Shown one piece after another: positions 1-64,000 of a stretch of DNA of 64,000 nt. The notes under the pieces were generated by a model, which saw only the letters and a list, made by a program, of their open reading frames with translations, did no database searches and was not told the DNA's origin. Location: sequence record MF158040, one strand, 5' to 3'. This DNA comes from Shigella phage Sf13. Positions within the stretch are counted from its first letter, which is position 1. The number at the start of each line of letters is the position of its first letter. Both the position numbers and the translations under genes were made by a program.

Positions 1-10
1 CTTCCGACCT

Positions 11-634
11 ATGAAGACATTACATTTCAAGATTTATCCAGCAACATCACTTGGTCCAGAAGCACACTTATGGGCTGGTAAAGTCTATTCGACCACTGAT
101 ATTGAAAACTTAACCTTCACAGGAAGCTTCAGAAAGATTCTGGGTATTTCTTTACAAGATACTGTGGTAGGGGATGAAGAAGAAACTGAAAAGGCAACTT
201 TTGAGGCAACTCCGACTCTGAAGAAAGAGGCAACTCCAAAGGTTAGAACGATTGATGTTACTATAGAGGCTCCTACACACAGACTTGCAGATGTACCTGA
301 GCAAGAGTCTCGATACCAAACTAAAGAAGATGGTCATCAAACTCTGGTTGTAGATAACGTCAGAGATTACTTCAAGTATTTCTGTGATGCAAATCCACAT
401 AGTCATGCTTGGACTACACCACAAAAGAAATTTAACTCCATGTTGACCAGCGCTTGTGAAGATGCTAAAAAGAATGTGGAAGAGTTAAAAGAAGCAATCA
501 GTGTCACAGACCATGTGGTTAATAAGAATGACATTGAGTACACAGTAAGAATGATGTTAAAAGCTGGTTTCACACCTTATCAGATTGCTGAAGAGATTCA
601 AAGGCAATTCTACAACGCAATGGTGAAAGAATGA
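11..634 (+). CDS. hypothetical protein (possibly 5'-truncated at window edge)
   Basis: ORF track 207 aa; ATG at 11 but frame stays open to position 2, so the true start may lie upstream of the window; stop overlaps next start (ATGA). Confidence 0.45.
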   Translation: MKTLHFKIYPATSLGPEAHLWAGKVYSTTDIENLTFTGSFRKILGISLQDTVVGDEEETEKATFEATPTLKKEATPKVRTIDVTIEAPTHRLADVPEQESRYQTKEDGHQTLVVDNVRDYFKYFCDANPHSHAWTTPQKKFNSMLTSACEDAKKNVEELKEAISVTDHVVNKNDIEYTVRMMLKAGFTPYQIAEEIQRQFYNAMVKE

Positions 635-849
635 AAAAGTTTACAACTTTAGGTGAATACTGGAAGCTCTCTGTTTCTGAGCAGTACAGACGAGCTAAGA
701 AGACTAAACAGTGTTATGGCAAAATTGCCAGAGGTGATATCTTAGTATGTACTGAAGAATCACTTAAGAACGTTACTCCCAGAGGTAAGACATTCCAGAG
801 AATGATTGACAGAGAGTGGAATGCACGATTAAAGAGGATTGAACAATGA
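631..849 (+). CDS. hypothetical protein
   Basis: 72 aa ORF; ATG overlaps upstream stop; GGTGAAAG upstream. Confidence 0.45.
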   Translation: MKKFTTLGEYWKLSVSEQYRRAKKTKQCYGKIARGDILVCTEESLKNVTPRGKTFQRMIDREWNARLKRIEQ

Positions 850-1352
850 TTTACGAAGATTCAAGAGACCAGATTTCTTATGAGCAATCTAAGCACCATG
901 TATCTTTCAAGATTGTGAAAGCAAACGGTGATAAAGGGACTATTTCACACTTCGGAGGTGAAAATTGGTTTGGTACAGGATGCTTTGAAGGTTACAGCAG
1001 AGAGTATTTGAAAGCTTTCTACAGAGACTTCTCAGCCGACTATAACGAACTTATCAATCTGGAAAATAAGCGTAGAAATGCTGAGTATAACACCAGAGGA
1101 TGGGCAGGGATAGCAATTATGTTATCTGTAGTTCTTGCTATGATTTGTATCATCTCTTTTGGAAGTGTGTACATGCAAGATTTGACGTTTAACCAAGCTG
1201 AGAAGAAAATTTCTGAGATTTGGTTCTTGTATGTGATTCCAATAGTTGGTATCATCCTCTCATGTTGGAGAATGACGACTTACAAGAAGAGAATTGTAGA
1301 GTCTGAGAAGAATTTTGAAGAGGTAAGTAAAGAATGCAACCTAAAATTTTAG
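846..1352 (+). CDS. hypothetical membrane protein
   Basis: 168 aa ORF; two hydrophobic stretches (GIAIMLSVVLAMICIISFGSV, FLYVIPIVGIILSCW); start overlaps upstream stop. Confidence 0.5.
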   Translation: MIYEDSRDQISYEQSKHHVSFKIVKANGDKGTISHFGGENWFGTGCFEGYSREYLKAFYRDFSADYNELINLENKRRNAEYNTRGWAGIAIMLSVVLAMICIISFGSVYMQDLTFNQAEKKISEIWFLYVIPIVGIILSCWRMTTYKKRIVESEKNFEEVSKECNLKF

Positions 1353-1422
1353 TAATTTGTATCCGCTATGCTATTGCGGAAATGATTAACCAGAAAATAC
1401 TAAAAGATATCTCGGAGGGTAA

Positions 1423-1632
1423 ATGATTAGAACACCTGTCAAGCCTTTTGGCTTTAACACTCTGGAAGAGTTCAAAGAGTACCTTGAGAAAGGTTTCTAC
1501 AATGAACAACCAGTAACAGTGATTAAATCTGACTTAGCACAGCTTGTTGACATTGCTATTGCAGCAACTGAGACTAAGAAGAAAGATAAAAAGACTTCTT
1601 CAAAGAAAGATAAAGAATCTGCTGAAGAGTAA
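1423..1632 (+). CDS. hypothetical protein
   Basis: 69 aa ORF; GGAGGG Shine-Dalgarno 6 nt before ATG; Lys-rich C-terminus. Confidence 0.45.
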   Translation: MIRTPVKPFGFNTLEEFKEYLEKGFYNEQPVTVIKSDLAQLVDIAIAATETKKKDKKTSSKKDKESAEE

Positions 1633-1673
1633 TCTGTCAAGGGGTGTAAAAGCCCCTGTTTAGAGGAAAAACT

Positions 1674-1970
1674 ATGACTCCACAATCCAGAGGCGTTAAA
1701 GGTATTCATCCTCCAAAGGGTGGTTGGAAAGATAACACTTTCTATATCGTTGAAGTTGCTTACAAGCCACTTAACATGATTCATAAAGCGATGTTCTACA
1801 CAGGGTTCTGCGATGATAATGGTGTACCTGCTGGTTACAACTGGCTTATGAATGGTGGTTATGAAGAACTTTGCAACATTCAAGAAGCTTATTACTTGAA
1901 AGCTATTGCAGAGTTACCTGATGAGTTTCAAATTGAGAGAGATGAGGATTGGAAAGATGAAGAATGTTAA
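1674..1970 (+). CDS. hypothetical protein
   Basis: 98 aa ORF; AGAGGAAAA before ATG. Confidence 0.5.
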   Translation: MTPQSRGVKGIHPPKGGWKDNTFYIVEVAYKPLNMIHKAMFYTGFCDDNGVPAGYNWLMNGGYEELCNIQEAYYLKAIAELPDEFQIERDEDWKDEEC

Positions 1971-2391
1971 AGAGGTAGTGCGTAAAGCTTTGCTTAACAA
2001 CGGGACTAAAGATGATATGTACAAAGATATCGTTGCAGAATTTGGTTGTTCAAGACATACTGCAAAGGTTCTTCTTCATAGCTTTATCTGGGAGTGTTCA
2101 GAAGCTTACATGCAATCTGTAATAACTGAAGGGCTTGATATGTCTCTACCTGAACGCTTCAAAGAAGAGACTAAGGCTAGTTCCATAAAGCTAAACACAC
2201 TCTATATTGTAGAAACCGTTGATACAGGTGAACCAGTAGGCACAATACATATTGAAAGTATGTGTGATGGTAAGTTCCTTGGTTATGGTGAAGCAAACGC
2301 ATATAGTGCATTCTCAACCGCACACTGGATAGTTGAAAATGATGGGTATATTCAGGTCAATGGTAAAAATACTTTCAAACTTAAGATGTGA
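1957..2391 (+). CDS. hypothetical protein
   Basis: ORF track 1906..2391 begins with TTG; in-frame ATG at 1957 (MKNVKEV...) has a GAGGA 8 nt upstream and overlaps the upstream stop. Confidence 0.4.
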   Translation: MKNVKEVVRKALLNNGTKDDMYKDIVAEFGCSRHTAKVLLHSFIWECSEAYMQSVITEGLDMSLPERFKEETKASSIKLNTLYIVETVDTGEPVGTIHIESMCDGKFLGYGEANAYSAFSTAHWIVENDGYIQVNGKNTFKLKM

Positions 2392-3059
2392 TTATGGGAC
2401 ACCTACTGAAGAAGAGTTGGAAGAACTTAGCAGATATGGTTCCCCATCTGAAGAGGAAGAGAAAGAACTCCGAAGAATGGGAAGCAATTACTAAGAAATG
2501 TTTTAAGGATTTGATAGAGATGAAAAAGTTTGAACTTGAGAGTAATTATATCACATTTAGTGTTAAAGATGTAGACAGACACTTTACCAAAGATGAGAAA
2601 AGTGACCTGTATCGTCTTATTCATCGGATGAATTATCGTAGAAATCTAACAGGTAAAGAGCCACTTGAAGGTATCTTTGTCAAGAAGTCTTACCCGTTCT
2701 ATGAAGATACTTTGAAGAAACTCGAGATGTATGTTAAGCAGCAGAACCGTAAAGAGTTCTCTATGATTTCTCTTGGTGGACAACAAATGCTGGTTATGGA
2801 AGATATAAACCCTAAAAGAACTAACAAGGGTGTTTGTATCAAGGTCACAGGTAAAGAAGAATTTGTTGATTATGACATACTCAGACACATTATAGATGGT
2901 TTGGGTGCTGCACTGAACATGAATGAATACCATATTAGTTCACACCCGATTAAGGGTGACCAGATAATGATTCAGGTAAGAGAACGCCATAATGGGTTCA
3001 CACACTTCTTCCAAACTTCTAAAACTTCATTGCAAACTATGCTTAGTGAAGTGATGTAA
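2388..3059 (+). CDS. hypothetical protein
   Basis: 223 aa ORF; first codon appears to be GTG overlapping the upstream stop (ATG alternative at 2394); followed by a terminator. Confidence 0.45.
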   Translation: MIMGHLLKKSWKNLADMVPHLKRKRKNSEEWEAITKKCFKDLIEMKKFELESNYITFSVKDVDRHFTKDEKSDLYRLIHRMNYRRNLTGKEPLEGIFVKKSYPFYEDTLKKLEMYVKQQNRKEFSMISLGGQQMLVMEDINPKRTNKGVCIKVTGKEEFVDYDILRHIIDGLGAALNMNEYHISSHPIKGDQIMIQVRERHNGFTHFFQTSKTSLQTMLSEVM

Positions 3060-3067
3060 AACTATAC

Positions 3068-3092
3068 AGCCCCTTAATTGGGGCTTTTTATT
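3068..3092 (+). terminator. rho-independent terminator
   Basis: AGCCCC-TTAATT-GGGGCT hairpin followed by TTTTTATT, directly after the 2388..3059 stop. Confidence 0.6.
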
Positions 3093-4602
3093 GAGTAAAA
3101 TTTACTAAATTTATAATTTTTATAAAATTTGGGATTCACTCCGTTCATCTTGGGTCACCATGATATGTGATAAAATATCTATACCCTTCTAAACACCCTC
3201 TCTAAGCATCATCTCTATATAGTATTATATAGTATCTATATAGCCTCTTAGCCCCTAAATAGTGCTCTCTATATAGCCCTCTATAAAGCCTTCTAAGCCT
3301 ACCATTAATCAACCCTATACAATCACCTTCCTAACCTCTTCATAGCCCCTTAGAAGCCCCTATACTCATCTTAATCTCTAGGTAAACGATAGTACACTAT
3401 ATAGCAGAATCACTAGGTATTACTAAGCCTCTATATAGACTGTTATATAACACTAAACAGGTATTCCCTTCTAAGGCTTATCCTACAAGGTCTAACACGG
3501 TACTAACAAGGTCTCTTATAAGCCTGTTAATTCCTGTTTTATATAAGATAGTGTATAGATAGTTATTCAGTTCTATAAAATTTTTATAAAATAGACTAGG
3601 TAGTGTTTGTTTAGGAGTCTTTGGAGAATCTGAAAAATATCTACTTAGGGTGTATATCTGCTTGGTAGCCCTTAACAGCCCTGTAACATCCCCTTTGCAG
3701 TTTATTAAAATATCATTAACAATTTCTTAACAACTCTCTCAAGCTCTTAACATCTCTTCAGAGTTCTTAACAATCCCTTAACAGAACTAACAAGAGCTTA
3801 ACAAGTCTGTAACGTTGCTTACAAGAGTCTAACAAGTTGCTTATAAGTTGCTAAATAGTTAAATCTTAAGAGTTATTTTGTTAAGATAATTAACAAGGTG
3901 CTAACAAGTTCTAAACCTTTTTAACAGTCTCTTAACATGGTCACTATCTCTTGGTCTATAGTTCCCTATGTTTCTTAGTGATTCTCTATAAAGCCCTCTT
4001 AAAAGCTCTCTATAGCTCTGTATAGCCTCTTCTAAGCTTCTCCCTAGTAACTACACCCCAACTACCTGTATAGCTCTTTATAGGGCTTTCTAGGGGCTTA
4101 TACAGGTACTTCAAAGAGTCTAACAAGCTTTTAACATACCTCTAACAAGGATTTAACAAGGGGCTAACAAGTCTCTAATAAGCATAACTATGTAGCATTT
4201 GTTAAGATTTTGTTAAGAGAATGTAAAGGGGGCTAACTTTTACGTTACTTTTAAGGTTCTTTTACGTTACTTTGAAGACTCCATAACATACTTTAAAGCT
4301 ATTATCAAGCCCCTTTGTAACCATTCACAAGATTCTATCCAGCTTATAAGCTTATACCCTTATAAGATTCTTTTAAGGCTCTAGAAAGCTCTATAAAGGG
4401 CTTTTAAGAGTAGGTTAATATGATTGCTTAAGATGAGATGATAAGCCCGTATAGAGCGTTATAGAGCGTTTTAGGGATTGCCCTTCCCTTTCGGGTTATG
4501 GGCTTATATTTAAGTTGATTTGATAAGAGGATATAGAGTAAGCTATAGAGTTATTATTCTAAATGTATGGGATAGATTCTAGGAAGGTTTCTTTATAGAC
4601 GT
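3093..4602. other. 1.5 kb ORF-free region with short-motif arrays
   Basis: No ORF of 60 aa or more on either strand; + strand visibly G-poor; about 10 copies of (C/T)TAACAAG between 3490 and 4180; many CTATA(A/T)AG(C) motifs; tandem GTTATAGAGCG at about 4455-4480; bounded by inward-facing terminators. Confidence 0.5.
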
Positions 4603-4623
4603 AAAAAGCCCCATCTAAGGGGC
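4603..4623 (-). terminator. rho-independent terminator
   Basis: On the minus strand GCCCC-TTAGAT-GGGGC then TTTTT, just downstream of the 4666..4923 stop; a second GGGGC/GCCCC hairpin lies at about 4637-4651. Confidence 0.55.
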
Positions 4624-4665
4624 TGTAAAGGTGTCTGGGGCTATTTGCCCCGTTGCGGCGACTTG

Positions 4666-4923
4666 TTAGTTATTGAAGCCGTCAACTTCATAGTAAAGCG
4701 TGATAAGAGAATCACCCCAATAGTAAGAGGATTTGCCATCCTTTAAGACTTCTTGTTTTACTTCTTTCCAGAACCACTCAGATTGATTGTAGTCCTGAAT
4801 AGTTGCTTTTAGACACATATCAACCATGCCAAAAACATCGCCAGTTCCAACCATATCAAATTTAACATCTAATACATGGAAGCCAAAATTGTTAACAGTT
4901 GCGTGGATAGTAGCCATTTTCAT
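4666..4923 (-). CDS. hypothetical protein
   Basis: 85 aa ORF preceded by a type B cassette; GGAGA lies only 2 nt from the first ATG, so the second ATG at 4917 may be the real start. Confidence 0.5.
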   Translation of the reverse strand: MKMATIHATVNNFGFHVLDVKFDMVGTGDVFGMVDMCLKATIQDYNQSEWFWKEVKQEVLKDGKSSYYWGDSLITLYYEVDGFNN

Positions 4924-4983
4924 ATTCTCCAGTTTAGGAATTTTGTTTTAGTGGGGAAGTCTCCCTCCCCGTTGAAAGTAATA
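4924..4983 (-). promoter_or_regulatory. cassette type B (GC hairpin + conserved RBS)
   Basis: Minus sense: GGGGAGGGAGACTTCCCC hairpin then AAATTCCTAAACTGGAGAAT before ATG. Confidence 0.5.
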
Positions 4984-5247
4984 TTAATTCATTGCTGCAT
5001 AAGTTGCAAGTCTTTTTTCATTGTATTTTGTAAGAATCTCACAAGATAAAACGTCATACTTTGCAACGGCTTCAGATTTAGTTAAACCGAAATGGCTTAC
5101 AATTTCACCATTCATGAATCCGACTACTTCATAAGATTCTGCGATGATTTCACCGTTGAACCAATCACTTTCAATACGTTTGCAAAGTTGGATATCTTCT
5201 TTGTCAGTACCGATTTGTAACAGGATAGTGATTTCTTGATTATTCAT
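4984..5247 (-). CDS. hypothetical protein
   Basis: 87 aa ORF; ATG preceded by cassette with CTGGAGA. Confidence 0.5.
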   Translation of the reverse strand: MNNQEITILLQIGTDKEDIQLCKRIESDWFNGEIIAESYEVVGFMNGEIVSHFGLTKSEAVAKYDVLSCEILTKYNEKRLATYAAMN

Positions 5248-5307
5248 TTTCTAGTCTCCAGTTTAGGATTGTTGGGGAAGGTCATTCCCTCCCCGTTGAT
5301 AAGTACT
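5248..5307 (-). promoter_or_regulatory. cassette type B
   Basis: GGGAA-GGTCA-TTCCC hairpin plus CCTAAACTGGAGA motif. Confidence 0.5.
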
Positions 5308-5835
5308 TTATAGATTTGTGATGATTTCGTCAAGGGAATTTTCTAAGTTTTTTAAAGATTGTTCGTAAAGTCTAATTCCCCTATTTAATGCTTCCCCTAA
5401 CGTAATTTTAAAACTAGTTGTTGGGTAGTCACTTGTAAAGATGTTTTCCACTTCATAGAGTGGGTATTGTTGGTTACCCGTTCCCATAGCATACATGCCT
5501 GTATAGTGGATTGCAATAAAAAGATTATGGGACTTAATAGAGCGCTCATAAGCCATTTTAAAGCGGTTTAACTCGTTTTTAGTTGCCTTAATAGCCATTT
5601 CGTGAATTTCTGCGACTATAGCCATATAATCATTCAGAATGAGAGAAATAGCCCCCATAAAGTTGTTGGCTGTTACCGCTTTTACATTTGGTCGGTGTAC
5701 ATAAAACTTCTTATCTTCCCCTTTTGTGATAACTGCAAAAACTTTACTCTTTAAGGTAAATTCCCAAGTGTCTTTACAAGGCTTGCTCATCACTTCACGG
5801 CTACGGATTGCATTAACAGCATTAAACTTATTCAT
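5308..5835 (-). CDS. hypothetical protein
   Basis: 175 aa ORF; ATG start preceded by cassette. Confidence 0.5.
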   Translation of the reverse strand: MNKFNAVNAIRSREVMSKPCKDTWEFTLKSKVFAVITKGEDKKFYVHRPNVKAVTANNFMGAISLILNDYMAIVAEIHEMAIKATKNELNRFKMAYERSIKSHNLFIAIHYTGMYAMGTGNQQYPLYEVENIFTSDYPTTSFKITLGEALNRGIRLYEQSLKNLENSLDEIITNL

Positions 5836-5900
5836 TCTAGATTCTCCAGTTTAGGAATTTTGTTTTAGTGGGGAAGTCTCCCTCCCCGTTGATGAATACT
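5836..5900 (-). promoter_or_regulatory. cassette type B
   Basis: Near-identical to the copy at 4924..4983. Confidence 0.5.
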
Positions 5901-6041
5901 TTACTTGTTTTGATTCTGCATTGCAAGTAGTTTTTTATCAAAAACTTTATCTGAGATTTCACCAATGATGAGTACTGCTAATGGCAACACAACAGAAACA
6001 ATCATACCACAAAGGATAGGGTTTTTAATGATATCTAACAT
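5901..6041 (-). CDS. small hydrophobic protein (46 aa, below ORF-track cutoff)
   Basis: Read by eye: MLDIIKNPILCGMIVSVVLPLAVLIIGEISDKVFDKKLLAMQNQNK; preceded by CTGGAGAAT; its 3' end and downstream flank repeat those of 9352..9699; coordinates +/-1. Confidence 0.3.
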   Translation of the reverse strand: MLDIIKNPILCGMIVSVVLPLAVLIIGEISDKVFDKKLLAMQNQNK

Positions 6042-6237
6042 TTAGTGATTCTCCAGTTTAGGAAGTTGCCTTTTGAAGATACTATATAGATATGATTAAA
6101 CCTTTGCAAGTACTTTTTACGCTTATCTATAAAGAATCTATTAAGTTAATCCCTTTTAGATAAACCCCCTCGAACAAAGTTACACTTGTCAAGGGGCATT
6201 GTCAATAGTTTTTCAAAAGATTTTTATAAGTTGTTGA

Positions 6238-6579
6238 TTAGCTTATAAAGATTTTTTCTGGCTTAACATAGGTTAATGACTGTTTTTTAAGCAAATCAGA
6301 CCAAATGAGCGCGGCAATGTGACTATATCCCTTTTCTCTTAACTCCTGCATAGCTGATTTGCGAGTTTCGAAACGTGTAGCGTAGTATTCAGTGTTAAGG
6401 GTAGTTTTATTCCCTTCATTGTCAACATGTACAATCTGCATCACTTGAAAGGGGCTTACATCTTCTCCCCTGTTCCATTGCTCAAAGTACTTGAGACACT
6501 GCATAGGTTTCATTTTGTCGTTAACTTGGGTAGACCATGACGAATTTTCTTTATCGGTGATAATTGTTACATAGGCCAT
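6238..6579 (-). CDS. hypothetical protein
   Basis: 113 aa ORF; ATG start; type A cassette upstream. Confidence 0.5.
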   Translation of the reverse strand: MAYVTIITDKENSSWSTQVNDKMKPMQCLKYFEQWNRGEDVSPFQVMQIVHVDNEGNKTTLNTEYYATRFETRKSAMQELREKGYSHIAALIWSDLLKKQSLTYVKPEKIFIS

Positions 6580-6664
6580 TTTCAGATTCTCCAGTTTAGG
6601 ATTGTTGGTAAAGCTCTTTATCTGGGGCTTAAGATACTAGCTTTTAAACCCCATGTAAAGCACT
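6580..6664 (-). promoter_or_regulatory. cassette type A (promoter-like + GGGG/CCCC clamp + RBS)
   Basis: Minus sense: TTTACA-N17-TATCTT between GGGG and CCCC, then AGCTTTACCAACAATCCTAAACTGGAGAATCTGAA-ATG. Confidence 0.5.
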
Positions 6665-6862
6665 TTAATAAATTCTATCCATCAGATTATTCACGGCCAT
6701 AATTGCATTATCTTTGAAGTGTGGATGACTGCTATTCTGTGAGAATAGTATTTCTCCATTGTATACTATTTTTAGGTCTATCTTTGAACCTTCCATGTTA
6801 AGGTTACACTCTACACCTTTTAAACACCACAAGGTAGAAAGTTTTTGCATCAGTGATAACAT
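6665..6862 (-). CDS. hypothetical protein
   Basis: 65 aa ORF; ATG start after cassette. Confidence 0.45.
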   Translation of the reverse strand: MLSLMQKLSTLWCLKGVECNLNMEGSKIDLKIVYNGEILFSQNSSHPHFKDNAIMAVNNLMDRIY

Positions 6863-6953
6863 TTTAGATTCTCCAGTTTAGGATTGTTGGTAAAGCTCTT
6901 TATCTGGGGCTTATCTTATCTAACTATAAACCCCATGTAAAGTACTTTATTAG
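6863..6953 (-). promoter_or_regulatory. cassette type A
   Basis: TTTACA-N17-TAAGAT, GGGG/CCCC, CTGGAGA RBS. Confidence 0.5.
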
Positions 6954-7175
6954 TTATTTGTAGTAATAATATGTAAACTCATTTATCAGGCTTCCATCCT
7001 CATCATTATACTGCTTATGACTAGCCAGATAACCGCCATTAGCTAGAATTTCATCAATCAACTTTTTAGCGTCATCGTTGGGAATCCTAACAGGTTTACT
7101 AAACGGCTGTAAATAGGTACGACGAACATTTGAGAATTTAAAATCAATGGTTTTTACGTTAAGAACTTGCAACAT
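6954..7175 (-). CDS. hypothetical protein
   Basis: ORF track 6954..7253 begins with TTG inside the cassette; the in-frame ATG at 7175 (MLQVLNV...) follows GGAGA at the same spacing as other array genes. Confidence 0.45.
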   Translation of the reverse strand: MLQVLNVKTIDFKFSNVRRTYLQPFSKPVRIPNDDAKKLIDEILANGGYLASHKQYNDEDGSLINEFTYYYYK

Positions 7176-7253
7176 TTTTTGAATCTCCAGTTTAGGATTG
7201 TTGGGATGTTTCCCGTTGATGAATACTTTACTTTCTTGCGTTTTCAGTGTCAA
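7176..7253 (-). promoter_or_regulatory. cassette type B
   Basis: GGGA-TGTT-TCCC hairpin, CGTTGATGAATACTTTA module, CTGGAGA RBS. Confidence 0.45.
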
Positions 7254-7484
7254 CTACTTTTCTATAAGAATCTCATATTCACCATTCACACTATCAAAGT
7301 AAATACCTTCATCATCTTCTGATTTATAGTAGCACTGTATATCATCCGATGCTGGGTAGTCTTGCCTTGCTATCTGACAGGCAACAATAGCATTATTTTC
7401 GCTACCTGTAAACTCTTCTAAACCTTTAAAGTTGCATTGTGAACCATTGCAGATAGATAGAATAAGATAGATTGTTGTAAGCAT
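7254..7484 (-). CDS. hypothetical Cys-containing protein
   Basis: 76 aa ORF; ATG start; no cassette upstream, only a GC hairpin (about 7505-7525). Confidence 0.45.
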   Translation of the reverse strand: MLTTIYLILSICNGSQCNFKGLEEFTGSENNAIVACQIARQDYPASDDIQCYYKSEDDEGIYFDSVNGEYEILIEK

Positions 7485-7547
7485 CTTTTAAGCCTCTTGT
7501 AAGCCCCTGTGCGGGGCTTTTCTAGTGAACTGGTGTGATTCTATGGT

Positions 7548-8105
7548 TTATGCTGTTAAGTCGTTTATAACCGTTTCTGTTACGTTGCATTGCATGGTGT
7601 CAAAGATATCACAATATACATTGCTCATCCCATCACTACGTTGGACTATTTCTGCAATGTTGCGTAGTTCGTCTGGTACATATCCTAAATTTCTATTGTT
7701 TAGGTTAGGGACAAAGAAAGGCGCATACATAGCATTAAATTCAGTTGTGTAAACCTTTTTAATCCATTCTTTATCGAAATATTCTGTAAAGCTTGCTACG
7801 TCGCTCATGTTCTCACAGCTCCAGTCATCTTGTAAATCATCTTCTGGAATATCCAGTTCCAAGATAACAAGCTTTTGTGACTTCATTTGATAGGCTGCTG
7901 TAATGCTTGCGCTATCAAGCGCGTTTCTAATACCTTCATCTGTGATTTGTTCGTCATCCAGATTCTCTACATCATAGAACTTGTTAACAGGGTAGACGTA
8001 AAAACATCCATCCATATCAGAGCAATTCCAAGCTCCTGATGGTTTATCACCGCCATTGATAAGGTTTACAAAGTTTTCTTGTGTAGTACCATGAAAGCAT
8101 TTCAT
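7548..8105 (-). CDS. hypothetical acidic protein
   Basis: 185 aa ORF, markedly Asp/Glu-rich; ATG start after type A cassette. Confidence 0.5.
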   Translation of the reverse strand: MKCFHGTTQENFVNLINGGDKPSGAWNCSDMDGCFYVYPVNKFYDVENLDDEQITDEGIRNALDSASITAAYQMKSQKLVILELDIPEDDLQDDWSCENMSDVASFTEYFDKEWIKKVYTTEFNAMYAPFFVPNLNNRNLGYVPDELRNIAEIVQRSDGMSNVYCDIFDTMQCNVTETVINDLTA

Positions 8106-8189
8106 TTTAGATTCTCCAGTTTAGGATTGTTGGTAAAGCTCTTTATCTGGGGCTTATCTTATCTAACTATAAACCCCATGTAAAGCACT
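8106..8189 (-). promoter_or_regulatory. cassette type A
   Basis: TTTACA-TGGGGTTTATAGTTAGA-TAAGAT, CCCC, CTGGAGAATCTAAA-ATG. Confidence 0.5.
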
Positions 8190-8438
8190 TTATTTAGTTT
8201 TCTTTGTAAAGATTAGTTTAACGGCAACAGTTGGTAACTCTTCAATACTTGTGAACAAAGTCACTTTTTGAGTCTTGACATTATAGCCATACTTTGAACC
8301 ATAAGCCGTAAAACGGTTTACAATGTAACTGTAAGTTTTTGCAGTGTTATCTGGCATATGATATAAAAACGGCTTGCCAAGGTTATCAAGTTGTGTTAAG
8401 AGTCGGCATGTATCAGGGATATTCAACATATTAAACAT
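8190..8438 (-). CDS. hypothetical protein
   Basis: 82 aa ORF; ATG start after cassette. Confidence 0.45.
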   Translation of the reverse strand: MFNMLNIPDTCRLLTQLDNLGKPFLYHMPDNTAKTYSYIVNRFTAYGSKYGYNVKTQKVTLFTSIEELPTVAVKLIFTKKTK

Positions 8439-8523
8439 TTTCAGATTCTCCAGTTTAGGATTGTTGGGGCTTCTAACTTGCCCCGTTGATGAGTACTCTA
8501 CTACTATGCTTTTGCAATGTCAA
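8439..8523 (-). promoter_or_regulatory. cassette type B
   Basis: GGGGC-AAGTTAGAA-GCCCC hairpin plus RBS motif. Confidence 0.5.
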
Positions 8524-8931
8524 TCAAATCTCTGAATAAATTGCATCGCAGATTTCACGGAAAACTTCAACCGGTAAGTTACGCTGTAACCATGTTGCAA
8601 AGAAATCAGCAATTGCAAAGTTTGCATCAAAATCAACACATAGCCACACTTTAACAGCAAATCTAAACATTTTCAAGTCAAGTTCTTTATTCATTACTTT
8701 TGACTTTGACAGCATTTCTTTCATCTCATACTGAGCACCGTCAATTATAGCTCCTGCTGCTACATCTTGCAAGGATTCTTTAAGCTGTTTTGTGTCTACT
8801 ACTGCGCCCTGAATTTTACCGATGATATTATGTAGTGTTTCGTCTGGTGCTGCTGATGTTACAATGTTGATGCGGTTAATGGTCAAACGTGCTTTCAAAA
8901 TTGCAACTTCTTTGTGATTAACATTAGTCAT
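8524..8931 (-). CDS. hypothetical protein
   Basis: 135 aa ORF; ATG start after cassette. Confidence 0.5.
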   Translation of the reverse strand: MTNVNHKEVAILKARLTINRINIVTSAAPDETLHNIIGKIQGAVVDTKQLKESLQDVAAGAIIDGAQYEMKEMLSKSKVMNKELDLKMFRFAVKVWLCVDFDANFAIADFFATWLQRNLPVEVFREICDAIYSEI

Positions 8932-9020
8932 TTTCTAGTCTCCAGTTTAGGTTAGTTTTAGATAAATCTCTTTATCTGGGGCTATCTTAGCAACTTGATA
9001 ACCCCATGTAAAGCAATTTA
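8932..9020 (-). promoter_or_regulatory. cassette type A (variant)
   Basis: TTTACA-N17-TAAGAT; RBS variant CTGGAGACTAGAAA. Confidence 0.45.
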
Positions 9021-9293
9021 TTAGACTAAATACAATTTTTTACCACTAACAATAATGTAACTTACACCGCTATTACTGTAAACATCTTGATAAATTCTGC
9101 GTAACTTTCCAAGGTATCGAACTTTCCAAGATGTAGGAATTTTCTTTCCATATCCTGTGGCGGTTTTTTGTAGACCTGCTACCTGCCAATCTAATAGGTG
9201 CTGTTCTGCTCTTAACTCTTCAAAGTTTAATACACCGTCTACATAGTGTTTTAAAGTTACGTTCAAAGTTCGACCGTCATTAGTAGTATACAT
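9021..9293 (-). CDS. hypothetical protein
   Basis: 90 aa ORF; ATG start after cassette. Confidence 0.45.
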   Translation of the reverse strand: MYTTNDGRTLNVTLKHYVDGVLNFEELRAEQHLLDWQVAGLQKTATGYGKKIPTSWKVRYLGKLRRIYQDVYSNSGVSYIIVSGKKLYLV

Positions 9294-9351
9294 TTTAGAT
9301 TCTCCAGTTTAGGATTGTTGGGACTTCTATCTTGCCCCGTTGATGAATACT
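9294..9351 (-). promoter_or_regulatory. cassette type B
   Basis: GGGAC...GCCCC hairpin, GTTGATGAATACTTTA module, RBS. Confidence 0.45.
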
Positions 9352-9699
9352 TTACTTGTTTTGATTCTGCATTGCAAGCTCTTTTTTATTAATTTCTTGC
9401 GCTATCACAATATAATAATCTTTCAGGTTTATATCTTGAATTGACTCTAGAAGTATGTCATAATCACTGATTAATTTAAAATCACCGTCTAGAATGTTAT
9501 CAATCCGGTATGTCTCTGCTTTAAATCGAAAGCTCATCTCTAAACGTTTCAATTGTTCTAAGTTCAAACGCTCTAAAAAGCCCCGTACAAGGTTTATTTT
9601 TAAATCCCTTGTAAGTGCCTTATTAGCTATACTGTGCGCTTGTAAGGCTTTATAGAGCGCCACAATAGAGATAAAAATTGCAACGTATGTGATTAACAT
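9352..9699 (-). CDS. hypothetical membrane-anchored protein
   Basis: 115 aa ORF with N-terminal hydrophobic segment; ATG overlaps stop of 9693..9989; C-terminus ...LAMQNQNK shared with the 46 aa ORF at 5901..6041. Confidence 0.45.
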   Translation of the reverse strand: MLITYVAIFISIVALYKALQAHSIANKALTRDLKINLVRGFLERLNLEQLKRLEMSFRFKAETYRIDNILDGDFKLISDYDILLESIQDINLKDYYIVIAQEINKKELAMQNQNK

Positions 9700-9989
9700 T
9701 TGTTTTTACCTTTGTGGAATAGTTTACCAGTGTGACTAATTTCATATGAATCAACCATATCTCTAGTGGTCTTAATCGATGACTTATTAGTGTTATCATA
9801 GATATCAACCTGAAGCAATGGTTTTTTGTATTCTTTACAAAAGTTCCATACACAAATTATTACTTCCTTTTTGTTAATCTTTCCATGATACCACTCTACG
9901 GCTTCAGATGTACGGCGCATGGATTCAATGAATTGGATATTACTTAATAGCTGGCTTAATTTAGTTCTAACGTTTGCGGCAATAAACAT
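9693..9989 (-). CDS. hypothetical protein
   Basis: 98 aa ORF; ATG start after cassette. Confidence 0.45.
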   Translation of the reverse strand: MFIAANVRTKLSQLLSNIQFIESMRRTSEAVEWYHGKINKKEVIICVWNFCKEYKKPLLQVDIYDNTNKSSIKTTRDMVDSYEISHTGKLFHKGKNKC

Positions 9990-10073
9990 TTTAGATTCTC
10001 CAGTTTAGGATTGTTTGTAAAGCTCTTTATCTGGGGCTATCTTATCAACTTGATAACCCCATGTAAAGCACTT
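9990..10073 (-). promoter_or_regulatory. cassette type A
   Basis: TTTACA-N17-TAAGAT, GGGG/CCCC, RBS. Confidence 0.5.
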
Positions 10074-10586
10074 TTAGATATTAAAGATATTCATAACAGA
10101 ATCTTTCAAGGCTTCTAAACGTTCCATTACTTCAGATTCTCCATCGGAGTTCGACACTTCCTCTTCTAATCGTGAATCTAAATCTTCACCGTCAAGATAG
10201 CACCAATCGAAGCCATAAGCAAGAGAAAAGCTATTTAATACTGTATTACCTTCTTTATCTTCTACCTTTGCAAATAGCACGTAGCTGTTAGCCTCTAAAT
10301 CTCTTTGTAATTCATCTTGTAAGCTCTTGTAAGCCTCTATAGATGGATTTTCGCGGCCTTGTTTAGCATAATCACTCATCAATTGTGAAAGGCTGTAATG
10401 CTGTGGAATTGCATATTTGTACCCGTTACGCTCTGGATTTTTAAGTTTGATTGTAACCCCGCCTTTGTGCTCATCGGTAAACTTCCAATTTTCCACACAA
10501 TGGGATGCTTCACAAATATTAACAGCTTCATAGATGATAGTGAATTTTTCTTTTTGAACTTCAAAGGTAGCTTCAACGTATGACAT
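10074..10586 (-). CDS. hypothetical protein (acidic C-terminal half)
   Basis: 170 aa ORF; ATG start after cassette. Confidence 0.5.
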   Translation of the reverse strand: MSYVEATFEVQKEKFTIIYEAVNICEASHCVENWKFTDEHKGGVTIKLKNPERNGYKYAIPQHYSLSQLMSDYAKQGRENPSIEAYKSLQDELQRDLEANSYVLFAKVEDKEGNTVLNSFSLAYGFDWCYLDGEDLDSRLEEEVSNSDGESEVMERLEALKDSVMNIFNI

Positions 10587-10678
10587 ATTAAGATTCTCCA
10601 GTTTAGGACTATTGGTTAGTAAAGCTCTTTATCTGGGGCTTATACTAGCAACTTATAAACCCCATGTAAAGCACTTTA
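10587..10678 (-). promoter_or_regulatory. cassette type A
   Basis: TTTACA-N17-TAGTAT, GGGG/CCCC, RBS. Confidence 0.5.
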
Positions 10679-10936
10679 TCAGATTAAATTGTCAGTTAAT
10701 GATAAGTGCATTTTATAACCTTTCTTCGTGTAGACGTTAGTTCTACCGATTGCTTTTACACCTTTGAAAAGGTCATAGGAACTACGTTTTAAAGTAATTT
10801 CCTTATCACATTTCACGCCCCATCTTACAGCAGATTCTTTTCCGTTGTCAACCACTTTACCATTTAATTTTTTAGCAGTTGCGCGAGCGTCATCACGAGA
10901 TTTTGCAGATACAATGATGTTTTTGATAGTAGCCAT
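10679..10936 (-). CDS. hypothetical basic protein
   Basis: 85 aa ORF; ATG start after cassette. Confidence 0.45.
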   Translation of the reverse strand: MATIKNIIVSAKSRDDARATAKKLNGKVVDNGKESAVRWGVKCDKEITLKRSSYDLFKGVKAIGRTNVYTKKGYKMHLSLTDNLI

Positions 10937-11027
10937 TTTTGATACTCCAGTTTAGGTTATTGTTTGGTAAAGCTCTTTATCTGGGGCTTATCTTATCTAA
11001 CTATAAACCCCATGTAAAGGACTTTAT
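10937..11027 (-). promoter_or_regulatory. cassette type A
   Basis: Same module; RBS variant CTGGAGTATCAAAA. Confidence 0.45.
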
Positions 11028-11408
11028 TTAGTTAATTTTGAAAACTGTAACGTAGCCATCACTACCAATAGTTTGAGATACTCCAGCTTTCTCTATATCA
11101 TACCCCATTTTATCAAGATGGTACATTGCATCTTCATACCCATATTTACCGCCTTGATAGCGTCTTTTTTCGCATCGTATCACAGTTTTACCACGTCCTG
11201 CAATAGCATTTATGATAGCTTTTTCACCGGATAATGTACCGTCAAGCATAGTAGCTTTGTAGTGGTTAATACGGTTACCATTAACATCATACTTAAAATT
11301 GTAAGCGTGAACAACAATTATTTTTCCTTTGAAGTTTTCTTTCATAGTTTCCTCTAAGATACTACGAAAGTTTTCTTTGTTGATAAATTTAGGCGCACGA
11401 TATTTCAT
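11028..11408 (-). CDS. hypothetical protein
   Basis: 126 aa ORF; ATG start after cassette. Confidence 0.5.
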   Translation of the reverse strand: MKYRAPKFINKENFRSILEETMKENFKGKIIVVHAYNFKYDVNGNRINHYKATMLDGTLSGEKAIINAIAGRGKTVIRCEKRRYQGGKYGYEDAMYHLDKMGYDIEKAGVSQTIGSDGYVTVFKIN

Positions 11409-11492
11409 TTTAGATTCTCCAGTTTAGGATTGTTGGTAAAGCTCTTTATCTGGGGCTTAAGATACTAGATTTTAAACCCCATGTAAAGCACT
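11409..11492 (-). promoter_or_regulatory. cassette type A
   Basis: TTTACA-N17-TATCTT, GGGG/CCCC, RBS. Confidence 0.5.
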
Positions 11493-11654
11493 TTATGCAA
11501 TAATTTTTATAAAATATTTCATGGTTATTTTGTCGCCATTGGTAAGGGCTATACAATCATTACCCATAGCAGACTTATAGAGATAGAAGACTTTACCAAT
11601 TTTTGGGTATCCGTCTAAATCTTTGTATTGTATTACATCGCTTTCTTTAATCAT
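11493..11654 (-). CDS. hypothetical small protein
   Basis: ORF track 11493..11732 begins with TTG and overlaps the upstream gene by 67 nt; in-frame ATG at 11654 removes the overlap. Start uncertain. Confidence 0.3.
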   Translation of the reverse strand: MIKESDVIQYKDLDGYPKIGKVFYLYKSAMGNDCIALTNGDKITMKYFIKIIA

Positions 11655-11665
11655 TGTCAAGCCTT

Positions 11666-11872
11666 TTAAACGTTGTAATAATAAATTGCTGTATGCCTTG
11701 TAAACTGTCTTGTATGAGTTGTCAAGTAACAATCTGAACTGATTGACGTATCAACATATTCATCAAAATCCTTTTCTGAGATACGTTGCCAAACATCACA
11801 AATTAGCATATAGAAACGACGTTTATTTGTTTTGTTGTTGTCAACAATCATTAACTCACGTTGATATAACAT
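11666..11872 (-). CDS. hypothetical protein
   Basis: 68 aa ORF; ATG start directly after cassette at 11873. Confidence 0.4.
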   Translation of the reverse strand: MLYQRELMIVDNNKTNKRRFYMLICDVWQRISEKDFDEYVDTSISSDCYLTTHTRQFTRHTAIYYYNV

Positions 11873-11940
11873 TTTAGATTCTCCAGTTTAGGATTGTTGG
11901 GATGTTTCCCGTTGATGCAAATACTATAAGACTGGATTTA
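11873..11940 (-). promoter_or_regulatory. cassette type B (first of array)
   Basis: GGGA-TGTT-TCCC hairpin plus CTGGAGAATCTAAA RBS; a possible promoter TTGACT-N17-TAGTAT lies just upstream (about 11922-11955). Confidence 0.4.
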
Positions 11941-12124
11941 TGAAGTCAACAAAATTTTTAAAAATATTTTCGATGCTTCGTGAATAGAACGCACGTATGC
12001 GGATACACTAAAACAGGAATTTAGTCAAGAATTATTTTTGAGTTCTCTACAAATTTTTCTCTTGACTTTTGGGAGGAAGGGGATTAAGAGGGGATGGTGG
12101 GGCTGGTTTCCTACAGCTACCTAC

Positions 12125-12320
12125 CTGCACAATTTGAAAATGAATTTTCCCTTTGGAGTCCAACTGCATCTGCACAGATTGAAAATGAAAAAGCTCTTTG
12201 GAGTCTAAACCTGCACAAATTTGAAATGAATTTTCCCTTTGGAGTTCAGCTAAAGAAATCTGTCCAGAGTTCTATGCAACTATACCTGCACAAATTTAAA
12301 ATGAAAAAGCCCTCCTTACC
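12125..12320. repeat. four direct repeats of about 36-40 bp
   Basis: CTGCACA(A/G)ATT(T)GAAAATGAA-(TTTTCC|AAAAGC)-CTTTGGAGT starting near 12125, 12170, 12211 and 12286; the last merges into the terminator hairpin. Confidence 0.55.
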
Positions 12321-12352
12321 TGAGATTTTTAAACTCAAACTTTGGAGGGCTT
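12304..12352 (-). terminator. putative terminator (long loop)
   Basis: AGCCCTCC ... GGAGGGCT inverted repeat with a T-run after it on the minus strand, downstream of the macrodomain gene stop. Confidence 0.35.
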
Positions 12353-12376
12353 GTCTATGTCTAGCTAGGTGACTTA

Positions 12377-13171
12377 TTAGTTACGTGCTTCAACATAGCT
12401 TACGTTTTCATGTGTGATATAATCTTCTGCAAACTCTTCTGTAGTAGCATTGATATATACACTTGCATCATCGCCAAACGTTACCGCTCTGTGGTGGTGG
12501 CCTTGTAACGGGTGGGTAACTTGAGCGTTACTTCGATTGTACTTATCAACCGGAGGGTAACTGGTGTGTACCTTGCCATTACGCTTCACCTTGAGGGTAA
12601 CTTTATCCTTGCCTACCACAGCAACACCATCAAAGTATTGAGGCTCACTGAAGTTCTCCCAACCAGTAACAGGACTAGTCAACTGACTGTACATCTTATC
12701 TTCATAGACATACATATATACGTCAACATCTTTCATGGTCTGATTAATAATGGACAGCACAGCCATACTATCAAGACCACCAATCCCTGCACCAATCATA
12801 GGGAGTCCAACCTTCTTAAGCTGGTTTACTTTACAGTAGTTGTTAAGACGCTGTAAAGCTGCTTCTAAGGCATTGTATCGTGCATTTTTTCCAGTGATAA
12901 CCTGAGTATAAAGGTTAGCAATTCGACCCTGCTTCAAACGTGCTACAGAGATGTTACCAAGCATTAGATTCTTAGGGTTATGGTTTTCACCACCTACTGT
13001 AGCATAAACTTCAGCGTCAGTTTCATAAGCTTTTGGGTAGCGTTTAGCAATTGTTGCTGCGATACCTGCACCCATCAAGTTCATGCAGTTACAACCGTGA
13101 CCAATGATATCAAACTTCTTACCATCAAAGTCTTTAAAGATATCACCTTTAATAATTTTTACGATACCCAT
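12377..13171 (-). CDS. macrodomain protein (TARG1/DarG-like ADP-ribosyl hydrolase fold) with C-terminal extension
   Basis: KGDIF...DIIGHGCNCMNLMGAGIAATIAKRYP and LPMIGAGIGGLD resemble the TARG1-type macrodomain (GDLF...HCISEDCRMGAGIA...PRIGCGLD); about 110 aa unrecognised C-terminal region with a GHHH motif. ORF track start is 13228; ATG at 13171 (MGIVKIIKGD...) avoids a 56 nt overlap with the upstream gene. Start uncertain. Confidence 0.55.
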   Translation of the reverse strand: MGIVKIIKGDIFKDFDGKKFDIIGHGCNCMNLMGAGIAATIAKRYPKAYETDAEVYATVGGENHNPKNLMLGNISVARLKQGRIANLYTQVITGKNARYNALEAALQRLNNYCKVNQLKKVGLPMIGAGIGGLDSMAVLSIINQTMKDVDVYMYVYEDKMYSQLTSPVTGWENFSEPQYFDGVAVVGKDKVTLKVKRNGKVHTSYPPVDKYNRSNAQVTHPLQGHHHRAVTFGDDASVYINATTEEFAEDYITHENVSYVEARN

Positions 13172-13172
13172 A

Positions 13173-13373
13173 TTAGTAATGCTCCCAACGTTCGTTATCT
13201 TCAGATGGTTTAACTCGGTTACCTTCATGGTCTACCCATAAAGCACCGCAACCTTCACAGATTACTGGCATTGCTGAACCAGCTTCAAACTCTGCCTTTG
13301 TAAAGAGACCTTTTAAGTCTCCTGTATCTTTTCCAAACATCTCAACAGAACACTTAGTGCAGAAATCAGCCAT
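13173..13373 (-). CDS. zinc-ribbon protein
   Basis: 66 aa ORF with CTKC ... CEGC cysteine pairs; ATG start. Confidence 0.45.
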   Translation of the reverse strand: MADFCTKCSVEMFGKDTGDLKGLFTKAEFEAGSAMPVICEGCGALWVDHEGNRVKPSEDNERWEHY

Positions 13374-13602
13374 TTGATATTACCTCTTGGAAGTATGTAT
13401 CACCTTCATAAGAGTAATTACACTTAAACTCTTCTAAGCTTAATCTTGTAAGCAGAGGATTCAGGTAGTGTTTAAAATCCCCTATCTTGAAGTTGTAGTG
13501 AATCAAGGGGTTCATGAATGGTATTACCTCATCCCGTCCAACAAATATAGCCCCTACTAACACTTGACGTGTAACTTTACTTCTTACCAGAATTGCTTTC
13601 AT
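13366..13602 (-). CDS. hypothetical protein
   Basis: 78 aa ORF; ATG start; short overlaps with both neighbours. Confidence 0.45.
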   Translation of the reverse strand: MKAILVRSKVTRQVLVGAIFVGRDEVIPFMNPLIHYNFKIGDFKHYLNPLLTRLSLEEFKCNYSYEGDTYFQEVISNG

Positions 13603-13903
13603 ACATCACCTTTTCAGTTAGCTCAAACAGGTCAACATGTTCGATGCTTTCAATATGGATACCAACTTTTGCATAGCGTTCTTTAACATTCTCTGCATTA
13701 AGCCATATCAGACACCAATGATTCTCTATGGATTCTTCAAGCTTGTCAACACAATCTTTAAAAGATTTCATATCTCCACGAGTACCAATGAATGCAACAA
13801 CCCCATAGAGAAACTCTTTACCACTGTGACAGACTTGTGCTGTACCAATTTCCTTTTCACCGTCTGAGAAGACGGCTACATAATTCTTACCATCTAGTTG
13901 CAT
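13577..13903 (-). CDS. hypothetical protein
   Basis: ORF track first codon appears to be GTG; the adjacent ATG at 13903 is used. Confidence 0.45.
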   Translation of the reverse strand: MQLDGKNYVAVFSDGEKEIGTAQVCHSGKEFLYGVVAFIGTRGDMKSFKDCVDKLEESIENHWCLIWLNAENVKERYAKVGIHIESIEHVDLFELTEKVMYESNSGKK

Positions 13904-13912
13904 CACTAACCC

Positions 13913-14182
13913 TCACTTCCTCGTTTTAAGGACTGCATAGATTTCTTTAGAATCTTCTCCGAACCATGTGTAGTGATTCTCGTTGATTTCAGGATGGTTG
14001 TCAACACGTATTTTGCAATCTCTTCCAACATGCTTAAGTTGTGCAGAAACACCCTGCATAAAGATGTGACAAGTTACATCATCCATAACCGTTGGCATAA
14101 TGTCAAATCTCATGTAAGTATTACTTGGTCTTGGTAACAGAAGATAACCTTCCACAAAAAATGTTTCATTCTTCTCTGTCAT
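13913..14182 (-). CDS. hypothetical protein
   Basis: 89 aa ORF; ATG start overlapping the o-spanin stop. Confidence 0.45.
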   Translation of the reverse strand: MTEKNETFFVEGYLLLPRPSNTYMRFDIMPTVMDDVTCHIFMQGVSAQLKHVGRDCKIRVDNHPEINENHYTWFGEDSKEIYAVLKTRK

Positions 14183-14448
14183 TGCTGCTTATTCCCTAAC
14201 AAAATCATATCAATCAAATTGTTTGCCTTGATAGTACATTCATAGTAACCATCACGATAAAACTCAAGAGCACTTGCAAGGTCTGCACCTTTAGTACCTT
14301 TAACCTCATACCGTGCTTCTTCTTGAGTGTACTTGTCACTCTCACTTACTTGGGAGTTTTTGAAGGTACTGTTCACTTTGTTCGTTGAACACCCTGACAT
14401 AAGGCTCAGTAGCACAATCATTAATAAAGACTGTCTTAGTTTTTTCAT
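14179..14448 (-). CDS. putative o-spanin (outer-membrane lipoprotein)
   Basis: Signal peptide with lipobox LMSGC (MKKLRQSLLMIVLLSLMSGCS); AAGAGG Shine-Dalgarno; starts inside the 3' end of the upstream gene in another frame. Confidence 0.5.
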   Translation of the reverse strand: MKKLRQSLLMIVLLSLMSGCSTNKVNSTFKNSQVSESDKYTQEEARYEVKGTKGADLASALEFYRDGYYECTIKANNLIDMILLGNKQQ

Positions 14449-14689
14449 AGTTCAATACCTCTTTGGTGTGTTTGTTTTTAGCAAGCACATCTTTCAAATC
14501 ATTTTTGTAATTGGAGCTAAGATTTGATAAACCCTCTTGATAAGCATCTTTAGCAACACTCACAAGTCTCTGGTTAGTTAACTCCTTTTCATTAACTTGG
14601 CTGGTCTTGTAAGTGTAACCTCCCCAAGCACCAACACCTGTTAAGAAAATGATTACAAAAGCTGCTTGACAAAATTCTTTAAACGTCAT
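14342..14689 (-). CDS. putative i-spanin (inner-membrane anchored)
   Basis: N-terminal transmembrane segment (FCQAAFVIIFLTGVGAWGGY) then a charged helical domain; overlaps the lipoprotein gene by about 107 nt. Confidence 0.5.
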   Translation of the reverse strand: MTFKEFCQAAFVIIFLTGVGAWGGYTYKTSQVNEKELTNQRLVSVAKDAYQEGLSNLSSNYKNDLKDVLAKNKHTKEVLNYEKTKTVFINDCATEPYVRVFNEQSEQYLQKLPSK

Positions 14690-14708
14690 TTAACTTCTCC
14701 TAGAAATG

Positions 14709-14729
14709 AAAAAGGCTCCCGAAGGAGCC
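14709..14729 (-). terminator. rho-independent terminator
   Basis: GGCTCC-TTCG-GGAGCC then T-run on the minus strand, after the 14742..15206 stop. Confidence 0.55.
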
Positions 14730-14741
14730 TCTATAATAACT

Positions 14742-15206
14742 TTAACCAAGAACTTTCGCAAGGACATTTGCTGCCATTGTTGAGGCTTTTGAAGCAGCAG
14801 CTACGCCAGCCTTAATGGTATTGTCCTTAATCGCAGAAACCGTTGCAGTATCTGTGAAGAGGTAAGTGGTAGTTTGAGAACCACTTGTAAAGGAAAGCAT
14901 AAGAGCAGTTTCCAGATTGAAAGAACGGTAAGGAGCACCGGATTGTACAATCCCTTTTGCACCTAACTCTGAAGCCATACCCATATCATAGATAGTCATC
15001 AGATTTTCTTTATGAGCAGTAGTTGAACCAACACCCTTAACGTGTTTTGTGACATTCAACATTGCACGATACTCACGAATGTTACCATCAGCTTTCACGT
15101 TTACTGCACGAAAGATTTTACCATCGAAATTACTTTTGATAATCTCACGAACTACCTGTGATTTGTTACCGGAAGCATCGATAGCTACTGTAATAATGTT
15201 TTGCAT
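14742..15206 (-). CDS. hypothetical protein
   Basis: 154 aa ORF with ATG start and its own downstream terminator. Confidence 0.5.
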   Translation of the reverse strand: MQNIITVAIDASGNKSQVVREIIKSNFDGKIFRAVNVKADGNIREYRAMLNVTKHVKGVGSTTAHKENLMTIYDMGMASELGAKGIVQSGAPYRSFNLETALMLSFTSGSQTTTYLFTDTATVSAIKDNTIKAGVAAASKASTMAANVLAKVLG

Positions 15207-15217
15207 GGTTTACTCTC

Positions 15218-15913
15218 TCAGTTTTTAACAAGCATTGTTTTGATGTGTGGTAAGATTCTTTCAACCTTTGCCACGTTCTTCACTGTATCTTCTATAAAGC
15301 ATACTACATCATAGTAGGGTAGAATGCAAGACTGAAGCATACGAACTTTCAAACTTTCTGCACTAATCTCATTGTCACCAAATCCACGCATAAACAGTAG
15401 GAAATCACTGTCTACATTCTCATTCAGGAAAAGATGTGTGACAACTCTTTGTGATTCACCACGAGCAGTTAGGAATCCTATATCAGCATTTCTTGATATA
15501 CCACACAGGATGTTAAAAACATATGTTGGTTTAGCTCTGCGAGAGTCTACCAAGTTAGTATATTGTGAGTAAGAACCATCATCTAACAGAGTTGCATTAA
15601 GTTTCTTGTCAAAGCTTGTAAGAACACCATCAATGTCTGCTAAGACCATTTTACGTTTTTCTTCCAAGTTCTTTGCAACCAAGATAAGGCTGTTACGACC
15701 AACATATACAGTTTTACCTGTTAGCAAATCCTGACAAGGAATCTGTGTCTTTGTTGAGTGGAAGTCTTCAAAGCTACACACAACATTTCTTGCTGTATCT
15801 GCAAAGTCAGCTTTAGCAATATCTGACCAACTTGCAGAACTGATATCTAAATCAAGTGGTTTAATATCATAAGCATGACACAGAACCATATCAAATTGTT
15901 TTGATTCGCTCAT
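15218..15913 (-). CDS. HAD-superfamily phosphatase-like protein
   Basis: HAD motif I-like LADIDGVLT; about 95 aa N-terminal extension with no P-loop; overlaps upstream gene by 23 nt. Confidence 0.45.
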   Translation of the reverse strand: MSESKQFDMVLCHAYDIKPLDLDISSASWSDIAKADFADTARNVVCSFEDFHSTKTQIPCQDLLTGKTVYVGRNSLILVAKNLEEKRKMVLADIDGVLTSFDKKLNATLLDDGSYSQYTNLVDSRRAKPTYVFNILCGISRNADIGFLTARGESQRVVTHLFLNENVDSDFLLFMRGFGDNEISAESLKVRMLQSCILPYYDVVCFIEDTVKNVAKVERILPHIKTMLVKN

Positions 15914-16463
15914 ATTTTACCTTTTTAATGTTTGTTGCAAACTCACATTGAGCCAGCAGTTTCATGTTATTGTACACATCTTGAGAGTATTGTCTAGCCT
16001 TTGGAATCTTGTATTTGTAACCAGCATTATAAGAAGCTAGGACACGCTTCATAGAGTACTTTCCATCTGGGTTACCATGAACCTTAGTCCAGAATAATAG
16101 CTCCTTATGAGCCTCTTTCGCTGAGTAATGGAAGTCACTTACTAGCTTCTTCTTAGCAACCTTTGGAGATACCTTGTTACGCTTTACAACAGTCTTCAAG
16201 TGATTCTGGAAAACACCATAATCATGAGTCTTTTTATTTTCTAACATGACACCTAATTGTGACTCTTGTAAGGCTATAGCTGCTAAAGGGATTCCCCAAC
16301 CTTTTCCCATCTGCCCTTCGCCATAGTTATATGCTTTTAACATATTAACTTTCTGGCTGATTGTAAGCTCTGGACAGTCAGATGCTGTAGCTAAATGTGC
16401 TGTAAAGAATAAGCACAAACCTAAAACAAATTTCTTCATTTGCACTCCTATTTTGTTAAACAT
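15891..16463 (-). CDS. secreted lytic transglycosylase-like protein
   Basis: N-terminal signal peptide (MKKFVLGLCLFFTAHLATA); SLT-like motifs LQESQLG and DYGVFQNH. Confidence 0.5.
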   Translation of the reverse strand: MFNKIGVQMKKFVLGLCLFFTAHLATASDCPELTISQKVNMLKAYNYGEGQMGKGWGIPLAAIALQESQLGVMLENKKTHDYGVFQNHLKTVVKRNKVSPKVAKKKLVSDFHYSAKEAHKELLFWTKVHGNPDGKYSMKRVLASYNAGYKYKIPKARQYSQDVYNNMKLLAQCEFATNIKKVKYERIKTI

Positions 16464-16500
16464 GCAGACAATTATACACTAACCTGCACATTTTTCAAAT

Positions 16501-16522
16501 AAAAAAGGCTGCCGAAGCAGCC
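16501..16522 (-). terminator. rho-independent terminator
   Basis: GGCTGC-TTCG-GCAGCC then TTTTTT on the minus strand, after the rIIB stop. Confidence 0.55.
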
Positions 16523-16540
16523 CCTTTAGGAATTTACTTA

Positions 16541-17662
16541 TTAAACTTCACGTTTACGCTGAGAAATCAGTTCACCAGCAGTACCTACAACTACGTGGAG
16601 TGCTTCTGAACCATCCCACTCTTTGATGACTTCACGGCGACTATTTACAATCGCTGCAACTTCATAGCGGGAAGCTCGCATTTTCATGTCGTTGTAGTCA
16701 GTTGGTACTGAAACAACATCACGAGGATGAACACGAACTTTCAGGATAGTGTCACCAGAGAAGCTAGTTACATAATCCCAAGCACCAACGTGCAGACCCT
16801 GAGAGCAGGTTACATGACGGTTATTATCAACCATCCAACGTGGCATCTCTACAATGTTACCCAAATCATTTGGAACTTTGCAGGTACGAGAGTCAAACAG
16901 TTTACCACCACGAGTTGTGACTTTCTTCCAGCCGATGATATAACCTTCTTCATCAATTTCAACATCAAGGTGTGATACAAAGCCCCAAAGTTGTTCTACA
17001 GAATCTTTTGATGGGTTTTCCATCAGTTTTTCGAAGAATGCAATCAGTCGAACAAAACCATTATCACCTTTCTTCATCATATCCAGAATACGGTCTACCA
17101 GAGTTGAGCGCATCTGAACAGCACCGTAATACAGGTTGTCACCTTTGATGGTTACAGCACCTTGAGTGAAGTTCTCAATAGACTTGCGAATGTTCATCAG
17201 TTCAAAAGCTTTCTTGTACTCACCTGAAACAACAGCCATTACAATATCAGTGTAGTTAGGATGAGTTGACTCAACAATCTCAGACTCTGCACCGAAAGTC
17301 ATGATAACAGAATCACCAGTAATCATGTACTCAATCTGGCTGTTATTCTGCATTGCTTCATGCAGAGCATTTACAGGTTCTGCTTTGACTGCTTCTTTAA
17401 CAGCTTTTGCAACAGGTTTCTGCTTAGATACCTTCTTAGTCGCTTTAGCTTTCTTAGCACTCTTTGCAATATCTTTCAGAGTCTTTGCAGGTTTTGCTTT
17501 GGTTTTCCCTGACAGCAGTGTTGCTTCATGACGCTCTACAGCACGACCTACCGAACGGGTTGAAGTGTTATACTTCAGAGCAATTGCAGTTTTGGTAAGT
17601 TTACCTTCTTTAACCAGTGCATAGATTTCTGCGTCGATTTGTGCTTTAGTCTTAGTAGTCAT
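16541..17662 (-). CDS. rIIB: rIIB-like protein
   Basis: 373 aa directly downstream of the rIIA-like gene; N-terminal pattern (DAEIYALVKEGKLTKTAIALKYNTSTRSVGRAVER) resembles the T4 rIIB N-terminus as I recall it. Confidence 0.5.
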   Translation of the reverse strand: MTTKTKAQIDAEIYALVKEGKLTKTAIALKYNTSTRSVGRAVERHEATLLSGKTKAKPAKTLKDIAKSAKKAKATKKVSKQKPVAKAVKEAVKAEPVNALHEAMQNNSQIEYMITGDSVIMTFGAESEIVESTHPNYTDIVMAVVSGEYKKAFELMNIRKSIENFTQGAVTIKGDNLYYGAVQMRSTLVDRILDMMKKGDNGFVRLIAFFEKLMENPSKDSVEQLWGFVSHLDVEIDEEGYIIGWKKVTTRGGKLFDSRTCKVPNDLGNIVEMPRWMVDNNRHVTCSQGLHVGAWDYVTSFSGDTILKVRVHPRDVVSVPTDYNDMKMRASRYEVAAIVNSRREVIKEWDGSEALHVVVGTAGELISQRKREV

Positions 17663-17741
17663 TTCAATATCTCTCTTTGTTGTTTAAAATTACTTAGTGG
17701 TTCGTATTCTAAGGGGCTTTTCAGCCCCTGTCAAACTATTT

Positions 17742-20114
17742 TTAATCCCAGCATACAGTGTCTTCTGGAATGCTCTTAGTATCAAAACCTAAGAACTTAC
17801 CAACTTCGACGGGTGATACTTTATTCCAATCCAGATTAGAAAGCAAGAAGTTTTCTTTACGGCGTTTCTCAAAGTAATCTTTGAACTTACTTTCAAGACG
17901 CTTCTTAGCGTTATCCAGAACCTTTCTTGGCTTACAAGAACCTCTCATATTCCTACGAATGGTATCAAGAGTGCTGGTAATATCTTTGTAAGCAACTGGT
18001 GCAGCAGTATATGCCAAGCGTCCAAACATTGCTTCTATAGCCTCTTCATTCCCCTCTAAGAAAATAGTCTTCTTAAAATCTTTACTGTAAATGTGGCCTC
18101 TGGACTTACGCTTATCAGCAAACATAAAGTTTCGAGAAATCACATTACAATCAGTGATATCATGATTATTAGTCATATATTGGTGAGTCAAGTAACGGTG
18201 ATACTCAATCCAATGAGTATTATCAATAAAATCTTTCATCACTTGTTCATTGACTTCTGTCCAGTCTTCAGGAATCTTTTTCCAGTTGGCTTTACGGAAG
18301 ACATAAACTGACTGTCCAGTTAACTCTGTCATCAACGTTGCAGCACGTTCTGGTGAACATGAGAAGATTCCACCAATCACTTCATCACTCTGTGCTTTGA
18401 TATACAGTTGTGGTTCTTCAATCTCATCAAAGTTCTCTTTAACCTCTGTATAGCGAATCATGTCAGTATTTGGACATATAAATGCTTTATACAGTTTTAC
18501 AACACCACGTACAATAGTACGTTTTTCATAGTGGTGCTCTTTAGATGACATTGTATGCACACTTAACAGACTCTTGTCAAGCATATGCAAATCTACAAAC
18601 TCATCAAATTGCTGCTGACTGCTGAACAAGAAAGCGATACCATTGTAGCGACGGAAGTTAGAGTCTTCCTGTTCACGGTCACGGCAAGCTCCACGGATAA
18701 TCTGGTTTTTACCAGTTGTCTTCTCAGACCCGTTCTTGTTTCGACGGTCATTAATAAGGAACAAATAGTTGCTCAACTTATCTTTACTCATTGCACCAAA
18801 GATACTAAACATTGCTGCATCTTGTGAATAAGTTGCTGAAGTTGCTCGAATACGATTCTCCAGACTGCTGTACTTGTAGTATGCTACAGGTTCATACAGA
18901 TTACCAATATTAGGAACTGGATTACCATCTTTGTCAAGCCGCAAGTTACCTGCATCATCTTTCAAGAATGACGGAGAACCATCTGCTTCAGTTAACTGAC
19001 CACGACGGATACCTAACAGTTTTTGTTCAAGTTTTTTCAAGTTCTGGCCTTGCCATTCCAGAGAATCTTGGACGTGAATAAAGATTTCACGAGCCTCCTT
19101 CCTCATGGTATCATAGGCTTGAGCAGCATCAATCAGAGTTGGCTTGTTAGCAATCTCTTTTACCACATCTTCTACGATTGTCTTAGTGATTTTCTTCACA
19201 GCTTCAACAATCTTGGTCTTAGTGGTCTCATTCATCTGCAATGCTTCACGAGATGCAGCAATAGCCACTGAACCAATTGGCATGTAGATGTTAACAAGGT
19301 CTACAGCACTACGGAAGAACTGAGGCAGAATGCTTGTAAACTCTGAACCAAGCAACTCACCCATTTCAACAGGATAAGCAATATTACCCATGATTACATT
19401 GAAATGGACACTGTTACTATTTGAACGCCAGTTCTCTTTGTACTTCATTGCATCATAGACACCATCTTCACGAGAAATGGAAGTCATTGCTTCAAGAATG
19501 TCATAGTACTCAACATTACACTCTGGCTTAACTTTAAAGTACGAGTATACATTGCTCGCTTCTTCATGAAACTTGTTGATACGGTTATCGGATACCGCTA
19601 CTCGAACAGCTAAACCATTTGGCTCTGTAGTTGGGTTAGTAGTCAACTTAGTTACTTGAGGGATACCATTCTCAAGGTAAACTGAGTATTTGTTAACTAC
19701 ACCATCAACATAGCTTGATACAGTGAATGACTGAGCAATTGCAAATGGTGACTTTGAACCGATACCCATAGCACCAATGTAGTCATTTGAATCGTTTTTT
19801 GTAGATTCTCCATAGGTCATGTAAAGTTTCATAACTTTATCATGAGTCAGCCCTGTACCAAAGTCACGAACTTCAAAGAATGGCTCGAAACGAGTTGGTA
19901 AGTGAACCAAGAAAGGTTTATCAACGTTACCAGAATCAATGTGAGCATCTACTGCGTTACATGACAATTCACGAATTACAGCACGTTCTTTATATGTGTA
20001 AACACCTGAGCTTAGAAGACTGAACATTTCAGGTGTCATCTTAATCTGAGCCTGAGAGGTTTCCAGTGTACTTGAGCTTTTAATTACCGTTGCGTGGTCA
20101 TTTACCATGCGCAT
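17742..20114 (-). CDS. rIIA: rIIA-like protein (GHKL ATPase domain)
   Basis: 790 aa; N-terminal GHKL motifs (ELSCNAVDAH, VRDFGTGL, GAMGIGSKS); AAGGAGA Shine-Dalgarno; T4 rIIA-like size and gene order. Confidence 0.55.
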   Translation of the reverse strand: MRMVNDHATVIKSSSTLETSQAQIKMTPEMFSLLSSGVYTYKERAVIRELSCNAVDAHIDSGNVDKPFLVHLPTRFEPFFEVRDFGTGLTHDKVMKLYMTYGESTKNDSNDYIGAMGIGSKSPFAIAQSFTVSSYVDGVVNKYSVYLENGIPQVTKLTTNPTTEPNGLAVRVAVSDNRINKFHEEASNVYSYFKVKPECNVEYYDILEAMTSISREDGVYDAMKYKENWRSNSNSVHFNVIMGNIAYPVEMGELLGSEFTSILPQFFRSAVDLVNIYMPIGSVAIAASREALQMNETTKTKIVEAVKKITKTIVEDVVKEIANKPTLIDAAQAYDTMRKEAREIFIHVQDSLEWQGQNLKKLEQKLLGIRRGQLTEADGSPSFLKDDAGNLRLDKDGNPVPNIGNLYEPVAYYKYSSLENRIRATSATYSQDAAMFSIFGAMSKDKLSNYLFLINDRRNKNGSEKTTGKNQIIRGACRDREQEDSNFRRYNGIAFLFSSQQQFDEFVDLHMLDKSLLSVHTMSSKEHHYEKRTIVRGVVKLYKAFICPNTDMIRYTEVKENFDEIEEPQLYIKAQSDEVIGGIFSCSPERAATLMTELTGQSVYVFRKANWKKIPEDWTEVNEQVMKDFIDNTHWIEYHRYLTHQYMTNNHDITDCNVISRNFMFADKRKSRGHIYSKDFKKTIFLEGNEEAIEAMFGRLAYTAAPVAYKDITSTLDTIRRNMRGSCKPRKVLDNAKKRLESKFKDYFEKRRKENFLLSNLDWNKVSPVEVGKFLGFDTKSIPEDTVCWD

Positions 20115-20140
20115 AAGAATATCTCCTTAGTTGTCGATGT

Positions 20141-20176
20141 GGCAAACTATATAATTTTATAGATGCCACTGTCAAG
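20141..20176 (-). promoter_or_regulatory. putative sigma70-like promoter for rIIA
   Basis: Minus sense TTGACA-N16/17-TATAAAAT/TATATAG directly after the upstream stop; flanked by imperfect inverted repeat GTGGCA...TGCCAC. Confidence 0.4.
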
Positions 20177-20356
20177 TTACTTTTTAAATTTCTTTCCAGT
20201 TCCATTACAGTAAGGGCAACAATGACCTATACCAACTACCCCAGAACCTTCACACTCATCACAAGGTTCGGTCTCTGAGAAGTACTTGCATAGTAACACT
20301 GCAAAAGCAACTATACAACCGAGTGAAAGAACAATTTCTAACCAATAACCTTGCAT
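20177..20356 (-). CDS. small membrane-anchored zinc-ribbon protein (59 aa, below ORF-track cutoff)
   Basis: Read by eye: MQGYWLEIVLSLGCIVAFAVLLCKYFSETEPCDECEGSGVVGIGHCCPYCNGTGKKFKK; coordinates +/-1. Confidence 0.3.
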   Translation of the reverse strand: MQGYWLEIVLSLGCIVAFAVLLCKYFSETEPCDECEGSGVVGIGHCCPYCNGTGKKFKK

Positions 20357-20673
20357 ACCTTATCTCCTATAGTTCTGAATAGGACAAAACTCCTGTCATG
20401 GACAATACTCGAAGATACTGCAAAACTATTCTCAAGTATCTTTTTGTTTGGATTGTAAAATTCTTCTTGAAACAAATCAAGAGCTTCTTGATGGTTCTGT
20501 GGAAGACCTTTGATATAAACCTTCAAAGTAACCGTTGTATAAATCTCAGAAGCTAACTCTGATTGTGCTGCTTGAAACAGTTCATTGATAAACTTATGAC
20601 CATCTTCATGGCGCTTGATGTTTTCCCAACGCTCTTCAATGATTAAATTAACATTCATCTGTTTAATTTTCAT
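20338..20673 (-). CDS. hypothetical protein
   Basis: ORF track first codon appears to be GTG; in-frame ATG at 20673 (MKIKQM...) has GGAGA 5 nt upstream. Confidence 0.45.
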   Translation of the reverse strand: MKIKQMNVNLIIEERWENIKRHEDGHKFINELFQAAQSELASEIYTTVTLKVYIKGLPQNHQEALDLFQEEFYNPNKKILENSFAVSSSIVHDRSFVLFRTIGDKVCKVIG

Positions 20674-20690
20674 AGTAATCTCCACAAATT

Positions 20691-20711
20691 AAAAAGGCTC
20701 CCGTAGGAGCC
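20691..20711 (-). terminator. rho-independent terminator
   Basis: GGCTCC-TACG-GGAGCC then TTTTT on the minus strand, after the NAMPT-like stop. Confidence 0.55.
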
Positions 20712-20726
20712 TCTTATCATACTGTT

Positions 20727-22544
20727 TTAAAGTTGCTTGTCAATAGTATTTCGAACATCACGCAGGTTAATGTAACCATAAGGTTGCGAGTTGCTAAATA
20801 CCAGTTTCAAAGCACTATGACAATTGTCAATTGCACCTTCAAACTCTGCAAAGCCAAAACCATCTACAGCTACCAGCTTGTCACCATCCCACATAGGGAC
20901 AACTCCACCAAAAGCAGACTTCTTAAGACCGCTGTCAGTTTTAGGGTCTTTAGCCAGCATAATTTCTTGACCATCCATCTGTGCAAGAGTTGCTTTAACA
21001 GCAAATGCAAAGGTGTCACGAGTCAGGTACTGATAGGTGTATGAGCCTACACCAAACACTACGTTAGAACTTGCAAAACCTTTATCAGCAAGACGTGACA
21101 GAATCTCATTAGCCCTTTCCAGAGTGATAGAATCACCGTAGATTAGTCCAATGTGCTCATCCAGTACTTTGTACCCTTTGGAGTTAATAGTGCCACCAAA
21201 GATGTTATACAGCGTGTGGATAGCTCCGTCAATTTCTGCTGTCAGCATACGCTTCACAGTAAACTGTCCAGTTTTCTGAGCGGTAATCAGGTTGATTGTA
21301 TCAGCAGATTCAAAATCTTCTTTATCAACAACCATCTCATAACCTTCAGAGATTAGCCAAGCAGAGAACCCAAAGCCAATATCAGACATTTCACAATTCA
21401 AGATTGTGTCATGCAGATGTGTATTGTTCGGTGCAAGCTCTTTCATGTGCTTATAGAACATTGACTTAGCAGTTTCCCATTCAATGGCTTTGTAACCTGT
21501 GACAATGTGAACAGGGTCTCCAGAGTCTGGACGGATTACCAACTTACCATCACGATTCAGGATTACATTACGTAGCTCTGGCAGAATCTGTGTAACAGTA
21601 CGCCAGAAGTTGTAAGTATCTGATACGGCACTTGCAATACCAGTTGGGTAAACTTCTGTCAGAAGGCGATGGAAAGTTTCTACCTCACCACGCCAACGCA
21701 TTGCATCAAGTAAGTTGTCAGAATGCGATAGATGCCAATCACTTACCTCTTTGTTAAGACTGTTCCATGAGATGTTTGCACACATCACAGAGTGCTCAGT
21801 AGCTGGGACAGAGTTACCAATCTCACCTACATTCATAAACTGACCATATGCACGTTTAGCTGTATATACAGCAGGGAAGCTGTCAGTACCTTTAAAACTT
21901 GTCAGGTGACCTACTGCGTTAAACGCATCATCTGTGAAGCCAGACATACCACGCATTGCAAAGTCATGACACTGCCAAGGTAAATGGAAGTCGTTGTCAC
22001 AGGTCTTGTCAGCCCATTGCTTACAAATACGTTTGTAGTGCAGTGCAATTGTTGCAATCGTACAAGCTTTCCAGATTTCAGCAGAGAAAGCATCTTCAAG
22101 GTAACCAGCTACCCAATGGAATCCCTCTACAGTGTTTTTGAATACAATCATCGGGACACGCATAGGGACAATTGTACCTTCCTCTACAGAGTAGACTTCA
22201 ACAGGTAGGTAGCCCAAGTCATGAAGTTCTTCCCAATGTTGACGACCAATAGCATCTGCACCGAGAACACCATTCATGATTTCCAAGATTTCGTCAATGG
22301 CTTCTTTCTTATCACGTTCAAAGAACGTTGCATTCCAGTGGTCTACCAGATAGTCTTTTACAAAACGCTGAATACCAAAGGCTACAACACCATCAATCTC
22401 TAACGGAGAGTTAAACCATTTGTCTCCACGAGGTGTTAAGTTCAGCATAAGATACTGTGTAGCATCTGGATACTGGTAGAAATGGCCAGATTTGTAGGCA
22501 TCTGCATTAAGTGCTGCTGGTACTGCATAAAGTGATTTAGTCAT
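20727..22544 (-). CDS. nadV: nicotinamide phosphoribosyltransferase-family protein (NAMPT/NadV-like)
   Basis: 605 aa; NAMPT-like motifs AYKSGHFYQYP, RPDSGDP, GLIYGDSIT; longer than typical (about 470-500 aa) NAMPT. Confidence 0.7.
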   Translation of the reverse strand: MTKSLYAVPAALNADAYKSGHFYQYPDATQYLMLNLTPRGDKWFNSPLEIDGVVAFGIQRFVKDYLVDHWNATFFERDKKEAIDEILEIMNGVLGADAIGRQHWEELHDLGYLPVEVYSVEEGTIVPMRVPMIVFKNTVEGFHWVAGYLEDAFSAEIWKACTIATIALHYKRICKQWADKTCDNDFHLPWQCHDFAMRGMSGFTDDAFNAVGHLTSFKGTDSFPAVYTAKRAYGQFMNVGEIGNSVPATEHSVMCANISWNSLNKEVSDWHLSHSDNLLDAMRWRGEVETFHRLLTEVYPTGIASAVSDTYNFWRTVTQILPELRNVILNRDGKLVIRPDSGDPVHIVTGYKAIEWETAKSMFYKHMKELAPNNTHLHDTILNCEMSDIGFGFSAWLISEGYEMVVDKEDFESADTINLITAQKTGQFTVKRMLTAEIDGAIHTLYNIFGGTINSKGYKVLDEHIGLIYGDSITLERANEILSRLADKGFASSNVVFGVGSYTYQYLTRDTFAFAVKATLAQMDGQEIMLAKDPKTDSGLKKSAFGGVVPMWDGDKLVAVDGFGFAEFEGAIDNCHSALKLVFSNSQPYGYINLRDVRNTIDKQL

Positions 22545-22588
22545 CTTTTTATCTCTCTCAAAGTGGGGCTTTTCAGCCCCTAAAGTTG

Positions 22589-23470
22589 TTATTCAATATT
22601 TGCTACTGTCACTTGTGAGAAGTGGGAAAGACCACGGTCTTTTTCATCCCCTAGTGAGTCTGTAGTGTAGATATGGTCGATGCCATTGTCAAGAAGATTT
22701 TCAACACCTTTAGAGAAAATCCCATGAGTAACATAAAGCTCTACACGTTCTGCTCCAGCTTCACGAAGATACTTTGCAGCCTCGATAAAGGTTCGACCAC
22801 CATCACAGATATCATCCAGAATCATAACAGTCTTACCTGTTAAGTCTACATCATCAAGGATTCGCATACCAGTGATTTCACCAGTTTTCAGGTTTCGTAC
22901 CTTTGCCATTGTGATATAAGGTTTCTCAACCTCTTTAGCAGCCTCTTCAGTCTTCTTAGCTGCACCTGCATCTGGAGCCACTAAGTAATCAATGCGTGGG
23001 TCACTTGCAAAGTGGACTGCTGCCTCTTTTTGAGGGATGTTGTAGAAGCACTTAAACAAGTTCTCTGCTACATTACTGTGAGTATCCAGAGCACATACTG
23101 CATCAAACCCCATAGCATTTACAAGATTTGCAAAGACTTTAAGTGCTGCTGAATCGCCTTTAAACATGTGACGGTCATAGCGAGCATTTGGTAAGAATCC
23201 AAAAAGAACAGTTTTCATGGTTGCTTTCTGAGGAATCAAACGGTCAATAGCCTCTTTAGCCATAGCCAATGCAAAGAGTGTGTCTTTGTCATAACCTTGT
23301 ACAGTGAATATTACGTTTTCAATCTTACCAGCAGCATGTTCAGCAAAGTCTACTAAGTCTTCTGAGAAGTTACCACCAATCTCCCCAGAAGGGAACTGGA
23401 TAATGTTGAAGGTCTCTTGATGAGAACCTTTGGAATTTGAATTAAGTAGAACTCGAATAGTAGTTTTCAT
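22589..23470 (-). CDS. ribose-phosphate pyrophosphokinase-family protein (PRS-like)
   Basis: PRPP-binding motif MILDDICDGGRTF, typical PRS size; ORF track starts at a TTG (23488), in-frame ATG at 23470 used. Confidence 0.65.
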   Translation of the reverse strand: MKTTIRVLLNSNSKGSHQETFNIIQFPSGEIGGNFSEDLVDFAEHAAGKIENVIFTVQGYDKDTLFALAMAKEAIDRLIPQKATMKTVLFGFLPNARYDRHMFKGDSAALKVFANLVNAMGFDAVCALDTHSNVAENLFKCFYNIPQKEAAVHFASDPRIDYLVAPDAGAAKKTEEAAKEVEKPYITMAKVRNLKTGEITGMRILDDVDLTGKTVMILDDICDGGRTFIEAAKYLREAGAERVELYVTHGIFSKGVENLLDNGIDHIYTTDSLGDEKDRGLSHFSQVTVANIE

Positions 23471-23480
23471 AATATCTCTC

Positions 23481-23774
23481 TCAGTCAAAAGTTACAAATG
23501 TTACAGCCATAGCTGATTTACATTTCTTTGGGTCTACAATGTGGTAGATAACTGAACAGTTTCCTGTTCCGTCTGGTACTGGTTTTGTCCAAGTACGTTC
23601 AATATTTGGCTCTCCAAACTCTTTATAGAATCCGTTGGAGTAGTGGTCTATCATCTCAATAGCAAGTGCATCTGGGACGTGACCACGTATCATATACATC
23701 TCACTACCATTTCCAGCTTCGCTAATAAGCTCTTTGATATCCCATTGTTCTCTAGCCATGATAAGTTGCCTCAT
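23481..23774 (-). CDS. hypothetical protein
   Basis: ORF track begins with TTG; first in-frame ATG at 23774 (alternative 23759). Start uncertain. Confidence 0.35.
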   Translation of the reverse strand: MRQLIMAREQWDIKELISEAGNGSEMYMIRGHVPDALAIEMIDHYSNGFYKEFGEPNIERTWTKPVPDGTGNCSVIYHIVDPKKCKSAMAVTFVTFD

Positions 23775-24267
23775 AAACTGTCTCAAGCTTCAACAAGAGA
23801 GATATTGCCAGAAATGCGTATTCCCTGTCAAGCATTGGTGGCATATTATTTATAAGATATGCTTCCTGTTCTTCCCAAGTCATCTTAGGAGCTTCTGGAA
23901 GCTTCTCTCCTTGCTTCTGGTTATCTTCTTGAGTCTGGATAAACCAGTTCGAGCAATGGTGCTCTCCACCTTTTGTCACGGGCTTATGGTGGCCTAACGT
24001 GAAAGCTTTCTTTCCAGAATATCTACAAAGCTTATTAAGGGTTGCAATAGTATTCTTGACAACACAGTATTCATAGAGGTTGTCAATAGTGTAATGAGGG
24101 TAGTACTGGAACAAGGCACTATCACGGAACTTACCACGGTTCCAAAGCACCATGTGATTAGAATTTGAAGGGTCATACTGATGTGACTCGATGAACTCTT
24201 GACGCTCATCAAAATCAAGACGAAGAACAGACATTGCAGCAGCACGTTTCAGATTTGAATGGTACAT
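23752..24267 (-). CDS. HNH endonuclease (putative homing endonuclease)
   Basis: HNH signature FTLGHHKPVTKGGEHHCSNWFIQTQEDN; ATG start with GGAGAAATC Shine-Dalgarno. Confidence 0.55.
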   Translation of the reverse strand: MYHSNLKRAAAMSVLRLDFDERQEFIESHQYDPSNSNHMVLWNRGKFRDSALFQYYPHYTIDNLYEYCVVKNTIATLNKLCRYSGKKAFTLGHHKPVTKGGEHHCSNWFIQTQEDNQKQGEKLPEAPKMTWEEQEAYLINNMPPMLDREYAFLAISLLLKLETVYEATYHG

Positions 24268-24281
24268 GATTTCTCCAAAAT

Positions 24282-24306
24282 AAAAAGGGAACCTTTTACA
24301 GTTCCC
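24282..24306 (-). terminator. rho-independent terminator
   Basis: GGGAAC-loop-GTTCCC then TTTTTATTTT on the minus strand, after the 24320..24631 stop. Confidence 0.5.
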
Positions 24307-24319
24307 TAATCATATACGC

Positions 24320-24631
24320 TTACTGAGCTATTTTCAAGACTTTTAAGAAACCTTCCTCGCCAATTGCATCATAAACGTTTTCAGTTGGCTTGATAAGGTT
24401 GTTCAAGCATACAATCTTCTTACGCTTCTTGTCATAAGTAAGCTTCAGTTGTTTCAACTCTTTGTTATCTTCAGGGTGCTCATTGTACATCTTCACAGCT
24501 TCTTTGAAGCTAATGTAGCCACCACCTAAAGTAAGGAAACCTGTACCACAATAGTGGGAGTTGTGTTTATCAGCCATAAACTGGCACAGGATAGAAATCT
24601 GAATTTTACGAGTGTTATAAATCTTTTCCAT
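24320..24631 (-). CDS. hypothetical protein
   Basis: 103 aa ORF; ATG start. Confidence 0.5.
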   Translation of the reverse strand: MEKIYNTRKIQISILCQFMADKHNSHYCGTGFLTLGGGYISFKEAVKMYNEHPEDNKELKQLKLTYDKKRKKIVCLNNLIKPTENVYDAIGEEGFLKVLKIAQ

Positions 24632-24642
24632 TTTAATAATCC

Positions 24643-24900
24643 TTACTTACTACGTTTACGGTTGCGAGCTTTTTTAGCTGCACGTTTAATTGCTGCTGCA
24701 CCAGTTTGGCGATGAGCTTGCTTCTTACCACCTTTACCACGTCCAACATGGATGTAAGGTTGCTGTTCAATCTGGCTTGCAAGAACCTGTGCAACTGCTG
24801 AAGCGTCTACTCCAACCTGCTTACCAGTCATTGAAACGATAGCTGCTGCTTTTGCTAGAGCTGCTAAGAAACCTGCTTTCATGTTTGAAAAAATTCCCAT
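24643..24900 (-). CDS. small protein with hydrophobic N-terminus and highly basic C-terminus
   Basis: 85 aa; Ala-rich amphipathic N-terminal half, C-terminal KRAAKKARNRKRSK. Confidence 0.5.
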   Translation of the reverse strand: MGIFSNMKAGFLAALAKAAAIVSMTGKQVGVDASAVAQVLASQIEQQPYIHVGRGKGGKKQAHRQTGAAAIKRAAKKARNRKRSK

Positions 24901-24915
24901 TTTAATATCTCTCTT

Positions 24916-25173
24916 TTAAAGTTTAATACAGAACTGTTTTAGTTCTTCTTCTGTTACGGAAATTACTTTGTCATCTTCAACAATATTTGTTGCGTAGAAG
25001 TTTGACATGTGTGACTTATATTTTACTCTGAAAACTTCAACTTCTGCAAGCTTTTTTAAAGCGTCTAGTCCGGTTGTATCAAAAAGACTCTTTGTGTACT
25101 TCTGCCAATCTTCAAGAGTGTTAGGGTTAACCTTATACTCTCCAAACAGTGAGCTATTGCAATAGATGGTCAT
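24916..25173 (-). CDS. hypothetical protein
   Basis: ORF track 24916..25314 would overlap nrdG by 116 nt; in-frame ATG at 25173 has a GAGGTGA Shine-Dalgarno 5 nt upstream. Start uncertain. Confidence 0.4.
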   Translation of the reverse strand: MTIYCNSSLFGEYKVNPNTLEDWQKYTKSLFDTTGLDALKKLAEVEVFRVKYKSHMSNFYATNIVEDDKVISVTEEELKQFCIKL

Positions 25174-25198
25174 AATCTCACCTCTTTGAAAACCCGCT

Positions 25199-25684
25199 CT
25201 ATTCTGCTCTCCATTGACAGTCGCCTTGCCAGCCATATTCTTTTCTCCAAAGTATTTGATTGTCAGACCCACGATACGGTTTGTGTGTCGGTTTAGAAGC
25301 ATCATACTTACCATCTATTACCACGTCAACATATTTCATCACTTCTAAGTTAATTTTTTCATGTAGTTGGTAACCTGTCCATAACCAGATAGACTTGTCT
25401 GGGTATACGGTTTTAATCCGCTTACAGATATTTGTTACTGTCTGAACATTCCTATCATCAAGTGGTTCTCCACCAAGGATAGATAGACCACTGATTCCAT
25501 CATCATTCATTATCTGCATAATGCCATAAAGGTTTGCATAAGTAAACTCTTTACCAGCATTAAACTTCCAAGATTCCTTGTTAAAACAACCTTCACAGTG
25601 ATGTTTGCAGCCAGCTACAAAAAGACTGACACGAGCACCTTCACCGTTCGCTGTATCGAATTTTCGTATTTCCATGTAGTTCAT
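25199..25684 (-). CDS. nrdG: anaerobic ribonucleotide reductase activating protein
   Basis: Radical-SAM cysteine cluster (VAGCKHHCEGCFNK); N-terminus MNYMEI... resembles E. coli NrdG MNYHQY...; ORF-track first codon is GTG, ATG at 25684 used (1 nt overlap with upstream stop). Confidence 0.7.
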   Translation of the reverse strand: MNYMEIRKFDTANGEGARVSLFVAGCKHHCEGCFNKESWKFNAGKEFTYANLYGIMQIMNDDGISGLSILGGEPLDDRNVQTVTNICKRIKTVYPDKSIWLWTGYQLHEKINLEVMKYVDVVIDGKYDASKPTHKPYRGSDNQILWRKEYGWQGDCQWRAE

Positions 25685-26076
25685 TAGCACACCTCAACTT
25701 CAAAACTTACATGTTTTGTGACGTACTCTTCACAATGCTCTTTAATAAATTCCTGAAGCAGTTCATCTTCCTGAGCACGAGTCATCAAAGCAACATACTT
25801 TGGATTCATTGTTTGCTGAATACTGTAGAAAGACATGTCACCAATTTCTGTACCATATGAATCTGACCATGTTCCAGTTACTACTAAGACTTTATCACTC
25901 AACTCCGTAGGGAGTTCAATGTCATCATCCTTTGCGTCATCAATAACAGAGTCAGTTATTAAAAGAGTACATGCTATGTAAAACTCTGAGTATTTTCTGT
26001 GAGTTTTCTCACAAGAGCCACACTCTAAAGCATAGTCTTTAAGCCAGTTCATTTGATTTTTATTTAATTTAGTCAT
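25684..26076 (-). CDS. hypothetical protein
   Basis: 130 aa ORF; ATG start. Confidence 0.5.
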   Translation of the reverse strand: MTKLNKNQMNWLKDYALECGSCEKTHRKYSEFYIACTLLITDSVIDDAKDDDIELPTELSDKVLVVTGTWSDSYGTEIGDMSFYSIQQTMNPKYVALMTRAQEDELLQEFIKEHCEEYVTKHVSFEVEVC

Positions 26077-26172
26077 TTCTCTTTCCTTTCAATGTGTTGT
26101 ATAAAAGCCCTAACAAGAAACCTAGTAAGACAGAGCCTACTAAGGTGACTAACAAGAATGTCTTAATCATCA

Positions 26173-26430
26173 TCAATACCACCATATTGTTTGGTTGTTA
26201 TCACAAACATACAGGTACTCTGTCCCGATTTGTGGGACGATGATTGTAGTGTTGCCTGATATGACTGTCATATAGTATAGGTAATTTCTACTCTGTGACG
26301 TTTGCTGACAATGGTTTGCAGTCATCCAAAGCTTAGTGTGGTAACTGTCATACACAGCAAAACCTACCAGAATTACTAATGCAATCCCAAGAAACCATAA
26401 CCAAAATTTAGGCCAAAAATCATAGCTCAT
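26173..26430 (-). CDS. hypothetical membrane protein
   Basis: 85 aa; hydrophobic segment FWLWFLGIALVILVGFAVY. Confidence 0.45.
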   Translation of the reverse strand: MSYDFWPKFWLWFLGIALVILVGFAVYDSYHTKLWMTANHCQQTSQSRNYLYYMTVISGNTTIIVPQIGTEYLYVCDNNQTIWWY

Positions 26431-26499
26431 ACGTTAATTCCATACTCAATAAAAAAGGTGATGTAAGCCTATCAAGACCTACACCACCTTGTCAACTAC

Positions 26500-28644
26500 T
26501 TACATAGATTTTCTATCCTGAATTTCAGCAATTTTTGCATCGTTCATTCTGGAAGTACCTTTAATCTTAGTCCAGCCAAGATAACCACAAACACGGTTAA
26601 TCACAGAGATATCGTGTGAGTTGCACTTAGGACACAATTCAACATCTGCACTTGGACGGTGACCACAATTCTCACAGATTGCCAAGTCAAAGTTAACACC
26701 TTGATAGAAACCTTTACCCATACCTCTTGTCACACAAGCCCTAATAGCTTTATGATTCTCTGGATTAGCAATACGAACGTACTGGATATGACCACCATTA
26801 CAAGCATGGAAGAAAGGTTCTTCTAAGTCTTGCTTTTCAAATGGTGTAATATCTGCACCAACATTCATGTGGAAGCTGTTTGTAAAGTATTCTTTATCAG
26901 ATACACCTTTAACAACTCCAAACATGTTTCTAAACTGCTTCAATTGCGTACCACAAAGGCTCTCAGCAGGTGTACCATAGAGGGCATACAAGAAACCATC
27001 TTCCTGTTTAAACTGCTCCAGTTTGCCATTCAGGTAGTTTAAAACCTTACTTGCAATATCACCGTCTGACTCATGTAATCTCTTACCTTGTGCAAGGACT
27101 GTCAACTCATCCAATGCAGTGACACCGAAAGAGGCTGTAAAAGACTTCACAGTATCCCAACCAATCTTGTCAGTTGGCTTCTTATGACCTTTATACAAAC
27201 CACCTTGTGTGAATGCCAGAGGGTTAGAACTTGCTGGCATATTAGCAATCATCTCATAACGCTTTTTATGGAAGCTTCTAATCATCTCAAGATACTTGTC
27301 AAGTTCTGTCCAGAAGTCTAAACCATTCTCTTCAGAATACTTGTAAATCATTGGCAGATTAAGAGATACTGCACCGATATTTGCTCGCCCTGTGTAGAAC
27401 TCTTTACCATCTTCATCATGATATGGAGATAAGAAAGCTCTGCAACCCATTGGAGAGATGACTGCACCTGAACGCTCAAAAGCTTCTGCAACAGAACCAT
27501 GACCAGAAACACTTAAGAAGTCTGGGTACATAGCTTTAGAACAGCACTCAATAGCTTTGTCATAAAGAGTTCCCTGCCAAGGGTCTAACATGTGTCTTGT
27601 TTCATCATAGATGTAAACCAGTTTAGGGAATACCACAGGTTTCTTAGATTTACCTTGACCATTCATTCTCACATCAAGAATAGTCTTCGCAATCATAAAT
27701 TGCAAGCGGTTATCTTCACTAGCCATATCCGGTTCGAGTAAACCAAATGTTAAGGTTGTGAATGCAAAGTCACCACGGCTGCAAGGAACTGTATTCAGTT
27801 TCATTTCCAGAGATTGGAATCCTTGAGTTAACTCAATCTGAAGTTGTTCTTTAGCATAGTGGTATGCACCACCTCTTCCTGTGATATTATACTGCTTTGC
27901 TTTCTCCAGATGATACTCAAAAGACTTCTTAGCATATGGCACAAGAACCTTGTCAATCTCTGGGATAGTAAACCCACCAAATTGCTGTGCAGTTGCTGAG
28001 AGTACAACGTCACCAATGACCTGTAAAGCTGAAAGTACAGACTTTGGTTCACAGTATTCGATGCCTGACATTTCAAAACCACCTTTCAAGACGCTTCCAA
28101 TGTCAAACAAGCAACAGTTAATACCACCGAAGATTAAATCTCTCAGGTCATGGATATAAATGAATCCATCTTCAATAGCACTTGCTTCTTCTGGTGTCAA
28201 GTGATACTGCTTAAAGATTTCTTTTGTCAAATATCCACGGATGATTGAGCCTTTTGTAGAGATTAAGCTACTATCAAAGTTAGCATTCTCACGGTCACCT
28301 AAGAAGAGTGTGTCTTTAGTTTTCTGGTAAAGTTCATCCCAATTCTGTGCAACCTCTTTACGATAGTTTCTGTATGTTGAGTATGACTCATAGATTTCAT
28401 GGTTTACCTCTGCCAGAGTTCCTTCCACAATACTGTGAACATCATCTACAGAGATGAGCATAGCATTCTGATTAGTTGCTCTGACAAGCAATCTCATAAA
28501 GGCTGATTCAAGAGCGTGAATAACTTCTAGTGGTAACTCTTTGTAGCCAACTCTATTAGCTGACTTGGTAACTGCTTCGACGATTTTATTTACATTTGGT
28601 TTTTCCAGTGAACCGTCTTTCTTAATAATTTGTACTTTAACCAT
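26500..28644 (-). CDS. nrdD: anaerobic ribonucleoside-triphosphate reductase
   Basis: N-terminal ATP-cone, C-terminal zinc ribbon (CENCGH...CPKCNSHD) and glycyl-radical motif RVCGYLG; ORF-track first ATG (28713) lies upstream of the terminator at 28660-28682, so the ATG at 28644 with AGGAG 5 nt upstream is used. Confidence 0.8.
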   Translation of the reverse strand: MVKVQIIKKDGSLEKPNVNKIVEAVTKSANRVGYKELPLEVIHALESAFMRLLVRATNQNAMLISVDDVHSIVEGTLAEVNHEIYESYSTYRNYRKEVAQNWDELYQKTKDTLFLGDRENANFDSSLISTKGSIIRGYLTKEIFKQYHLTPEEASAIEDGFIYIHDLRDLIFGGINCCLFDIGSVLKGGFEMSGIEYCEPKSVLSALQVIGDVVLSATAQQFGGFTIPEIDKVLVPYAKKSFEYHLEKAKQYNITGRGGAYHYAKEQLQIELTQGFQSLEMKLNTVPCSRGDFAFTTLTFGLLEPDMASEDNRLQFMIAKTILDVRMNGQGKSKKPVVFPKLVYIYDETRHMLDPWQGTLYDKAIECCSKAMYPDFLSVSGHGSVAEAFERSGAVISPMGCRAFLSPYHDEDGKEFYTGRANIGAVSLNLPMIYKYSEENGLDFWTELDKYLEMIRSFHKKRYEMIANMPASSNPLAFTQGGLYKGHKKPTDKIGWDTVKSFTASFGVTALDELTVLAQGKRLHESDGDIASKVLNYLNGKLEQFKQEDGFLYALYGTPAESLCGTQLKQFRNMFGVVKGVSDKEYFTNSFHMNVGADITPFEKQDLEEPFFHACNGGHIQYVRIANPENHKAIRACVTRGMGKGFYQGVNFDLAICENCGHRPSADVELCPKCNSHDISVINRVCGYLGWTKIKGTSRMNDAKIAEIQDRKSM

Positions 28645-28659
28645 TCTGACTCCTAATGC

Positions 28660-28682
28660 AAAAAAGGTCTCCGAAGAGACCC
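28660..28682 (-). terminator. rho-independent terminator
   Basis: GGTCTC-TTCG-GAGACC then TTTTTT on the minus strand; same hairpin core as the 32785 terminator. Confidence 0.6.
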
Positions 28683-28693
28683 TTATATTAATT

Positions 28694-28894
28694 CTACTTA
28701 GAAAACTTTTCAATAAGCTTTTTAAGCTTTCCGCTCAAATCATGTTTGATATCTAATATCTCAAAGATAACCCATACTAACATAGCTCCAAACAGAGCAC
28801 CTTGTTTTAAATCAGTAAATAGGCTAGTAACCATGAATGCCAGAGCAATCATCGGAGCATCTTCAACAAAACCATCCCATAAACGTTTAAGCAT
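28694..28894 (-). CDS. small membrane protein
   Basis: 66 aa; hydrophobic stretches (MIALAFMVTSLF, LFGAMLVWVIF). Confidence 0.45.
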   Translation of the reverse strand: MLKRLWDGFVEDAPMIALAFMVTSLFTDLKQGALFGAMLVWVIFEILDIKHDLSGKLKKLIEKFSK

Positions 28895-29129
28895 TATTCA
28901 CCTCTGCCATAAAGTTCTGTAGTGTTCCAACAGGTTTCATTTCATTGTCTTCAACCTTCATAATGAAAGGCATCTGACGAACAGGTATCTTTGCAATATC
29001 CATCAGGTCACTTAGCTCATAATCTTTCCCTAGCATTCTTACAACATGGTCTAAGCCACGAGCCTGAGCAAAGTTCTTAGCAGTAACACACTGTGGGCAT
29101 CCATCTTTTGAGTAAATTACATAAGTCAT
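28887..29129 (-). CDS. glutaredoxin/NrdH-like redoxin
   Basis: 80 aa with CPQC redox motif near the N-terminus, immediately downstream of nrdB. Confidence 0.6.
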   Translation of the reverse strand: MTYVIYSKDGCPQCVTAKNFAQARGLDHVVRMLGKDYELSDLMDIAKIPVRQMPFIMKVEDNEMKPVGTLQNFMAEVNNA

Positions 29130-30202
29130 TAAGGAACCTCTAAAAATCCTGAATTTAAATCATCAACAACAGTATTCAAAAGGTACGCACCATTTTGTTG
29201 TTCTTGGTTAGCGTTTTGCTCTTTATCAATTTCCATCTTCTTAATCATATATTTCAAAGGTGGTTCTTTAGGAGCTACAAAGTCTCTTGGAATACCAAAC
29301 ATATCATACAATGGAGCAGCGTTGTAGTAAACCCATTCGTGAAGAAGTTTTGTATTCAAACCTACAACAGCACGTCCTTCAGAGAAGATATAATAAGACC
29401 ATTTCTCTTCACTTTCAACTACTTCATCCAGAATTACTTTAATTTCTGGGAGTACTTGACGGAAAGCTTCTTGCCACTCTTCATCTTTCAAAGTTTCTTT
29501 TAATGCTTCGATATCAATCTTTGTGTGAATGATTTCGTCAAGCATAATTTTCTGTACTGCTTGTGCAATCCCTTGGAATTTATCTTGTGCATCAAGTGCA
29601 AAGGTACATGCAAAGGATGCCATGAAGGAAATACCCTCAAGTGCTGTTACTGCAAAGAGACCTTTCAAGATTACTTTGTGGAAGTGTAAAGGGTCTTTCT
29701 CCATTAACTCTTGACGAACATAGCTTAAACGATAGTTAATACCTTCGTCAAGTAATTCTGCCAGTGCTCTGTTCACAGTCTTCAATCTGTCCTGAACAGC
29801 AGCATTCTGGTTAATCTCATCAAGGATTGTTTCAGGGTTCTTGATACACTGACGAACAATCTCTGAATAAGTTAGTGCATGAAGGTTCTCAATTTCTGAT
29901 TGCTTCATGATAGCAGTTGCATAGATATCATCAGAGATGAATGGTGCAAAGGCAAAAGCTAAACTCTTAGCAACCTGTGTATCTGCTTCCCATTGCCATT
30001 TCAGAATCTCAAGCATTACACCAGACATTGACTGAGGGACACTCTCAAAGTCTAAACGTGACTGTTCAAATGGGAACTCATCTTCAGACCAGTCTTGTGC
30101 TTTCTGCTGCTTATACAGTTCAAAGATTTTTGGATAGTGTTTATTCAGTGAATCGAAAGTTTTTCGTTCACCGCCTAAGAAAATTGGATGTGGGTTAATC
30201 AT
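29129..30202 (-). CDS. nrdB: ribonucleotide reductase small subunit (class I beta)
   Basis: 357 aa; di-iron ligand-like helices; ATG with AGGAA Shine-Dalgarno; operon context with nrdA. Confidence 0.8.
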   Translation of the reverse strand: MINPHPIFLGGERKTFDSLNKHYPKIFELYKQQKAQDWSEDEFPFEQSRLDFESVPQSMSGVMLEILKWQWEADTQVAKSLAFAFAPFISDDIYATAIMKQSEIENLHALTYSEIVRQCIKNPETILDEINQNAAVQDRLKTVNRALAELLDEGINYRLSYVRQELMEKDPLHFHKVILKGLFAVTALEGISFMASFACTFALDAQDKFQGIAQAVQKIMLDEIIHTKIDIEALKETLKDEEWQEAFRQVLPEIKVILDEVVESEEKWSYYIFSEGRAVVGLNTKLLHEWVYYNAAPLYDMFGIPRDFVAPKEPPLKYMIKKMEIDKEQNANQEQQNGAYLLNTVVDDLNSGFLEVP

Positions 30203-30474
30203 TCTGGTAAGATTCCTGTATCTAGAAAGTTTCTGGCTTCAGTTGTTGTCATAACAACCCATTTGTCCTTGTTGAACATATCAAGTGGTCTTGCATATGT
30301 TTGCTTTGGATTAAAACAATCAATATATCGTATATGTTCTTTCCAAGAACCATCTGGCATCTTAACTTTTAAGTCTAAGTCTGCAATATAATACAAAGAC
30401 CGTCTTGGAATATAAAATAAATATAGTGAGTTATCTTTGCTACGTATTCTCGCATTGCGAATTAAATCTAGCAT
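30199..30474 (-). CDS. hypothetical protein between nrdA and nrdB
   Basis: ORF track 30199..30582 begins with a non-ATG codon overlapping the nrdA 3' end; in-frame ATG at 30474 has a strong GGAGAAAGG Shine-Dalgarno. Start uncertain. Confidence 0.35.
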   Translation of the reverse strand: MLDLIRNARIRSKDNSLYLFYIPRRSLYYIADLDLKVKMPDGSWKEHIRYIDCFNPKQTYARPLDMFNKDKWVVMTTTEARNFLDTGILPE

Positions 30475-30529
30475 ACCTTTCTCCAAGTTAATTTTAGAGG
30501 GTCTTTTACGACCCTCATAGTTATTCAAA

Positions 30530-32764
30530 CTAAACTCCACAACCTTCACAGTAGGCATCTTGTAGTGCTGATTTACCAACACCGATACGACTGTTAAGAT
30601 AGTACATAGTCTTCAAACCAACAAGGTTTGCATAAATCATGTACTTCAAAGCTTGCTCTAATGATACCTTCTTAGACTTCGAGTAGTCAACATAGAAATC
30701 TGAAGAGATAGCTTGACCAGTGAATTTTTGAACAATTGCATAGCAATCAATCATATCAAATGTGTCAATATCCCAAGCAATTTCATATACATACTTCAAC
30801 TCTTCATAATCAGGTACAATAAACAGAACGTTACCAGTTGCAGACTTCTTAGTTAAGATGAAGTCACGAATAGGGTACAGTCCGTTTGTCGTGTTAGTTG
30901 CCAGAGAAGAACTCTCATTAGGCATGTAAGCCTCTAACACAGAGTTACGAATACCTCCATTTTCTTTAATTCGATGTGACAGGTCATCCCAATCATAACG
31001 AAGTTTTGCATCGTGCTTTTCATCAATTTTCTTGTTAGCAGTCTTTGGTGGAACCCAACCATCAGGGTACTTAGTGAACTGCATGTACTCTGGTACACCA
31101 CGCTCTTTTGCAAGTCTTAGAGAGGCTTCATGCAAGAAGTAAGAGTGCATCTCAGCCAACTCATGAAGTTTAGTTTTACCAGCCCTTGATGAGTAGTTCA
31201 CATAGTTCTTCGCAAGGTAATGAGCCACATTAGTAAGGCCAATACCAACAGAACGACGCTTCTGAACATGGTTACGCATTGACGGATACGGATAATCCAT
31301 AAGGTCAATAACGGAGTCAACCATTGCAAGAGCATAATAAGCAACGTCAGCGTATTCATCTTCTGTGATTCTCCCTGCAACCAAACTAGCTAGGAAGCAA
31401 AGAGCAACTTCACCGTCTTCTTTCTTGGCTGTGTAGCTATACAGGTCTCTTTCATCCTCAAAACCGTGAACTGGTAAGACAATCTCCATACACAGGTTTG
31501 ACATTTTCAAAGGCTCTTTGAAAGGTGTATGATAGTTTGCGTTGTTAGTAAAGAACGGGTAAACACGTCCTGTAGCATAACGTTGTTGAATAAACAACTT
31601 GGCAACTTCACGAGCCTTTACACGTTTATGTTTAACACCTGTATGAACTGCGTGACCTACTGCCATAGCAAATTCATCAGCACTTGCTGTGTAGAACATG
31701 TCATACAGTCTTGGTGCATCTTTGTAAGAGAATAGCAACCAATCTGTATCGTACTGTACACATTGCCAGAAGTAATCATTTGCACCAAATGAGTAATCCA
31801 TTTCATTAATACGCTTTGCAGGAACCGTTGTAGGGTGCTTCAAGCGTAGCAAATCCTCAATCTGTGGGTCTAATGCAGTGAAGAAGTTATTAGCTGAACC
31901 ACCACGACTCTTCTGCTTATTAGCCTCTACAGCAGCACGTACAAGCTTATAATAAGGGAGTTTTCCCATATGCTCAATAGTATTTTGTCGGATTCCATCA
32001 CCAATTGTTCTGGTCTCCATCAGCATACCAATACCTGCTTGCTTAGTTGTCATGTCATAAGCTACTTTTGTAGCAATGCCAAGAGATTCAGCAGTATCGT
32101 TTGCTTTAATTAGGCAGCATGAAGCATAGCCAGATTTTGTAGCTCTCAGACCATTCAGATACGGTGTAGGAGCATTAATCTTCAGGTCAGATAGATATGT
32201 GTAGAGCTTAATAACATCATCTAAACGACGCTGTTTAGGCTGTCTTTCAAAGGCTTTCATAGCCATACCCATGAACATAAACTGTGGAGACTCAAACAGC
32301 TTACCACTTTTAATGTCACGGATTCCATACTTATCACGGAACTGCTTCAGTACTGCATACCCATAAGAGATATCTTTTGAATGTACGATGTGACCTTGTA
32401 AGTAGTCAATCTCTTCAGGTGTGTAATCCATATGCTCCCAAAGCCCCATCTGCTCCATCTTCATCACAAATGGAAGTAATTGAGGAACCTTTGTAAATCC
32501 ACCAAAAGCTTCTTTGTAGATAATGCCAAGAAGTAGTCTCCCAGCCATATCAGAGTACTCTTGAGTTTGCTTATCAATACAAACGTCAATCATAGCTTGG
32601 TGCATTTCTTTTGTTGTGCAACCTTCATAGACACGCTTCATAGCTTCCATGACAACTTCTGACCAGATAATTCCTCTCTTGTCAGCCCATGAAGCCCATT
32701 TATTTAAACGTTCTGGTTCGAATGGTACGATTGTACCGTCTGATTTGCGAATAGTAGTAATCAT
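30530..32764 (-). CDS. nrdA: ribonucleotide reductase large subunit (class I alpha)
   Basis: 744 aa; N-terminal ATP-cone (MITTIRKSDGTIVPFEPERLNKW), C-terminal Cys pair; followed by nrdB. Confidence 0.85.
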   Translation of the reverse strand: MITTIRKSDGTIVPFEPERLNKWASWADKRGIIWSEVVMEAMKRVYEGCTTKEMHQAMIDVCIDKQTQEYSDMAGRLLLGIIYKEAFGGFTKVPQLLPFVMKMEQMGLWEHMDYTPEEIDYLQGHIVHSKDISYGYAVLKQFRDKYGIRDIKSGKLFESPQFMFMGMAMKAFERQPKQRRLDDVIKLYTYLSDLKINAPTPYLNGLRATKSGYASCCLIKANDTAESLGIATKVAYDMTTKQAGIGMLMETRTIGDGIRQNTIEHMGKLPYYKLVRAAVEANKQKSRGGSANNFFTALDPQIEDLLRLKHPTTVPAKRINEMDYSFGANDYFWQCVQYDTDWLLFSYKDAPRLYDMFYTASADEFAMAVGHAVHTGVKHKRVKAREVAKLFIQQRYATGRVYPFFTNNANYHTPFKEPLKMSNLCMEIVLPVHGFEDERDLYSYTAKKEDGEVALCFLASLVAGRITEDEYADVAYYALAMVDSVIDLMDYPYPSMRNHVQKRRSVGIGLTNVAHYLAKNYVNYSSRAGKTKLHELAEMHSYFLHEASLRLAKERGVPEYMQFTKYPDGWVPPKTANKKIDEKHDAKLRYDWDDLSHRIKENGGIRNSVLEAYMPNESSSLATNTTNGLYPIRDFILTKKSATGNVLFIVPDYEELKYVYEIAWDIDTFDMIDCYAIVQKFTGQAISSDFYVDYSKSKKVSLEQALKYMIYANLVGLKTMYYLNSRIGVGKSALQDAYCEGCGV

Positions 32765-32784
32765 TATATTAAATCCTACAGGTG

Positions 32785-32807
32785 AAAAAGGGTCTCCGAA
32801 GAGACCC
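32785..32807 (-). terminator. rho-independent terminator
   Basis: GGGTCTC-TTCG-GAGACCC then TTTTT on the minus strand, after the 32816..33151 stop. Confidence 0.6.
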
Positions 32808-32815
32808 CTTAGAGA

Positions 32816-33151
32816 TTAAATGCTAAAAATCTTTTTACTTTCCCAGAGTTCAATGAACTTCTGTGACACTTTTGTTAGTGAACCTTTAGACATTGTATTC
32901 ATGTACCAGTAACGTTTACCTTCATCGAATGCCATGTCAAGTTTCTCACTAATATCTTCTTCAAGTCTTGCAATTGAAAAGTTACCACGTACTTTGCAGA
33001 CAACTCGTCCAAATTTGATATCGCTGCGACCTTTGCAATCTTCAGTGTACATTACAAAGTCACCATGATGTAATGTCTCACCAAACTTATCATTGCCTAG
33101 TTCTTCACCAGCTTTGATTTCTTCTTTAGTTAACTTTTTAATTTTAGACAT
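32816..33151 (-). CDS. hypothetical protein
   Basis: 111 aa ORF; ATG start. Confidence 0.5.
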   Translation of the reverse strand: MSKIKKLTKEEIKAGEELGNDKFGETLHHGDFVMYTEDCKGRSDIKFGRVVCKVRGNFSIARLEEDISEKLDMAFDEGKRYWYMNTMSKGSLTKVSQKFIELWESKKIFSI

Positions 33152-33470
33152 GATATCTATCCAAGTTTCGTTTCAAGTAAATCCACTGGTCATCTGTGCG
33201 CTCTACACCCATGAACAGGGGGGCTACAACAACTTTACCAAAAGTATTTCTGTGCTGGCAAATCTCGTAAGAGTACGGTTTATCAATATTTAAGCCATAC
33301 TTATACAACACTGCTGCTAATACTTGTTCATTATCCAGAATCGTTTCTGGCTTCTCTCCGTACTTGTCTAACAGTGAATCATTCATAAACACTGTCATAG
33401 AGAGGTTGTAGTTGGAGAAGTGGCTTTTTGCCACCACTTCTTCACCTTTATTAATGTTCTGTGAATCCAT
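33144..33470 (-). CDS. hypothetical protein
   Basis: 108 aa ORF; ATG start; 8 nt overlap with downstream gene. Confidence 0.5.
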   Translation of the reverse strand: MDSQNINKGEEVVAKSHFSNYNLSMTVFMNDSLLDKYGEKPETILDNEQVLAAVLYKYGLNIDKPYSYEICQHRNTFGKVVVAPLFMGVERTDDQWIYLKRNLDRYHV

Positions 33471-34206
33471 TATAACCGACTCCTTTCAACCACTGCTTGA
33501 GGTTGATTGCATCATAATTCAATTTCGGATATGAGGTTACATGGAACTTCTCACCATCATAGTACACAATATCCGCAAGCCATAATCCATTCTCACGGCA
33601 GAAATCTTTATCTGCTTTTGAAGAGATTGGTTCAACTTTAGAAAAGTTTTTAATGCCAAGACTACCAAGACTTCCAATCAGTCCTTGGCAGATAACGCAT
33701 GTGTCAGATGTTACCACAAATAATTCTTTTGCGTCAACTTCTGCAATAAAACTTTCAAGTTGAACTTTTGGAAGATTAGACTGTTTCATAATCTTACCAT
33801 CAGACTTGCGAATAATCGCAAACCACTCTTTACCTTCAATGATTGATTGACGCAGGTAACATTCATCACCAGTACGTTTCTCAATATCAAACATTCGCTG
33901 TAGAGCTTCTTGATAGTCGTCTGTGTATTTGAGGTTGTTGTTTTCACAAACAGCCTTGATAGCACCATCATGGTCATGTTGTGTCAGGAAAATTAAACCA
34001 TCAAGTACATACTGCAAATCAGCTTGAGCATCAAGGGTCTCAACAGGGTCTTTGGCTTCTACTGCTGCGACTAACTCTCTAGCTTCTTCAAGCATACACA
34101 GAGATTGGCTTTTCAGTGATTCCCAATACTCTGTGCTGTATGGTTCTTTTGGATTATTGCCACAACGTAGATTCCAATTTCTTACGGATTCTCTGGAATT
34201 AAACAT
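33451..34206 (-). CDS. MazG-like NTP pyrophosphohydrolase domain fused to a CxxC thioredoxin-like domain (putative)
   Basis: N-terminal EYWESL...LEEARELVAAV...DAQADLQYVLDGL resembles the MazG EExxE/D motif pattern; C-terminal half has CVIC; 251 aa. Confidence 0.4.
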   Translation of the reverse strand: MFNSRESVRNWNLRCGNNPKEPYSTEYWESLKSQSLCMLEEARELVAAVEAKDPVETLDAQADLQYVLDGLIFLTQHDHDGAIKAVCENNNLKYTDDYQEALQRMFDIEKRTGDECYLRQSIIEGKEWFAIIRKSDGKIMKQSNLPKVQLESFIAEVDAKELFVVTSDTCVICQGLIGSLGSLGIKNFSKVEPISSKADKDFCRENGLWLADIVYYDGEKFHVTSYPKLNYDAINLKQWLKGVGYNGFTEH

Positions 34207-34436
34207 TAAGCCTCCTTATCTTCAAACAACTTTTGTTGAGACTCAATATAGTCCATTCGTTCTTTGAGTTCAACACGTTTGCTTAACAGATGTTGAATTT
34301 GTGATTCCAGAGCATCCATCTCAGCTTCTGTAGCTGACTTAGCTTTATTGATAGTCTCCTTCAGTGCTGCTACGCCACTCTGGATTTTAGAAACATGGTC
34401 ATTTTTGATTTTATTAAACATTTTAAACTCTCTCAT
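34206..34436 (-). CDS. hypothetical coiled-coil protein
   Basis: 76 aa, heptad-like charged helix. Confidence 0.45.
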   Translation of the reverse strand: MREFKMFNKIKNDHVSKIQSGVAALKETINKAKSATEAEMDALESQIQHLLSKRVELKERMDYIESQQKLFEDKEA

Positions 34437-34923
34437 TAAGTTTCATGATTTTAGTGATTCTCTTCTCAGCTTCATCATAAGTCTCTTTTGTAAGAAACTT
34501 GATTGCTGCAATGTTTGCATTGTAGAAGAGTCGAAGCTTAGAGTCAATCCTTTTTGTCATGACGTCAAACTTATGTTGTAGGTTAGCTTCGCCATAAACT
34601 AAGCCACCTCGCGTATAGTAAGTCTGGATGATGTAGAAGTCAAACTCTTTTTCACCAAAAGATTCAATATCCTTCTTAATGTATTCAGAAGATGTTTGAT
34701 AAGTCATCCAATCACTTTCTTTTGTCACGACTTTACGTCTGGTCTTTCCAGCAACCTTCCTCTTAGTGACATTATTAAATTGTTTCTTTCCAATATAATA
34801 TTGTCCAGTTTTCTTACAGTATACTAAATAGACAAAACCAAAATAGTTAGCGGGGTCAATTTCCCCGCACAGTGAAATCCAATGTCCATAAACAGGGCAA
34901 TTTCCAAATCCTTTAATCTTCAT
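34423..34923 (-). CDS. GIY-YIG family homing endonuclease (putative)
   Basis: GFVYLVYCKKTGQYYIGKK matches GIY-(x10)-YIG spacing; free-standing between replication genes. Confidence 0.5.
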   Translation of the reverse strand: MKIKGFGNCPVYGHWISLCGEIDPANYFGFVYLVYCKKTGQYYIGKKQFNNVTKRKVAGKTRRKVVTKESDWMTYQTSSEYIKKDIESFGEKEFDFYIIQTYYTRGGLVYGEANLQHKFDVMTKRIDSKLRLFYNANIAAIKFLTKETYDEAEKRITKIMKLNERV

Positions 34924-35980
34924 TCATAACTGGCTCCCAATTGTATTTTTTAAACGTAAAATCATCTTTAGGATTTCGTTCTTGATAAGCAATCCAGAAG
35001 TGCTGCTCCATTAGTTCTAGTGGAGTTCTTGTCACAATCTGACCATCCCACGATTCATAAGTATATGACTCTTTCTTAGCATAAAGTTCATAGATTGCGT
35101 CTAAGCACTCTTTGTAGGTAGTTTTACCTTCCAGTGCATTCATCACTGCAACCTTACCAGCACCTTTTAAACCAAAGTAGTTGTCTGCATTATCACCTGC
35201 TACAGCTTGATAGCAGAGGAATTTAAAACCTACTCCGACTGTCTTCTTAGCTTTAGGTTTAGATTTGATAGGACAATCCCAAATCTCACCAACGTTATTA
35301 TCTGCAATGAAAATTAATGGAGCTTTCTCATAAGTCATATCAATACAGTAAGTTCCTTCAGCTTGACGAAGGTCTTTATCAATACTCATCAGAGCAGCTT
35401 TTTTACCCATCTTCTCAGCTTTTGCAATAACGATAGAGTCTGCTTCGAAGCCCCCTTTTAGGAGCTTAAACTCTGGTCGTGACAGAAGATACTCACGACA
35501 AGCAACTAGGTGTGTAGGTGTTACAGCTTCTTTTCTGTTACCTTGGTATTGGTGTTCAAGACCTTTGATATCCTTGTGTTTGTGAACACCTTTCTCAGTA
35601 AGGTAACCCATCCATTTTCGCTCTTTACCAACGACTTTCAACCACTCCTGAAGAACTTGCTGTGTAGCCATAATTGCTTCAGCTTCACTCTTAGCCTCCT
35701 TCCAAGTCTGTCTTTCCCATTCATCTTCATCAAAGTCAAGTCCTAACTCTTCAGTTAAAACTCTTTGGTCAGACAGCCATTGTGCTGCCAGTTTTGCACT
35801 ATCAAAAGCGTCGGATTCTTCAGCAGTGATTTTATTCACATACTTGTACTTTGCTTTTTCAACTACACAAGCACCTTTGTAAGCAATGCTATCAGAGTCA
35901 ATAAAGACGTGTGTAACGCTCTCTGGGAGCTTTGTTAAGGTGTATTGTTCCATTGTACTCTCCATACGAAAAAGCCCCAT
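34913..35980 (-). CDS. 5'-3' exonuclease / flap endonuclease (RNase H-like)
   Basis: HVFIDSDSIAY (PIN-like N-terminal), FEADSIVIA...SIDKDLRQ acidic motifs, and H3TH-like AGDNADNYFGLKGAGKVA. Confidence 0.55.
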   Translation of the reverse strand: MGLFRMESTMEQYTLTKLPESVTHVFIDSDSIAYKGACVVEKAKYKYVNKITAEESDAFDSAKLAAQWLSDQRVLTEELGLDFDEDEWERQTWKEAKSEAEAIMATQQVLQEWLKVVGKERKWMGYLTEKGVHKHKDIKGLEHQYQGNRKEAVTPTHLVACREYLLSRPEFKLLKGGFEADSIVIAKAEKMGKKAALMSIDKDLRQAEGTYCIDMTYEKAPLIFIADNNVGEIWDCPIKSKPKAKKTVGVGFKFLCYQAVAGDNADNYFGLKGAGKVAVMNALEGKTTYKECLDAIYELYAKKESYTYESWDGQIVTRTPLELMEQHFWIAYQERNPKDDFTFKKYNWEPVMNED

Positions 35981-36015
35981 ACGTCTGTACAGGGCTTTGT
36001 AGTAGTTACTGACTA

Positions 36016-36876
36016 TTACTCGTCGTCAGTTTCGAAATCATCTTCGTCGTCATCATCTGGGTTTGGCAGGTCGTCGTCATCGTCATCACCACCTTTACCT
36101 TCATCACCAGAATCTTTTGCATCTTCTTCAGTGATTTCACCGTTGTCTTCAACACCTGCAAGGCCAAGCATTGCCAGTTCATCTTCATCCAGTTCAGTCT
36201 CAGTAGCACCACCAGTACCACCAGTGTAAGGAACCAGAGTATCAATGATAAATTGTTCCTGAATTGGCTTAGTCAGAACGTTACCTTCAAATGTGTAGAA
36301 GTGAGTCGCCAGAATCACACTACCAAATGAACCGTTACCAACTGCAATATCTGGATGAATTACATCGTAAGTCTTATCATCATCGTGCTTATCAGATTTT
36401 GCTGCCTTGATTTTCTTCATAGGCTGCTTAACTGCAACACGCTTACCGTTGATTTCTTCAACCAGCATTACAGGGAAACTCTGTTTTGCTGACCACACAG
36501 CACCGTCTTTATATGCTGCTGAACGGCTAACCTTCAGGATGTGATAGGTGTCAGCTTCAAACGGAGGCTCACAACCAAACTTCTCTTCGAAGTCGTCTGC
36601 ATCAACAGCCTCTGTAGTAACTTTATCCCAACCTTCAGGACTCTTTTTAGACTTGGTGAACTCTTTAAAGAGCTTGTTACCATCTTTTGCCAGAATTGAA
36701 ACGCTGTAGTTACAATCTTTGCCCGGAAAATGCTTATCCACAGATTTACCCTTTTGAGGACGTGGAATAGTGTTCAGGTAATAGAACCAAACATCTTTCA
36801 GCAGGTAACGCAGAGTCTCACGTTCTTGACCATTGTACTTCTCTACCGGAGCTTTCATTTTAACAACTTTAGACAT
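36016..36876 (-). CDS. single-stranded DNA-binding protein (putative)
   Basis: 286 aa with strongly acidic C-terminal tail (GGDDDDDDLPNPDDDDEDDFETDDE); position between nuclease and primase. Confidence 0.5.
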   Translation of the reverse strand: MSKVVKMKAPVEKYNGQERETLRYLLKDVWFYYLNTIPRPQKGKSVDKHFPGKDCNYSVSILAKDGNKLFKEFTKSKKSPEGWDKVTTEAVDADDFEEKFGCEPPFEADTYHILKVSRSAAYKDGAVWSAKQSFPVMLVEEINGKRVAVKQPMKKIKAAKSDKHDDDKTYDVIHPDIAVGNGSFGSVILATHFYTFEGNVLTKPIQEQFIIDTLVPYTGGTGGATETELDEDELAMLGLAGVEDNGEITEEDAKDSGDEGKGGDDDDDDLPNPDDDDEDDFETDDE

Positions 36877-36961
36877 TTTAATACCTCTTTCTCAAATTAA
36901 CTTTCAACTCAACTATCAAGGAGTACAATCTTACAGACTTCGTACTCCCTTGTCAAACACT

Positions 36962-37099
36962 TTAAGCAGATTTCTTAGCTGCTTTACGAGCCGTCTTACC
37001 CATGCGAACTCGCTTCTGTACATAGTATTCAGCAGGTTTACCAGCAGTTGCTTTCATAGAATCGCCAAATACTTTCTCGAATGCTTTAGAATGTTTCAT
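36962..37099 (-). CDS. small basic protein (45 aa, below ORF-track cutoff)
   Basis: Read by eye: MKHSKAFEKVFGDSMKATAGKPAEYYVQKRVRMGKTARKAAKKSA; start overlaps upstream stop (ATGA); coordinates +/-1. Confidence 0.3.
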   Translation of the reverse strand: MKHSKAFEKVFGDSMKATAGKPAEYYVQKRVRMGKTARKAAKKSA

Positions 37100-37377
37100 G
37101 AATCTCTCCGATATATTTCATATTCAAAATGTTTATTAGTCAAGGTAAAGATGTAAACTGTAGATAAACCATCAATCGCTAATGCAAACTGCTCAACATT
37201 ATCTTTTGATAAGTGCTCAAACTTTACTTCATGTCCCTTGTTGATGAGTACTTTACCGAACTGCTCTACCTTAGTCAAGCACTCTTTTACAAAATTTTTT
37301 CTACTTTCTTCTGAATAGAAGGGTTCAAAACCCTCCTTCAGATAACTATCAATCAGTTTCGAACGGACAGTCATCAT
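37096..37377 (-). CDS. hypothetical protein
   Basis: 93 aa ORF; overlaps the primase-helicase 3' end by 29 nt. Confidence 0.45.
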   Translation of the reverse strand: MMTVRSKLIDSYLKEGFEPFYSEESRKNFVKECLTKVEQFGKVLINKGHEVKFEHLSKDNVEQFALAIDGLSTVYIFTLTNKHFEYEIYRRDS

Positions 37378-39340
37378 TATCCTCGTTAATCACAGGTGGA
37401 ATGGTGGAGCTTTCACGTTGTTCTTGTGTGTAAATCTCTCCAGATTCACGGTCAAAATCAACATCTTCATAGTGTGGCATAGAGTCATCATAATGGTCTT
37501 CAGCCTCACCAATACCGAACTGCTGACGAATATTCTCTGCTGCACCATCAATATCAACACCACATCCAGCAGCCTTTACAAGACGACCTGTATCTGGATT
37601 GTACCAAGTGTGACCAGCAATACCAGTTGATTTACCATGACGACGACATTTCGTTAACTTGATTTTTGTCAAGTTCTTTTTAACAGGGTCTGGGTCAACC
37701 TTGTTACGCATAAGTAAAATGTTGTTCATGGAAATCTGGAAGTATGCACCAGAACCCTTGATATCTTCTTCAGAAATATCACCACCTTCCGAGTTGGCCT
37801 TTTGACCACCTGCACTCTTACGAACGTGACACACGTTTACCTGAGCATACTGATAACGCTTACAGCGACGAAGTAACTCAGACAGAACTTCTTCTTCATC
37901 TGTATCAGAGCGTGACAGCGCCAATGTAATAGGGTCAAGAATGATAATCTTACAATCAAGGCTGTTAACCAGATAGTCAACAAACTCCAGCAGGTTATCT
38001 TGGTCAATTGCCCCTTGGTGGTCTACGATGTGAATACGACGACCTTTTGATAACTCAGCATGTGCAACCTTAATCTCATCCCAATTACGCTCATCGTAAG
38101 GAATCTCTGAAATCTGCTTACTAAGATGGATTGCACAGAGCATTTCCATAAGTTCTTCGTAAGTATCCTCTACAGGAATCACACCAATGTTGTACTCAGT
38201 ATCTTTCCATGCTTTGTAAATCATTTCACGAGTATACGCAGACTTACCTACAGATGAAGGTGCAGCAAGGGTTGTAATCTCACCTAAACCATACCCGCCA
38301 TAAGTCAGCTTATTCAAATCCCCGAAAGAATCTGGGAAAGGAATTAAAGGAATCTGACCACGGTTCTTCATAGCATCGAAACCGTCTGCAAAGTTCTTGA
38401 TACCAGCAGGGCAGTAACGAGGTGCATTGTAGATTCGTTGTTTAAATCCTTCTAAGACTGTATCTTTGTCTTTGAAGAACTTAGTCCACCACTCACTAAG
38501 GTCTTTAATACCTTCAGGATACTGGAACAGTCTTACTTTTTCAATAGGTAAGATACCAGCAGCTTCCTTAGTTGCTTTAGCCCCTGCTTCATCATTATCA
38601 AAGCATAGGTAAATCTCATCAAAGGAAGTAATATACTGATAGTTCTCTTTGATAGACTTAACATTAGCACCGGATGGTACAGAAACGTGGCAGTAATTCT
38701 TACGTCTAGACTTATCTTTAATTGCTAAAGAAGTCATGTAGATTGCTGTGGCACACTCCATCTCACCTTCCCAGATGAAAAGACGGTTACCACCTTCTGG
38801 AGCAATCCATGAACCGAACATAGCCAGTTCACCTTTAATATCTCCGACACCACCAGAAAAATCTTTCAACTTCCCACGTAAGTGCTCTTTGTGATAGTCA
38901 TCTGGATATTTGTGACGAACACGATAACCTACATGTTGCAACTTACCATCTTCATCTTTTTTGTATGTTGGATAGAAGTGCGCATCAATGTCACCGTTAT
39001 CATCAATATCAACTTTAATACCAAGGCGCTCAAGGACTTTTGCAGGAATCTTCCTGTCTTTTAAATCCATTGCTTCTAAGTTTTCTTTCACATCATCCAA
39101 ATCCATACCACGAAATGTACGGTTTTTATTCTCTGAACCTGAAGTATGAGTACTCACAATCTGCCCTTTATCAAAATCCCACTCTGGAAAACCTTTTCCA
39201 CAACTGAAACATGTCATTGAATATGAACCGTCATCATGACGATATATAGAACCTGCATCTGAAGATAAACATTGAGGGCGTGGACATGCACAGTGACCTA
39301 CAAATGTTCCAGCATCTTTCAGTTTTCTCTGTTTAGCCAT
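37349..39340 (-). CDS. DNA primase-helicase (T7 gp4-like bifunctional)
   Basis: N-terminal Cys zinc motif (CACPRPQC...CFSCGK), central toprim-like region, C-terminal DnaB-like helicase with Walker A GLGEITTLAAPSSVGKS. Confidence 0.7.
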   Translation of the reverse strand: MAKQRKLKDAGTFVGHCACPRPQCLSSDAGSIYRHDDGSYSMTCFSCGKGFPEWDFDKGQIVSTHTSGSENKNRTFRGMDLDDVKENLEAMDLKDRKIPAKVLERLGIKVDIDDNGDIDAHFYPTYKKDEDGKLQHVGYRVRHKYPDDYHKEHLRGKLKDFSGGVGDIKGELAMFGSWIAPEGGNRLFIWEGEMECATAIYMTSLAIKDKSRRKNYCHVSVPSGANVKSIKENYQYITSFDEIYLCFDNDEAGAKATKEAAGILPIEKVRLFQYPEGIKDLSEWWTKFFKDKDTVLEGFKQRIYNAPRYCPAGIKNFADGFDAMKNRGQIPLIPFPDSFGDLNKLTYGGYGLGEITTLAAPSSVGKSAYTREMIYKAWKDTEYNIGVIPVEDTYEELMEMLCAIHLSKQISEIPYDERNWDEIKVAHAELSKGRRIHIVDHQGAIDQDNLLEFVDYLVNSLDCKIIILDPITLALSRSDTDEEEVLSELLRRCKRYQYAQVNVCHVRKSAGGQKANSEGGDISEEDIKGSGAYFQISMNNILLMRNKVDPDPVKKNLTKIKLTKCRRHGKSTGIAGHTWYNPDTGRLVKAAGCGVDIDGAAENIRQQFGIGEAEDHYDDSMPHYEDVDFDRESGEIYTQEQRESSTIPPVINEDNDDCPFETD

Positions 39341-39533
39341 TCACACCTCTTCGTTGTAGTTCTGCCTTAAGACCGTTTTCAATCTTGTCAAGCTCATGGA
39401 TTTCTTCTGCAATCTCTTTCCTTCTTGAAGCGACCCTTTCAAGTCGCTCCATCATAACTTCTTTGGAAAGAGATGAGAGTTCCACTGTACGGTGGTCAAT
39501 TACTTTAAAGTTATTCTCTCTCATCTTCAACAC
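39333..39533 (-). CDS. hypothetical coiled-coil protein
   Basis: 66 aa ORF; ATG start. Confidence 0.45.
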   Translation of the reverse strand: MLKMRENNFKVIDHRTVELSSLSKEVMMERLERVASRRKEIAEEIHELDKIENGLKAELQRRGVNG

Positions 39534-39536
39534 CTT

Positions 39537-40307
39537 TTACAGATTGATAATGGTTTTAAGTTTGCTCTCTAATTCTTCCATCGTTCCATTATTCTGGATA
39601 ATATCACGAGAGAAGTTAGTGGAGATACCACGTTCAGAACTATGGGAAGCAACCTGAATAGCATCTTTTCTTGTAATCTCAATTATCTGGCTATCATAGC
39701 TTTGAAGGAACTCAGCTTCAATATCAAACCTTAAATCACATATCAGTGCAATACCTATGTGACTTTTCTTAACGCAATCTCCATAGAATTTTTCAATACG
39801 TTCTGCCAAATCTGTAATCCAGAAACGCTCTCCAAGAATTTTACGGATAACCTCACTACCCCATACTTGCTGTATTTGTCTTGAGGAAATCATATATTCA
39901 TTTTTCAAACCAAGCTTTGTACGCAATGTAGGTTTACCAACTTTCTTTAGCTCTTTGATAAGCCTGTCTGTGATTTCCCCACAAAGTTTTGCATCATCTT
40001 GTATGCCTTTGCTTTTCATGTTTATATTGAAAGCCCATGCCACACGGGAGTTAAGATTGTCAAAATCTAAGCTAAACTTTTTAGGTGTTTCTTTCGTATC
40101 ACCATATAGGTCTTGCCAGTTCAAGTCAAAGATAAATCCGGCAGTTGCTTTTAAGTTATCGGCAAACGCAAACACTTTAACAGTGTATCCAGCCTCATCC
40201 AATAGATTTTTTACAATACTGCAAGACGTATCCTTTCCAGAACGAGCTTTTCCAGTAAATGCAATAACACTTTTCATATCAGTCACTCCATAATAAAAAG
40301 CCCCCAA
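39537..40307 (-). CDS. deoxynucleoside monophosphate kinase-like P-loop protein
   Basis: P-loop IAFTGKARSGKDT near the N-terminus, resembling T4 gp1 (SGKDT); 256 aa. Confidence 0.5.
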   Translation of the reverse strand: MGAFYYGVTDMKSVIAFTGKARSGKDTSCSIVKNLLDEAGYTVKVFAFADNLKATAGFIFDLNWQDLYGDTKETPKKFSLDFDNLNSRVAWAFNINMKSKGIQDDAKLCGEITDRLIKELKKVGKPTLRTKLGLKNEYMISSRQIQQVWGSEVIRKILGERFWITDLAERIEKFYGDCVKKSHIGIALICDLRFDIEAEFLQSYDSQIIEITRKDAIQVASHSSERGISTNFSRDIIQNNGTMEELESKLKTIINL

Positions 40308-40334
40308 TTAAGGAGGCTTAAGGGTATGCCACAA

Positions 40335-41129
40335 TTATTGTAGTTTAGAACCAGTGAGTTCACGCTCAGACATTGCTTCTAACTGCTGAACAAACTCTTC
40401 ACCGAAGTTGATTGCAATCTTGGTGCTAAGGACTGCTGCACCAGTTTGACTGAATACATCCCCGAGTGCTGCTGTATGAGCACCTTGTGAAATGCTCTCT
40501 ACAAAGCTTGGGTCAGACTCTAACATTTTTGACACTTCAAGTAAAGCATGGATACCCATGATGCTAAAGATAGCATTTAACAGTGAAGTTACCTTAACCT
40601 GAATAGGGTCTAAAGAGAGACCATTAGTAATCTCTGACAGCTTATTCATTGTCTCATCAGCATACTGAATTGCCTTGTTAGATACTTCATCAAAGCCCCA
40701 ATCCAGTTTTGCATAACGTGGTGACTTATCATTCATACGCTTCTCTAGTGATGCCATTACAGCAGCAACTGGTGTACAAATAGCTTTCAGAAGTTCTTCA
40801 TCACTCATGTTATCAAGCTCTTTAATACCCTGCTCAGTAATCTGGATGTATCCACCTGAATACATTTCATCAAAGATATATGTTGCAAAAGCATCAACAC
40901 CAATGAGGATGGTTTTCAGAGCATCAGTCTTATTAGACAGCAGGTATTCGACCTCTTTACGGAAATCTTCGTCATTCTCTACAGCGTTTTTTACAACACG
41001 CAGAGATTCAGGGATAAATTTTCCTGACAGTGAGTTGCTACGCATAATGATAGCAAGAGTCTCAACAGTGTTCAGCATGAATGCTTCGTCAATACCTTTT
41101 TCTTCCAGAATCTCATTTACAGTCTTCAT
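40335..41129 (-). CDS. hypothetical protein
   Basis: 264 aa ORF; ATG start. Confidence 0.5.
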   Translation of the reverse strand: MKTVNEILEEKGIDEAFMLNTVETLAIIMRSNSLSGKFIPESLRVVKNAVENDEDFRKEVEYLLSNKTDALKTILIGVDAFATYIFDEMYSGGYIQITEQGIKELDNMSDEELLKAICTPVAAVMASLEKRMNDKSPRYAKLDWGFDEVSNKAIQYADETMNKLSEITNGLSLDPIQVKVTSLLNAIFSIMGIHALLEVSKMLESDPSFVESISQGAHTAALGDVFSQTGAAVLSTKIAINFGEEFVQQLEAMSERELTGSKLQ

Positions 41130-41553
41130 CTTTAATCTCTCTCATTTTGTTAATAGTAAGTCGTGATAATCTTAAGCTTTCTTGTGAAGAGAAGTCAAGT
41201 CCTTTTTCAGACCTTGGGAAGTAATGCCTATCCCAAGTACTCTCTGCATCTTGAAGAAGTGTTGCTAGACTAACTAAGTCTGTTCCGTTTTGCAACTTCT
41301 TTTTTAAGGTGTCTATCAAAAATGTTGTATCTTTTGCTTTACGCCTCTCAGAAGAAATCTCCTTCATATGCTCAAAGACTGAGCACTTCATTTCTTCGTC
41401 ATATCCTTCAGACAACTCTATCTCGTGCTGAACATCAACCATACGACGATGTTGATAAGCGTACTCCTTCTGTGATTCTAAGTCAAGCTTTTCGATTTTC
41501 TCTAGAGCCTCAATGAAATTCAAGATATCTGGGTGAACGTACATCCTCTGCAT
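41113..41553 (-). CDS. hypothetical protein
   Basis: 146 aa ORF; first gene of the leftward unit from the divergent region. Confidence 0.5.
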   Translation of the reverse strand: MQRMYVHPDILNFIEALEKIEKLDLESQKEYAYQHRRMVDVQHEIELSEGYDEEMKCSVFEHMKEISSERRKAKDTTFLIDTLKKKLQNGTDLVSLATLLQDAESTWDRHYFPRSEKGLDFSSQESLRLSRLTINKMREIKDEDCK

Positions 41554-41811
41554 GATTGCCTCTGTTAAGTTTCTATAAAGAGTTTAATCTCTTATCTTTA
41601 CGTATTCTATACGTATACTTTAAAGCTTTTAAAAGGCTATTAAAAGTCTTTTAAGGGTTTTAAAGAATCTGTATAGTAAGTCTGTAAAGGGAGTCTATTA
41701 AGATAAAACCCACTTCGCAAAGATTAACACCTTGTCAAGTGCTTTGTCAACTTGCTTTTTCAAAAAAAGTAGAGTAGTGTATTAACCAGACTGATTTGAG
41801 AGGGAGTTAAA
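41554..41811. promoter_or_regulatory. divergent intergenic control region
   Basis: 258 bp AT-rich spacer between divergent genes; repeated (C)TTTAAAG/CTATAAAG motifs, TTGTCAA boxes, GAGGGAG Shine-Dalgarno before the polymerase ATG. Confidence 0.45.
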
Positions 41812-44511
41812 ATGGAAAATGTAGATTTTGAAAACTTGCATTTAGTTGGTGATACAGAAACTGATGGGTTGTTGCTTGAGTTCACAAAAGCTCACGTTAT
41901 GGCCTTTGCAGATTACAAAGATGACAGTGACGAACCTCCTGTTTGGGTATTCACTGATGAACCTATCCTTGGTCACAAGTATACCAAATACATTAAAGGT
42001 GGCTTACGAGAAGGGGTTGAGTTTGCTTTAAAGGCAAAAAGACTTTGCATCCACAATGGTCTGGGTTATGACTGGTGGGTGTTTAACCACATTGCACCTG
42101 ATTTATGGAACTTTGATAATCCAAAGTGTAAACCTTGGGGTGATTTCTTCCAAGACTCACTTATTCAGTCTCGCGTTCAGTGGATGGATAGGCCAACACC
42201 AAAAGGCTACAAAGGTGCTCACGGATTGGCTGCGTGGGGTGCTCGTGTTGGTGTTCGTAAACCTGAGATTGAAGAGTGGGGTGTATGGAATGCAGAAATC
42301 CTTAACCGTGTTGTTGAAGATATCCGCATTAACGCCAAAGCAAAAAGGGCTATGGATAATGAGTATCTAAAACTGAAGAAGTGTGGTGTTGATACTTATG
42401 AAACATACATGAGAGCCAAGGAAACATCTTTTTGGATGAGTCAGCAAGCAATCAATGGTTGGAAAGCTGATATCAACAAAATGAAAAGTTGTATCAAAGA
42501 GTTGGATAAGATGACTTCTGACTTAGCTTCTGAGGTAGAACCATTCTTACCACCAACTATCAAAACAAAAGGTAAAGTTACTGGTGAAGAATTTGCCAAG
42601 TCATGGAATGAGTACGTAGAGACATTTGGTGGTGCAGATGGTTTGAAGAGAATCACAAAGTACCCTAAGACAAAATATCGTCAGCAGGTTCGTAATGGTG
42701 AGATGCAAAGTTACCCTATCAAGCCATATGGAAAACCAACTACAAAGATTTTCAGCATTGAAAAAAGAAATTGCTACACTCCAACTAACACCGTTACTGG
42801 AGAAGAGTACAAAGAAGGTTTTGTAGCGATGAAAGATGCTCGTGCAGTTTGCAATGAGTTAAATGCTAAAGTGGATAAGAAGTGCAAAGATTGGAAGCCA
42901 GTTAAGACAGTGAAGATTGTGAAGTACTACAACAACCATGTAGTTAATCACTTTGGTCTTGAATCAAGTCGATACACAGGATTGATTGATGCACCGTATA
43001 CACCTATTGAGTTTGAAGTGTCACGAATGACTCAGGTGGCTGTTGTTAAGGATTACTTGAAGACTTTAGGTTGGATTCCTGATGATTGGAATTACAAGAA
43101 GGATTCAGATGGTCGTCCTGTGAAAGTTTGTCGATTCAAAGATAACAAGAAAATGATTCGCAAGCACCCAAAATGGGATGAAATGGTTGAGCGTTGTGGA
43201 TTGAACTATGTTGAGCACGAAGGTATTCAGTACATTGAACATAACTGGTCTGTCAAAAAGTACACAGACTTGCTTGAACCTTGCTTGATTCGTACTTCAC
43301 CAAAACTGACTGAATCATCTTATGACACCATTGAAGGTGAACTTGGACAGAAGATTGCGAAGTACTATACTTTGATGCACCGACGCAGAACTATTGAGAA
43401 CTCAAAAGATGATGAAAAGGGCTGGTTGAACCAGATTCGTCCAGATGGTCGTTTGAGTGCTGGTGCAATGGTGTTTGGTACATCTACTGGACGTATGACG
43501 CAGTATGGTATTGTAAACGTACCTTCTGGTGCTGCCGTTTATGGGGAACCAATGAGGGCAGTTTGGATTTGTGAAGAAGGGACAAACGTAGTCTCTGTAG
43601 ATATGAACTCTGCACAGCTTGTTCTTCTTTGTAACTTTATGGGTGATAAGGATTTCACAAAGGCTGTAACTGAAGGTAAAGAAGAGATTGAGTTTGTTCG
43701 TCAAGAAGATGGTCGTTACTATTGCAAACACTTTGATGAATACTTGAACCCTGAAGTTGACAAGTATCTTCGTTATGACCACGAAAATGACCTGTATGTA
43801 GTTTACTCAGGTACTGATGCTCATACACTGAACAGCATCTACTTTAGTTTGAATGATGAGCAGGATATCTTGACTTGTCGTATGACTCAGGATGAAAATC
43901 TTCTTCACGAAATTAGTAAGGGTCGTAAGAAAGCTAAGAATGGTATCTATGCACTGTTGTTTGGTGCAGGTGATGAAAAGTTTGCTAAGACCATTAAAGC
44001 AGCTACCACTCAGGAAGGTGCATTAACTAAACAGACTTACTTTGTGCGTTTGCCGAAGATTAAGAAACTGTTAGACAACTTGGAAGCTGATTTCAAAGCA
44101 ACTAAGAAAGCACTTGAAGAGGTGTTTGGTAAAACTGCTGCAATCTCTAAAGGTGGTTTTGTGAAGGTTGCTGGAGCTTGGCTGTGGTGTAAGTCTCCAC
44201 ACAAGCTGTTAAATTACCTTTTGATGGGTTCAGAAAGTCAAGTCCAGAATGAAGCAATTAACCTTGCATGTCGTAGAGCATATGATGAAGGGTTGATGAA
44301 ACTAAATGGGCGTAAGCCAGCTATTGGAGCTAGACTTCTTCTGGCATACCACGACGAAAATAGTTGGGAATGTCCAGAAAGTATGACTCAAGAAGTTAAG
44401 GCTATTACTGACTGGATGTACGGACAAGCTTCTAAAAACCTTGGACTAAGGAAAGAAACCTTGGTAACAGGTACTGGTAAAGTTGGTAAGAGCTGGTTGG
44501 AAGTTCACTAA
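41812..44511 (+). CDS. DNA polymerase, family A, with 3'-5' exonuclease domain
   Basis: 899 aa; Exo I motif VGDTETDGL; motif B-like KGRKKAKNGIYALLFGAG; motif C-like LLAYHDENSWE. Confidence 0.8.
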   Translation: MENVDFENLHLVGDTETDGLLLEFTKAHVMAFADYKDDSDEPPVWVFTDEPILGHKYTKYIKGGLREGVEFALKAKRLCIHNGLGYDWWVFNHIAPDLWNFDNPKCKPWGDFFQDSLIQSRVQWMDRPTPKGYKGAHGLAAWGARVGVRKPEIEEWGVWNAEILNRVVEDIRINAKAKRAMDNEYLKLKKCGVDTYETYMRAKETSFWMSQQAINGWKADINKMKSCIKELDKMTSDLASEVEPFLPPTIKTKGKVTGEEFAKSWNEYVETFGGADGLKRITKYPKTKYRQQVRNGEMQSYPIKPYGKPTTKIFSIEKRNCYTPTNTVTGEEYKEGFVAMKDARAVCNELNAKVDKKCKDWKPVKTVKIVKYYNNHVVNHFGLESSRYTGLIDAPYTPIEFEVSRMTQVAVVKDYLKTLGWIPDDWNYKKDSDGRPVKVCRFKDNKKMIRKHPKWDEMVERCGLNYVEHEGIQYIEHNWSVKKYTDLLEPCLIRTSPKLTESSYDTIEGELGQKIAKYYTLMHRRRTIENSKDDEKGWLNQIRPDGRLSAGAMVFGTSTGRMTQYGIVNVPSGAAVYGEPMRAVWICEEGTNVVSVDMNSAQLVLLCNFMGDKDFTKAVTEGKEEIEFVRQEDGRYYCKHFDEYLNPEVDKYLRYDHENDLYVVYSGTDAHTLNSIYFSLNDEQDILTCRMTQDENLLHEISKGRKKAKNGIYALLFGAGDEKFAKTIKAATTQEGALTKQTYFVRLPKIKKLLDNLEADFKATKKALEEVFGKTAAISKGGFVKVAGAWLWCKSPHKLLNYLLMGSESQVQNEAINLACRRAYDEGLMKLNGRKPAIGARLLLAYHDENSWECPESMTQEVKAITDWMYGQASKNLGLRKETLVTGTGKVGKSWLEVH

Positions 44512-44520
44512 GGTGTTGAA

Positions 44521-45048
44521 ATGCTTACAAAAAATCGTTTAAAGGAGCTTTTAGAATATGACCCCGATACAGGGGTCTTTACTTGGTTACCAAGAGATGG
44601 GAATACACGTTCTGTTAAAGTTTTTAATAGTAGGTATGCAGGGAAAGTAGCTGGCAGCATTCAAGTAGACTCTTCAAAACACAAGCAGTTGGTTATCTAT
44701 GTTGACAAAAAGAGTTACAAAGCACACAGACTCGCATGGCTGTATATGTATGGTGAACTCCCAGATGGTATAGTTGACCACAAAAACGGAGACTCGCTGG
44801 ATAATAGGTTTGTTAATCTAAGACTTGTTGATGATTATCAAAGTGCATGGAATAAAGGTAAGTTACTGACAAACAAATCTGGATTCAAAGGGGTTTCCAG
44901 AAAGAAGAGAACTGGAAGGTGGGTTGCACAAATAAGCTACAAAGGTAAGAAGATACATATAGGAACTTATGACACACCTGAAGAAGCCCATGAAGCTTAC
45001 TGTGAAGCTGCTATAAAACTCCACGGGGATTTTGCAAAACTTAGTTGA
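44521..45048 (+). CDS. HNH homing endonuclease with AP2-type DNA-binding domain
   Basis: HNH motif DHKNGDSLDNRFVNLRLV; AP2-like GVSRKKRTGRWVAQISYKGKKIHIGTYDTPEEAHEAY; begins 10 nt after the polymerase stop. Confidence 0.6.
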   Translation: MLTKNRLKELLEYDPDTGVFTWLPRDGNTRSVKVFNSRYAGKVAGSIQVDSSKHKQLVIYVDKKSYKAHRLAWLYMYGELPDGIVDHKNGDSLDNRFVNLRLVDDYQSAWNKGKLLTNKSGFKGVSRKKRTGRWVAQISYKGKKIHIGTYDTPEEAHEAYCEAAIKLHGDFAKLS

Positions 45049-45099
45049 CAAGGTGCTCATGGAAGAGTACCTTATACTATATCTTATATAGGAGGTCAC

Positions 45100-45318
45100 A
45101 TGACACTTTCAGAGATTGAAGTACAATTGCAGTGTGCAGGTTATTCTCAAAAAGAGATTGAAGGTATGTTTATTGCTCTTTGCAGTGGTTCTAGAAATTT
45201 GAAGGTAAACCCTGAAGTTCTGCGTAAAGTAGATATCTTTATTGCTGGTGGGAAAATTGCAAAAGATAAGACAGGCTACTTAAAAGGTGAGCACGTAGAT
45301 ATTGAGAGTTTACTATGA
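45100..45318 (+). CDS. hypothetical protein
   Basis: 72 aa; GGAGG Shine-Dalgarno. Confidence 0.5.
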   Translation: MTLSEIEVQLQCAGYSQKEIEGMFIALCSGSRNLKVNPEVLRKVDIFIAGGKIAKDKTGYLKGEHVDIESLL

Positions 45319-45524
45319 GCCACCGTGGAAGAACACATCTGGCAATGATGAAAGATGCTTCAAAGGAGACTATTAAGAACCGTAAGCAGAAGTTGTTTGA
45401 GAGGATGAACAGACTCATTGATAACACTTCTCTTTCTGGTAGTGAGAAGGTTTTCTTGAAAGGGAATCTGAAAAGTATTGCACAGGAACTTATTGACATT
45501 GAATTTTGGAGACACCAAAAATGA
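45315..45524 (+). CDS. hypothetical protein
   Basis: 69 aa; ATG overlaps upstream stop. Confidence 0.5.
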   Translation: MSHRGRTHLAMMKDASKETIKNRKQKLFERMNRLIDNTSLSGSEKVFLKGNLKSIAQELIDIEFWRHQK

Positions 45525-45772
45525 GCAGTAGAGAAGAAGAAGCTTTAGCAATCTTCAAGAATGAAGACAAATCAATAGCTTTTGTCTCAGAGGCTTGGTG
45601 CAGGGATTTGGGGTATGATTGGTATCTCTTCTTATGCGCTAAGAAAGATGTTAAACCAGTTGATGAAACCCGATTCAAAGAACTGTATAATATCTGCCAA
45701 GAGGGTTATGAAGAACATTACGAAGGTTCTTTGAATCCTGTAAATTCAAAAGCTTCAGACTTATTTTATTGA
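45521..45772 (+). CDS. hypothetical protein
   Basis: ORF track starts at TTG (45506); ATG at 45521 overlaps upstream stop and has GGAGA upstream. Confidence 0.45.
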   Translation: MSSREEEALAIFKNEDKSIAFVSEAWCRDLGYDWYLFLCAKKDVKPVDETRFKELYNICQEGYEEHYEGSLNPVNSKASDLFY

Positions 45773-45782
45773 GAGGTTTAAA

Positions 45783-46028
45783 ATGTTAAAATTATTGATA
45801 CCAGCTTTAGTAGTCTTACTGGTGGGGTGCAACCCTTCTTATGAGAATAAGGATGCCTCTTACAGACTTCCTCCAGAAATGCAAGACTGCAAGATTTATA
45901 AGCTTAATGGTGATGCCATTAGCAGGGATGTTATTGTAGTTCGCTGCCCAAATTCTCAGACTACAACTTCTTACAAGTATGGGAAGAATAGTCAGTCACA
46001 CACCACAGTTTTTGATGGAGGATATTGA
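45783..46028 (+). CDS. putative lipoprotein
   Basis: Signal peptide with lipobox LVGC (MLKLLIPALVVLLVGCNPS); GAGAGG Shine-Dalgarno. Confidence 0.5.
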   Translation: MLKLLIPALVVLLVGCNPSYENKDASYRLPPEMQDCKIYKLNGDAISRDVIVVRCPNSQTTTSYKYGKNSQSHTTVFDGGY

Positions 46029-46029
46029 T

Positions 46030-46236
46030 ATGCAGGTTCTGGTAAATTTTATCTATAAGTATGACGTTGTTCACTCAACTACAACTGTAGCACAACGTAA
46101 CCCAATAGTGCCACGAGAAGGTGAATGGGTAAGGATTGATGGTTGGACTTACACTGTAGAGAATATCATTCATAAGTTTGATGTTTGTGGAGACACACAA
46201 GTTATTGATGTAGAAATTGGTGGGAAACGTAAATGA
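46030..46236 (+). CDS. hypothetical protein
   Basis: ORF track start 45979 overlaps the upstream gene by 50 nt; in-frame ATG at 46030 has GGAGGA 8 nt upstream. Start uncertain. Confidence 0.4.
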   Translation: MQVLVNFIYKYDVVHSTTTVAQRNPIVPREGEWVRIDGWTYTVENIIHKFDVCGDTQVIDVEIGGKRK

Positions 46237-47333
46237 CAATTCTGTACAAACAAAATAAAGATGGTTCTTTTAACGTCTGGTCATGTGTTGCTGTAGGTGA
46301 TAAAGTAGTCACGACTTATGGCAAAGAAAATGGCAAGATGATGTTTGAAGAGTACACAGCAGAACCTAAGAACATCGGTAAAAAGAATGAGCGTAATGCT
46401 GAACAGCAAGCTCTCTTTGAGGTAGCTGCAAAGTATAAGAAGCAAGTTGACCGTAAAGGTTATGCTTACACTAAATCTGAAGCAGAGAATGTTGAAAAGG
46501 TCGGTGTACAGCTTGCTCATGATGCTGCAAAGATTAGCCACGAAAAATATCTGAAGTTTCCTGCTGACGCACAACCTAAACTTGATGGCGTTCGGTGCAG
46601 GATTTCAAGAGATGTTGACACAGTAAGCTTCACGGCTTATTCTCGTGAGAACACTGTTTATAACGTCCCAGCAGAGCTAATACCAGATTTGTTACTAATG
46701 CTGAAGTGCCACCCACAAGTTGAAGACTTTGATGGTGAGATTTATGCTCATGGTTGGGACTTAGAAGATATTGTATCCATGATTAAGAATGCTGACAATC
46801 CAGACCGTCACCTTCTTAAATTCTACTGGTATGATATCTGTGACAATACCAAGTCTTGGCCTGAGCGACGTGAAATCATTGACAACTCACCAATTGTTGA
46901 ACTTGGGGATGCTTGCAGGGTTGTACCTGTTCAAACTATCCGTGTTAACTCTTGGGAAGAGTTCGACAAAGCTCATGATAATTGGGTTAAGCTGAAGTTT
47001 GAGGGGGCTATGTACCGTTCAATCTCAGAAGAGTCTTTCTATGAGTGTGGTCACCGTTCGTACTTCTTGATTAAACACAAGAAGATGCACACGCAGGAGT
47101 TCATAGTAACTGCTGTCAAGACTGATAAACGTGGTCACGGTAAGTTCGTTGTAGAGACCCTTCCTAACGTCTTTGTAGATGTTTCATGGAAAACTACCCA
47201 TGAGAAGAAGCAGCATCTTGCTGAACATCCTGAAGAGTTTATCGGGAAGCCTTTAACGGTTCAGTTCCAGAAGATGACTCGTAAGGGGTCTTTGCAGTTC
47301 CCTGTTGGTCTCGTTATACGAGATTATGAATAA
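46233..47333 (+). CDS. ATP-dependent DNA ligase
   Basis: Adenylation motif I PKLDGVRC (KxDGxR); 366 aa. Confidence 0.6.
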   Translation: MTILYKQNKDGSFNVWSCVAVGDKVVTTYGKENGKMMFEEYTAEPKNIGKKNERNAEQQALFEVAAKYKKQVDRKGYAYTKSEAENVEKVGVQLAHDAAKISHEKYLKFPADAQPKLDGVRCRISRDVDTVSFTAYSRENTVYNVPAELIPDLLLMLKCHPQVEDFDGEIYAHGWDLEDIVSMIKNADNPDRHLLKFYWYDICDNTKSWPERREIIDNSPIVELGDACRVVPVQTIRVNSWEEFDKAHDNWVKLKFEGAMYRSISEESFYECGHRSYFLIKHKKMHTQEFIVTAVKTDKRGHGKFVVETLPNVFVDVSWKTTHEKKQHLAEHPEEFIGKPLTVQFQKMTRKGSLQFPVGLVIRDYE

Positions 47334-47339
47334 AAGTTG

Positions 47340-47367
47340 TTGACAAAGGAAACATAGCAAGTATACT
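47340..47367 (+). promoter_or_regulatory. putative sigma70-like promoter
   Basis: TTGACA-N16-TATACT; flanked by inverted repeat CATAGCAAG ... CTTGCTATG. Confidence 0.4.
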
Positions 47368-47418
47368 TACCCATATACAAAATATGATATAGGAACTTGC
47401 TATGTTTTGGAGGTAGTT

Positions 47419-47793
47419 ATGAAAAAGATTGTGCTATGCCTATTTGCAGCACTAAGCTTTAATGCTTATGCAGATATGCCAAAAGTTGACTACAATAATG
47501 TTAGGGTAGAAGCTTGTCAGGTTGCTCAGAAGGTTGTTTCTAAGGCTGGAGAGTTGACTAAACCAATTTCTGATAAGACAGTTCAGGATTTGACAGATAA
47601 GATTATTGACCTAAATTATCGTGTAATGGGTGATTATTACCTTGACGTATCGGATATGATGGTCACTGAAAACATTGATATCTTGAGTCCTGAGCAGATT
47701 GCTGAGATTGAAGTCGTAAAAGAGCATGTCTCTCAAGATTCAATGGATGGTGTTGAACACTTTATCACACACAGAAATTGTGTAGGTATGTAA
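47419..47793 (+). CDS. secreted/periplasmic protein
   Basis: ORF track begins at TTG (47407); ATG at 47419 has GGAGG 5 nt upstream; signal peptide MKKIVLCLFAALSFNAYA. Confidence 0.5.
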   Translation: MKKIVLCLFAALSFNAYADMPKVDYNNVRVEACQVAQKVVSKAGELTKPISDKTVQDLTDKIIDLNYRVMGDYYLDVSDMMVTENIDILSPEQIAEIEVVKEHVSQDSMDGVEHFITHRNCVGM

Positions 47794-47794
47794 G

Positions 47795-47998
47795 ATGAAG
47801 AAAAACATTTGTAGAGTTGACTATGGTGAAGTCATTGATGATGATGGCGTAGTTATTTACAAAGTTTGGGCTAAAGACTTAAGCACAGTCATTGCACATC
47901 TTGATGCCTATATCAATGGTACTCGTGAAACTGTCAGAGCAACAAACATAGACTCATTAATCGACACTTCCAGAAAACGGAGAAAGAAAGATGAATGA
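47795..47998 (+). CDS. hypothetical protein
   Basis: 67 aa ORF; ATG start. Confidence 0.45.
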   Translation: MKKNICRVDYGEVIDDDGVVIYKVWAKDLSTVIAHLDAYINGTRETVRATNIDSLIDTSRKRRKKDE

Positions 47999-48290
47999 GG
48001 TTTTTGACCCTTATGCTCCACAAGATGATTGGGAGGCAAATAGAGAGGCTGAAATGGAAAGCTATATCTGTCCAATGGATGTTGAAGAAATGAGAGAGTT
48101 CGTTTCTTACAGATTCAGAAAAGAGATTGAGAAGCGAAAGTACTCTCAAGCACAAGTTGCAAAGATTTGTGAAATATCTCAAGCAAGAGTCTCGAACATC
48201 ATTAATGAAAATGGTAAAGTAACTCTCGAATACATGCTCAGGGCATGTGAAAAACTAGGTGTAAATTTTAACTTAAGGCTGGCAGACTAA
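47991..48290 (+). CDS. helix-turn-helix DNA-binding protein (XRE-like)
   Basis: HTH-like segment YSQAQVAKICEISQARVSNIINE; GGAGAAAG Shine-Dalgarno. Confidence 0.5.
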   Translation: MNEVFDPYAPQDDWEANREAEMESYICPMDVEEMREFVSYRFRKEIEKRKYSQAQVAKICEISQARVSNIINENGKVTLEYMLRACEKLGVNFNLRLAD

Positions 48291-48291
48291 T

Positions 48292-48651
48292 ATGAAAACT
48301 CAAAATGCAATCTTCAATGACAACTTTGCTCTTGGATTTTATGGTAAACCTACAAGAGTTGAGAAATCGTTTGGTGAAGAACTCTTATCTGTTTTGAAGA
48401 GTATGTACAAAGATGGTAAGATAAAACACACTGAAAAGAAGCGAATCGCTGGATACATGACGATTGGCTCTGCTATCTCAAACATTAAACTTGAAACAAC
48501 ATGTGCTCATGATGTTCGCAACAAGTTTATAAAGGAACTTTTTGACAACATTGATGGTGTTTCTGTGAAAGCTATCTGGTTAAATGTTGATGGTACTAAC
48601 TACACAACATTCACTTTCAAAAACGAGGATATCAAATGTCTCTTCCCATAA
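48292..48651 (+). CDS. hypothetical protein
   Basis: 119 aa ORF; ATG start. Confidence 0.5.
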   Translation: MKTQNAIFNDNFALGFYGKPTRVEKSFGEELLSVLKSMYKDGKIKHTEKKRIAGYMTIGSAISNIKLETTCAHDVRNKFIKELFDNIDGVSVKAIWLNVDGTNYTTFTFKNEDIKCLFP

Positions 48652-49139
48652 AAATAAACTTAGTCTTTGGATTTAACGTTCTAAAGGGTCAAATACTGAG
48701 TCTCCCAAAGTCACCTTACCGCACTGATAAGGGTTCAGTGAAACGTGCTGCACACTATAACAACAATTTAGGTGCTTTGCAGTCTCTATATGAGTGGCTT
48801 GATGAGGATGGAAGACTCAATGAATACCTTCATCAACTTAATTTGACATTGGAAGAGGGCAATATGGTTTATAACCACCTTCCACAACTTTACAAGCCAA
48901 TGTCACCAACTCAGCAAAACTGGAATGAACGTGCTTTAGATGGGTATAGCACAATGACACACTCGAAAAGTCTGGACAGCACACCTGAGTACAGGAAACT
49001 CAGAGAGATTATCTACCAAACTATAGGTAAGAGAGTTTCAAAAGGGATTGGTTACAAAGAAAAGGTTGACTGGAATACACAAAAGTGTATAAAATTCTAC
49101 TCATTTGATAATGAGAAGCAGACATTTATAGAGGTTTAA
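48636..49139 (+). CDS. hypothetical protein
   Basis: 167 aa ORF; GAGGA Shine-Dalgarno. Confidence 0.5.
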   Translation: MSLPIKINLVFGFNVLKGQILSLPKSPYRTDKGSVKRAAHYNNNLGALQSLYEWLDEDGRLNEYLHQLNLTLEEGNMVYNHLPQLYKPMSPTQQNWNERALDGYSTMTHSKSLDSTPEYRKLREIIYQTIGKRVSKGIGYKEKVDWNTQKCIKFYSFDNEKQTFIEV

Positions 49140-49140
49140 C

Positions 49141-49662
49141 ATGCAAAAGATAGGATTCCTGTTGATACAACCAGAAGCTGTTCTATTAAAAGGTATCATT
49201 TCAAGCCATTTTAAGAACAGAAACCTCCAAGAAGGTGAAGTTCTAATTGAAACAAACTATGAAGCTGGTACAACTGAGTTTGTTGATGCAGATACTGGAG
49301 ATTCACTTTGTATTCTCCCTTCACACTTGTTCACACCGGAGTTGAGAGATTCTAAATCAATCTCTATGAAGCTGGAGTCAAGTATTGAACTTTATGAGGA
49401 TACTCAGTATCCAAGAAGCTTCAAATCTATGTTGAACATCTTCTTAGAGGATATCAAAGAGATTGTGAAACCAGAAGCAGGGAAACATATAGTAACTGCT
49501 GAGTGCCCAAACGGGACACACATAACATTTACCGGAGATTTTGGTTCAATGGAGTTTCTGAGTTTTGTACCAAAACACTTCGTAGATTTCTTATCAACTG
49601 AGTGTGATGATTTAGATTTCATCGTTGATATTCAACAAATATTTAAGGTAAACAAAAAATGA
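49141..49662 (+). CDS. hypothetical protein
   Basis: 173 aa ORF; GAGG Shine-Dalgarno. Confidence 0.5.
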   Translation: MQKIGFLLIQPEAVLLKGIISSHFKNRNLQEGEVLIETNYEAGTTEFVDADTGDSLCILPSHLFTPELRDSKSISMKLESSIELYEDTQYPRSFKSMLNIFLEDIKEIVKPEAGKHIVTAECPNGTHITFTGDFGSMEFLSFVPKHFVDFLSTECDDLDFIVDIQQIFKVNKK

Positions 49663-49931
49663 AAATCTTTGAAAAGTTTGAACAATGTTACGCTCAAGAT
49701 GGCGAGCCTTTGAAATGCCCAACTTGTGGAGGTTCAAACTTCCAAGGTGAAATTTCAGAGATTGTTGCTGGGAACATAGCTGAAGAGTACACACGCTGTA
49801 TTGATTGCAATAACATTGTATCTTTTTGGGCGTATGGTAGCTATCAACCACAACCTAAGCTGGTGTACCATCCGGTAAAAATCATCAAAGATATTGCAAA
49901 CTGGTTTGTAATTAAGGGGTTCACACAATGA
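49659..49931 (+). CDS. zinc-ribbon protein
   Basis: 90 aa with CPTCGG ... CIDCNN cysteine pairs. Confidence 0.45.
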   Translation: MKIFEKFEQCYAQDGEPLKCPTCGGSNFQGEISEIVAGNIAEEYTRCIDCNNIVSFWAYGSYQPQPKLVYHPVKIIKDIANWFVIKGFTQ

Positions 49932-50473
49932 TTCGTTTAGTATTTGCAAGTGGTAGAAAAGGTGAGTTTGGTTGCCCTAGTGGGATGCCTTGGGAACGTA
50001 ACCGTGAAGACATGAAGGAGTTCAGGAAACTTACTGAAAACCAACTAGTGGTTATGGGTAATGAGACCTTTAAAAGCCTTGGTAGAAAGCCTTTACCAAA
50101 CCGTGAGAACATGGTTTTATCAAACAACCTACCATACTATGGTATAGACTTTGATAATGAAAACTTTGTCATTGCAAAGGTTGAACCAGACTCTTTTGGT
50201 GCATTCCTTAAAAAGATTGATAAGCAAATTGATGAAGATGTTTGTGTAATTGGTGGTGCAAACATTTTGAAAGCTGCCTTACCATTTGCTGACGAGGTTT
50301 ACCATACAGTAATTTATGAGATTACTAAGGAACCGACTGTCTATTTACCTGAAGAGGGTTTCTTTGAGTATTTGCATGAGACAGAGTTATTTGCTAGAAT
50401 ACAATCTAAACCGTTAGCTGACAAATCTGGTGTAGTTAACTTTTATGTACCACAAGTAAGAGGACGTTTTTGA
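49928..50473 (+). CDS. folA: dihydrofolate reductase
   Basis: DHFR-like N-terminus (GMPWERNREDMKEF...LVVMGNETFKSLGRKPLPNRENMVLS); immediately upstream of thymidylate synthase. Confidence 0.75.
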   Translation: MIRLVFASGRKGEFGCPSGMPWERNREDMKEFRKLTENQLVVMGNETFKSLGRKPLPNRENMVLSNNLPYYGIDFDNENFVIAKVEPDSFGAFLKKIDKQIDEDVCVIGGANILKAALPFADEVYHTVIYEITKEPTVYLPEEGFFEYLHETELFARIQSKPLADKSGVVNFYVPQVRGRF

Positions 50474-50474
50474 T

Positions 50475-51374
50475 ATGTCACAAGCAGATGTAAGTTACAA
50501 AGGGATACTCAACCATGTTCTTTCTGTTGGAGAAGAACGTAAAACAAGAACTGGAAAGGTAGTATCTACATTCGCACCACCTGAGTTTCGATTTGATATG
50601 CGAAGCGGGTTTCCATTAATAACTTCGAAGCAAACATTTATGCGTCAAGTTTTAGGTGAAGCTCTATGGTTCCTCAACGGAGAAAACAAACTAGGTCACT
50701 TACGTTACAGGACTTGGGGTGAAAACGATGGAGAGCGTTGGACTATCTGGTCAGATGATTTTGAACGTTGGCTGAAGACAACTTATGCAACTGAAACAGA
50801 TTGGTTGGAAGATGCAGGTGGCAGAATCTACGGAGTCCAATGGAGAGCCTATGAAGGTCATGGAGGGGTTGTTGTTGACCAGCTAACCAATCTTGTAGAG
50901 AAGATGAAAAACTCTCCTACAGACCGTTATATGCTGGTTAATGCGTGGAATGCAGCAGATATTGCAAGCAACTCTATGGCATTAGCACCTTGTCATGTTC
51001 TGTTTCAGATTTATATCTCTAACACTGGTGAGGTTGACTTGAAATGGTATCAACGTTCCTGTGATACATTCTTAGGTTTGCCATTTAATATTGCATCTTA
51101 TGGGTTTATTTTGGAAGTTTTGTGTAAGATGACAGGCTTAACTCCACGATACCTTATTGGCACTTTTGGAGATACTCAAATCTACATGAATCATATGCAA
51201 CAAGTTTACCAGTTGCTTGCAAATGAAGATTACCCAGCACCTAAGTTTGAGATTGGTATCAACCTACACAGCATGGAAGACTTAAAACACTTAACAGCAG
51301 ATGATTTTATTGGTGGTTTAACAGACTACCGACATGCTGGTAAAATTGAAGCTCCACTGTCAGTAGGTAAGTAG
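50475..51374 (+). CDS. thyA: thymidylate synthase
   Basis: 299 aa; active-site region ALAPCHVLFQ; ThyA-like architecture. Confidence 0.85.
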   Translation: MSQADVSYKGILNHVLSVGEERKTRTGKVVSTFAPPEFRFDMRSGFPLITSKQTFMRQVLGEALWFLNGENKLGHLRYRTWGENDGERWTIWSDDFERWLKTTYATETDWLEDAGGRIYGVQWRAYEGHGGVVVDQLTNLVEKMKNSPTDRYMLVNAWNAADIASNSMALAPCHVLFQIYISNTGEVDLKWYQRSCDTFLGLPFNIASYGFILEVLCKMTGLTPRYLIGTFGDTQIYMNHMQQVYQLLANEDYPAPKFEIGINLHSMEDLKHLTADDFIGGLTDYRHAGKIEAPLSVGK

Positions 51375-51377
51375 AAA

Positions 51378-51406
51378 CAAAAAAGGCTCCCGTAAAAAGG
51401 AGCCTT
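51378..51406. terminator. bidirectional terminator between convergent units
   Basis: GGCTCC-loop-GGAGCC hairpin with A-run on one side and T-rich tract on the other. Confidence 0.55.
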
Positions 51407-51410
51407 ATAA

Positions 51411-51785
51411 CTATTTGTTTTTATTGTTCTGTGTATTTTGCTCAGTAATTGCTTGCAAAGCTGATACAGATTGTGCTAAGTTGTTAACACTGTCAGAGAA
51501 CTTATCAAGGGTCTTAGTCAACTTAGCGTTTTCTCCCTTAACATTCTCTAGCTGAACTTTCTGGTTCTCCATCCCTAATTGTAGGAGCTTCATATCAGAT
51601 TGTAAGTCACGAATAGCTGAATAGTTACCTTTTGAGTAACCATCCAACTGTTGTAACTTATTTGTGATAGACACTTCCTGTTTACCATCAGAGACCTGCA
51701 TTGTAGTGTACATACCAATTACACTGAAAATACCTACAACGATTGCACCAATATTATTCTTAAAAGCATCTTCAAGCCACTTCAT
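51411..51785 (-). CDS. membrane-anchored coiled-coil protein (possible lysis or late accessory protein)
   Basis: 124 aa; one transmembrane segment (IGAIVVGIFSVIGMYTT) then helical region; last gene of the late unit. Confidence 0.45.
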   Translation of the reverse strand: MKWLEDAFKNNIGAIVVGIFSVIGMYTTMQVSDGKQEVSITNKLQQLDGYSKGNYSAIRDLQSDMKLLQLGMENQKVQLENVKGENAKLTKTLDKFSDSVNNLAQSVSALQAITEQNTQNNKNK

Positions 51786-51979
51786 TATTTCTCACCTTTA
51801 AAAGCCTTTTCCAAGGTATCTACAAATTCATCATCAATAGGTGTATCTGTTTTACTCGCAAGGTATCTTGCAAGCTTAAAGAACACTTTTTCAATCATGT
51901 ATTCACTGAGAAGAGAAAAAAGAAGCTTCCAAAAGAATGCCCCAAGGTTTTTCATGAGGATTGCTAGAATGGTTGGCAT
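51785..51979 (-). CDS. small membrane protein (possible holin-like)
   Basis: 64 aa; hydrophobic N-terminus, charged C-terminus; own promoter-like element upstream. Confidence 0.4.
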   Translation of the reverse strand: MPTILAILMKNLGAFFWKLLFSLLSEYMIEKVFFKLARYLASKTDTPIDDEFVDTLEKAFKGEK

Positions 51980-52028
51980 TTAATCACCTTACTTCTTGAG
52001 CCAAGATGGTGAGAATACCTACTAAGAA

Positions 52029-52057
52029 ATATTAACACCATCTTGACAGTTAGTCAA
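52029..52057 (-). promoter_or_regulatory. putative sigma70-like promoter
   Basis: Minus sense TTGACT-N17-TAATAT; flanked by 10 bp inverted repeat CCAAGATGGTG / CACCATCTTG. Confidence 0.4.
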
Positions 52058-52065
52058 CAAGGTAA

Positions 52066-54444
52066 TTATGCAGTTCTTACCCAAGCCATTAATTTAATGT
52101 AAGTGTTAAGAACACTGAATGCTGCACCAGAACCAGTTGCACCAGTGTTACCACTGAATGTGTGGTTGTGAGCACCAATACCTACACCGTGACCGTGAGC
52201 ACCTACCCAACTTGTTCTCCCTGTCCAAGTTCTTGATGCGTAGAAGTTGACAGGTGTACCATAAGTGAATTGTGAACCAGTATAACCCCTAGAGGCTTGT
52301 GAACCTGAGATAGCGAATGCCCCACTTGCTGTATAGAAGCTGTTTGCATCACTTCTGAAGAAACCAAAGTCACCAGAGATTTCCATGTTACCTCTGTCAT
52401 GGTCGTGAGCACCTTGAGCGTCTGTGTACTTAGTACCATAATCAAAGGTAGTGGTTGTTCCAGAGAAGCTGTGAGTGTGCGCAGGGATATGACCAACACT
52501 TAATGCAACTGTATCAGCACCACCAAGCCCTTTCACATCGGAACCATTTGCAGAACCGATTCTAATAGTTCTGTTTGCACCCTCTGTCAAGTAAGTCCAA
52601 GTAGTGCCTGGGAAAGCTGTATTTGGGTTGACATTAGAAGCAAAGAACGTCACAATACCAACTGGATACACTTTCTTAAGGTCTGTAGAATCAGTTACCG
52701 CAGAGGCAATACGTTGGTCTACTTCAGCCTTGGTGTAAGCACCAAGTTCAGAAGGTGTAGGTTTAGCCTTATCTGTATAGATTTTAGACCAAAACTCTTC
52801 AAAACCAAAACTGTCCCTTGCCGTTCTATAGTAGATTCCACCATTTTTGTATTCGAACCTAAGCTGTGCAGAAGGTGTGGATGCGCCAATTCCAAGGTAC
52901 ATTTGGTAAACTAAGTGAGTTGAACCACCACTTGAACTTGTAACATTGTACAAACCTGTTTTTGCATTCCAAGCAACACCTGTTTCATCACCGACTTCGG
53001 TTCCAGTTCCAGAGACACCAGACAACATATATCTTGAGTTTGCAGCAGATTGTGTGTAGAATCTTGAGTCAAAGTTTGACCAATCTGTAGGCTGAACCTG
53101 ACCAGTTACTGATACGCTTCTGTTGAACATGAAAGTATCAGCAATTTCTAACTGAACACCACCACTTGAGTAGTTGTACAGGAACAGAGAGTTTGGTCTA
53201 CTACCTTCACCGTTACCAACATACCAACGTCTGTTGCCGTCTGCATTAGCACCAACAATATACAATGGCGAGTTAGCTGTCCCGCTTTGCAATGTGAAAG
53301 CCGCGTCTGTAGTAACAATAGTCTGTGGGTTAGTAAAAACGTTTGCAGCATTAGTTCTTGCAAGAACGTTCGTTAAAGAGCTTGGAACATATCTTGTATC
53401 AAAGTTTGCAAAGTCACTTGGTTTTACCTGACCAGTTACATTGATAGCTTTATTAAATGAAAACTCTGTAGCAATTTTCAAGTTAACATTTGTCATCTGG
53501 TTTGCTAAAACAATCTCAGACTGCGTACCATCTGGTTGACCCACATACCAAGCACCTGTCCCAGCACTGTTGTAACCACGCATAAATAATGCAGCATTCT
53601 CTGTAGCCGCTCTTAAGTTGAGTGCATTACTATCTGCAATAACGTAAGTCTTCCCGTTGAAGTTGTTAACCCCAACAAAGTTATTACTTGCATTAAGTCG
53701 TGCAAATCTCTGGTCAGCAGCAGTCTGTGTAAAGAATCTTGCATCAAGGTTGTTCCAGTTATTAGGCTGAACCTGTCCATTGATTTCAAAGTTCTTGTCA
53801 ACACTAACAGAGTTTGTACCAAGAGTCAACGTAGCACCTTTGCTGTTAACTAATGTAACATCAGTACCAGAAGTCAAATTACCAACTGTGAATCTCAAAG
53901 CATTATTTGAATCTCTTGCTTCAATATATGCTCCACCATCTGGTAAGATGCTTTTAAGTGTTAAACCAACACCGTTGATATTAATGATTTGTCTTGCCAA
54001 GAAAGTATTTTCAGTTTCCTTCATAGCATATCTTGCATCATTTTCAGTGTTAGTTCTCATACCTAATTCATTAGGAGATGGTTTATTAAGTGTGTGGTAA
54101 ACTGTTGCAGACCTTGTGGCATCATTTACAGTTAGTCTTAAAGCACTTGCATTAATTCTAAAGGTCTTGGCAGTGTCACCGAGAATAACTTCAGAAGAAC
54201 CTGTTGGGTCTAATAAGTCTTTTCCACCGTATCTTAATTTGACGATGCCAAGATTCCCTGTCATATCCCCACCAGTTAGTTGTAAGAATCTTTCTAGTTT
54301 GAAAGAGGCAAGGAAATTTGCATAGGTCATTTTACGGTCTTCATCACCTAGCATATCAGACCTTTTGATAATTCTTAGGTGAAGTAAATCTTCTGAGCGA
54401 ACTGTATCAATACTGTTTAGCTCACTTAGCTTATATTCAGCCAT
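52066..54444 (-). CDS. tail fibre protein
   Basis: 792 aa; N-terminal LTGGDMTGNL motif; repetitive Gly/Asn/Thr-rich body; C-terminal His-x-His motifs (GAHDHDRG, GAHGHGVGIGAHNHTFSG). Confidence 0.65.
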   Translation of the reverse strand: MAEYKLSELNSIDTVRSEDLLHLRIIKRSDMLGDEDRKMTYANFLASFKLERFLQLTGGDMTGNLGIVKLRYGGKDLLDPTGSSEVILGDTAKTFRINASALRLTVNDATRSATVYHTLNKPSPNELGMRTNTENDARYAMKETENTFLARQIININGVGLTLKSILPDGGAYIEARDSNNALRFTVGNLTSGTDVTLVNSKGATLTLGTNSVSVDKNFEINGQVQPNNWNNLDARFFTQTAADQRFARLNASNNFVGVNNFNGKTYVIADSNALNLRAATENAALFMRGYNSAGTGAWYVGQPDGTQSEIVLANQMTNVNLKIATEFSFNKAINVTGQVKPSDFANFDTRYVPSSLTNVLARTNAANVFTNPQTIVTTDAAFTLQSGTANSPLYIVGANADGNRRWYVGNGEGSRPNSLFLYNYSSGGVQLEIADTFMFNRSVSVTGQVQPTDWSNFDSRFYTQSAANSRYMLSGVSGTGTEVGDETGVAWNAKTGLYNVTSSSGGSTHLVYQMYLGIGASTPSAQLRFEYKNGGIYYRTARDSFGFEEFWSKIYTDKAKPTPSELGAYTKAEVDQRIASAVTDSTDLKKVYPVGIVTFFASNVNPNTAFPGTTWTYLTEGANRTIRIGSANGSDVKGLGGADTVALSVGHIPAHTHSFSGTTTTFDYGTKYTDAQGAHDHDRGNMEISGDFGFFRSDANSFYTASGAFAISGSQASRGYTGSQFTYGTPVNFYASRTWTGRTSWVGAHGHGVGIGAHNHTFSGNTGATGSGAAFSVLNTYIKLMAWVRTA

Positions 54445-54489
54445 TTATAAATCCTCTTTCTAGGGGCTGTGTAGCCCCTTATAAAATAA

Positions 54490-55665
54490 TTACGCAGTTC
54501 TCTTCCAAACATATACAACATAAGAAGGTTGCTCAATATTAAATGCTTGTCCAGCACCAAATGAACCAGTTGTACCTGAGTGAGTGTGCTCAGAAGATTG
54601 AACTGTCACAGTACCTGAGTGTCCATGTGAACCAATTGCAACACTGTGCCCATGTGCTCCGATATACACACTGTGAGAGTGGTTACCACCAACTGAAGAA
54701 TTAACGTTGAAGGTATGTGTGTGAACCCCATCAAAGTCTGTATATGACGCATTTCCAACACCTGCATCAGCCGTTGCCGTAATAGCATTCACACCACCCC
54801 TATCAGAACCCCTCAATGGAATCCTGTGGCTGTGACTACCAGCACTGCTTACAGAACCATTAACGTTATGAGCGTGGCTTCCAGAGTCGTTTGTGGCCTT
54901 AGAACCGTAATCAAAACTTGATGTGCTCTTAGTCCCATAGTCAAAGCTAGAAATTACTACTGTTGCATTATGGGAGTGTCCACCACCAGTTAACAATACA
55001 GAGTGTGTGTGACTTGGAATGTTATTTTGTGTAAGTGTTACAGTAGCAGAACCAAATACTGATTCTACAGGTCTTGTATCTGTGTCATAACCAACAAGAG
55101 ACCTTCCTTTAGAAACTAACTCCCAAGTACCACCACAAAGTAAATATGTAGATGGGTTTGCAGGGTTAACTGATAAATGAATAGTACCAATTGGATAGCT
55201 ATTCTGGATAGCTCTATATAAAGCATTCACAGCTTTTGCAGTAGCATACTTATCAGCATCTTCGGAGTAAGAGTTTGAATATGTCCAGTTTTGGATATTA
55301 GACAAACCTACTTGAATCTTGTTAGTGTTGTGAGGGTTATTCTTGTCATTAATGTGATTCTGAATAAGAGTATTAACTTCATCACTTGATAGAATATTAA
55401 GGTTCTGTCTAGCCTCTTCAACACTAACCACGTCTGACAAGTTATTAGCAGCCACTAATTGGAGTGCGTTAATAACATTACCGAGTTCTACGTGAACCTT
55501 TGTAACACCGTGTGGGTTATTTCTTAAAGATGCGTGTGGAGCAAGTAATTGCTCAAGTGTGCATCGTTTATCCTCAATACCTTGCTTCAGGTGAAAGATA
55601 TCACTTAAATCAATAGGCAACGAGGCTTGAGGCAATGCACTAATTTGAATTTCACCGACTGCCAT
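54490..55665 (-). CDS. tail fibre protein (His-rich)
   Basis: 391 aa; at least 8 HxH motifs in the C-terminal half and internal duplication SSFDYGTKSTSSFDYGSKAT. Confidence 0.6.
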   Translation of the reverse strand: MAVGEIQISALPQASLPIDLSDIFHLKQGIEDKRCTLEQLLAPHASLRNNPHGVTKVHVELGNVINALQLVAANNLSDVVSVEEARQNLNILSSDEVNTLIQNHINDKNNPHNTNKIQVGLSNIQNWTYSNSYSEDADKYATAKAVNALYRAIQNSYPIGTIHLSVNPANPSTYLLCGGTWELVSKGRSLVGYDTDTRPVESVFGSATVTLTQNNIPSHTHSVLLTGGGHSHNATVVISSFDYGTKSTSSFDYGSKATNDSGSHAHNVNGSVSSAGSHSHRIPLRGSDRGGVNAITATADAGVGNASYTDFDGVHTHTFNVNSSVGGNHSHSVYIGAHGHSVAIGSHGHSGTVTVQSSEHTHSGTTGSFGAGQAFNIEQPSYVVYVWKRTA

Positions 55666-55667
55666 TA

Positions 55668-55967
55668 TTAGCTCCCTTTATATTCATATGTGTAAAGGTT
55701 AGTCGTGCTGGTGTGTGCAGTTCCTGTCACTGTGTCAATTAATTCCCAACCGTTGGAAACTAAATCAGGTTGCTCCGTAGCAAATGAACGAACCTCTCCA
55801 ACCGTACCATTTACTTTGTTAAGCAAATAGTTGATAATATAGTTAAACCACTGACGACCCATAGGTTCACCCCTTAATAGGCCAGTTGCTTGGATTTCTG
55901 GAGGTGGTAAAACTTTAAGCTGGTTACCATCAGCATCAACTGTGTCTGTAGACCATGAAAGAGACAT
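55668..55967 (-). CDS. tail-associated protein
   Basis: 99 aa; AAGGAAG Shine-Dalgarno; coupled to flanking tail genes. Confidence 0.45.
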
Positions 55968-56824
55968 TATGAACTTCCTTCTTGTTGAGATTTATCTTTT
56001 CTGCCTTTGACGATTTGGGCGACTTCTGCCATAATCCCATAATCACCACCTGCTACTGTTTCTTTACCAGCAATGAAATAGTCGTTGCTATTGTTTGTTT
56101 TGCTGACTTTTAAATAATCTTTACTGGTACTTCCACCAGTTTTATCCACTCTTACATAACCATCTCTTACACCTGCATCTGCAAAACTACCTAATTTGTT
56201 TGCTTCTAGAGAGCCACCTGTGTTGTTCGTAATAAGACCCTTGTTAGTGTTTGTTACAAACCAGTTATTGTTCTCATCAGTGATTGCCAGAGATGAATCA
56301 GCAACCTCTACAGGAGTCCAAGCAGTACCATTTAAGGTAACATCTCTAAGGATAACTGCTGAACCAATAGTTGTTGCAGCAATCTTAGAAAGTGTGTATG
56401 CTGTATCTAACACGTTATTACGAGTGTTTACACGGATAACAATTCCACCAGTCATTGGTGTAATGTGCTCAAAAATCTGACTGAATGATGCGTTGTAAAG
56501 GGTCATAACAGCCCTTTGTAAGAAGCTTGGTGTGGTGTCAGAACGTCTTAAGAAAATTTGAATGTAGAGGATAGCTCTGTAAGTGTCATCATCAGCACCA
56601 ATAGGTCTAGGGACTTTAATCAAAGCCCCGATGTTATCAAGTTGTGTGCCAACACCTACACGAATATTCCTTTCAGTATATAACTGATTACTGATATCCT
56701 CTAATAATTGTAACTCATCTGTGATAGATTTCAATAGACTTGTGTAAATAAACTTATCTTTGAATTGAGTTACAGTTCTTTCGTCCAATGTTTTCTCATA
56801 AAAGTTTTCAATCTTTTTAAACAT
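55967..56824 (-). CDS. baseplate / tail fibre-associated protein
   Basis: ORF track begins with TTG (56863) inside the upstream gene; in-frame ATG at 56824 has AAGGAG 5 nt upstream. Confidence 0.45.
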
Positions 56825-56826
56825 TG

Positions 56827-58296
56827 TTACTCCTTGGTAATTGTATACTGTGAGCTTTCCCAAACAGTGTACTGGTCACCATCAATAGTGATTCTTGAAG
56901 TTGTGTACTGCCCCTCAGCAGGTGGAATTGCTTGGTTATTTGAAAGTGCAACCTTAATCTCATTAATCTCGATACCTTGAATCACATCATAGATATGTCC
57001 ATAGATTCTGTTAGGGATTACATCGTTACCAACTTTCAAAGTTCTACCGTAGGCATTAATACCTTGAACAATTCTGTCATGAATATCCTGTTCAGGGATG
57101 TTAAGAGTTTCTTCATCGTAAAGAGAGTAAGTAACCTTGACAAAAACGTATTTAGGCATTGGTCTACTAAAGTAAACGTCGTGAGGGAGAGAACCTAAGT
57201 CATATGCAGTCCCAAAGATTGAACCATATGGGCGAATACCAGCAGGTTTCGTGTCCCAGATTGCCTGTGCAATATTATCATTCTGACCACCAACTACAAC
57301 AATCTTAAAAGACTTCGGAGGAAGACCATCAGAGTTTGTTGTCTCAGTATCATTTTCTACACCAGAAGCATCAGACACACCTTGAACTCTCTTGACAGCA
57401 GCTACAATAGCATCTAGAGTACCTACACCAGTAACAGCCAGAGATTCTAAGTAACGCTGTCTCAGTTCTGTGTCAGTTTCCTCATCACGACCTGTTGTCA
57501 AGTCATATCTGTTGAAAACACTATCAAGACCATCTACAGTTGTTTCAATCTCAATCAAGGTTCCTGCAAGAGTCTGGATAGCTCCAGTTTCATCTGCTAC
57601 AACGTCACTGATTGAAGTAATCTTTGTAAATGTTAAGAATGTCGTTGCAGTAACAACCATAGGGTTAGTTCTGGCAATGATATCTCCAGTGTCTTTATAG
57701 ATTCTCAGAACTGAACCATCATTAGTAACTTCAGCCTTTGCAATAATACCACCATTAATAGCATCTGCAAGTTTCTGTAGCAATGTTGTAATGGTATCAG
57801 AACTAGTCGGCTGATATGAATACTCAATGTTGTCAATGATAATAACATAGTTTGCATCTGTTCGTAAAGAGTTAACTTCTAAGTTTGCCTCTACACAGTA
57901 AGATGGAGTCAGCGTGAAAGTTGACACAGGGTAAAAGATGTTACCTGCTGTGCTTCTTAATCTTGTAGTGGCTGGTACAGGAGCACCAGAATTACCAGTG
58001 AACTCAGCTTGACCTCTTGTAGCCTGTGCCACATATCTGTATACAGCATTCAAAGCTGTTACATCATCTAAACTGAATCCTTCAGCTTTGTCAATAGTAC
58101 CACCATCATAAATTTCTGACAAGATTTCATGAACGTCTGCAAGACCTCGGCAAACAGAAGCTAAGAATAACCCAAGTTCGCTATCTTCAGAAACATCAAG
58201 GTTTGGTGAGATATCTCTATACAGACTTGCTTTAACATCATCCAAGATTTCTTGATATCTTTTTGTTTGTAAACCTGTAGTTGTTAATCCAGCCAT
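56827..58296 (-). CDS. baseplate J-like protein (putative)
   Basis: 489 aa; position and N-terminal pattern reminiscent of gpJ-type baseplate proteins. Confidence 0.45.
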
Positions 58297-58711
58297 TAAA
58301 TGTTTACCTCTGTATTAATTTCAACATCGTCAGCAGTTGTCGTTGCATTAAATCTTACTGACACTTTTCTCATTGCATTATCCATTGTTGAAGAGTAGTT
58401 GTAGATGTTTGTTACATCTCTCGTTTCAACAAGGTAACCTTTCATATAATTATCAAAAATAGAGGTCTTCTGCTTGAACTTAGCAAGCTGTAAATAAGGG
58501 AATCCAGCAGATGTATTAAAGAATACCTCTCCAGCCCTTAGAAGACACCTAATATGTAATCTTTGAGCTACCTGAGTAGCTTTATCGTCTTCTGGGATAA
58601 TTCTAATCTGATTACCCGTAATTTTTAAATCTCCGTGAGCAACGTATACAGAATCATTTCCTAATTTAGCTACGTAGTCACCACCAAGATTGATTGCAAA
58701 ATCTGTTTTCA

Positions 58712-58712
<1 letters not shown>
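58296..58712 (-). CDS. baseplate wedge protein (GpW/gp25-like, putative)
   Basis: 138 aa; [24 protein letters not shown] resembles the GpW/gp25 core motif; stop-start overlaps both sides. Confidence 0.4.
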
Positions 58713-61473
<2,761 letters not shown>

Positions 61474-61474
<1 letters not shown>

Positions 61475-63711
61475 TATTCATCCTCTGGGTAGCTAGAGTT
61501 TAACAGAATATCTTCCTGACTCTTATCAGTGATATCCACCATCTTAGTAGCAATCTGCTTACCATCCAGATTAAAGGAAACGTTAAGCGTCTGCTTAGTT
61601 TGCAATGGTAGTCCAGAAGGAGTCATCATCATAGGTGTCTGGTTAAACTTGTTTGCAAAGTTATTTAGAGACTCAGACAGGTTGTTCATGATAATATCCC
61701 AATTTGACAAACCATTATCAACTCTCTGAATATTTCCAGAAGTGTCTGTGGTATATTGTGCAAACTGAAGTTGTCCATTCTGGTCAAAGAACATTGGACG
61801 TTTTGGATTAGTGATTCCTGAGATAGCTTCATTGAAAGGATTAGGTGTGTTAACCTCGTTAAATCTCTTTCCAGCATTCTTGTCAACTGAACCAGATAAC
61901 ATTAATGCAGAACCACCTACACCAAGAGCCATTCTGGTTGCTGATACACCAGCCGTTGTAGCTGCTGTTTCTGCTGCTGTAGTTAATCCAAACTTCTGTG
62001 CAATCTTAGCTAAGATACCTTCTTCAAAGATACTCTTGACAAATGCTACAGTACCACCAAAGATTTTAGCGACTTTTGTAATAGCTGCAATTGAGATACC
62101 AATAGCGGTGAACGTAGCAACTAACTCAGCAGAATCCTTGATTAGTTTCTGTTGACTAGCATCTAATTCCTTGAAATAGCCCATTGAGGTATAGTACAAT
62201 GAAGAAATGCGGTACATGATATCTGTCACGAAGTCTAGAAGGTTACTAGCACCTTTTAAAAGGTAACCAATACCTGTACCAAGTGCTTCAGATGTACCAA
62301 GGGAACCTTGCAAGAACATTGCAACTGAGTTAGAGAGTTGTGAAATACCTTCGCTAGAGTTGTTAAACAAAGCTACAAGGGTGTTATCCCACATTGCCTT
62401 TGCTTGACCCATAGAGGTAGCTGTCTGCTTAGAAACTGCATTCATACCACCTGCTGCTTCAACAAGCTCTCTCATTTTTTCTGAGACTTTTGGTAGAACG
62501 TCTTTTGCAAGAAGCTGACCATCTTTCATCATCTTGTCAAGTTCTTGTGGAGTTTTACCAATAGCATCAGAGAATAACTGAACAGCACCTGCCAAACGGT
62601 CACCTAACTGACCACGAAGTTCTTCAGCCTGAATCTTACCTTTAGATGCCATCTGTTGGAAAGCAACCATGATACCTTTCAAGTCTTCATCAGATGCCCC
62701 TCTAATACGAGAGAACATTGCAGCATTTTTATAGAACTCTTGAGTACCCTGAAAACCTAGTGTTGGTTGAGCACCAGCAGCAAAGTTTGAGTACTGTTTC
62801 ATAGTGTCTGTATAGTTCTGACCAATCTGGTGAGCGAACGTTGCAGCGAACATTCTAGCTTGCTGTGTATCTCCACCAAAAATAGCTGTGGAAGCTAATT
62901 GTGCAGACTGTCTCTTTACACCTGCATCAATAGTCTTCTGAGCTAATTCCAACATAGCATACGCTGAAACAAAACCACCTACAAGCTGTCTTAGTGAAGA
63001 GTTTGCTCTGTCTTGTAACCAAGCTGACTCTCTGACTGCCTTAAGTCTAGCATTTTCTGCAATAACCCAACGTTTGGTAGTGTCAATGAGTTTCTTAACT
63101 TCCATTTCATACTCACCGACTTTACCACTACCTTTGTACTTATTATAGATTCCTTGTAAGCTTCCTCTGAAGGAAGTAGCCATTTGGTTACCTTGTCCAC
63201 CAATTGTTTCAAGACGACGAGTCAAACCAGAATAGAAGTTGTTATTAAACATTCTTTCCATTTGTCTTTGAGCAATATCAGGTCTAACTCTAGGTGAACC
63301 ACCACCCCCAACCGGAGGGATAGTGTTACCACGGCCTCTACCAACTCCACCACGAACATTGACTTTACCTTCAACATTCATAGCTTGTCTTAGAGCCTTA
63401 TTAATTTCTTTGGCTGTTTTCTTACCCTGTGTTTCTAATCTACGAAGTGATTTTACACCTTGTGAATCTAAATTCATAGCATTGTTTAGGGATTTATTGA
63501 TTCTGCCTGAAGCAGTCTGAGCGTTTTTTACAAGTCTGTTTAGAGCGTCTTGTGAACTTCTATTAGGCTTCACATCAAAGGCTTTATTGATATTGCGTTC
63601 GATACGTTGAGCAGACTGCATAGCCATTTTCTCAACTCTTTGCAAACCCTTAACAACCTTTTCACTGAATCCAAGTTCAACAATAAAACTATCAACTGTA
63701 TATTGTGCCAT
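61474..63711 (-). CDS. tail tape measure protein (putative)
   Basis: 745 aa, largely helical with Gly-rich stretches and a central hydrophobic segment; position at head of the baseplate block. Confidence 0.5.
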
Positions 63712-63938
63712 TAAATTTTACCTGCTTTTCTGAGTTCGTTGTAAGCCATTTCTTCTTTATATGACTTCTGGATTTCTAAATATTGACGTAGAGATAATAA
63801 ATCAACGAAGGTCATATCAAAAAGTTGGTTGAGTGTTTCTTTACACCCATCCATACCATAAATAGCAAGCACAAATTTCATCTCATCTGCTTCATCATAA
63901 GTTGCCTTTACAGCCCCGTCAGTCAGCGGGGTCTGCAT
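63711..63938 (-). CDS. hypothetical protein upstream of tape measure (possible tail assembly chaperone)
   Basis: 75 aa ORF, ATG start, stop overlaps tape measure start; window ends 62 nt further on. Confidence 0.4.
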   Translation of the reverse strand: MQTPLTDGAVKATYDEADEMKFVLAIYGMDGCKETLNQLFDMTFVDLLSLRQYLEIQKSYKEEMAYNELRKAGKI

Positions 63939-64000
63939 AGAATAACTTAAGCTTCCTGCTGAGAAGTTAGGCTTTTGAAAATGCTTGCCTCGAAAAAACT

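Follow-up and report, generated by a model that had tools for sequence, protein, structure and literature searches.

The window, that is, the whole analysed stretch of 64,000 nucleotides, belongs to a phage of the subfamily Ounavirinae (Mooglevirus) and shares 99.6% identity with Shigella phage Sf15 over 4.5 kb. ORF calling located two adjacent reading frames, of 605 aa and 293 aa, at the positions listed below. The initial annotation described them as a NAMPT-family gene directly upstream of a PRS-family gene on the same strand. Both family assignments were confirmed with Pfam (NAPRTase, E = 8.5e-32, and NAMPT_N for the longer protein; Pribosyltran and Pribosyl_synth for the shorter one). The adjacency and the shared strand also held, but the order did not. 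Since the two genes are encoded on the minus strand, the PRS-like gene comes first (5′) and the NAMPT-like gene second (3′) in the direction of transcription. The two genes, here called adps and namat, are co-oriented and separated by a 44-nt spacer. The order adps and then namat is the canonical one of NARP1 (NAD+ reconstitution pathway 1). An alternative TTG start of the PRS-like ORF at 23488 was rejected; it overlaps the upstream gene and is unsupported by the Sf15 annotation or by alignment with phage Bas63 (reference sequence MZ501086). The features of the locus are as follows.

22589..23470, minus strand: adps, ADP-ribose pyrophosphokinase (Prs family, by homology), 293 aa, gene 1 of the pair
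22565..22580, minus strand: GC hairpin GGGGCU GAAA AGCCCC, then GAGAGAGAU (Shine-Dalgarno-like), between adps and namat
20727..22544, minus strand: namat, nicotinamide ADP-ribose transferase (Nampt family, by homology), 605 aa, gene 2 of the pair
22416..22427, minus strand: codons of the putative selectivity-clamp loop of Namat, G40-D41-K42-W43, with Lys at position 3 and an aromatic stacker at position 4
21687..21773, minus strand: insertion 1 of Namat when compared with the SPbetaL1 protein, covering approximately residues 258-286, modelled as helices (pLDDT 83-94)
21228..21491, minus strand: insertion 2 of Namat, covering approximately residues 352-439, a predicted compact alpha/beta subdomain missing from the 491-496-aa forms of Namat
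21015..21047, minus strand: codons of the selectivity-clamp helix (SCH) motif, G500-S-Y502-T-Y-Q-Y506-L-T-R-D510, matching the Namat signature
20692..20715, minus strand: terminator-like hairpin with a T-run directly past the namat stop codon (10-bp stem with 5 GC pairs, then TTTTTAATTT)
12377..13171, minus strand: macro-domain protein, 264 aa, putative Adpp-like accessory gene, about 7.5 kb downstream of namat

The pair is situated in an early nucleotide-metabolism region with nrdA/B, nrdD/G, thymidylate synthase, DHFR and dNMP kinase genes, and the arrangement nrdD-nrdG...adps-namat...rIIA-rIIB is common to the window and Bas63. Two small ORFs (23481-24267) are located upstream of adps. The GC hairpin noted earlier between the two genes is present in the spacer. 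It folds with a dG of -12.8 kcal/mol (z = -3.6 relative to shuffled sequences), and its stem is identical in Bas63. The terminator scan did not call it an intrinsic terminator because only 3-4 T residues, and no long T run, come 3′ of the stem. Searches of the whole window with Rfam and ARAGORN returned no RNA families and no tRNAs.

The PRS-like protein is 100% identical to Sf15 gp26 and shows 81% identity to Bas63_0079 (gp79) in a gap-free alignment. It keeps the catalytic motifs of Prs (FxxGE, RxDR, H and DD). The HMM comparison with bona fide Prs proposed in the initial annotation placed the protein below every NCBIfam Prs equivalog cutoff (55-107 bits against cutoffs of 296-536 bits; the best score was 106.9 against a cutoff of 296), and only the broad subfamily model TIGR01251 was passed (133.5 against 113). 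Together with the Bas63 identity and the listing in Supplementary Table 1 of Osterman et al., these scores place the protein, as far as sequence can tell, in the phage-specific Adps clade apart from bacterial Prs. Pairwise scores differ little (94.7 bits for SPbetaL1 Adps and 72 bits for E. coli Prs); since they barely favour SPbetaL1 Adps, the assignment rests on Bas63 orthology and gene pairing. The 5-phosphate-binding loop was considered as an Adps signature. It reads DGGRT in the window and Bas63 and DTGGT in E. coli Prs, and it was dropped as a family-wide marker because SPbetaL1 Adps reads SFGGT. A literature search found neither an Adps structure nor a published structural signature for Adps.

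The NAMPT-like protein is 100% identical to Sf15 gp25 and 76% identical to Bas63_0080 (gp80). Its top sequence match in the PDB was SPbetaL1 Namat (9W5W/9W5X, E = 3e-125). The AF2 model (pLDDT 92.3) was compared with known structures by Foldseek, and the SPbetaL1 Namat crystal structures were again the best match of the predicted fold (9W5X, target-normalised TM 0.94). The catalytic core described for SPbetaL1 Namat consists of D13, Y15, F189, R192, D215, the catalytic His, R306, D308, G360-D361, R399 and D400 (PMC12774641). The equivalents in the window protein, D15, Y17, F195, R198, D221, H251, R338, D340, G470-D471, R509 and D510, are all intact.

Two further elements bear on substrate selectivity. 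The clamp helix of Namat carries the signature GSXPhiXPhiXPhiTRD, in which positions 3 and 7 are aromatic (PMC12774641). The window protein reads GSYTYQYLTRD, with Y502 and Y506 at these positions. The corresponding segments of true Nampt enzymes are GAQTYQRNTRD in HdNadV (Q and R at the key positions) and GGALLQKVDRD in Xcc (A and K), and in the alignment the two adenine-stacking aromatics are missing from the HdNadV, Xcc and human enzymes. For the clamp loop, the published rule calls for Arg at position 3, or for Lys or Tyr at position 3 with an adenine stacker at position 4 (PMC12774641). The window protein has Lys followed by Trp (K42-W43), with W43 as the predicted adenine stacker. The K-W arrangement is shared with Bas63 (S-D-K-W).

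The initial annotation remarked that the NAMPT-like protein is about 100 aa longer than typical, which agrees with the 605 aa found here against 491 aa in SPbetaL1 Namat. The excess is accounted for by the two insertions, both of which also occur in Bas63 Namat, where insertion 1 is shorter by 12 aa than in the window. Insertion 2 (about 88 aa) has a confident predicted fold without a relative among solved structures.

The absence of a visible NMNAT from the window was borne out at Pfam sensitivity. Pfam was run in three batches over 94 greedily called window ORFs other than the pair, and no NMNAT or CTP_transf_like domain was found at E <= 0.01 among the matches listed. One batch gave the best 25 of 27 families, the other two ranking below matches with E up to 0.004. 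No nucleotidyltransferase, NMNAT or Nudix family was detected among the matches listed for these ORFs or in 10 hypothetical proteins of Sf15. For the part of the genome beyond the window, no NMNAT is annotated in the near-identical Sf15 genome, and Pfam revealed none in its 10 best-sized hypothetical proteins.

NARP1, composed of Adps and Namat, was first discovered in Bas63 and tested by operon deletion (Osterman et al., bioRxiv 10.1101/2024.02.11.579819). The deletion made Bas63 sensitive to SIR2-HerA, with a modest effect of about 20-fold in plaque count; ADPR-pyrophosphate (ADPR-PP) was detected solely when the operon was intact, and protection was kept in a host without pncC and nadR (10.1101/2024.02.11.579819). 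Protection against NAD+-depleting defence has been demonstrated with deletion mutants of Bas63 and FADO as well as with a knock-in in SBSphiJ. The Adps and Namat activities have been established with SPbetaL1 proteins and, for Bas63, by metabolite detection in vivo. Sequence homology, conserved synteny, the Namat signature and the fold prediction indicate that the pair in the window is a NARP1 operon, to which we assign a probability of about 0.93. The chemistry and the counter-defence role are inferred from the experiments with Bas63 and SPbetaL1. By analogy, a NAD+-depleting defence (SIR2-HerA, type I Thoeris, DSR1/DSR2 or SEFIR) would split NAD+ into ADP-ribose and nicotinamide, Adps would transfer pyrophosphate from ATP onto ADP-ribose to give ADPR-PP, and Namat would join ADPR-PP directly with nicotinamide to yield NAD+ and PPi. 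NAD+ would thus be rebuilt without an NMN intermediate, and NMNAT would be unneeded. The two-enzyme route proposed initially for a PRS and NAMPT pair without NMNAT is therefore supported by Bas63 orthology, synteny and the Namat signature.

Two other readings were weighed. According to the database annotations and the Pfam and NCBIfam names, the pair could boost classical salvage: the first enzyme would convert ribose-5-phosphate to PRPP, the second would combine PRPP with nicotinamide into NMN, and NAD+ would then be completed by NadR or PncC/NadD of the host. The conserved Prs motifs are compatible with such a route, as is the published observation that Namat keeps some PRPP-dependent NMN synthesis in vitro. 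However, the Bas63 orthologs (76-81% identity) counter the defence without host pncC and nadR and with ADPR-PP detected, the window Namat has the SCH aromatics that enforce ADPR-PP selectivity and that true Nampt enzymes lack, and Adps misses all the Prs equivalog cutoffs. We consider salvage very improbable. Still less probable is a general nucleotide supply, in which the PRS-like enzyme would raise PRPP for purine and pyrimidine synthesis beside the ribonucleotide reductases and have no role in defence. The location of the pair in the early nucleotide-metabolism region fits this reading, but the strict pairing with Namat, which adjoins 97% of Adps-clade genes, is left unexplained, and so is the Bas63 deletion phenotype, which is specific to NAD+-depleting defence.

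The NARP1 assignment is correct but not new, contrary to what was first implied. The pair is already catalogued in this phage lineage: Supplementary Table 1 enters Sf15 Adps among the Prs/Adps homologs, marked 'Namat within 10 genes: Yes', and Supplementary Table 2 classes Sf15 Namat as an 'Adps-associated' Namat homolog (Osterman et al., 10.1101/2024.02.11.579819). With the pathway discovered in a sister genus and the identical Sf15 proteins present in published homolog tables, the system must be regarded as known, and the locus adds nothing to NARP1 itself. NARP1 is an important recent discovery, as it shows that viruses restore a metabolite destroyed by host immunity. The public labels 'nicotinamide phosphoribosyltransferase' and 'ribose-phosphate pyrophosphokinase' are misleading for these genes. 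Where Mooglevirus phages are used for therapy against Shigella or E. coli, resistance to SIR2, Thoeris and DSR-type defences would be expected by analogy.

The window also encodes a macro-domain protein (Pfam Macro, E = 3.5e-8), the best PDB match of which is yeast Poa1p, an ADPR-1′′-phosphate phosphatase (E = 4e-5). It shows 31% identity to Adpp of Vibrio phage Gary across the full length of the latter. It belongs to phrog_335, as do Gary Adpp and the macro protein neighbouring NARP1 in JG004; this group is widespread (2775 phage records). The macro domain itself is similar to that of DarG as well, and the protein has an extra C-terminal region of about 105 aa that is family-specific. No macro gene lies in or beside the NARP1 operon, the one at 12377-13171 being the sole macro-domain gene of the window. 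Sf15 and Bas63 are both absent from Table S1 of the paper on NARP1-associated macro genes (10.64898/2026.01.28.702374). Acting in trans, the macro protein might dephosphorylate ADPR-1′′-phosphate made by aRES-type defences and so feed Adps and Namat. If this were true, the published neighbour-based survey would have overlooked such a capability. The joint reading, that NARP1 of Ounavirinae is extended in trans by the macro protein and, separately, that insertion 2 is regulatory or partner-binding, is tentative and on balance unlikely.

Among known systems, Bas63 (JohannRWettstein; bas63_0079 for Adps and bas63_0080 for Namat) is the closest. It shares with the window the subfamily Ounavirinae, the gene order, the flanking genes, the intergenic hairpin stem, the long form of Namat with both insertions, the K-W clamp loop and the SCH motif. 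It differs in being a Felixounavirus rather than a Mooglevirus and in having been tested experimentally, whereas the window phage is known from its sequence. SPbetaL1, the source of NARP1 biochemistry, shares the Namat fold, the catalytic residues and the SCH aromatics at positions 3 and 7. Its identity to the window proteins is 36-37% for Namat and 34% for Adps, its Namat of 491 aa is devoid of both insertions, and its stacker is Arg40 in place of Lys42-Trp43.

Bacterial Prs and NadV/NAMPT have superfamilies, folds and catalytic cores in common with the window pair. They are set apart by the score of Adps under the Prs equivalog cutoffs and by the two adenine-stacking aromatics, which true Nampt lacks. 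NARP2 of Vibrio phage KVP40 (Nampt/NadV and a bifunctional Nmnat) likewise provides phage NAD+ reconstitution via a Nampt-family enzyme. It requires NMNAT and proceeds through PRPP and NMN, whereas the searches described above turned up no NMNAT, and the Nampt-family protein of the window carries the Namat clamp. Finally, NARP1-AP (Adps-Adpp-Namat) of Vibrio phage Gary (bioRxiv 10.64898/2026.01.28.702374) has in common with the window Adps, Namat and a macro protein of the Adpp PHROG family. In NARP1-AP the Adpp gene is located within or beside the operon, whereas in the window the macro gene is separated from namat by some 13 genes and 7.5 kb.

The two adjacent genes most probably rebuild NAD+ through NAD+ reconstitution pathway 1 (NARP1), and we put the probability of this mechanism at about 93%. 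A defence NADase would first split NAD+. The ADP-ribose pyrophosphokinase of the Prs family (Adps) would then pyrophosphorylate ADP-ribose with ATP as the donor, and the nicotinamide ADP-ribose transferase of the Nampt family (Namat) would condense ADPR-pyrophosphate (ADPR-PP) with nicotinamide, restoring NAD+. The window itself provides support from homology and synteny, from sequence signatures and from the predicted fold; both the chemistry and the counter-defence phenotype are attributed to the pair by analogy with experiments on Bas63 and SPbetaL1. The relevant features are:

20727-22544, minus strand: namat, NAMPT-like ORF of 605 aa (ORF call; Pfam NAPRTase, E=8.5e-32, and NAMPT_N)
22589-23470, minus strand: adps, PRS-like ORF of 293 aa (ORF call; Pfam Pribosyltran and Pribosyl_synth)
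22565-22580, minus strand: hairpin GGGGCU-GAAA-AGCCCC within the 44-nt adps-namat spacer
20692-20715, minus strand: terminator-like hairpin with T-run, directly 3′ of namat
12377-13171, minus strand: macro-domain protein of 264 aa (Sf15 gp11), syntenic with bas63_0095 ('putative phosphatase')

With both genes on the minus strand, it is the PRS-like one that comes first, as the 5′ member of the pair. The initial annotation was right about adjacent genes on one strand but had placed the NAMPT-like gene upstream. The GC hairpin it described between them is present, with a folding energy of -12.8 kcal/mol (z=-3.6 versus shuffles); its stem is identical in Bas63, and a ribosome-binding-like sequence, GAGAGAGAU, lies 3′ of it. 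A TTG at 23488 was rejected as the adps start, since it would overlap the preceding gene and homologs give it no support. Two conserved small ORFs with no assigned function, 23481-23759 and 23752-24267 (both minus strand), lie immediately 5′ of adps, the nearer ending 10 nt ahead of its start codon. They belong to phrog_4726 and to phrog_3500, the latter with weak HNH-like matches, and may be co-transcribed with NARP1. Their Bas63 counterparts, bas63_0077 and bas63_0078, were left in place in the published deletion.

The discovery of NARP1 was made in Bas63 (JohannRWettstein), a BASEL phage and Felixounavirus that belongs, like the window phage, to the Ounavirinae (Osterman et al., bioRxiv 10.1101/2024.02.11.579819). 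Its genes 79 and 80 are annotated as prs and nicotinamide phosphoribosyltransferase. Loss of the pair increased sensitivity to SIR2-HerA about 20-fold and deepened NAD+ loss, protection was still seen in a host without pncC and nadR, and ADPR-PP was found only with an intact operon and the defence system present. The purified SPbetaL1 homologs convert ADPR and ATP to ADPR-PP, and ADPR-PP and nicotinamide to NAD+. Compared with Bas63 (MZ501086), the window Adps is 81% identical to gp79 (293/293 aligned, no gaps) and Namat is 76% identical to gp80. Both genomes share the order nrdD, nrdG, small ORFs, adps-namat, small ORFs, rIIA, rIIB. In megablast, 20000-24500 matched Shigella phage Sf15 (Ounavirinae, Mooglevirus) over its full length at 99.6% identity; some 260 records from related Ounavirinae matched too. 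At the protein level, Adps and Namat show 100% identity to their Sf15 counterparts. The pair is already known and catalogued for this lineage: the supplementary tables of Osterman et al. list Sf15 MF158041_00026 as a Prs/Adps homolog ('Namat within 10 genes: Yes') and MF158041_00025 as an 'Adps-associated' Namat homolog. The two-enzyme route from ADP-ribose and nicotinamide, proposed initially, is supported by Bas63 orthology, synteny and the Namat signature.

The HMM and structure comparison suggested with that proposal also agreed with it. Adps exceeded the cutoff of the broad TIGR01251 subfamily model only and fell below every Prs equivalog cutoff (e.g., 106.9 bits versus 296). Its identity is 34% (94.7 bits) with SPbetaL1 Adps, whose biochemistry has been characterised, and 30% (72 bits) with E. 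coli Prs, so the putative assignment is based mainly on Bas63 orthology and pairing with Namat. A literature search found no published Adps structural signature; a candidate loop difference was dropped as a marker because SPbetaL1 Adps does not share it. One 547-position profile, phrog_12872, matches both Adps (positions 30-237) and Namat (346-533), which implies putative fused proteins in some phages.

For Namat, the best PDB sequence matches were SPbetaL1 Namat (9W5W/9W5X, E=3e-125), HdNadV (9KE8, E=1e-99) and human NAMPT (several entries, E=1e-39). The AlphaFold2 model (38-sequence alignment as input; pLDDT 92.3, pTM 0.91) had Namat crystal structures as its top Foldseek matches (target-normalised TM 0.94). 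Catalytic-core equivalents are all present (D15, Y17, F195, R198, D221, H251, R338, D340, G470-D471, R509, D510). The clamp-helix motif reads G500-S-Y502-T-Y-Q-Y506-L-T-R-D510; in the same alignment output, its aromatics are missing from bona fide Nampt (HdNadV, GAQTYQRNTRD; Xcc Nampt, GGALLQKVDRD). The clamp loop is G40-D-K42-W43. According to the 2026 NAR paper reporting 9W5W/9W5X and the Namat-versus-Nampt criteria (PMC12774641), this loop adds a further stacking residue, either an Arg in position 3 or, where that position is Lys/Tyr, a stacker at position 4, the latter being the Bas63 type. The unusual length noticed earlier (605 versus 491 aa in SPbetaL1 Namat) reflects extra sequence inserted at two places, around residues 258-286 and 352-439. 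Both insertions occur in Bas63 Namat (593 aa) and other 590-610-aa homologs and are lacking in 495-496-aa phage and enterobacterial forms; they are compatible with function because the Bas63 operon, which carries both, works in vivo. Many chromosomal 495-496-aa homologs were found in Klebsiella, Phytobacter, Kosakonia, Erwinia and Citrobacter (43-46% identity, local alignments over about 57% of the window Namat). Their motif, GSYTYQYNTRD or GSFTYQYNTRD, is of Namat type, which suggests NARP1-like or Namat-type enzymes in Enterobacteriaceae.

Pfam scans of the 94 other window ORFs detected no NMNAT, cytidylyltransferase-like or Nudix family, in line with the initial annotation. Beyond the window, the Sf15 genome carries genes for structural proteins and tRNAs along with small hypothetical proteins, 10 of which were negative for NMNAT by Pfam. 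These negative results are consistent with NARP1, a pathway that can do without an NMNAT, and rule out the Nampt-Nmnat route (NARP2). The pair might instead perform classical PRPP/NMN salvage finished by host enzymes, or supply PRPP generally for nucleotide synthesis; the Bas63 data and the Namat clamp residues speak against both, and each is disfavoured relative to NAD+ rebuilding by Adps and Namat.

Elsewhere, the phage DNA ligase is ATP-dependent, not NAD+-dependent (Pfam DNA_ligase_A_M and DNA_ligase_OB_2); its putative assignment to the 366-aa ORF at 46233-47330 (plus strand) is by ORF size only. A MazG/PRA-PH-like pyrophosphohydrolase is encoded at 33454-34206 (minus strand). A 1.6-kb stretch at ~3060-4665, with no ORF of at least 45 aa, tRNA or Rfam match, contains packed short direct repeats (CTCTATAnAGC-type and TTAACAA-type, 10-12 nt spacing) and many inverted repeats. 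It coincides with a switch of transcription direction and GC skew, and its Sf15 counterpart is likewise unannotated. It looks iteron-like and could be an origin or regulatory region.

The macro-domain protein had yeast Poa1p, an ADPR-1''-phosphate phosphatase, as its best PDB match and aligns along the entire Adpp of Vibrio phage Gary (31% identity), with an additional C-terminal region of about 105 aa. Its PHROG family, phrog_335, also includes Gary Adpp and the macro protein from the NARP1 neighbourhood of phage JG004. Since the family is very widespread, Sf15 and Bas63 are absent from the table of the NARP1-AP paper (bioRxiv 10.64898/2026.01.28.702374), and the protein resembles the DarG antitoxin macro domain (sub-threshold match, E=9e-15), an Adpp role is only a hypothesis; given the DarG match, an anti-DarT role would be an alternative. 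In NARP1-AP, the pathway overcomes aRES defence with Adpp as accessory enzyme (same paper). In the window, the putative Adpp homolog is encoded on the same strand as the pair but outside the operon, about 7.5 kb downstream, a distance that also weighs on the Adpp assignment.

Follow-up and report, generated by a model that had tools for sequence, protein, structure and literature searches.

A MazG-like pyrophosphohydrolase fused to a divergent NrdH/glutaredoxin-like domain in Shigella phage Sf13 and its Felix O1-like relatives

The fusion gene and its neighborhood

The window analyzed here, a stretch of 64,000 nucleotides of Shigella phage Sf13 (MF158040), comes from a Mooglevirus (Felix O1-like) genome which is 99.5% identical to those of Shigella phages Sf17 and Sf19. 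One minus-strand gene in it encodes both a MazG-like and a redoxin-like module (Table 1), and its product is 99 to 100% identical to Sf17 gp075 and to the protein of vB_EcoM_3HA14. The start codon overlaps the TAA of an upstream 76-aa ORF (TAATG), a start/stop arrangement predicted to couple the translation of the two genes, and the last 20 nt of the gene are shared with the next ORF. A scan of the region from 28.5 to 37.5 kb returned 28 promoter-like sites (23.7 ± 4.3 in shuffled sequence) and eight terminator-like sites (4.7 ± 2.1 in shuffled sequence). As these counts are near those of shuffled sequence, no transcription unit boundaries are claimed.

Table 1. Positions of the fusion gene, its motifs, and associated genes in the window
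Feature	Position	Strand	Basis or remark
MazG-like/redoxin-like fusion CDS	33451..34206	-	ATG-to-stop ORF, 251 aa plus stop
Ribosome-binding site AAGGAGG	34211..34217	-	Sequence read directly; 4 nt before the fusion-gene ATG
DR2231-like all-alpha NTP pyrophosphohydrolase module, residues 1-157	33736..34206	-	PF01503, stand-alone homologs, PDB profile, BFVD
EExxE motif, E40 E41 A R E44	34075..34089	-	Predicted metal-binding catalytic motif
Second acidic motif, E56-T-L-D59-A-Q-A-D63	34018..34041	-	Pairs with (E)LADL of DR2231
Basic tail motif, R133-K-S-D136-G-K138-I-M-K141	33784..33810	-	End of the pyrophosphatase module; pairs with RRADGKQLK of DR2231
Divergent NrdH/glutaredoxin-like thioredoxin-fold module, residues 158-251	33454..33735	-	
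CxxC motif, C170-V-I-C173	33688..33699	-	Codons TGC GTT ATC TGC; N-terminus of thioredoxin-fold helix 1
D212, canonical cis-proline position, start of strand 3	33571..33573	-	hhalign pairing with P0105
nrdA, class I RNR large subunit, 744 aa	30530..32764	-	Sf17 gp072 annotation; start at 32764, two small ORFs downstream of the fusion gene
Stand-alone canonical glutaredoxin, 80 aa	28887..29129	-	PF00462, E 2.2e-6; phrog_22 thioredoxin domain

The coding sequence is kept as one intact frame in about 300 Felix O1-like phage genomes, which rules out a frameshift or an artefactual join of two genes and makes the fusion a conserved hallmark of the Felix O1-like (Ounavirinae) phages. The original prediction considered a redox-domain fusion beside the ribonucleotide reductase (RNR) cluster to be unusual; the adjacency is real, but within this group the fusion is not rare. 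The gene order exonuclease, fusion, nrdA, nrdB, stand-alone glutaredoxin is common to Mooglevirus and Kolesnikvirus. A tblastn search with the fusion protein matched only four Pectobacterium phage records; the Pectobacterium carriers identified by name are Wc4 and Wc4-1. Phages of Pseudomonas, Klebsiella, and Agrobacterium were rejected as carriers, their matches being confined to the N-terminal module. Where the MazG-like protein occurs unfused, it lies in the same module as NT5C, a thioredoxin, ThyX, and RNR. The records examined label the fusion protein as “MazG-like/PRA-PH” or as hypothetical only, and a literature search turned up no paper on the fusion.

The phage gene set includes thymidylate synthase, DHFR, a dNMP kinase, and two ribonucleotide reductases. 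No dUTPase is annotated across the whole Sf17 genome, nor did a tblastn probe find one. Directly after nrdB lies a stand-alone glutaredoxin. Like the fused module, it is a CxxC protein of the thioredoxin fold within the RNR cluster, where its role would resemble that of T4 NrdC, but it is canonical, with a CPQC motif, the cis-proline in “QMPFIM”, and a passing PF00462 match.

Two modules in one chain

Two halves had been proposed for the protein, and two modules were indeed found, although not of equal size, with the pyrophosphatase occupying residues 1-157 and the CxxC module residues 158-251. Stand-alone homologs of the N-terminal module (161-177 aa) stop at about residue 157 of the fusion. 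An AF2 model of the fusion protein, built from 11 sequences, has a mean pLDDT of 82.8, a pTM of 0.50, and a dip in pLDDT to 63 at residues 151-160. This dip and the low pTM despite a high mean pLDDT suggest two independently folded domains, and the redoxin-derived domain is probably joined flexibly to the pyrophosphatase domain. The analysis established the fusion architecture and both folds, the structural part of the fold evidence being this predicted model, as well as the conservation pattern, distribution, and synteny.

The N-terminal module consists of four helices (residues 25-50, 54-75, 79-93, and 98-112 in the model), a beta-hairpin, and an R-x-x-D-G-K-x-x-K tail. The prediction of a MazG-like protein was borne out by several searches. 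PF01503 (PRA-PH) matched residues 17-85 with a score of 30 bits (gathering cut-off 21.3; E 7.3e-7), and phrog_2144, “MazG-like pyrophosphatase”, covers the fusion over its full length (E 7.5e-96). When the family profile A4 was compared with the PDB, the solved MazG-like enzyme DR2231 was matched (E 1.2e-9), with a second stretch of the alignment falling on its RRADGKQLKP. A Foldseek search of BFVD with the predicted model recovered models named “NTP pyrophosphohydrolase, DR2231-like” and “PRA-PH” over about 150 residues, with target-normalized TM-scores up to 0.77 and E-values down to 2e-12.

DR2231 of Deinococcus radiodurans (Goncalves et al., as cited in PMC5122711) is reported to be a MazG-like enzyme that cleaves dNTPs and dUTP. 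The phage protein shares with DR2231 (PDB 2yeu/2yf3 and others) the N-terminal “V..F..” helix, EExxE, (E)xxD, N-x-S/L-K, and R-x-x-D-G-K-x-x-K. It differs in an insertion of about 40 residues comprising a helix and a beta-hairpin (94-132) and in the added 94-residue thioredoxin-fold domain, as DR2231 is a single domain of about 140-150 aa.

Of the EExxE...DxxD signature ascribed to the protein, EExxE stands (E40-E44), while the second motif reads ExxD followed by xxxD and not DxxD. EExxE, which pairs with DEExxE of DR2231, was kept in all 33 full-length fusion members and in all 27 N-terminal homologs. In the second acidic motif, D63 was found in 33 of the 33 members, D59 in 32, and E56 in 29, and in the basic tail K138 and K141 were always present and R133 was missing once. 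N89, N90, and K93 were likewise kept throughout. E40, E41, E44, and D63, together with C170 and C173 of the other module, are therefore invariant in 33 homologs whose identity falls to about 30%, so the motifs are not chance occurrences. With every one of its conserved acidic and basic motifs intact, the N-terminal domain is a complete DR2231-like all-alpha NTP pyrophosphohydrolase module.

The C-terminal part was harder to place. It had no PF00462 or other Pfam match even at E ≤ 10 and no NCBIfam match, and direct searches of Pfam, NCBIfam, and, with the single sequence, the PDB gave either nothing or spurious matches (TRAPPC3, AbpA, and MobA). The assignment required structure prediction and profiles. 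Designed dTor repeat proteins headed the PDB matches of the C-terminal profile (E 2.5e-15) but were set aside as artefacts of repeats, since no single stretch was significant. When the C-terminal family profile was run against 1.84 billion proteins, it matched the glutaredoxin P0105 (E 6.7e-6), which itself matches PF00462 at E 1e-11 and the NrdH model TIGR02194 at E 1e-20. The same search returned only the fusion and this one NrdH-like glutaredoxin, long repetitive proteins being disregarded; the module was thus seen only within the fusion.

An hhalign comparison of the fusion-family profile with P0105 gave a probability of 96.9%, and PF00462 matched 4 of 18 fusion-family members (best E 1.5e-5), which supports homology to glutaredoxin/NrdH but not membership at model thresholds. 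In the predicted model, the module has the thioredoxin-fold core beta-alpha-beta-alpha-beta-beta-alpha, structurally similar to solved members of the fold, with C170-V-I-C173 immediately before helix 171-182. Both cysteines were present in 33 of the 33 members, and the two residues between them vary. The earlier assignment of a CxxC thioredoxin-like C-terminal part thus agrees with the CVIC motif, the fold comparison, and the profile match to P0105. The domain probably descends from an NrdH/glutaredoxin-type redoxin.

NrdH proteins are recognized by CVQC and WSGFRP[DE], and classical glutaredoxins bind glutathione through TVP and GG-x-D-D. Compared with NrdH and small glutaredoxin-like proteins (E. 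coli NrdH 1h75, C. ammoniagenes NrdH 1r7h, mycoredoxin-1 2lqq, XcR50/DUF836 1xpv, and cGrx1 7c10), the fused module has CVIC in place of CVQC, no WSGFRP-like motif after strand 4, neither glutathione-binding motif in residues 158-251, and Asp212 at the cis-proline position; in addition, it was not seen free-standing and falls below the Pfam and NCBIfam thresholds. It is not a recent duplicate of the stand-alone phage glutaredoxin, as hhalign gave 8.5% with local similarity around the CxxC only. A recent origin from the thioredoxin near the unfused MazG was also rejected (hhalign 1.3%).

The missing cis-proline

The cis-proline is usually universal in the thioredoxin fold and normally contributes to the surface with which thiol-disulfide oxidoreductases bind their substrates. 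In the hhalign pairing, D212 lies opposite the proline of “AMAPVVFYG” in P0105. Position 212 was occupied by Asp in 28 of the 33 members, by Ser in two, by Cys in two, and by Gln in one, and proline was never found. Because the cis-proline is missing in all 33, classical redoxin activity may be impaired or altered.

A metal or Fe-S module that no longer acts as a disulfide oxidoreductase is one conceivable, though in our view unlikely, outcome of this loss. Without the cis-proline the CxxC thiolates could be free to bind a metal, and two CxxC pairs might meet through the obligate dimerization of MazG-type enzymes, a mechanism we regard as doubtful. The resulting Zn or [2Fe-2S] site might stabilize the oligomer or sense redox or iron to control the pyrophosphatase, a role that we put forward just as tentatively. 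The absence of proline at position 212 alongside an invariant CxxC is consistent with such a module, as are the potential ligands among the Asp, Cys, Ser, and Gln found there and the covariation of residue 203 (Cys or Ala) with residue 212 (Asp, or Ser or Cys) in the fusion family. In human TRX1, a single change (P75S/T/A) is enough for homodimers to take up [2Fe-2S] (PMC6210436). However, the variability of position 212 means that it provides no obligatory ligand, there are just two invariant cysteines per chain, and the covariation was seen in about three lineages.

The loss of the cis-proline and the lack of glutathione-binding or NrdH signature motifs would also fit a purely structural or protein-binding appendage, whose cysteines form a stabilizing disulfide or are chemically idle. 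Beyond the CxxC, S196, A198, D199, F202, W239, and L240 are invariant in the C-terminal module and point to a conserved non-catalytic surface. Yet the cysteines are invariant across a divergence reaching about 30% identity while the residues between them vary freely, as expected of a functional CxxC, and the reducing cytoplasm makes a structural disulfide unlikely. We consider such an appendage highly improbable.

Proposed function and implications

With moderate confidence, we read the fusion as a nucleotide-pool pyrophosphatase, possibly a dUTPase substitute, which carries a thiol-redox or RNR-docking module on the same chain. We infer that the first domain most likely converts a (deoxy)nucleoside triphosphate to the monophosphate and pyrophosphate. 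The presence of thymidylate synthase, DHFR, a dNMP kinase, and two RNRs without a recognizable dUTPase favors dUTP and other unwanted dNTPs as substrates. Hydrolysis of dUTP would supply thymidylate synthesis with dUMP and prevent uracil from entering phage DNA. That no phage dUTPase is recognizable carries little weight, since the host has its own.

Substrate specificity within the MazG superfamily is not readable from sequence, and the phage enzyme Atd1 of Pectobacterium phage PcCB7V, which is MazG-like, hydrolyzes ppGpp and protects against TIR-based abortive infection. The fusion could accordingly be imagined as mainly an anti-defense or host-takeover enzyme that degrades (p)ppGpp or another signaling nucleotide, with its adjacency to RNR being incidental. 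Alarmone degradation was also raised in the original prediction, and the gene is surrounded, in the early region, by small ORFs of unknown function.

Atd1 shares with the fusion its membership of the MazG superfamily and its phage origin, and its activity has been demonstrated, but no redoxin domain is reported for it and it comes from another phage subfamily, the Vequintavirinae, and is thus probably no close relative. PcCB7V is a member of the Vequintavirinae, and four Pectobacterium Ounavirinae phages are listed (PMC8472413), the same number as our Pectobacterium tblastn records, among which PcCB7V apparently does not occur. On this match count and its phage subfamily, Atd1 is probably not a member of the fusion family. 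In addition, the closest solved relative, DR2231, cleaves dNTPs and dUTP, and synteny with nucleotide-synthesis genes is kept across genera, including around the unfused version. We therefore find a mainly anti-defense role quite unlikely.

The second domain of the fusion most likely retains cysteine chemistry in the form of thiol-disulfide exchange, as the CxxC dithiol is kept at the start of helix 1. From the conserved position by nrdA-nrdB, the probable role of this domain is to couple the pyrophosphatase to the RNR machinery, to dock it there, or to let thiol redox state influence the enzyme. As the main RNR reductant the fused domain is an improbable candidate, since an RNR-reducing role would be redundant with the canonical glutaredoxin that has its own gene beside nrdB.

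The dCTPase/dUTPase gp56 of T4, which feeds dUMP and dCMP onward and binds RNR and other enzymes in the T4 dNTP-synthetase complex, is a functional analogy; the T4 association is non-covalent and involves no fused redoxin. Should the redoxin-like domain connect the pyrophosphatase with RNR, the fusion would be a covalent version of the coupling proposed for phage dNTP-synthesizing complexes.

More speculatively, and with little confidence, the NrdH-type derivative lacking its cis-proline might have become an integral metal/Fe-S or thiol-redox sensor by which a dUTPase-like MazG enzyme is turned on or off. Were this so, Felix O1-like phages would tie sanitation and supply of their dNTP pool directly to cellular redox or iron status, or else to RNR turnover. 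The domain would then be a naturally evolved equivalent of the engineered [2Fe-2S]-binding thioredoxin P75 mutants, a new regulatory principle for MazG-family enzymes, and a natural test case for the role of the cis-proline in the thioredoxin fold.

Felix O1-like phages are widely used in typing, biocontrol, and therapy of Salmonella and E. coli. Recognition of the unannotated NrdH/glutaredoxin-derived domain corrects the annotation of this protein in about 300 sequenced genomes, and the fusion may account for the way dUTP is handled in these phages in the absence of a canonical dUTPase.

The gene and its neighbourhood

The window belongs to a Mooglevirus, a genus of Felix O1-like myoviruses, and over this region it shares 99.5% identity with Shigella phages Sf17 and Sf19 and Escherichia phage 3HA14. 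The fusion, in which a MazG-like module (residues 1-157) precedes a redoxin-like module (residues 158-251), is gp075 of Sf17 and is annotated as "MazG-like pyrophosphatase" or "phosphoribosyl-ATP pyrophosphohydrolase-like". A tblastn search recovered it intact from 302 phage records, with coverage of 80% or more in 300 of them, which marks it as a real, single, conserved coding sequence and rules out a frameshift artefact as its origin. An AAGGAGG ribosome-binding site lies 4 nt 5' of the ATG, the ATG shares bases with the stop codon of a preceding 76-aa ORF (TAATG), and 20 nt at the 3' end also belong to the following ORF, a tight packing as expected for a co-translated phage operon.

Features of the fusion and its surroundings in the window
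Feature	Position	Strand	Remarks
Fusion ORF	33451-34206	minus	251 codons, ATG to stop; ORF read from sequence
D212 codon	33571-33573	minus	cis-proline position
C203 codon	33598-33600	minus	covaries with 212
Stand-alone glutaredoxin	28887-29129		CPQC, cis-Pro present, PF00462 E 2e-6
NrdA	30530-32764	minus	C-terminus …DAYCEGCGV
108-aa ORF	33144-33470	minus	20-nt overlap with fusion 3' end; matches phrog_4007
166-aa ORF	34423-34923	minus	between exonuclease gene and fusion operon; GIY-YIG homing endonuclease per GenBank, phrog_7363/314
286-aa ORF	36016-36876	minus	strongly acidic C-terminal tail (…GDEGKGGDDDDDDLPNPDDDDEDDFETDDE); Sf17 gp079, hypothetical

The fusion is encoded within a nucleotide-synthesis module. 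Gene order is kept between Sf17 and the Kolesnikvirus Pistou, whose proteins share only about 33% identity. In both it runs 5'-3' exonuclease, optional homing endonuclease, small ORF, fusion, one or two small ORFs, nrdA, nrdB and stand-alone glutaredoxin. The putative homing endonuclease ORF is missing or substituted by an HNH endonuclease in related phages; its "NAD synthetase" label in RefSeq and phrog_447 is probably a propagated misannotation. The 108-aa ORF also matches the 115-position phrog_3506 "thymidylate synthase" (E 1.5e-12) and may belong to the same nucleotide module; a ThyA or ThyX enzyme would be far larger. Acidic C-terminal tails like that of the 286-aa ORF are typical of phage single-stranded-DNA-binding proteins.

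The pyrophosphatase module

The MazG-like assignment of the N-terminal domain was borne out by a PF01503 (PRA-PH) match at residues 17-85 (30 bits against a gathering score of 21.3), by PHROG 2144 "MazG-like pyrophosphatase", which spans the entire protein (E 7.5e-96), and by a profile match to Deinococcus radiodurans DR2231, whose structure is solved (E 1.2e-9). Profile searches recovered many stand-alone homologs of 137-177 aa, and the alignments of the closest (166 aa) span residues 6-154 and go no further, so that the module reaches approximately residue 157 and not merely the midpoint of the protein. The DR2231 alignment covers the EExxE helix, the (E)xxD..D helix and the N-x-S-K motif, with the terminal R-x-x-D-G-K-x-x-K motif aligned as a second stretch. 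All 33 full-length family members share E40, E41, E44, D63, N89, N90, K93, K138 and K141. The EExxE part of the acidic signature in the original prediction stands, but its "DxxD" is actually E56-x-x-D59-x-x-x-D63. The AlphaFold2 model gives four long helices followed by a beta-hairpin, and among predicted viral structures the module matches "NTP pyrophosphohydrolase, DR2231-like" and "phosphoribosyl-ATP diphosphatase" (best E 1.8e-12; best target-normalised TM-score 0.77).

Several phage "NTP pyrophosphohydrolase" models in BFVD, roughly 210-270 aa long, have structural alignments that span almost the whole query, with only 14-20% identity and high rmsd; examples are A0A7H0XA75 (272 aa), A0A0U2KZ74 (Pseudomonas phage SM1, 248 aa) and A0A1S5R3L9 (phage pf16, 229 aa). 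Judging from these models, they may represent other MazG-plus-extra-domain architectures. Searched by sequence, the C-terminal module has no homolog among Pseudomonas phages.

The redoxin-like module

Sequence libraries, including Pfam and NCBIfam, gave no direct assignment for residues 158-251 of the window protein. The predicted topology is that of thioredoxin/glutaredoxin with the CxxC (C170-V-I-C173) opening helix 1 (beta160-165, CxxC, alpha171-182, beta189-191, alpha197-206, beta212-217, beta221-225, alpha233-242), at a pLDDT of 82-94 over residues 161-250 (mean for the model 82.8). Searched against solved structures, the module profile matched only glutaredoxins and NrdH-redoxins once artefacts were set aside; their E-values were marginal (0.03-0.15), and NrdH gave the longest alignments. 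Among 1.84 billion representative proteins, the module was found at approximately residues 157-250 of 244-251-aa proteins, i.e. the same fusion, and in one free-standing match, P0105 (93 aa, E 6.7e-6). P0105 itself is a bona fide glutaredoxin (PF00462 E 1.2e-11) that carries an NrdH-type CVQC motif and has NrdH (TIGR02194, E 1.2e-20) as its top NCBIfam model; hhalign aligned it with the module profile at a probability of 96.9% (E 1.3e-10, 32% identity, 57 columns). Four of 18 family members individually matched Pfam Glutaredoxin (best E 1.5e-5). Together these results uphold the predicted thioredoxin-like fold and indicate that the module is a divergent descendant of NrdH/glutaredoxin-type redoxins. 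A recent copy of the window glutaredoxin, or of an 84-aa thioredoxin from a metagenomic phage contig, was rejected as its source, as both resemble it only locally around the CxxC.

Both cysteines are present in 33/33 family members while the residues between them vary (V/I/A/T/P/S/E/F and I/L/F/Q/K/M), which is how a functional dithiol is conserved; a purely structural appendage is an unlikely alternative for the module. In the hhalign alignment, Asp212 falls opposite the canonical cis-proline, where strand 3 begins ("LWLADIVYYDG" here, "AMAPVVFYG" in P0105), and none of the 33 members has proline there (D, n = 28; S, n = 2; C, n = 2; Q, n = 1). The cis-proline is probably part of the substrate-binding site and may keep the CxxC from binding metal (PMC2757866), and in human TRX1 the substitutions P75S/T/A suffice for [2Fe-2S] incorporation into homodimers (PMC6210436). 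Its loss suggests a metal- or Fe-S-binding or sensor domain as another, less likely reading. Ala203 occurs in four family proteins (P0026, P0027, P0028 and P0100), the same four that have Ser or Cys at 212, and every Cys203 member has Asp212 (once Gln); a third thiol or ligand position may therefore shift between helix 2 and the cis-Pro site, a covariation seen in only about three lineages.

Proposed function and distribution

The fusion has two domains: the first keeps the full DR2231-type set of catalytic motifs, and a low-confidence hinge (pLDDT 63 at residues 151-160; pTM 0.50) links it to an NrdH-derived CxxC domain. The first domain would hydrolyse unwanted (d)NTPs, with dUTP as the leading candidate given the precedent of the dNTP/dUTP-cleaving DR2231, the absence of a dUTPase and the fact that a thymidylate synthase is encoded. 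The Sf17 genome carries genes for thymidylate synthase, DHFR, dNMP kinase, both aerobic and anaerobic RNR, and enzymes of PRPP/NAD salvage, with no dUTPase annotation, and tblastn of the window with an approximate E. coli Dut query gave no match better than E 0.5. A dNTP-metabolism role independent of the fusion is supported by metagenomic contig SRR22388090_168212 (L002 6001-12141), where an unfused 166-aa MazG lies in the same kind of module with exonuclease, NT5C deoxynucleotidase, the 84-aa thioredoxin, ThyX, a class I RNR (nrdB, nrdA) and a calcineurin-like phosphoesterase. By analogy with Atd1, the MazG-like domain may instead, though less probably, degrade (p)ppGpp in an anti-defence role; however, Atd1 is from an unrelated Vequintavirinae phage, which is apparently not among the matches to the fusion protein.

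The second domain would provide cysteine-based chemistry tying the pyrophosphatase to ribonucleotide reductase or the thiol redox state. Judging by its sequence, the NrdA tail is a CxxC tail of the type through which redoxins pass electrons to the RNR active site, and makes it the obvious candidate partner for the stand-alone glutaredoxin or the fused domain. With a canonical glutaredoxin beside nrdB and the cis-proline missing, the fused domain is less likely to be a second general RNR reductant than to act through docking, regulation or altered chemistry.

The C-terminal module alone matched 299 phage records by tblastn, always inside the fusion gene among the matches listed; these are Felix O1-like enterobacterial myoviruses of about 64-90 kb with Escherichia, Salmonella, Shigella, Citrobacter, Erwinia, Pectobacterium, Hafnia and Yersinia as host labels. 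The N-terminal module alone is more widespread (330 records, Pseudomonas, Klebsiella and Agrobacterium phages among them), making the fusion a hallmark of Felix O1-like phages. Homologs about 40% identical to the fusion gene occur in records of Listeria phage LPML1 (OK283618.1; 87 kb, a Felix O1-like size) and Campylobacter phage A126 (MG065668.1), in which the host may be mislabelled or the sample impure.

The gene family is already known, it is routinely annotated from its N-terminal domain, and both folds are of well-known kinds. No redoxin domain is mentioned in the annotations of the homologs examined, no curated Pfam or NCBIfam model covers the C-terminal module, and no description of the fusion was found in the literature searched, of which coverage was incomplete, so an earlier mention elsewhere is possible. 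Three points appear to be novel: the identification of the last 94 residues as an NrdH/glutaredoxin-derived domain, the finding of its family solely in this fusion, and the way it keeps the CxxC in every member while having systematically lost the cis-proline. The fusion is not a new kind of system but a solid, testable improvement in annotation with one intriguing biochemical feature.
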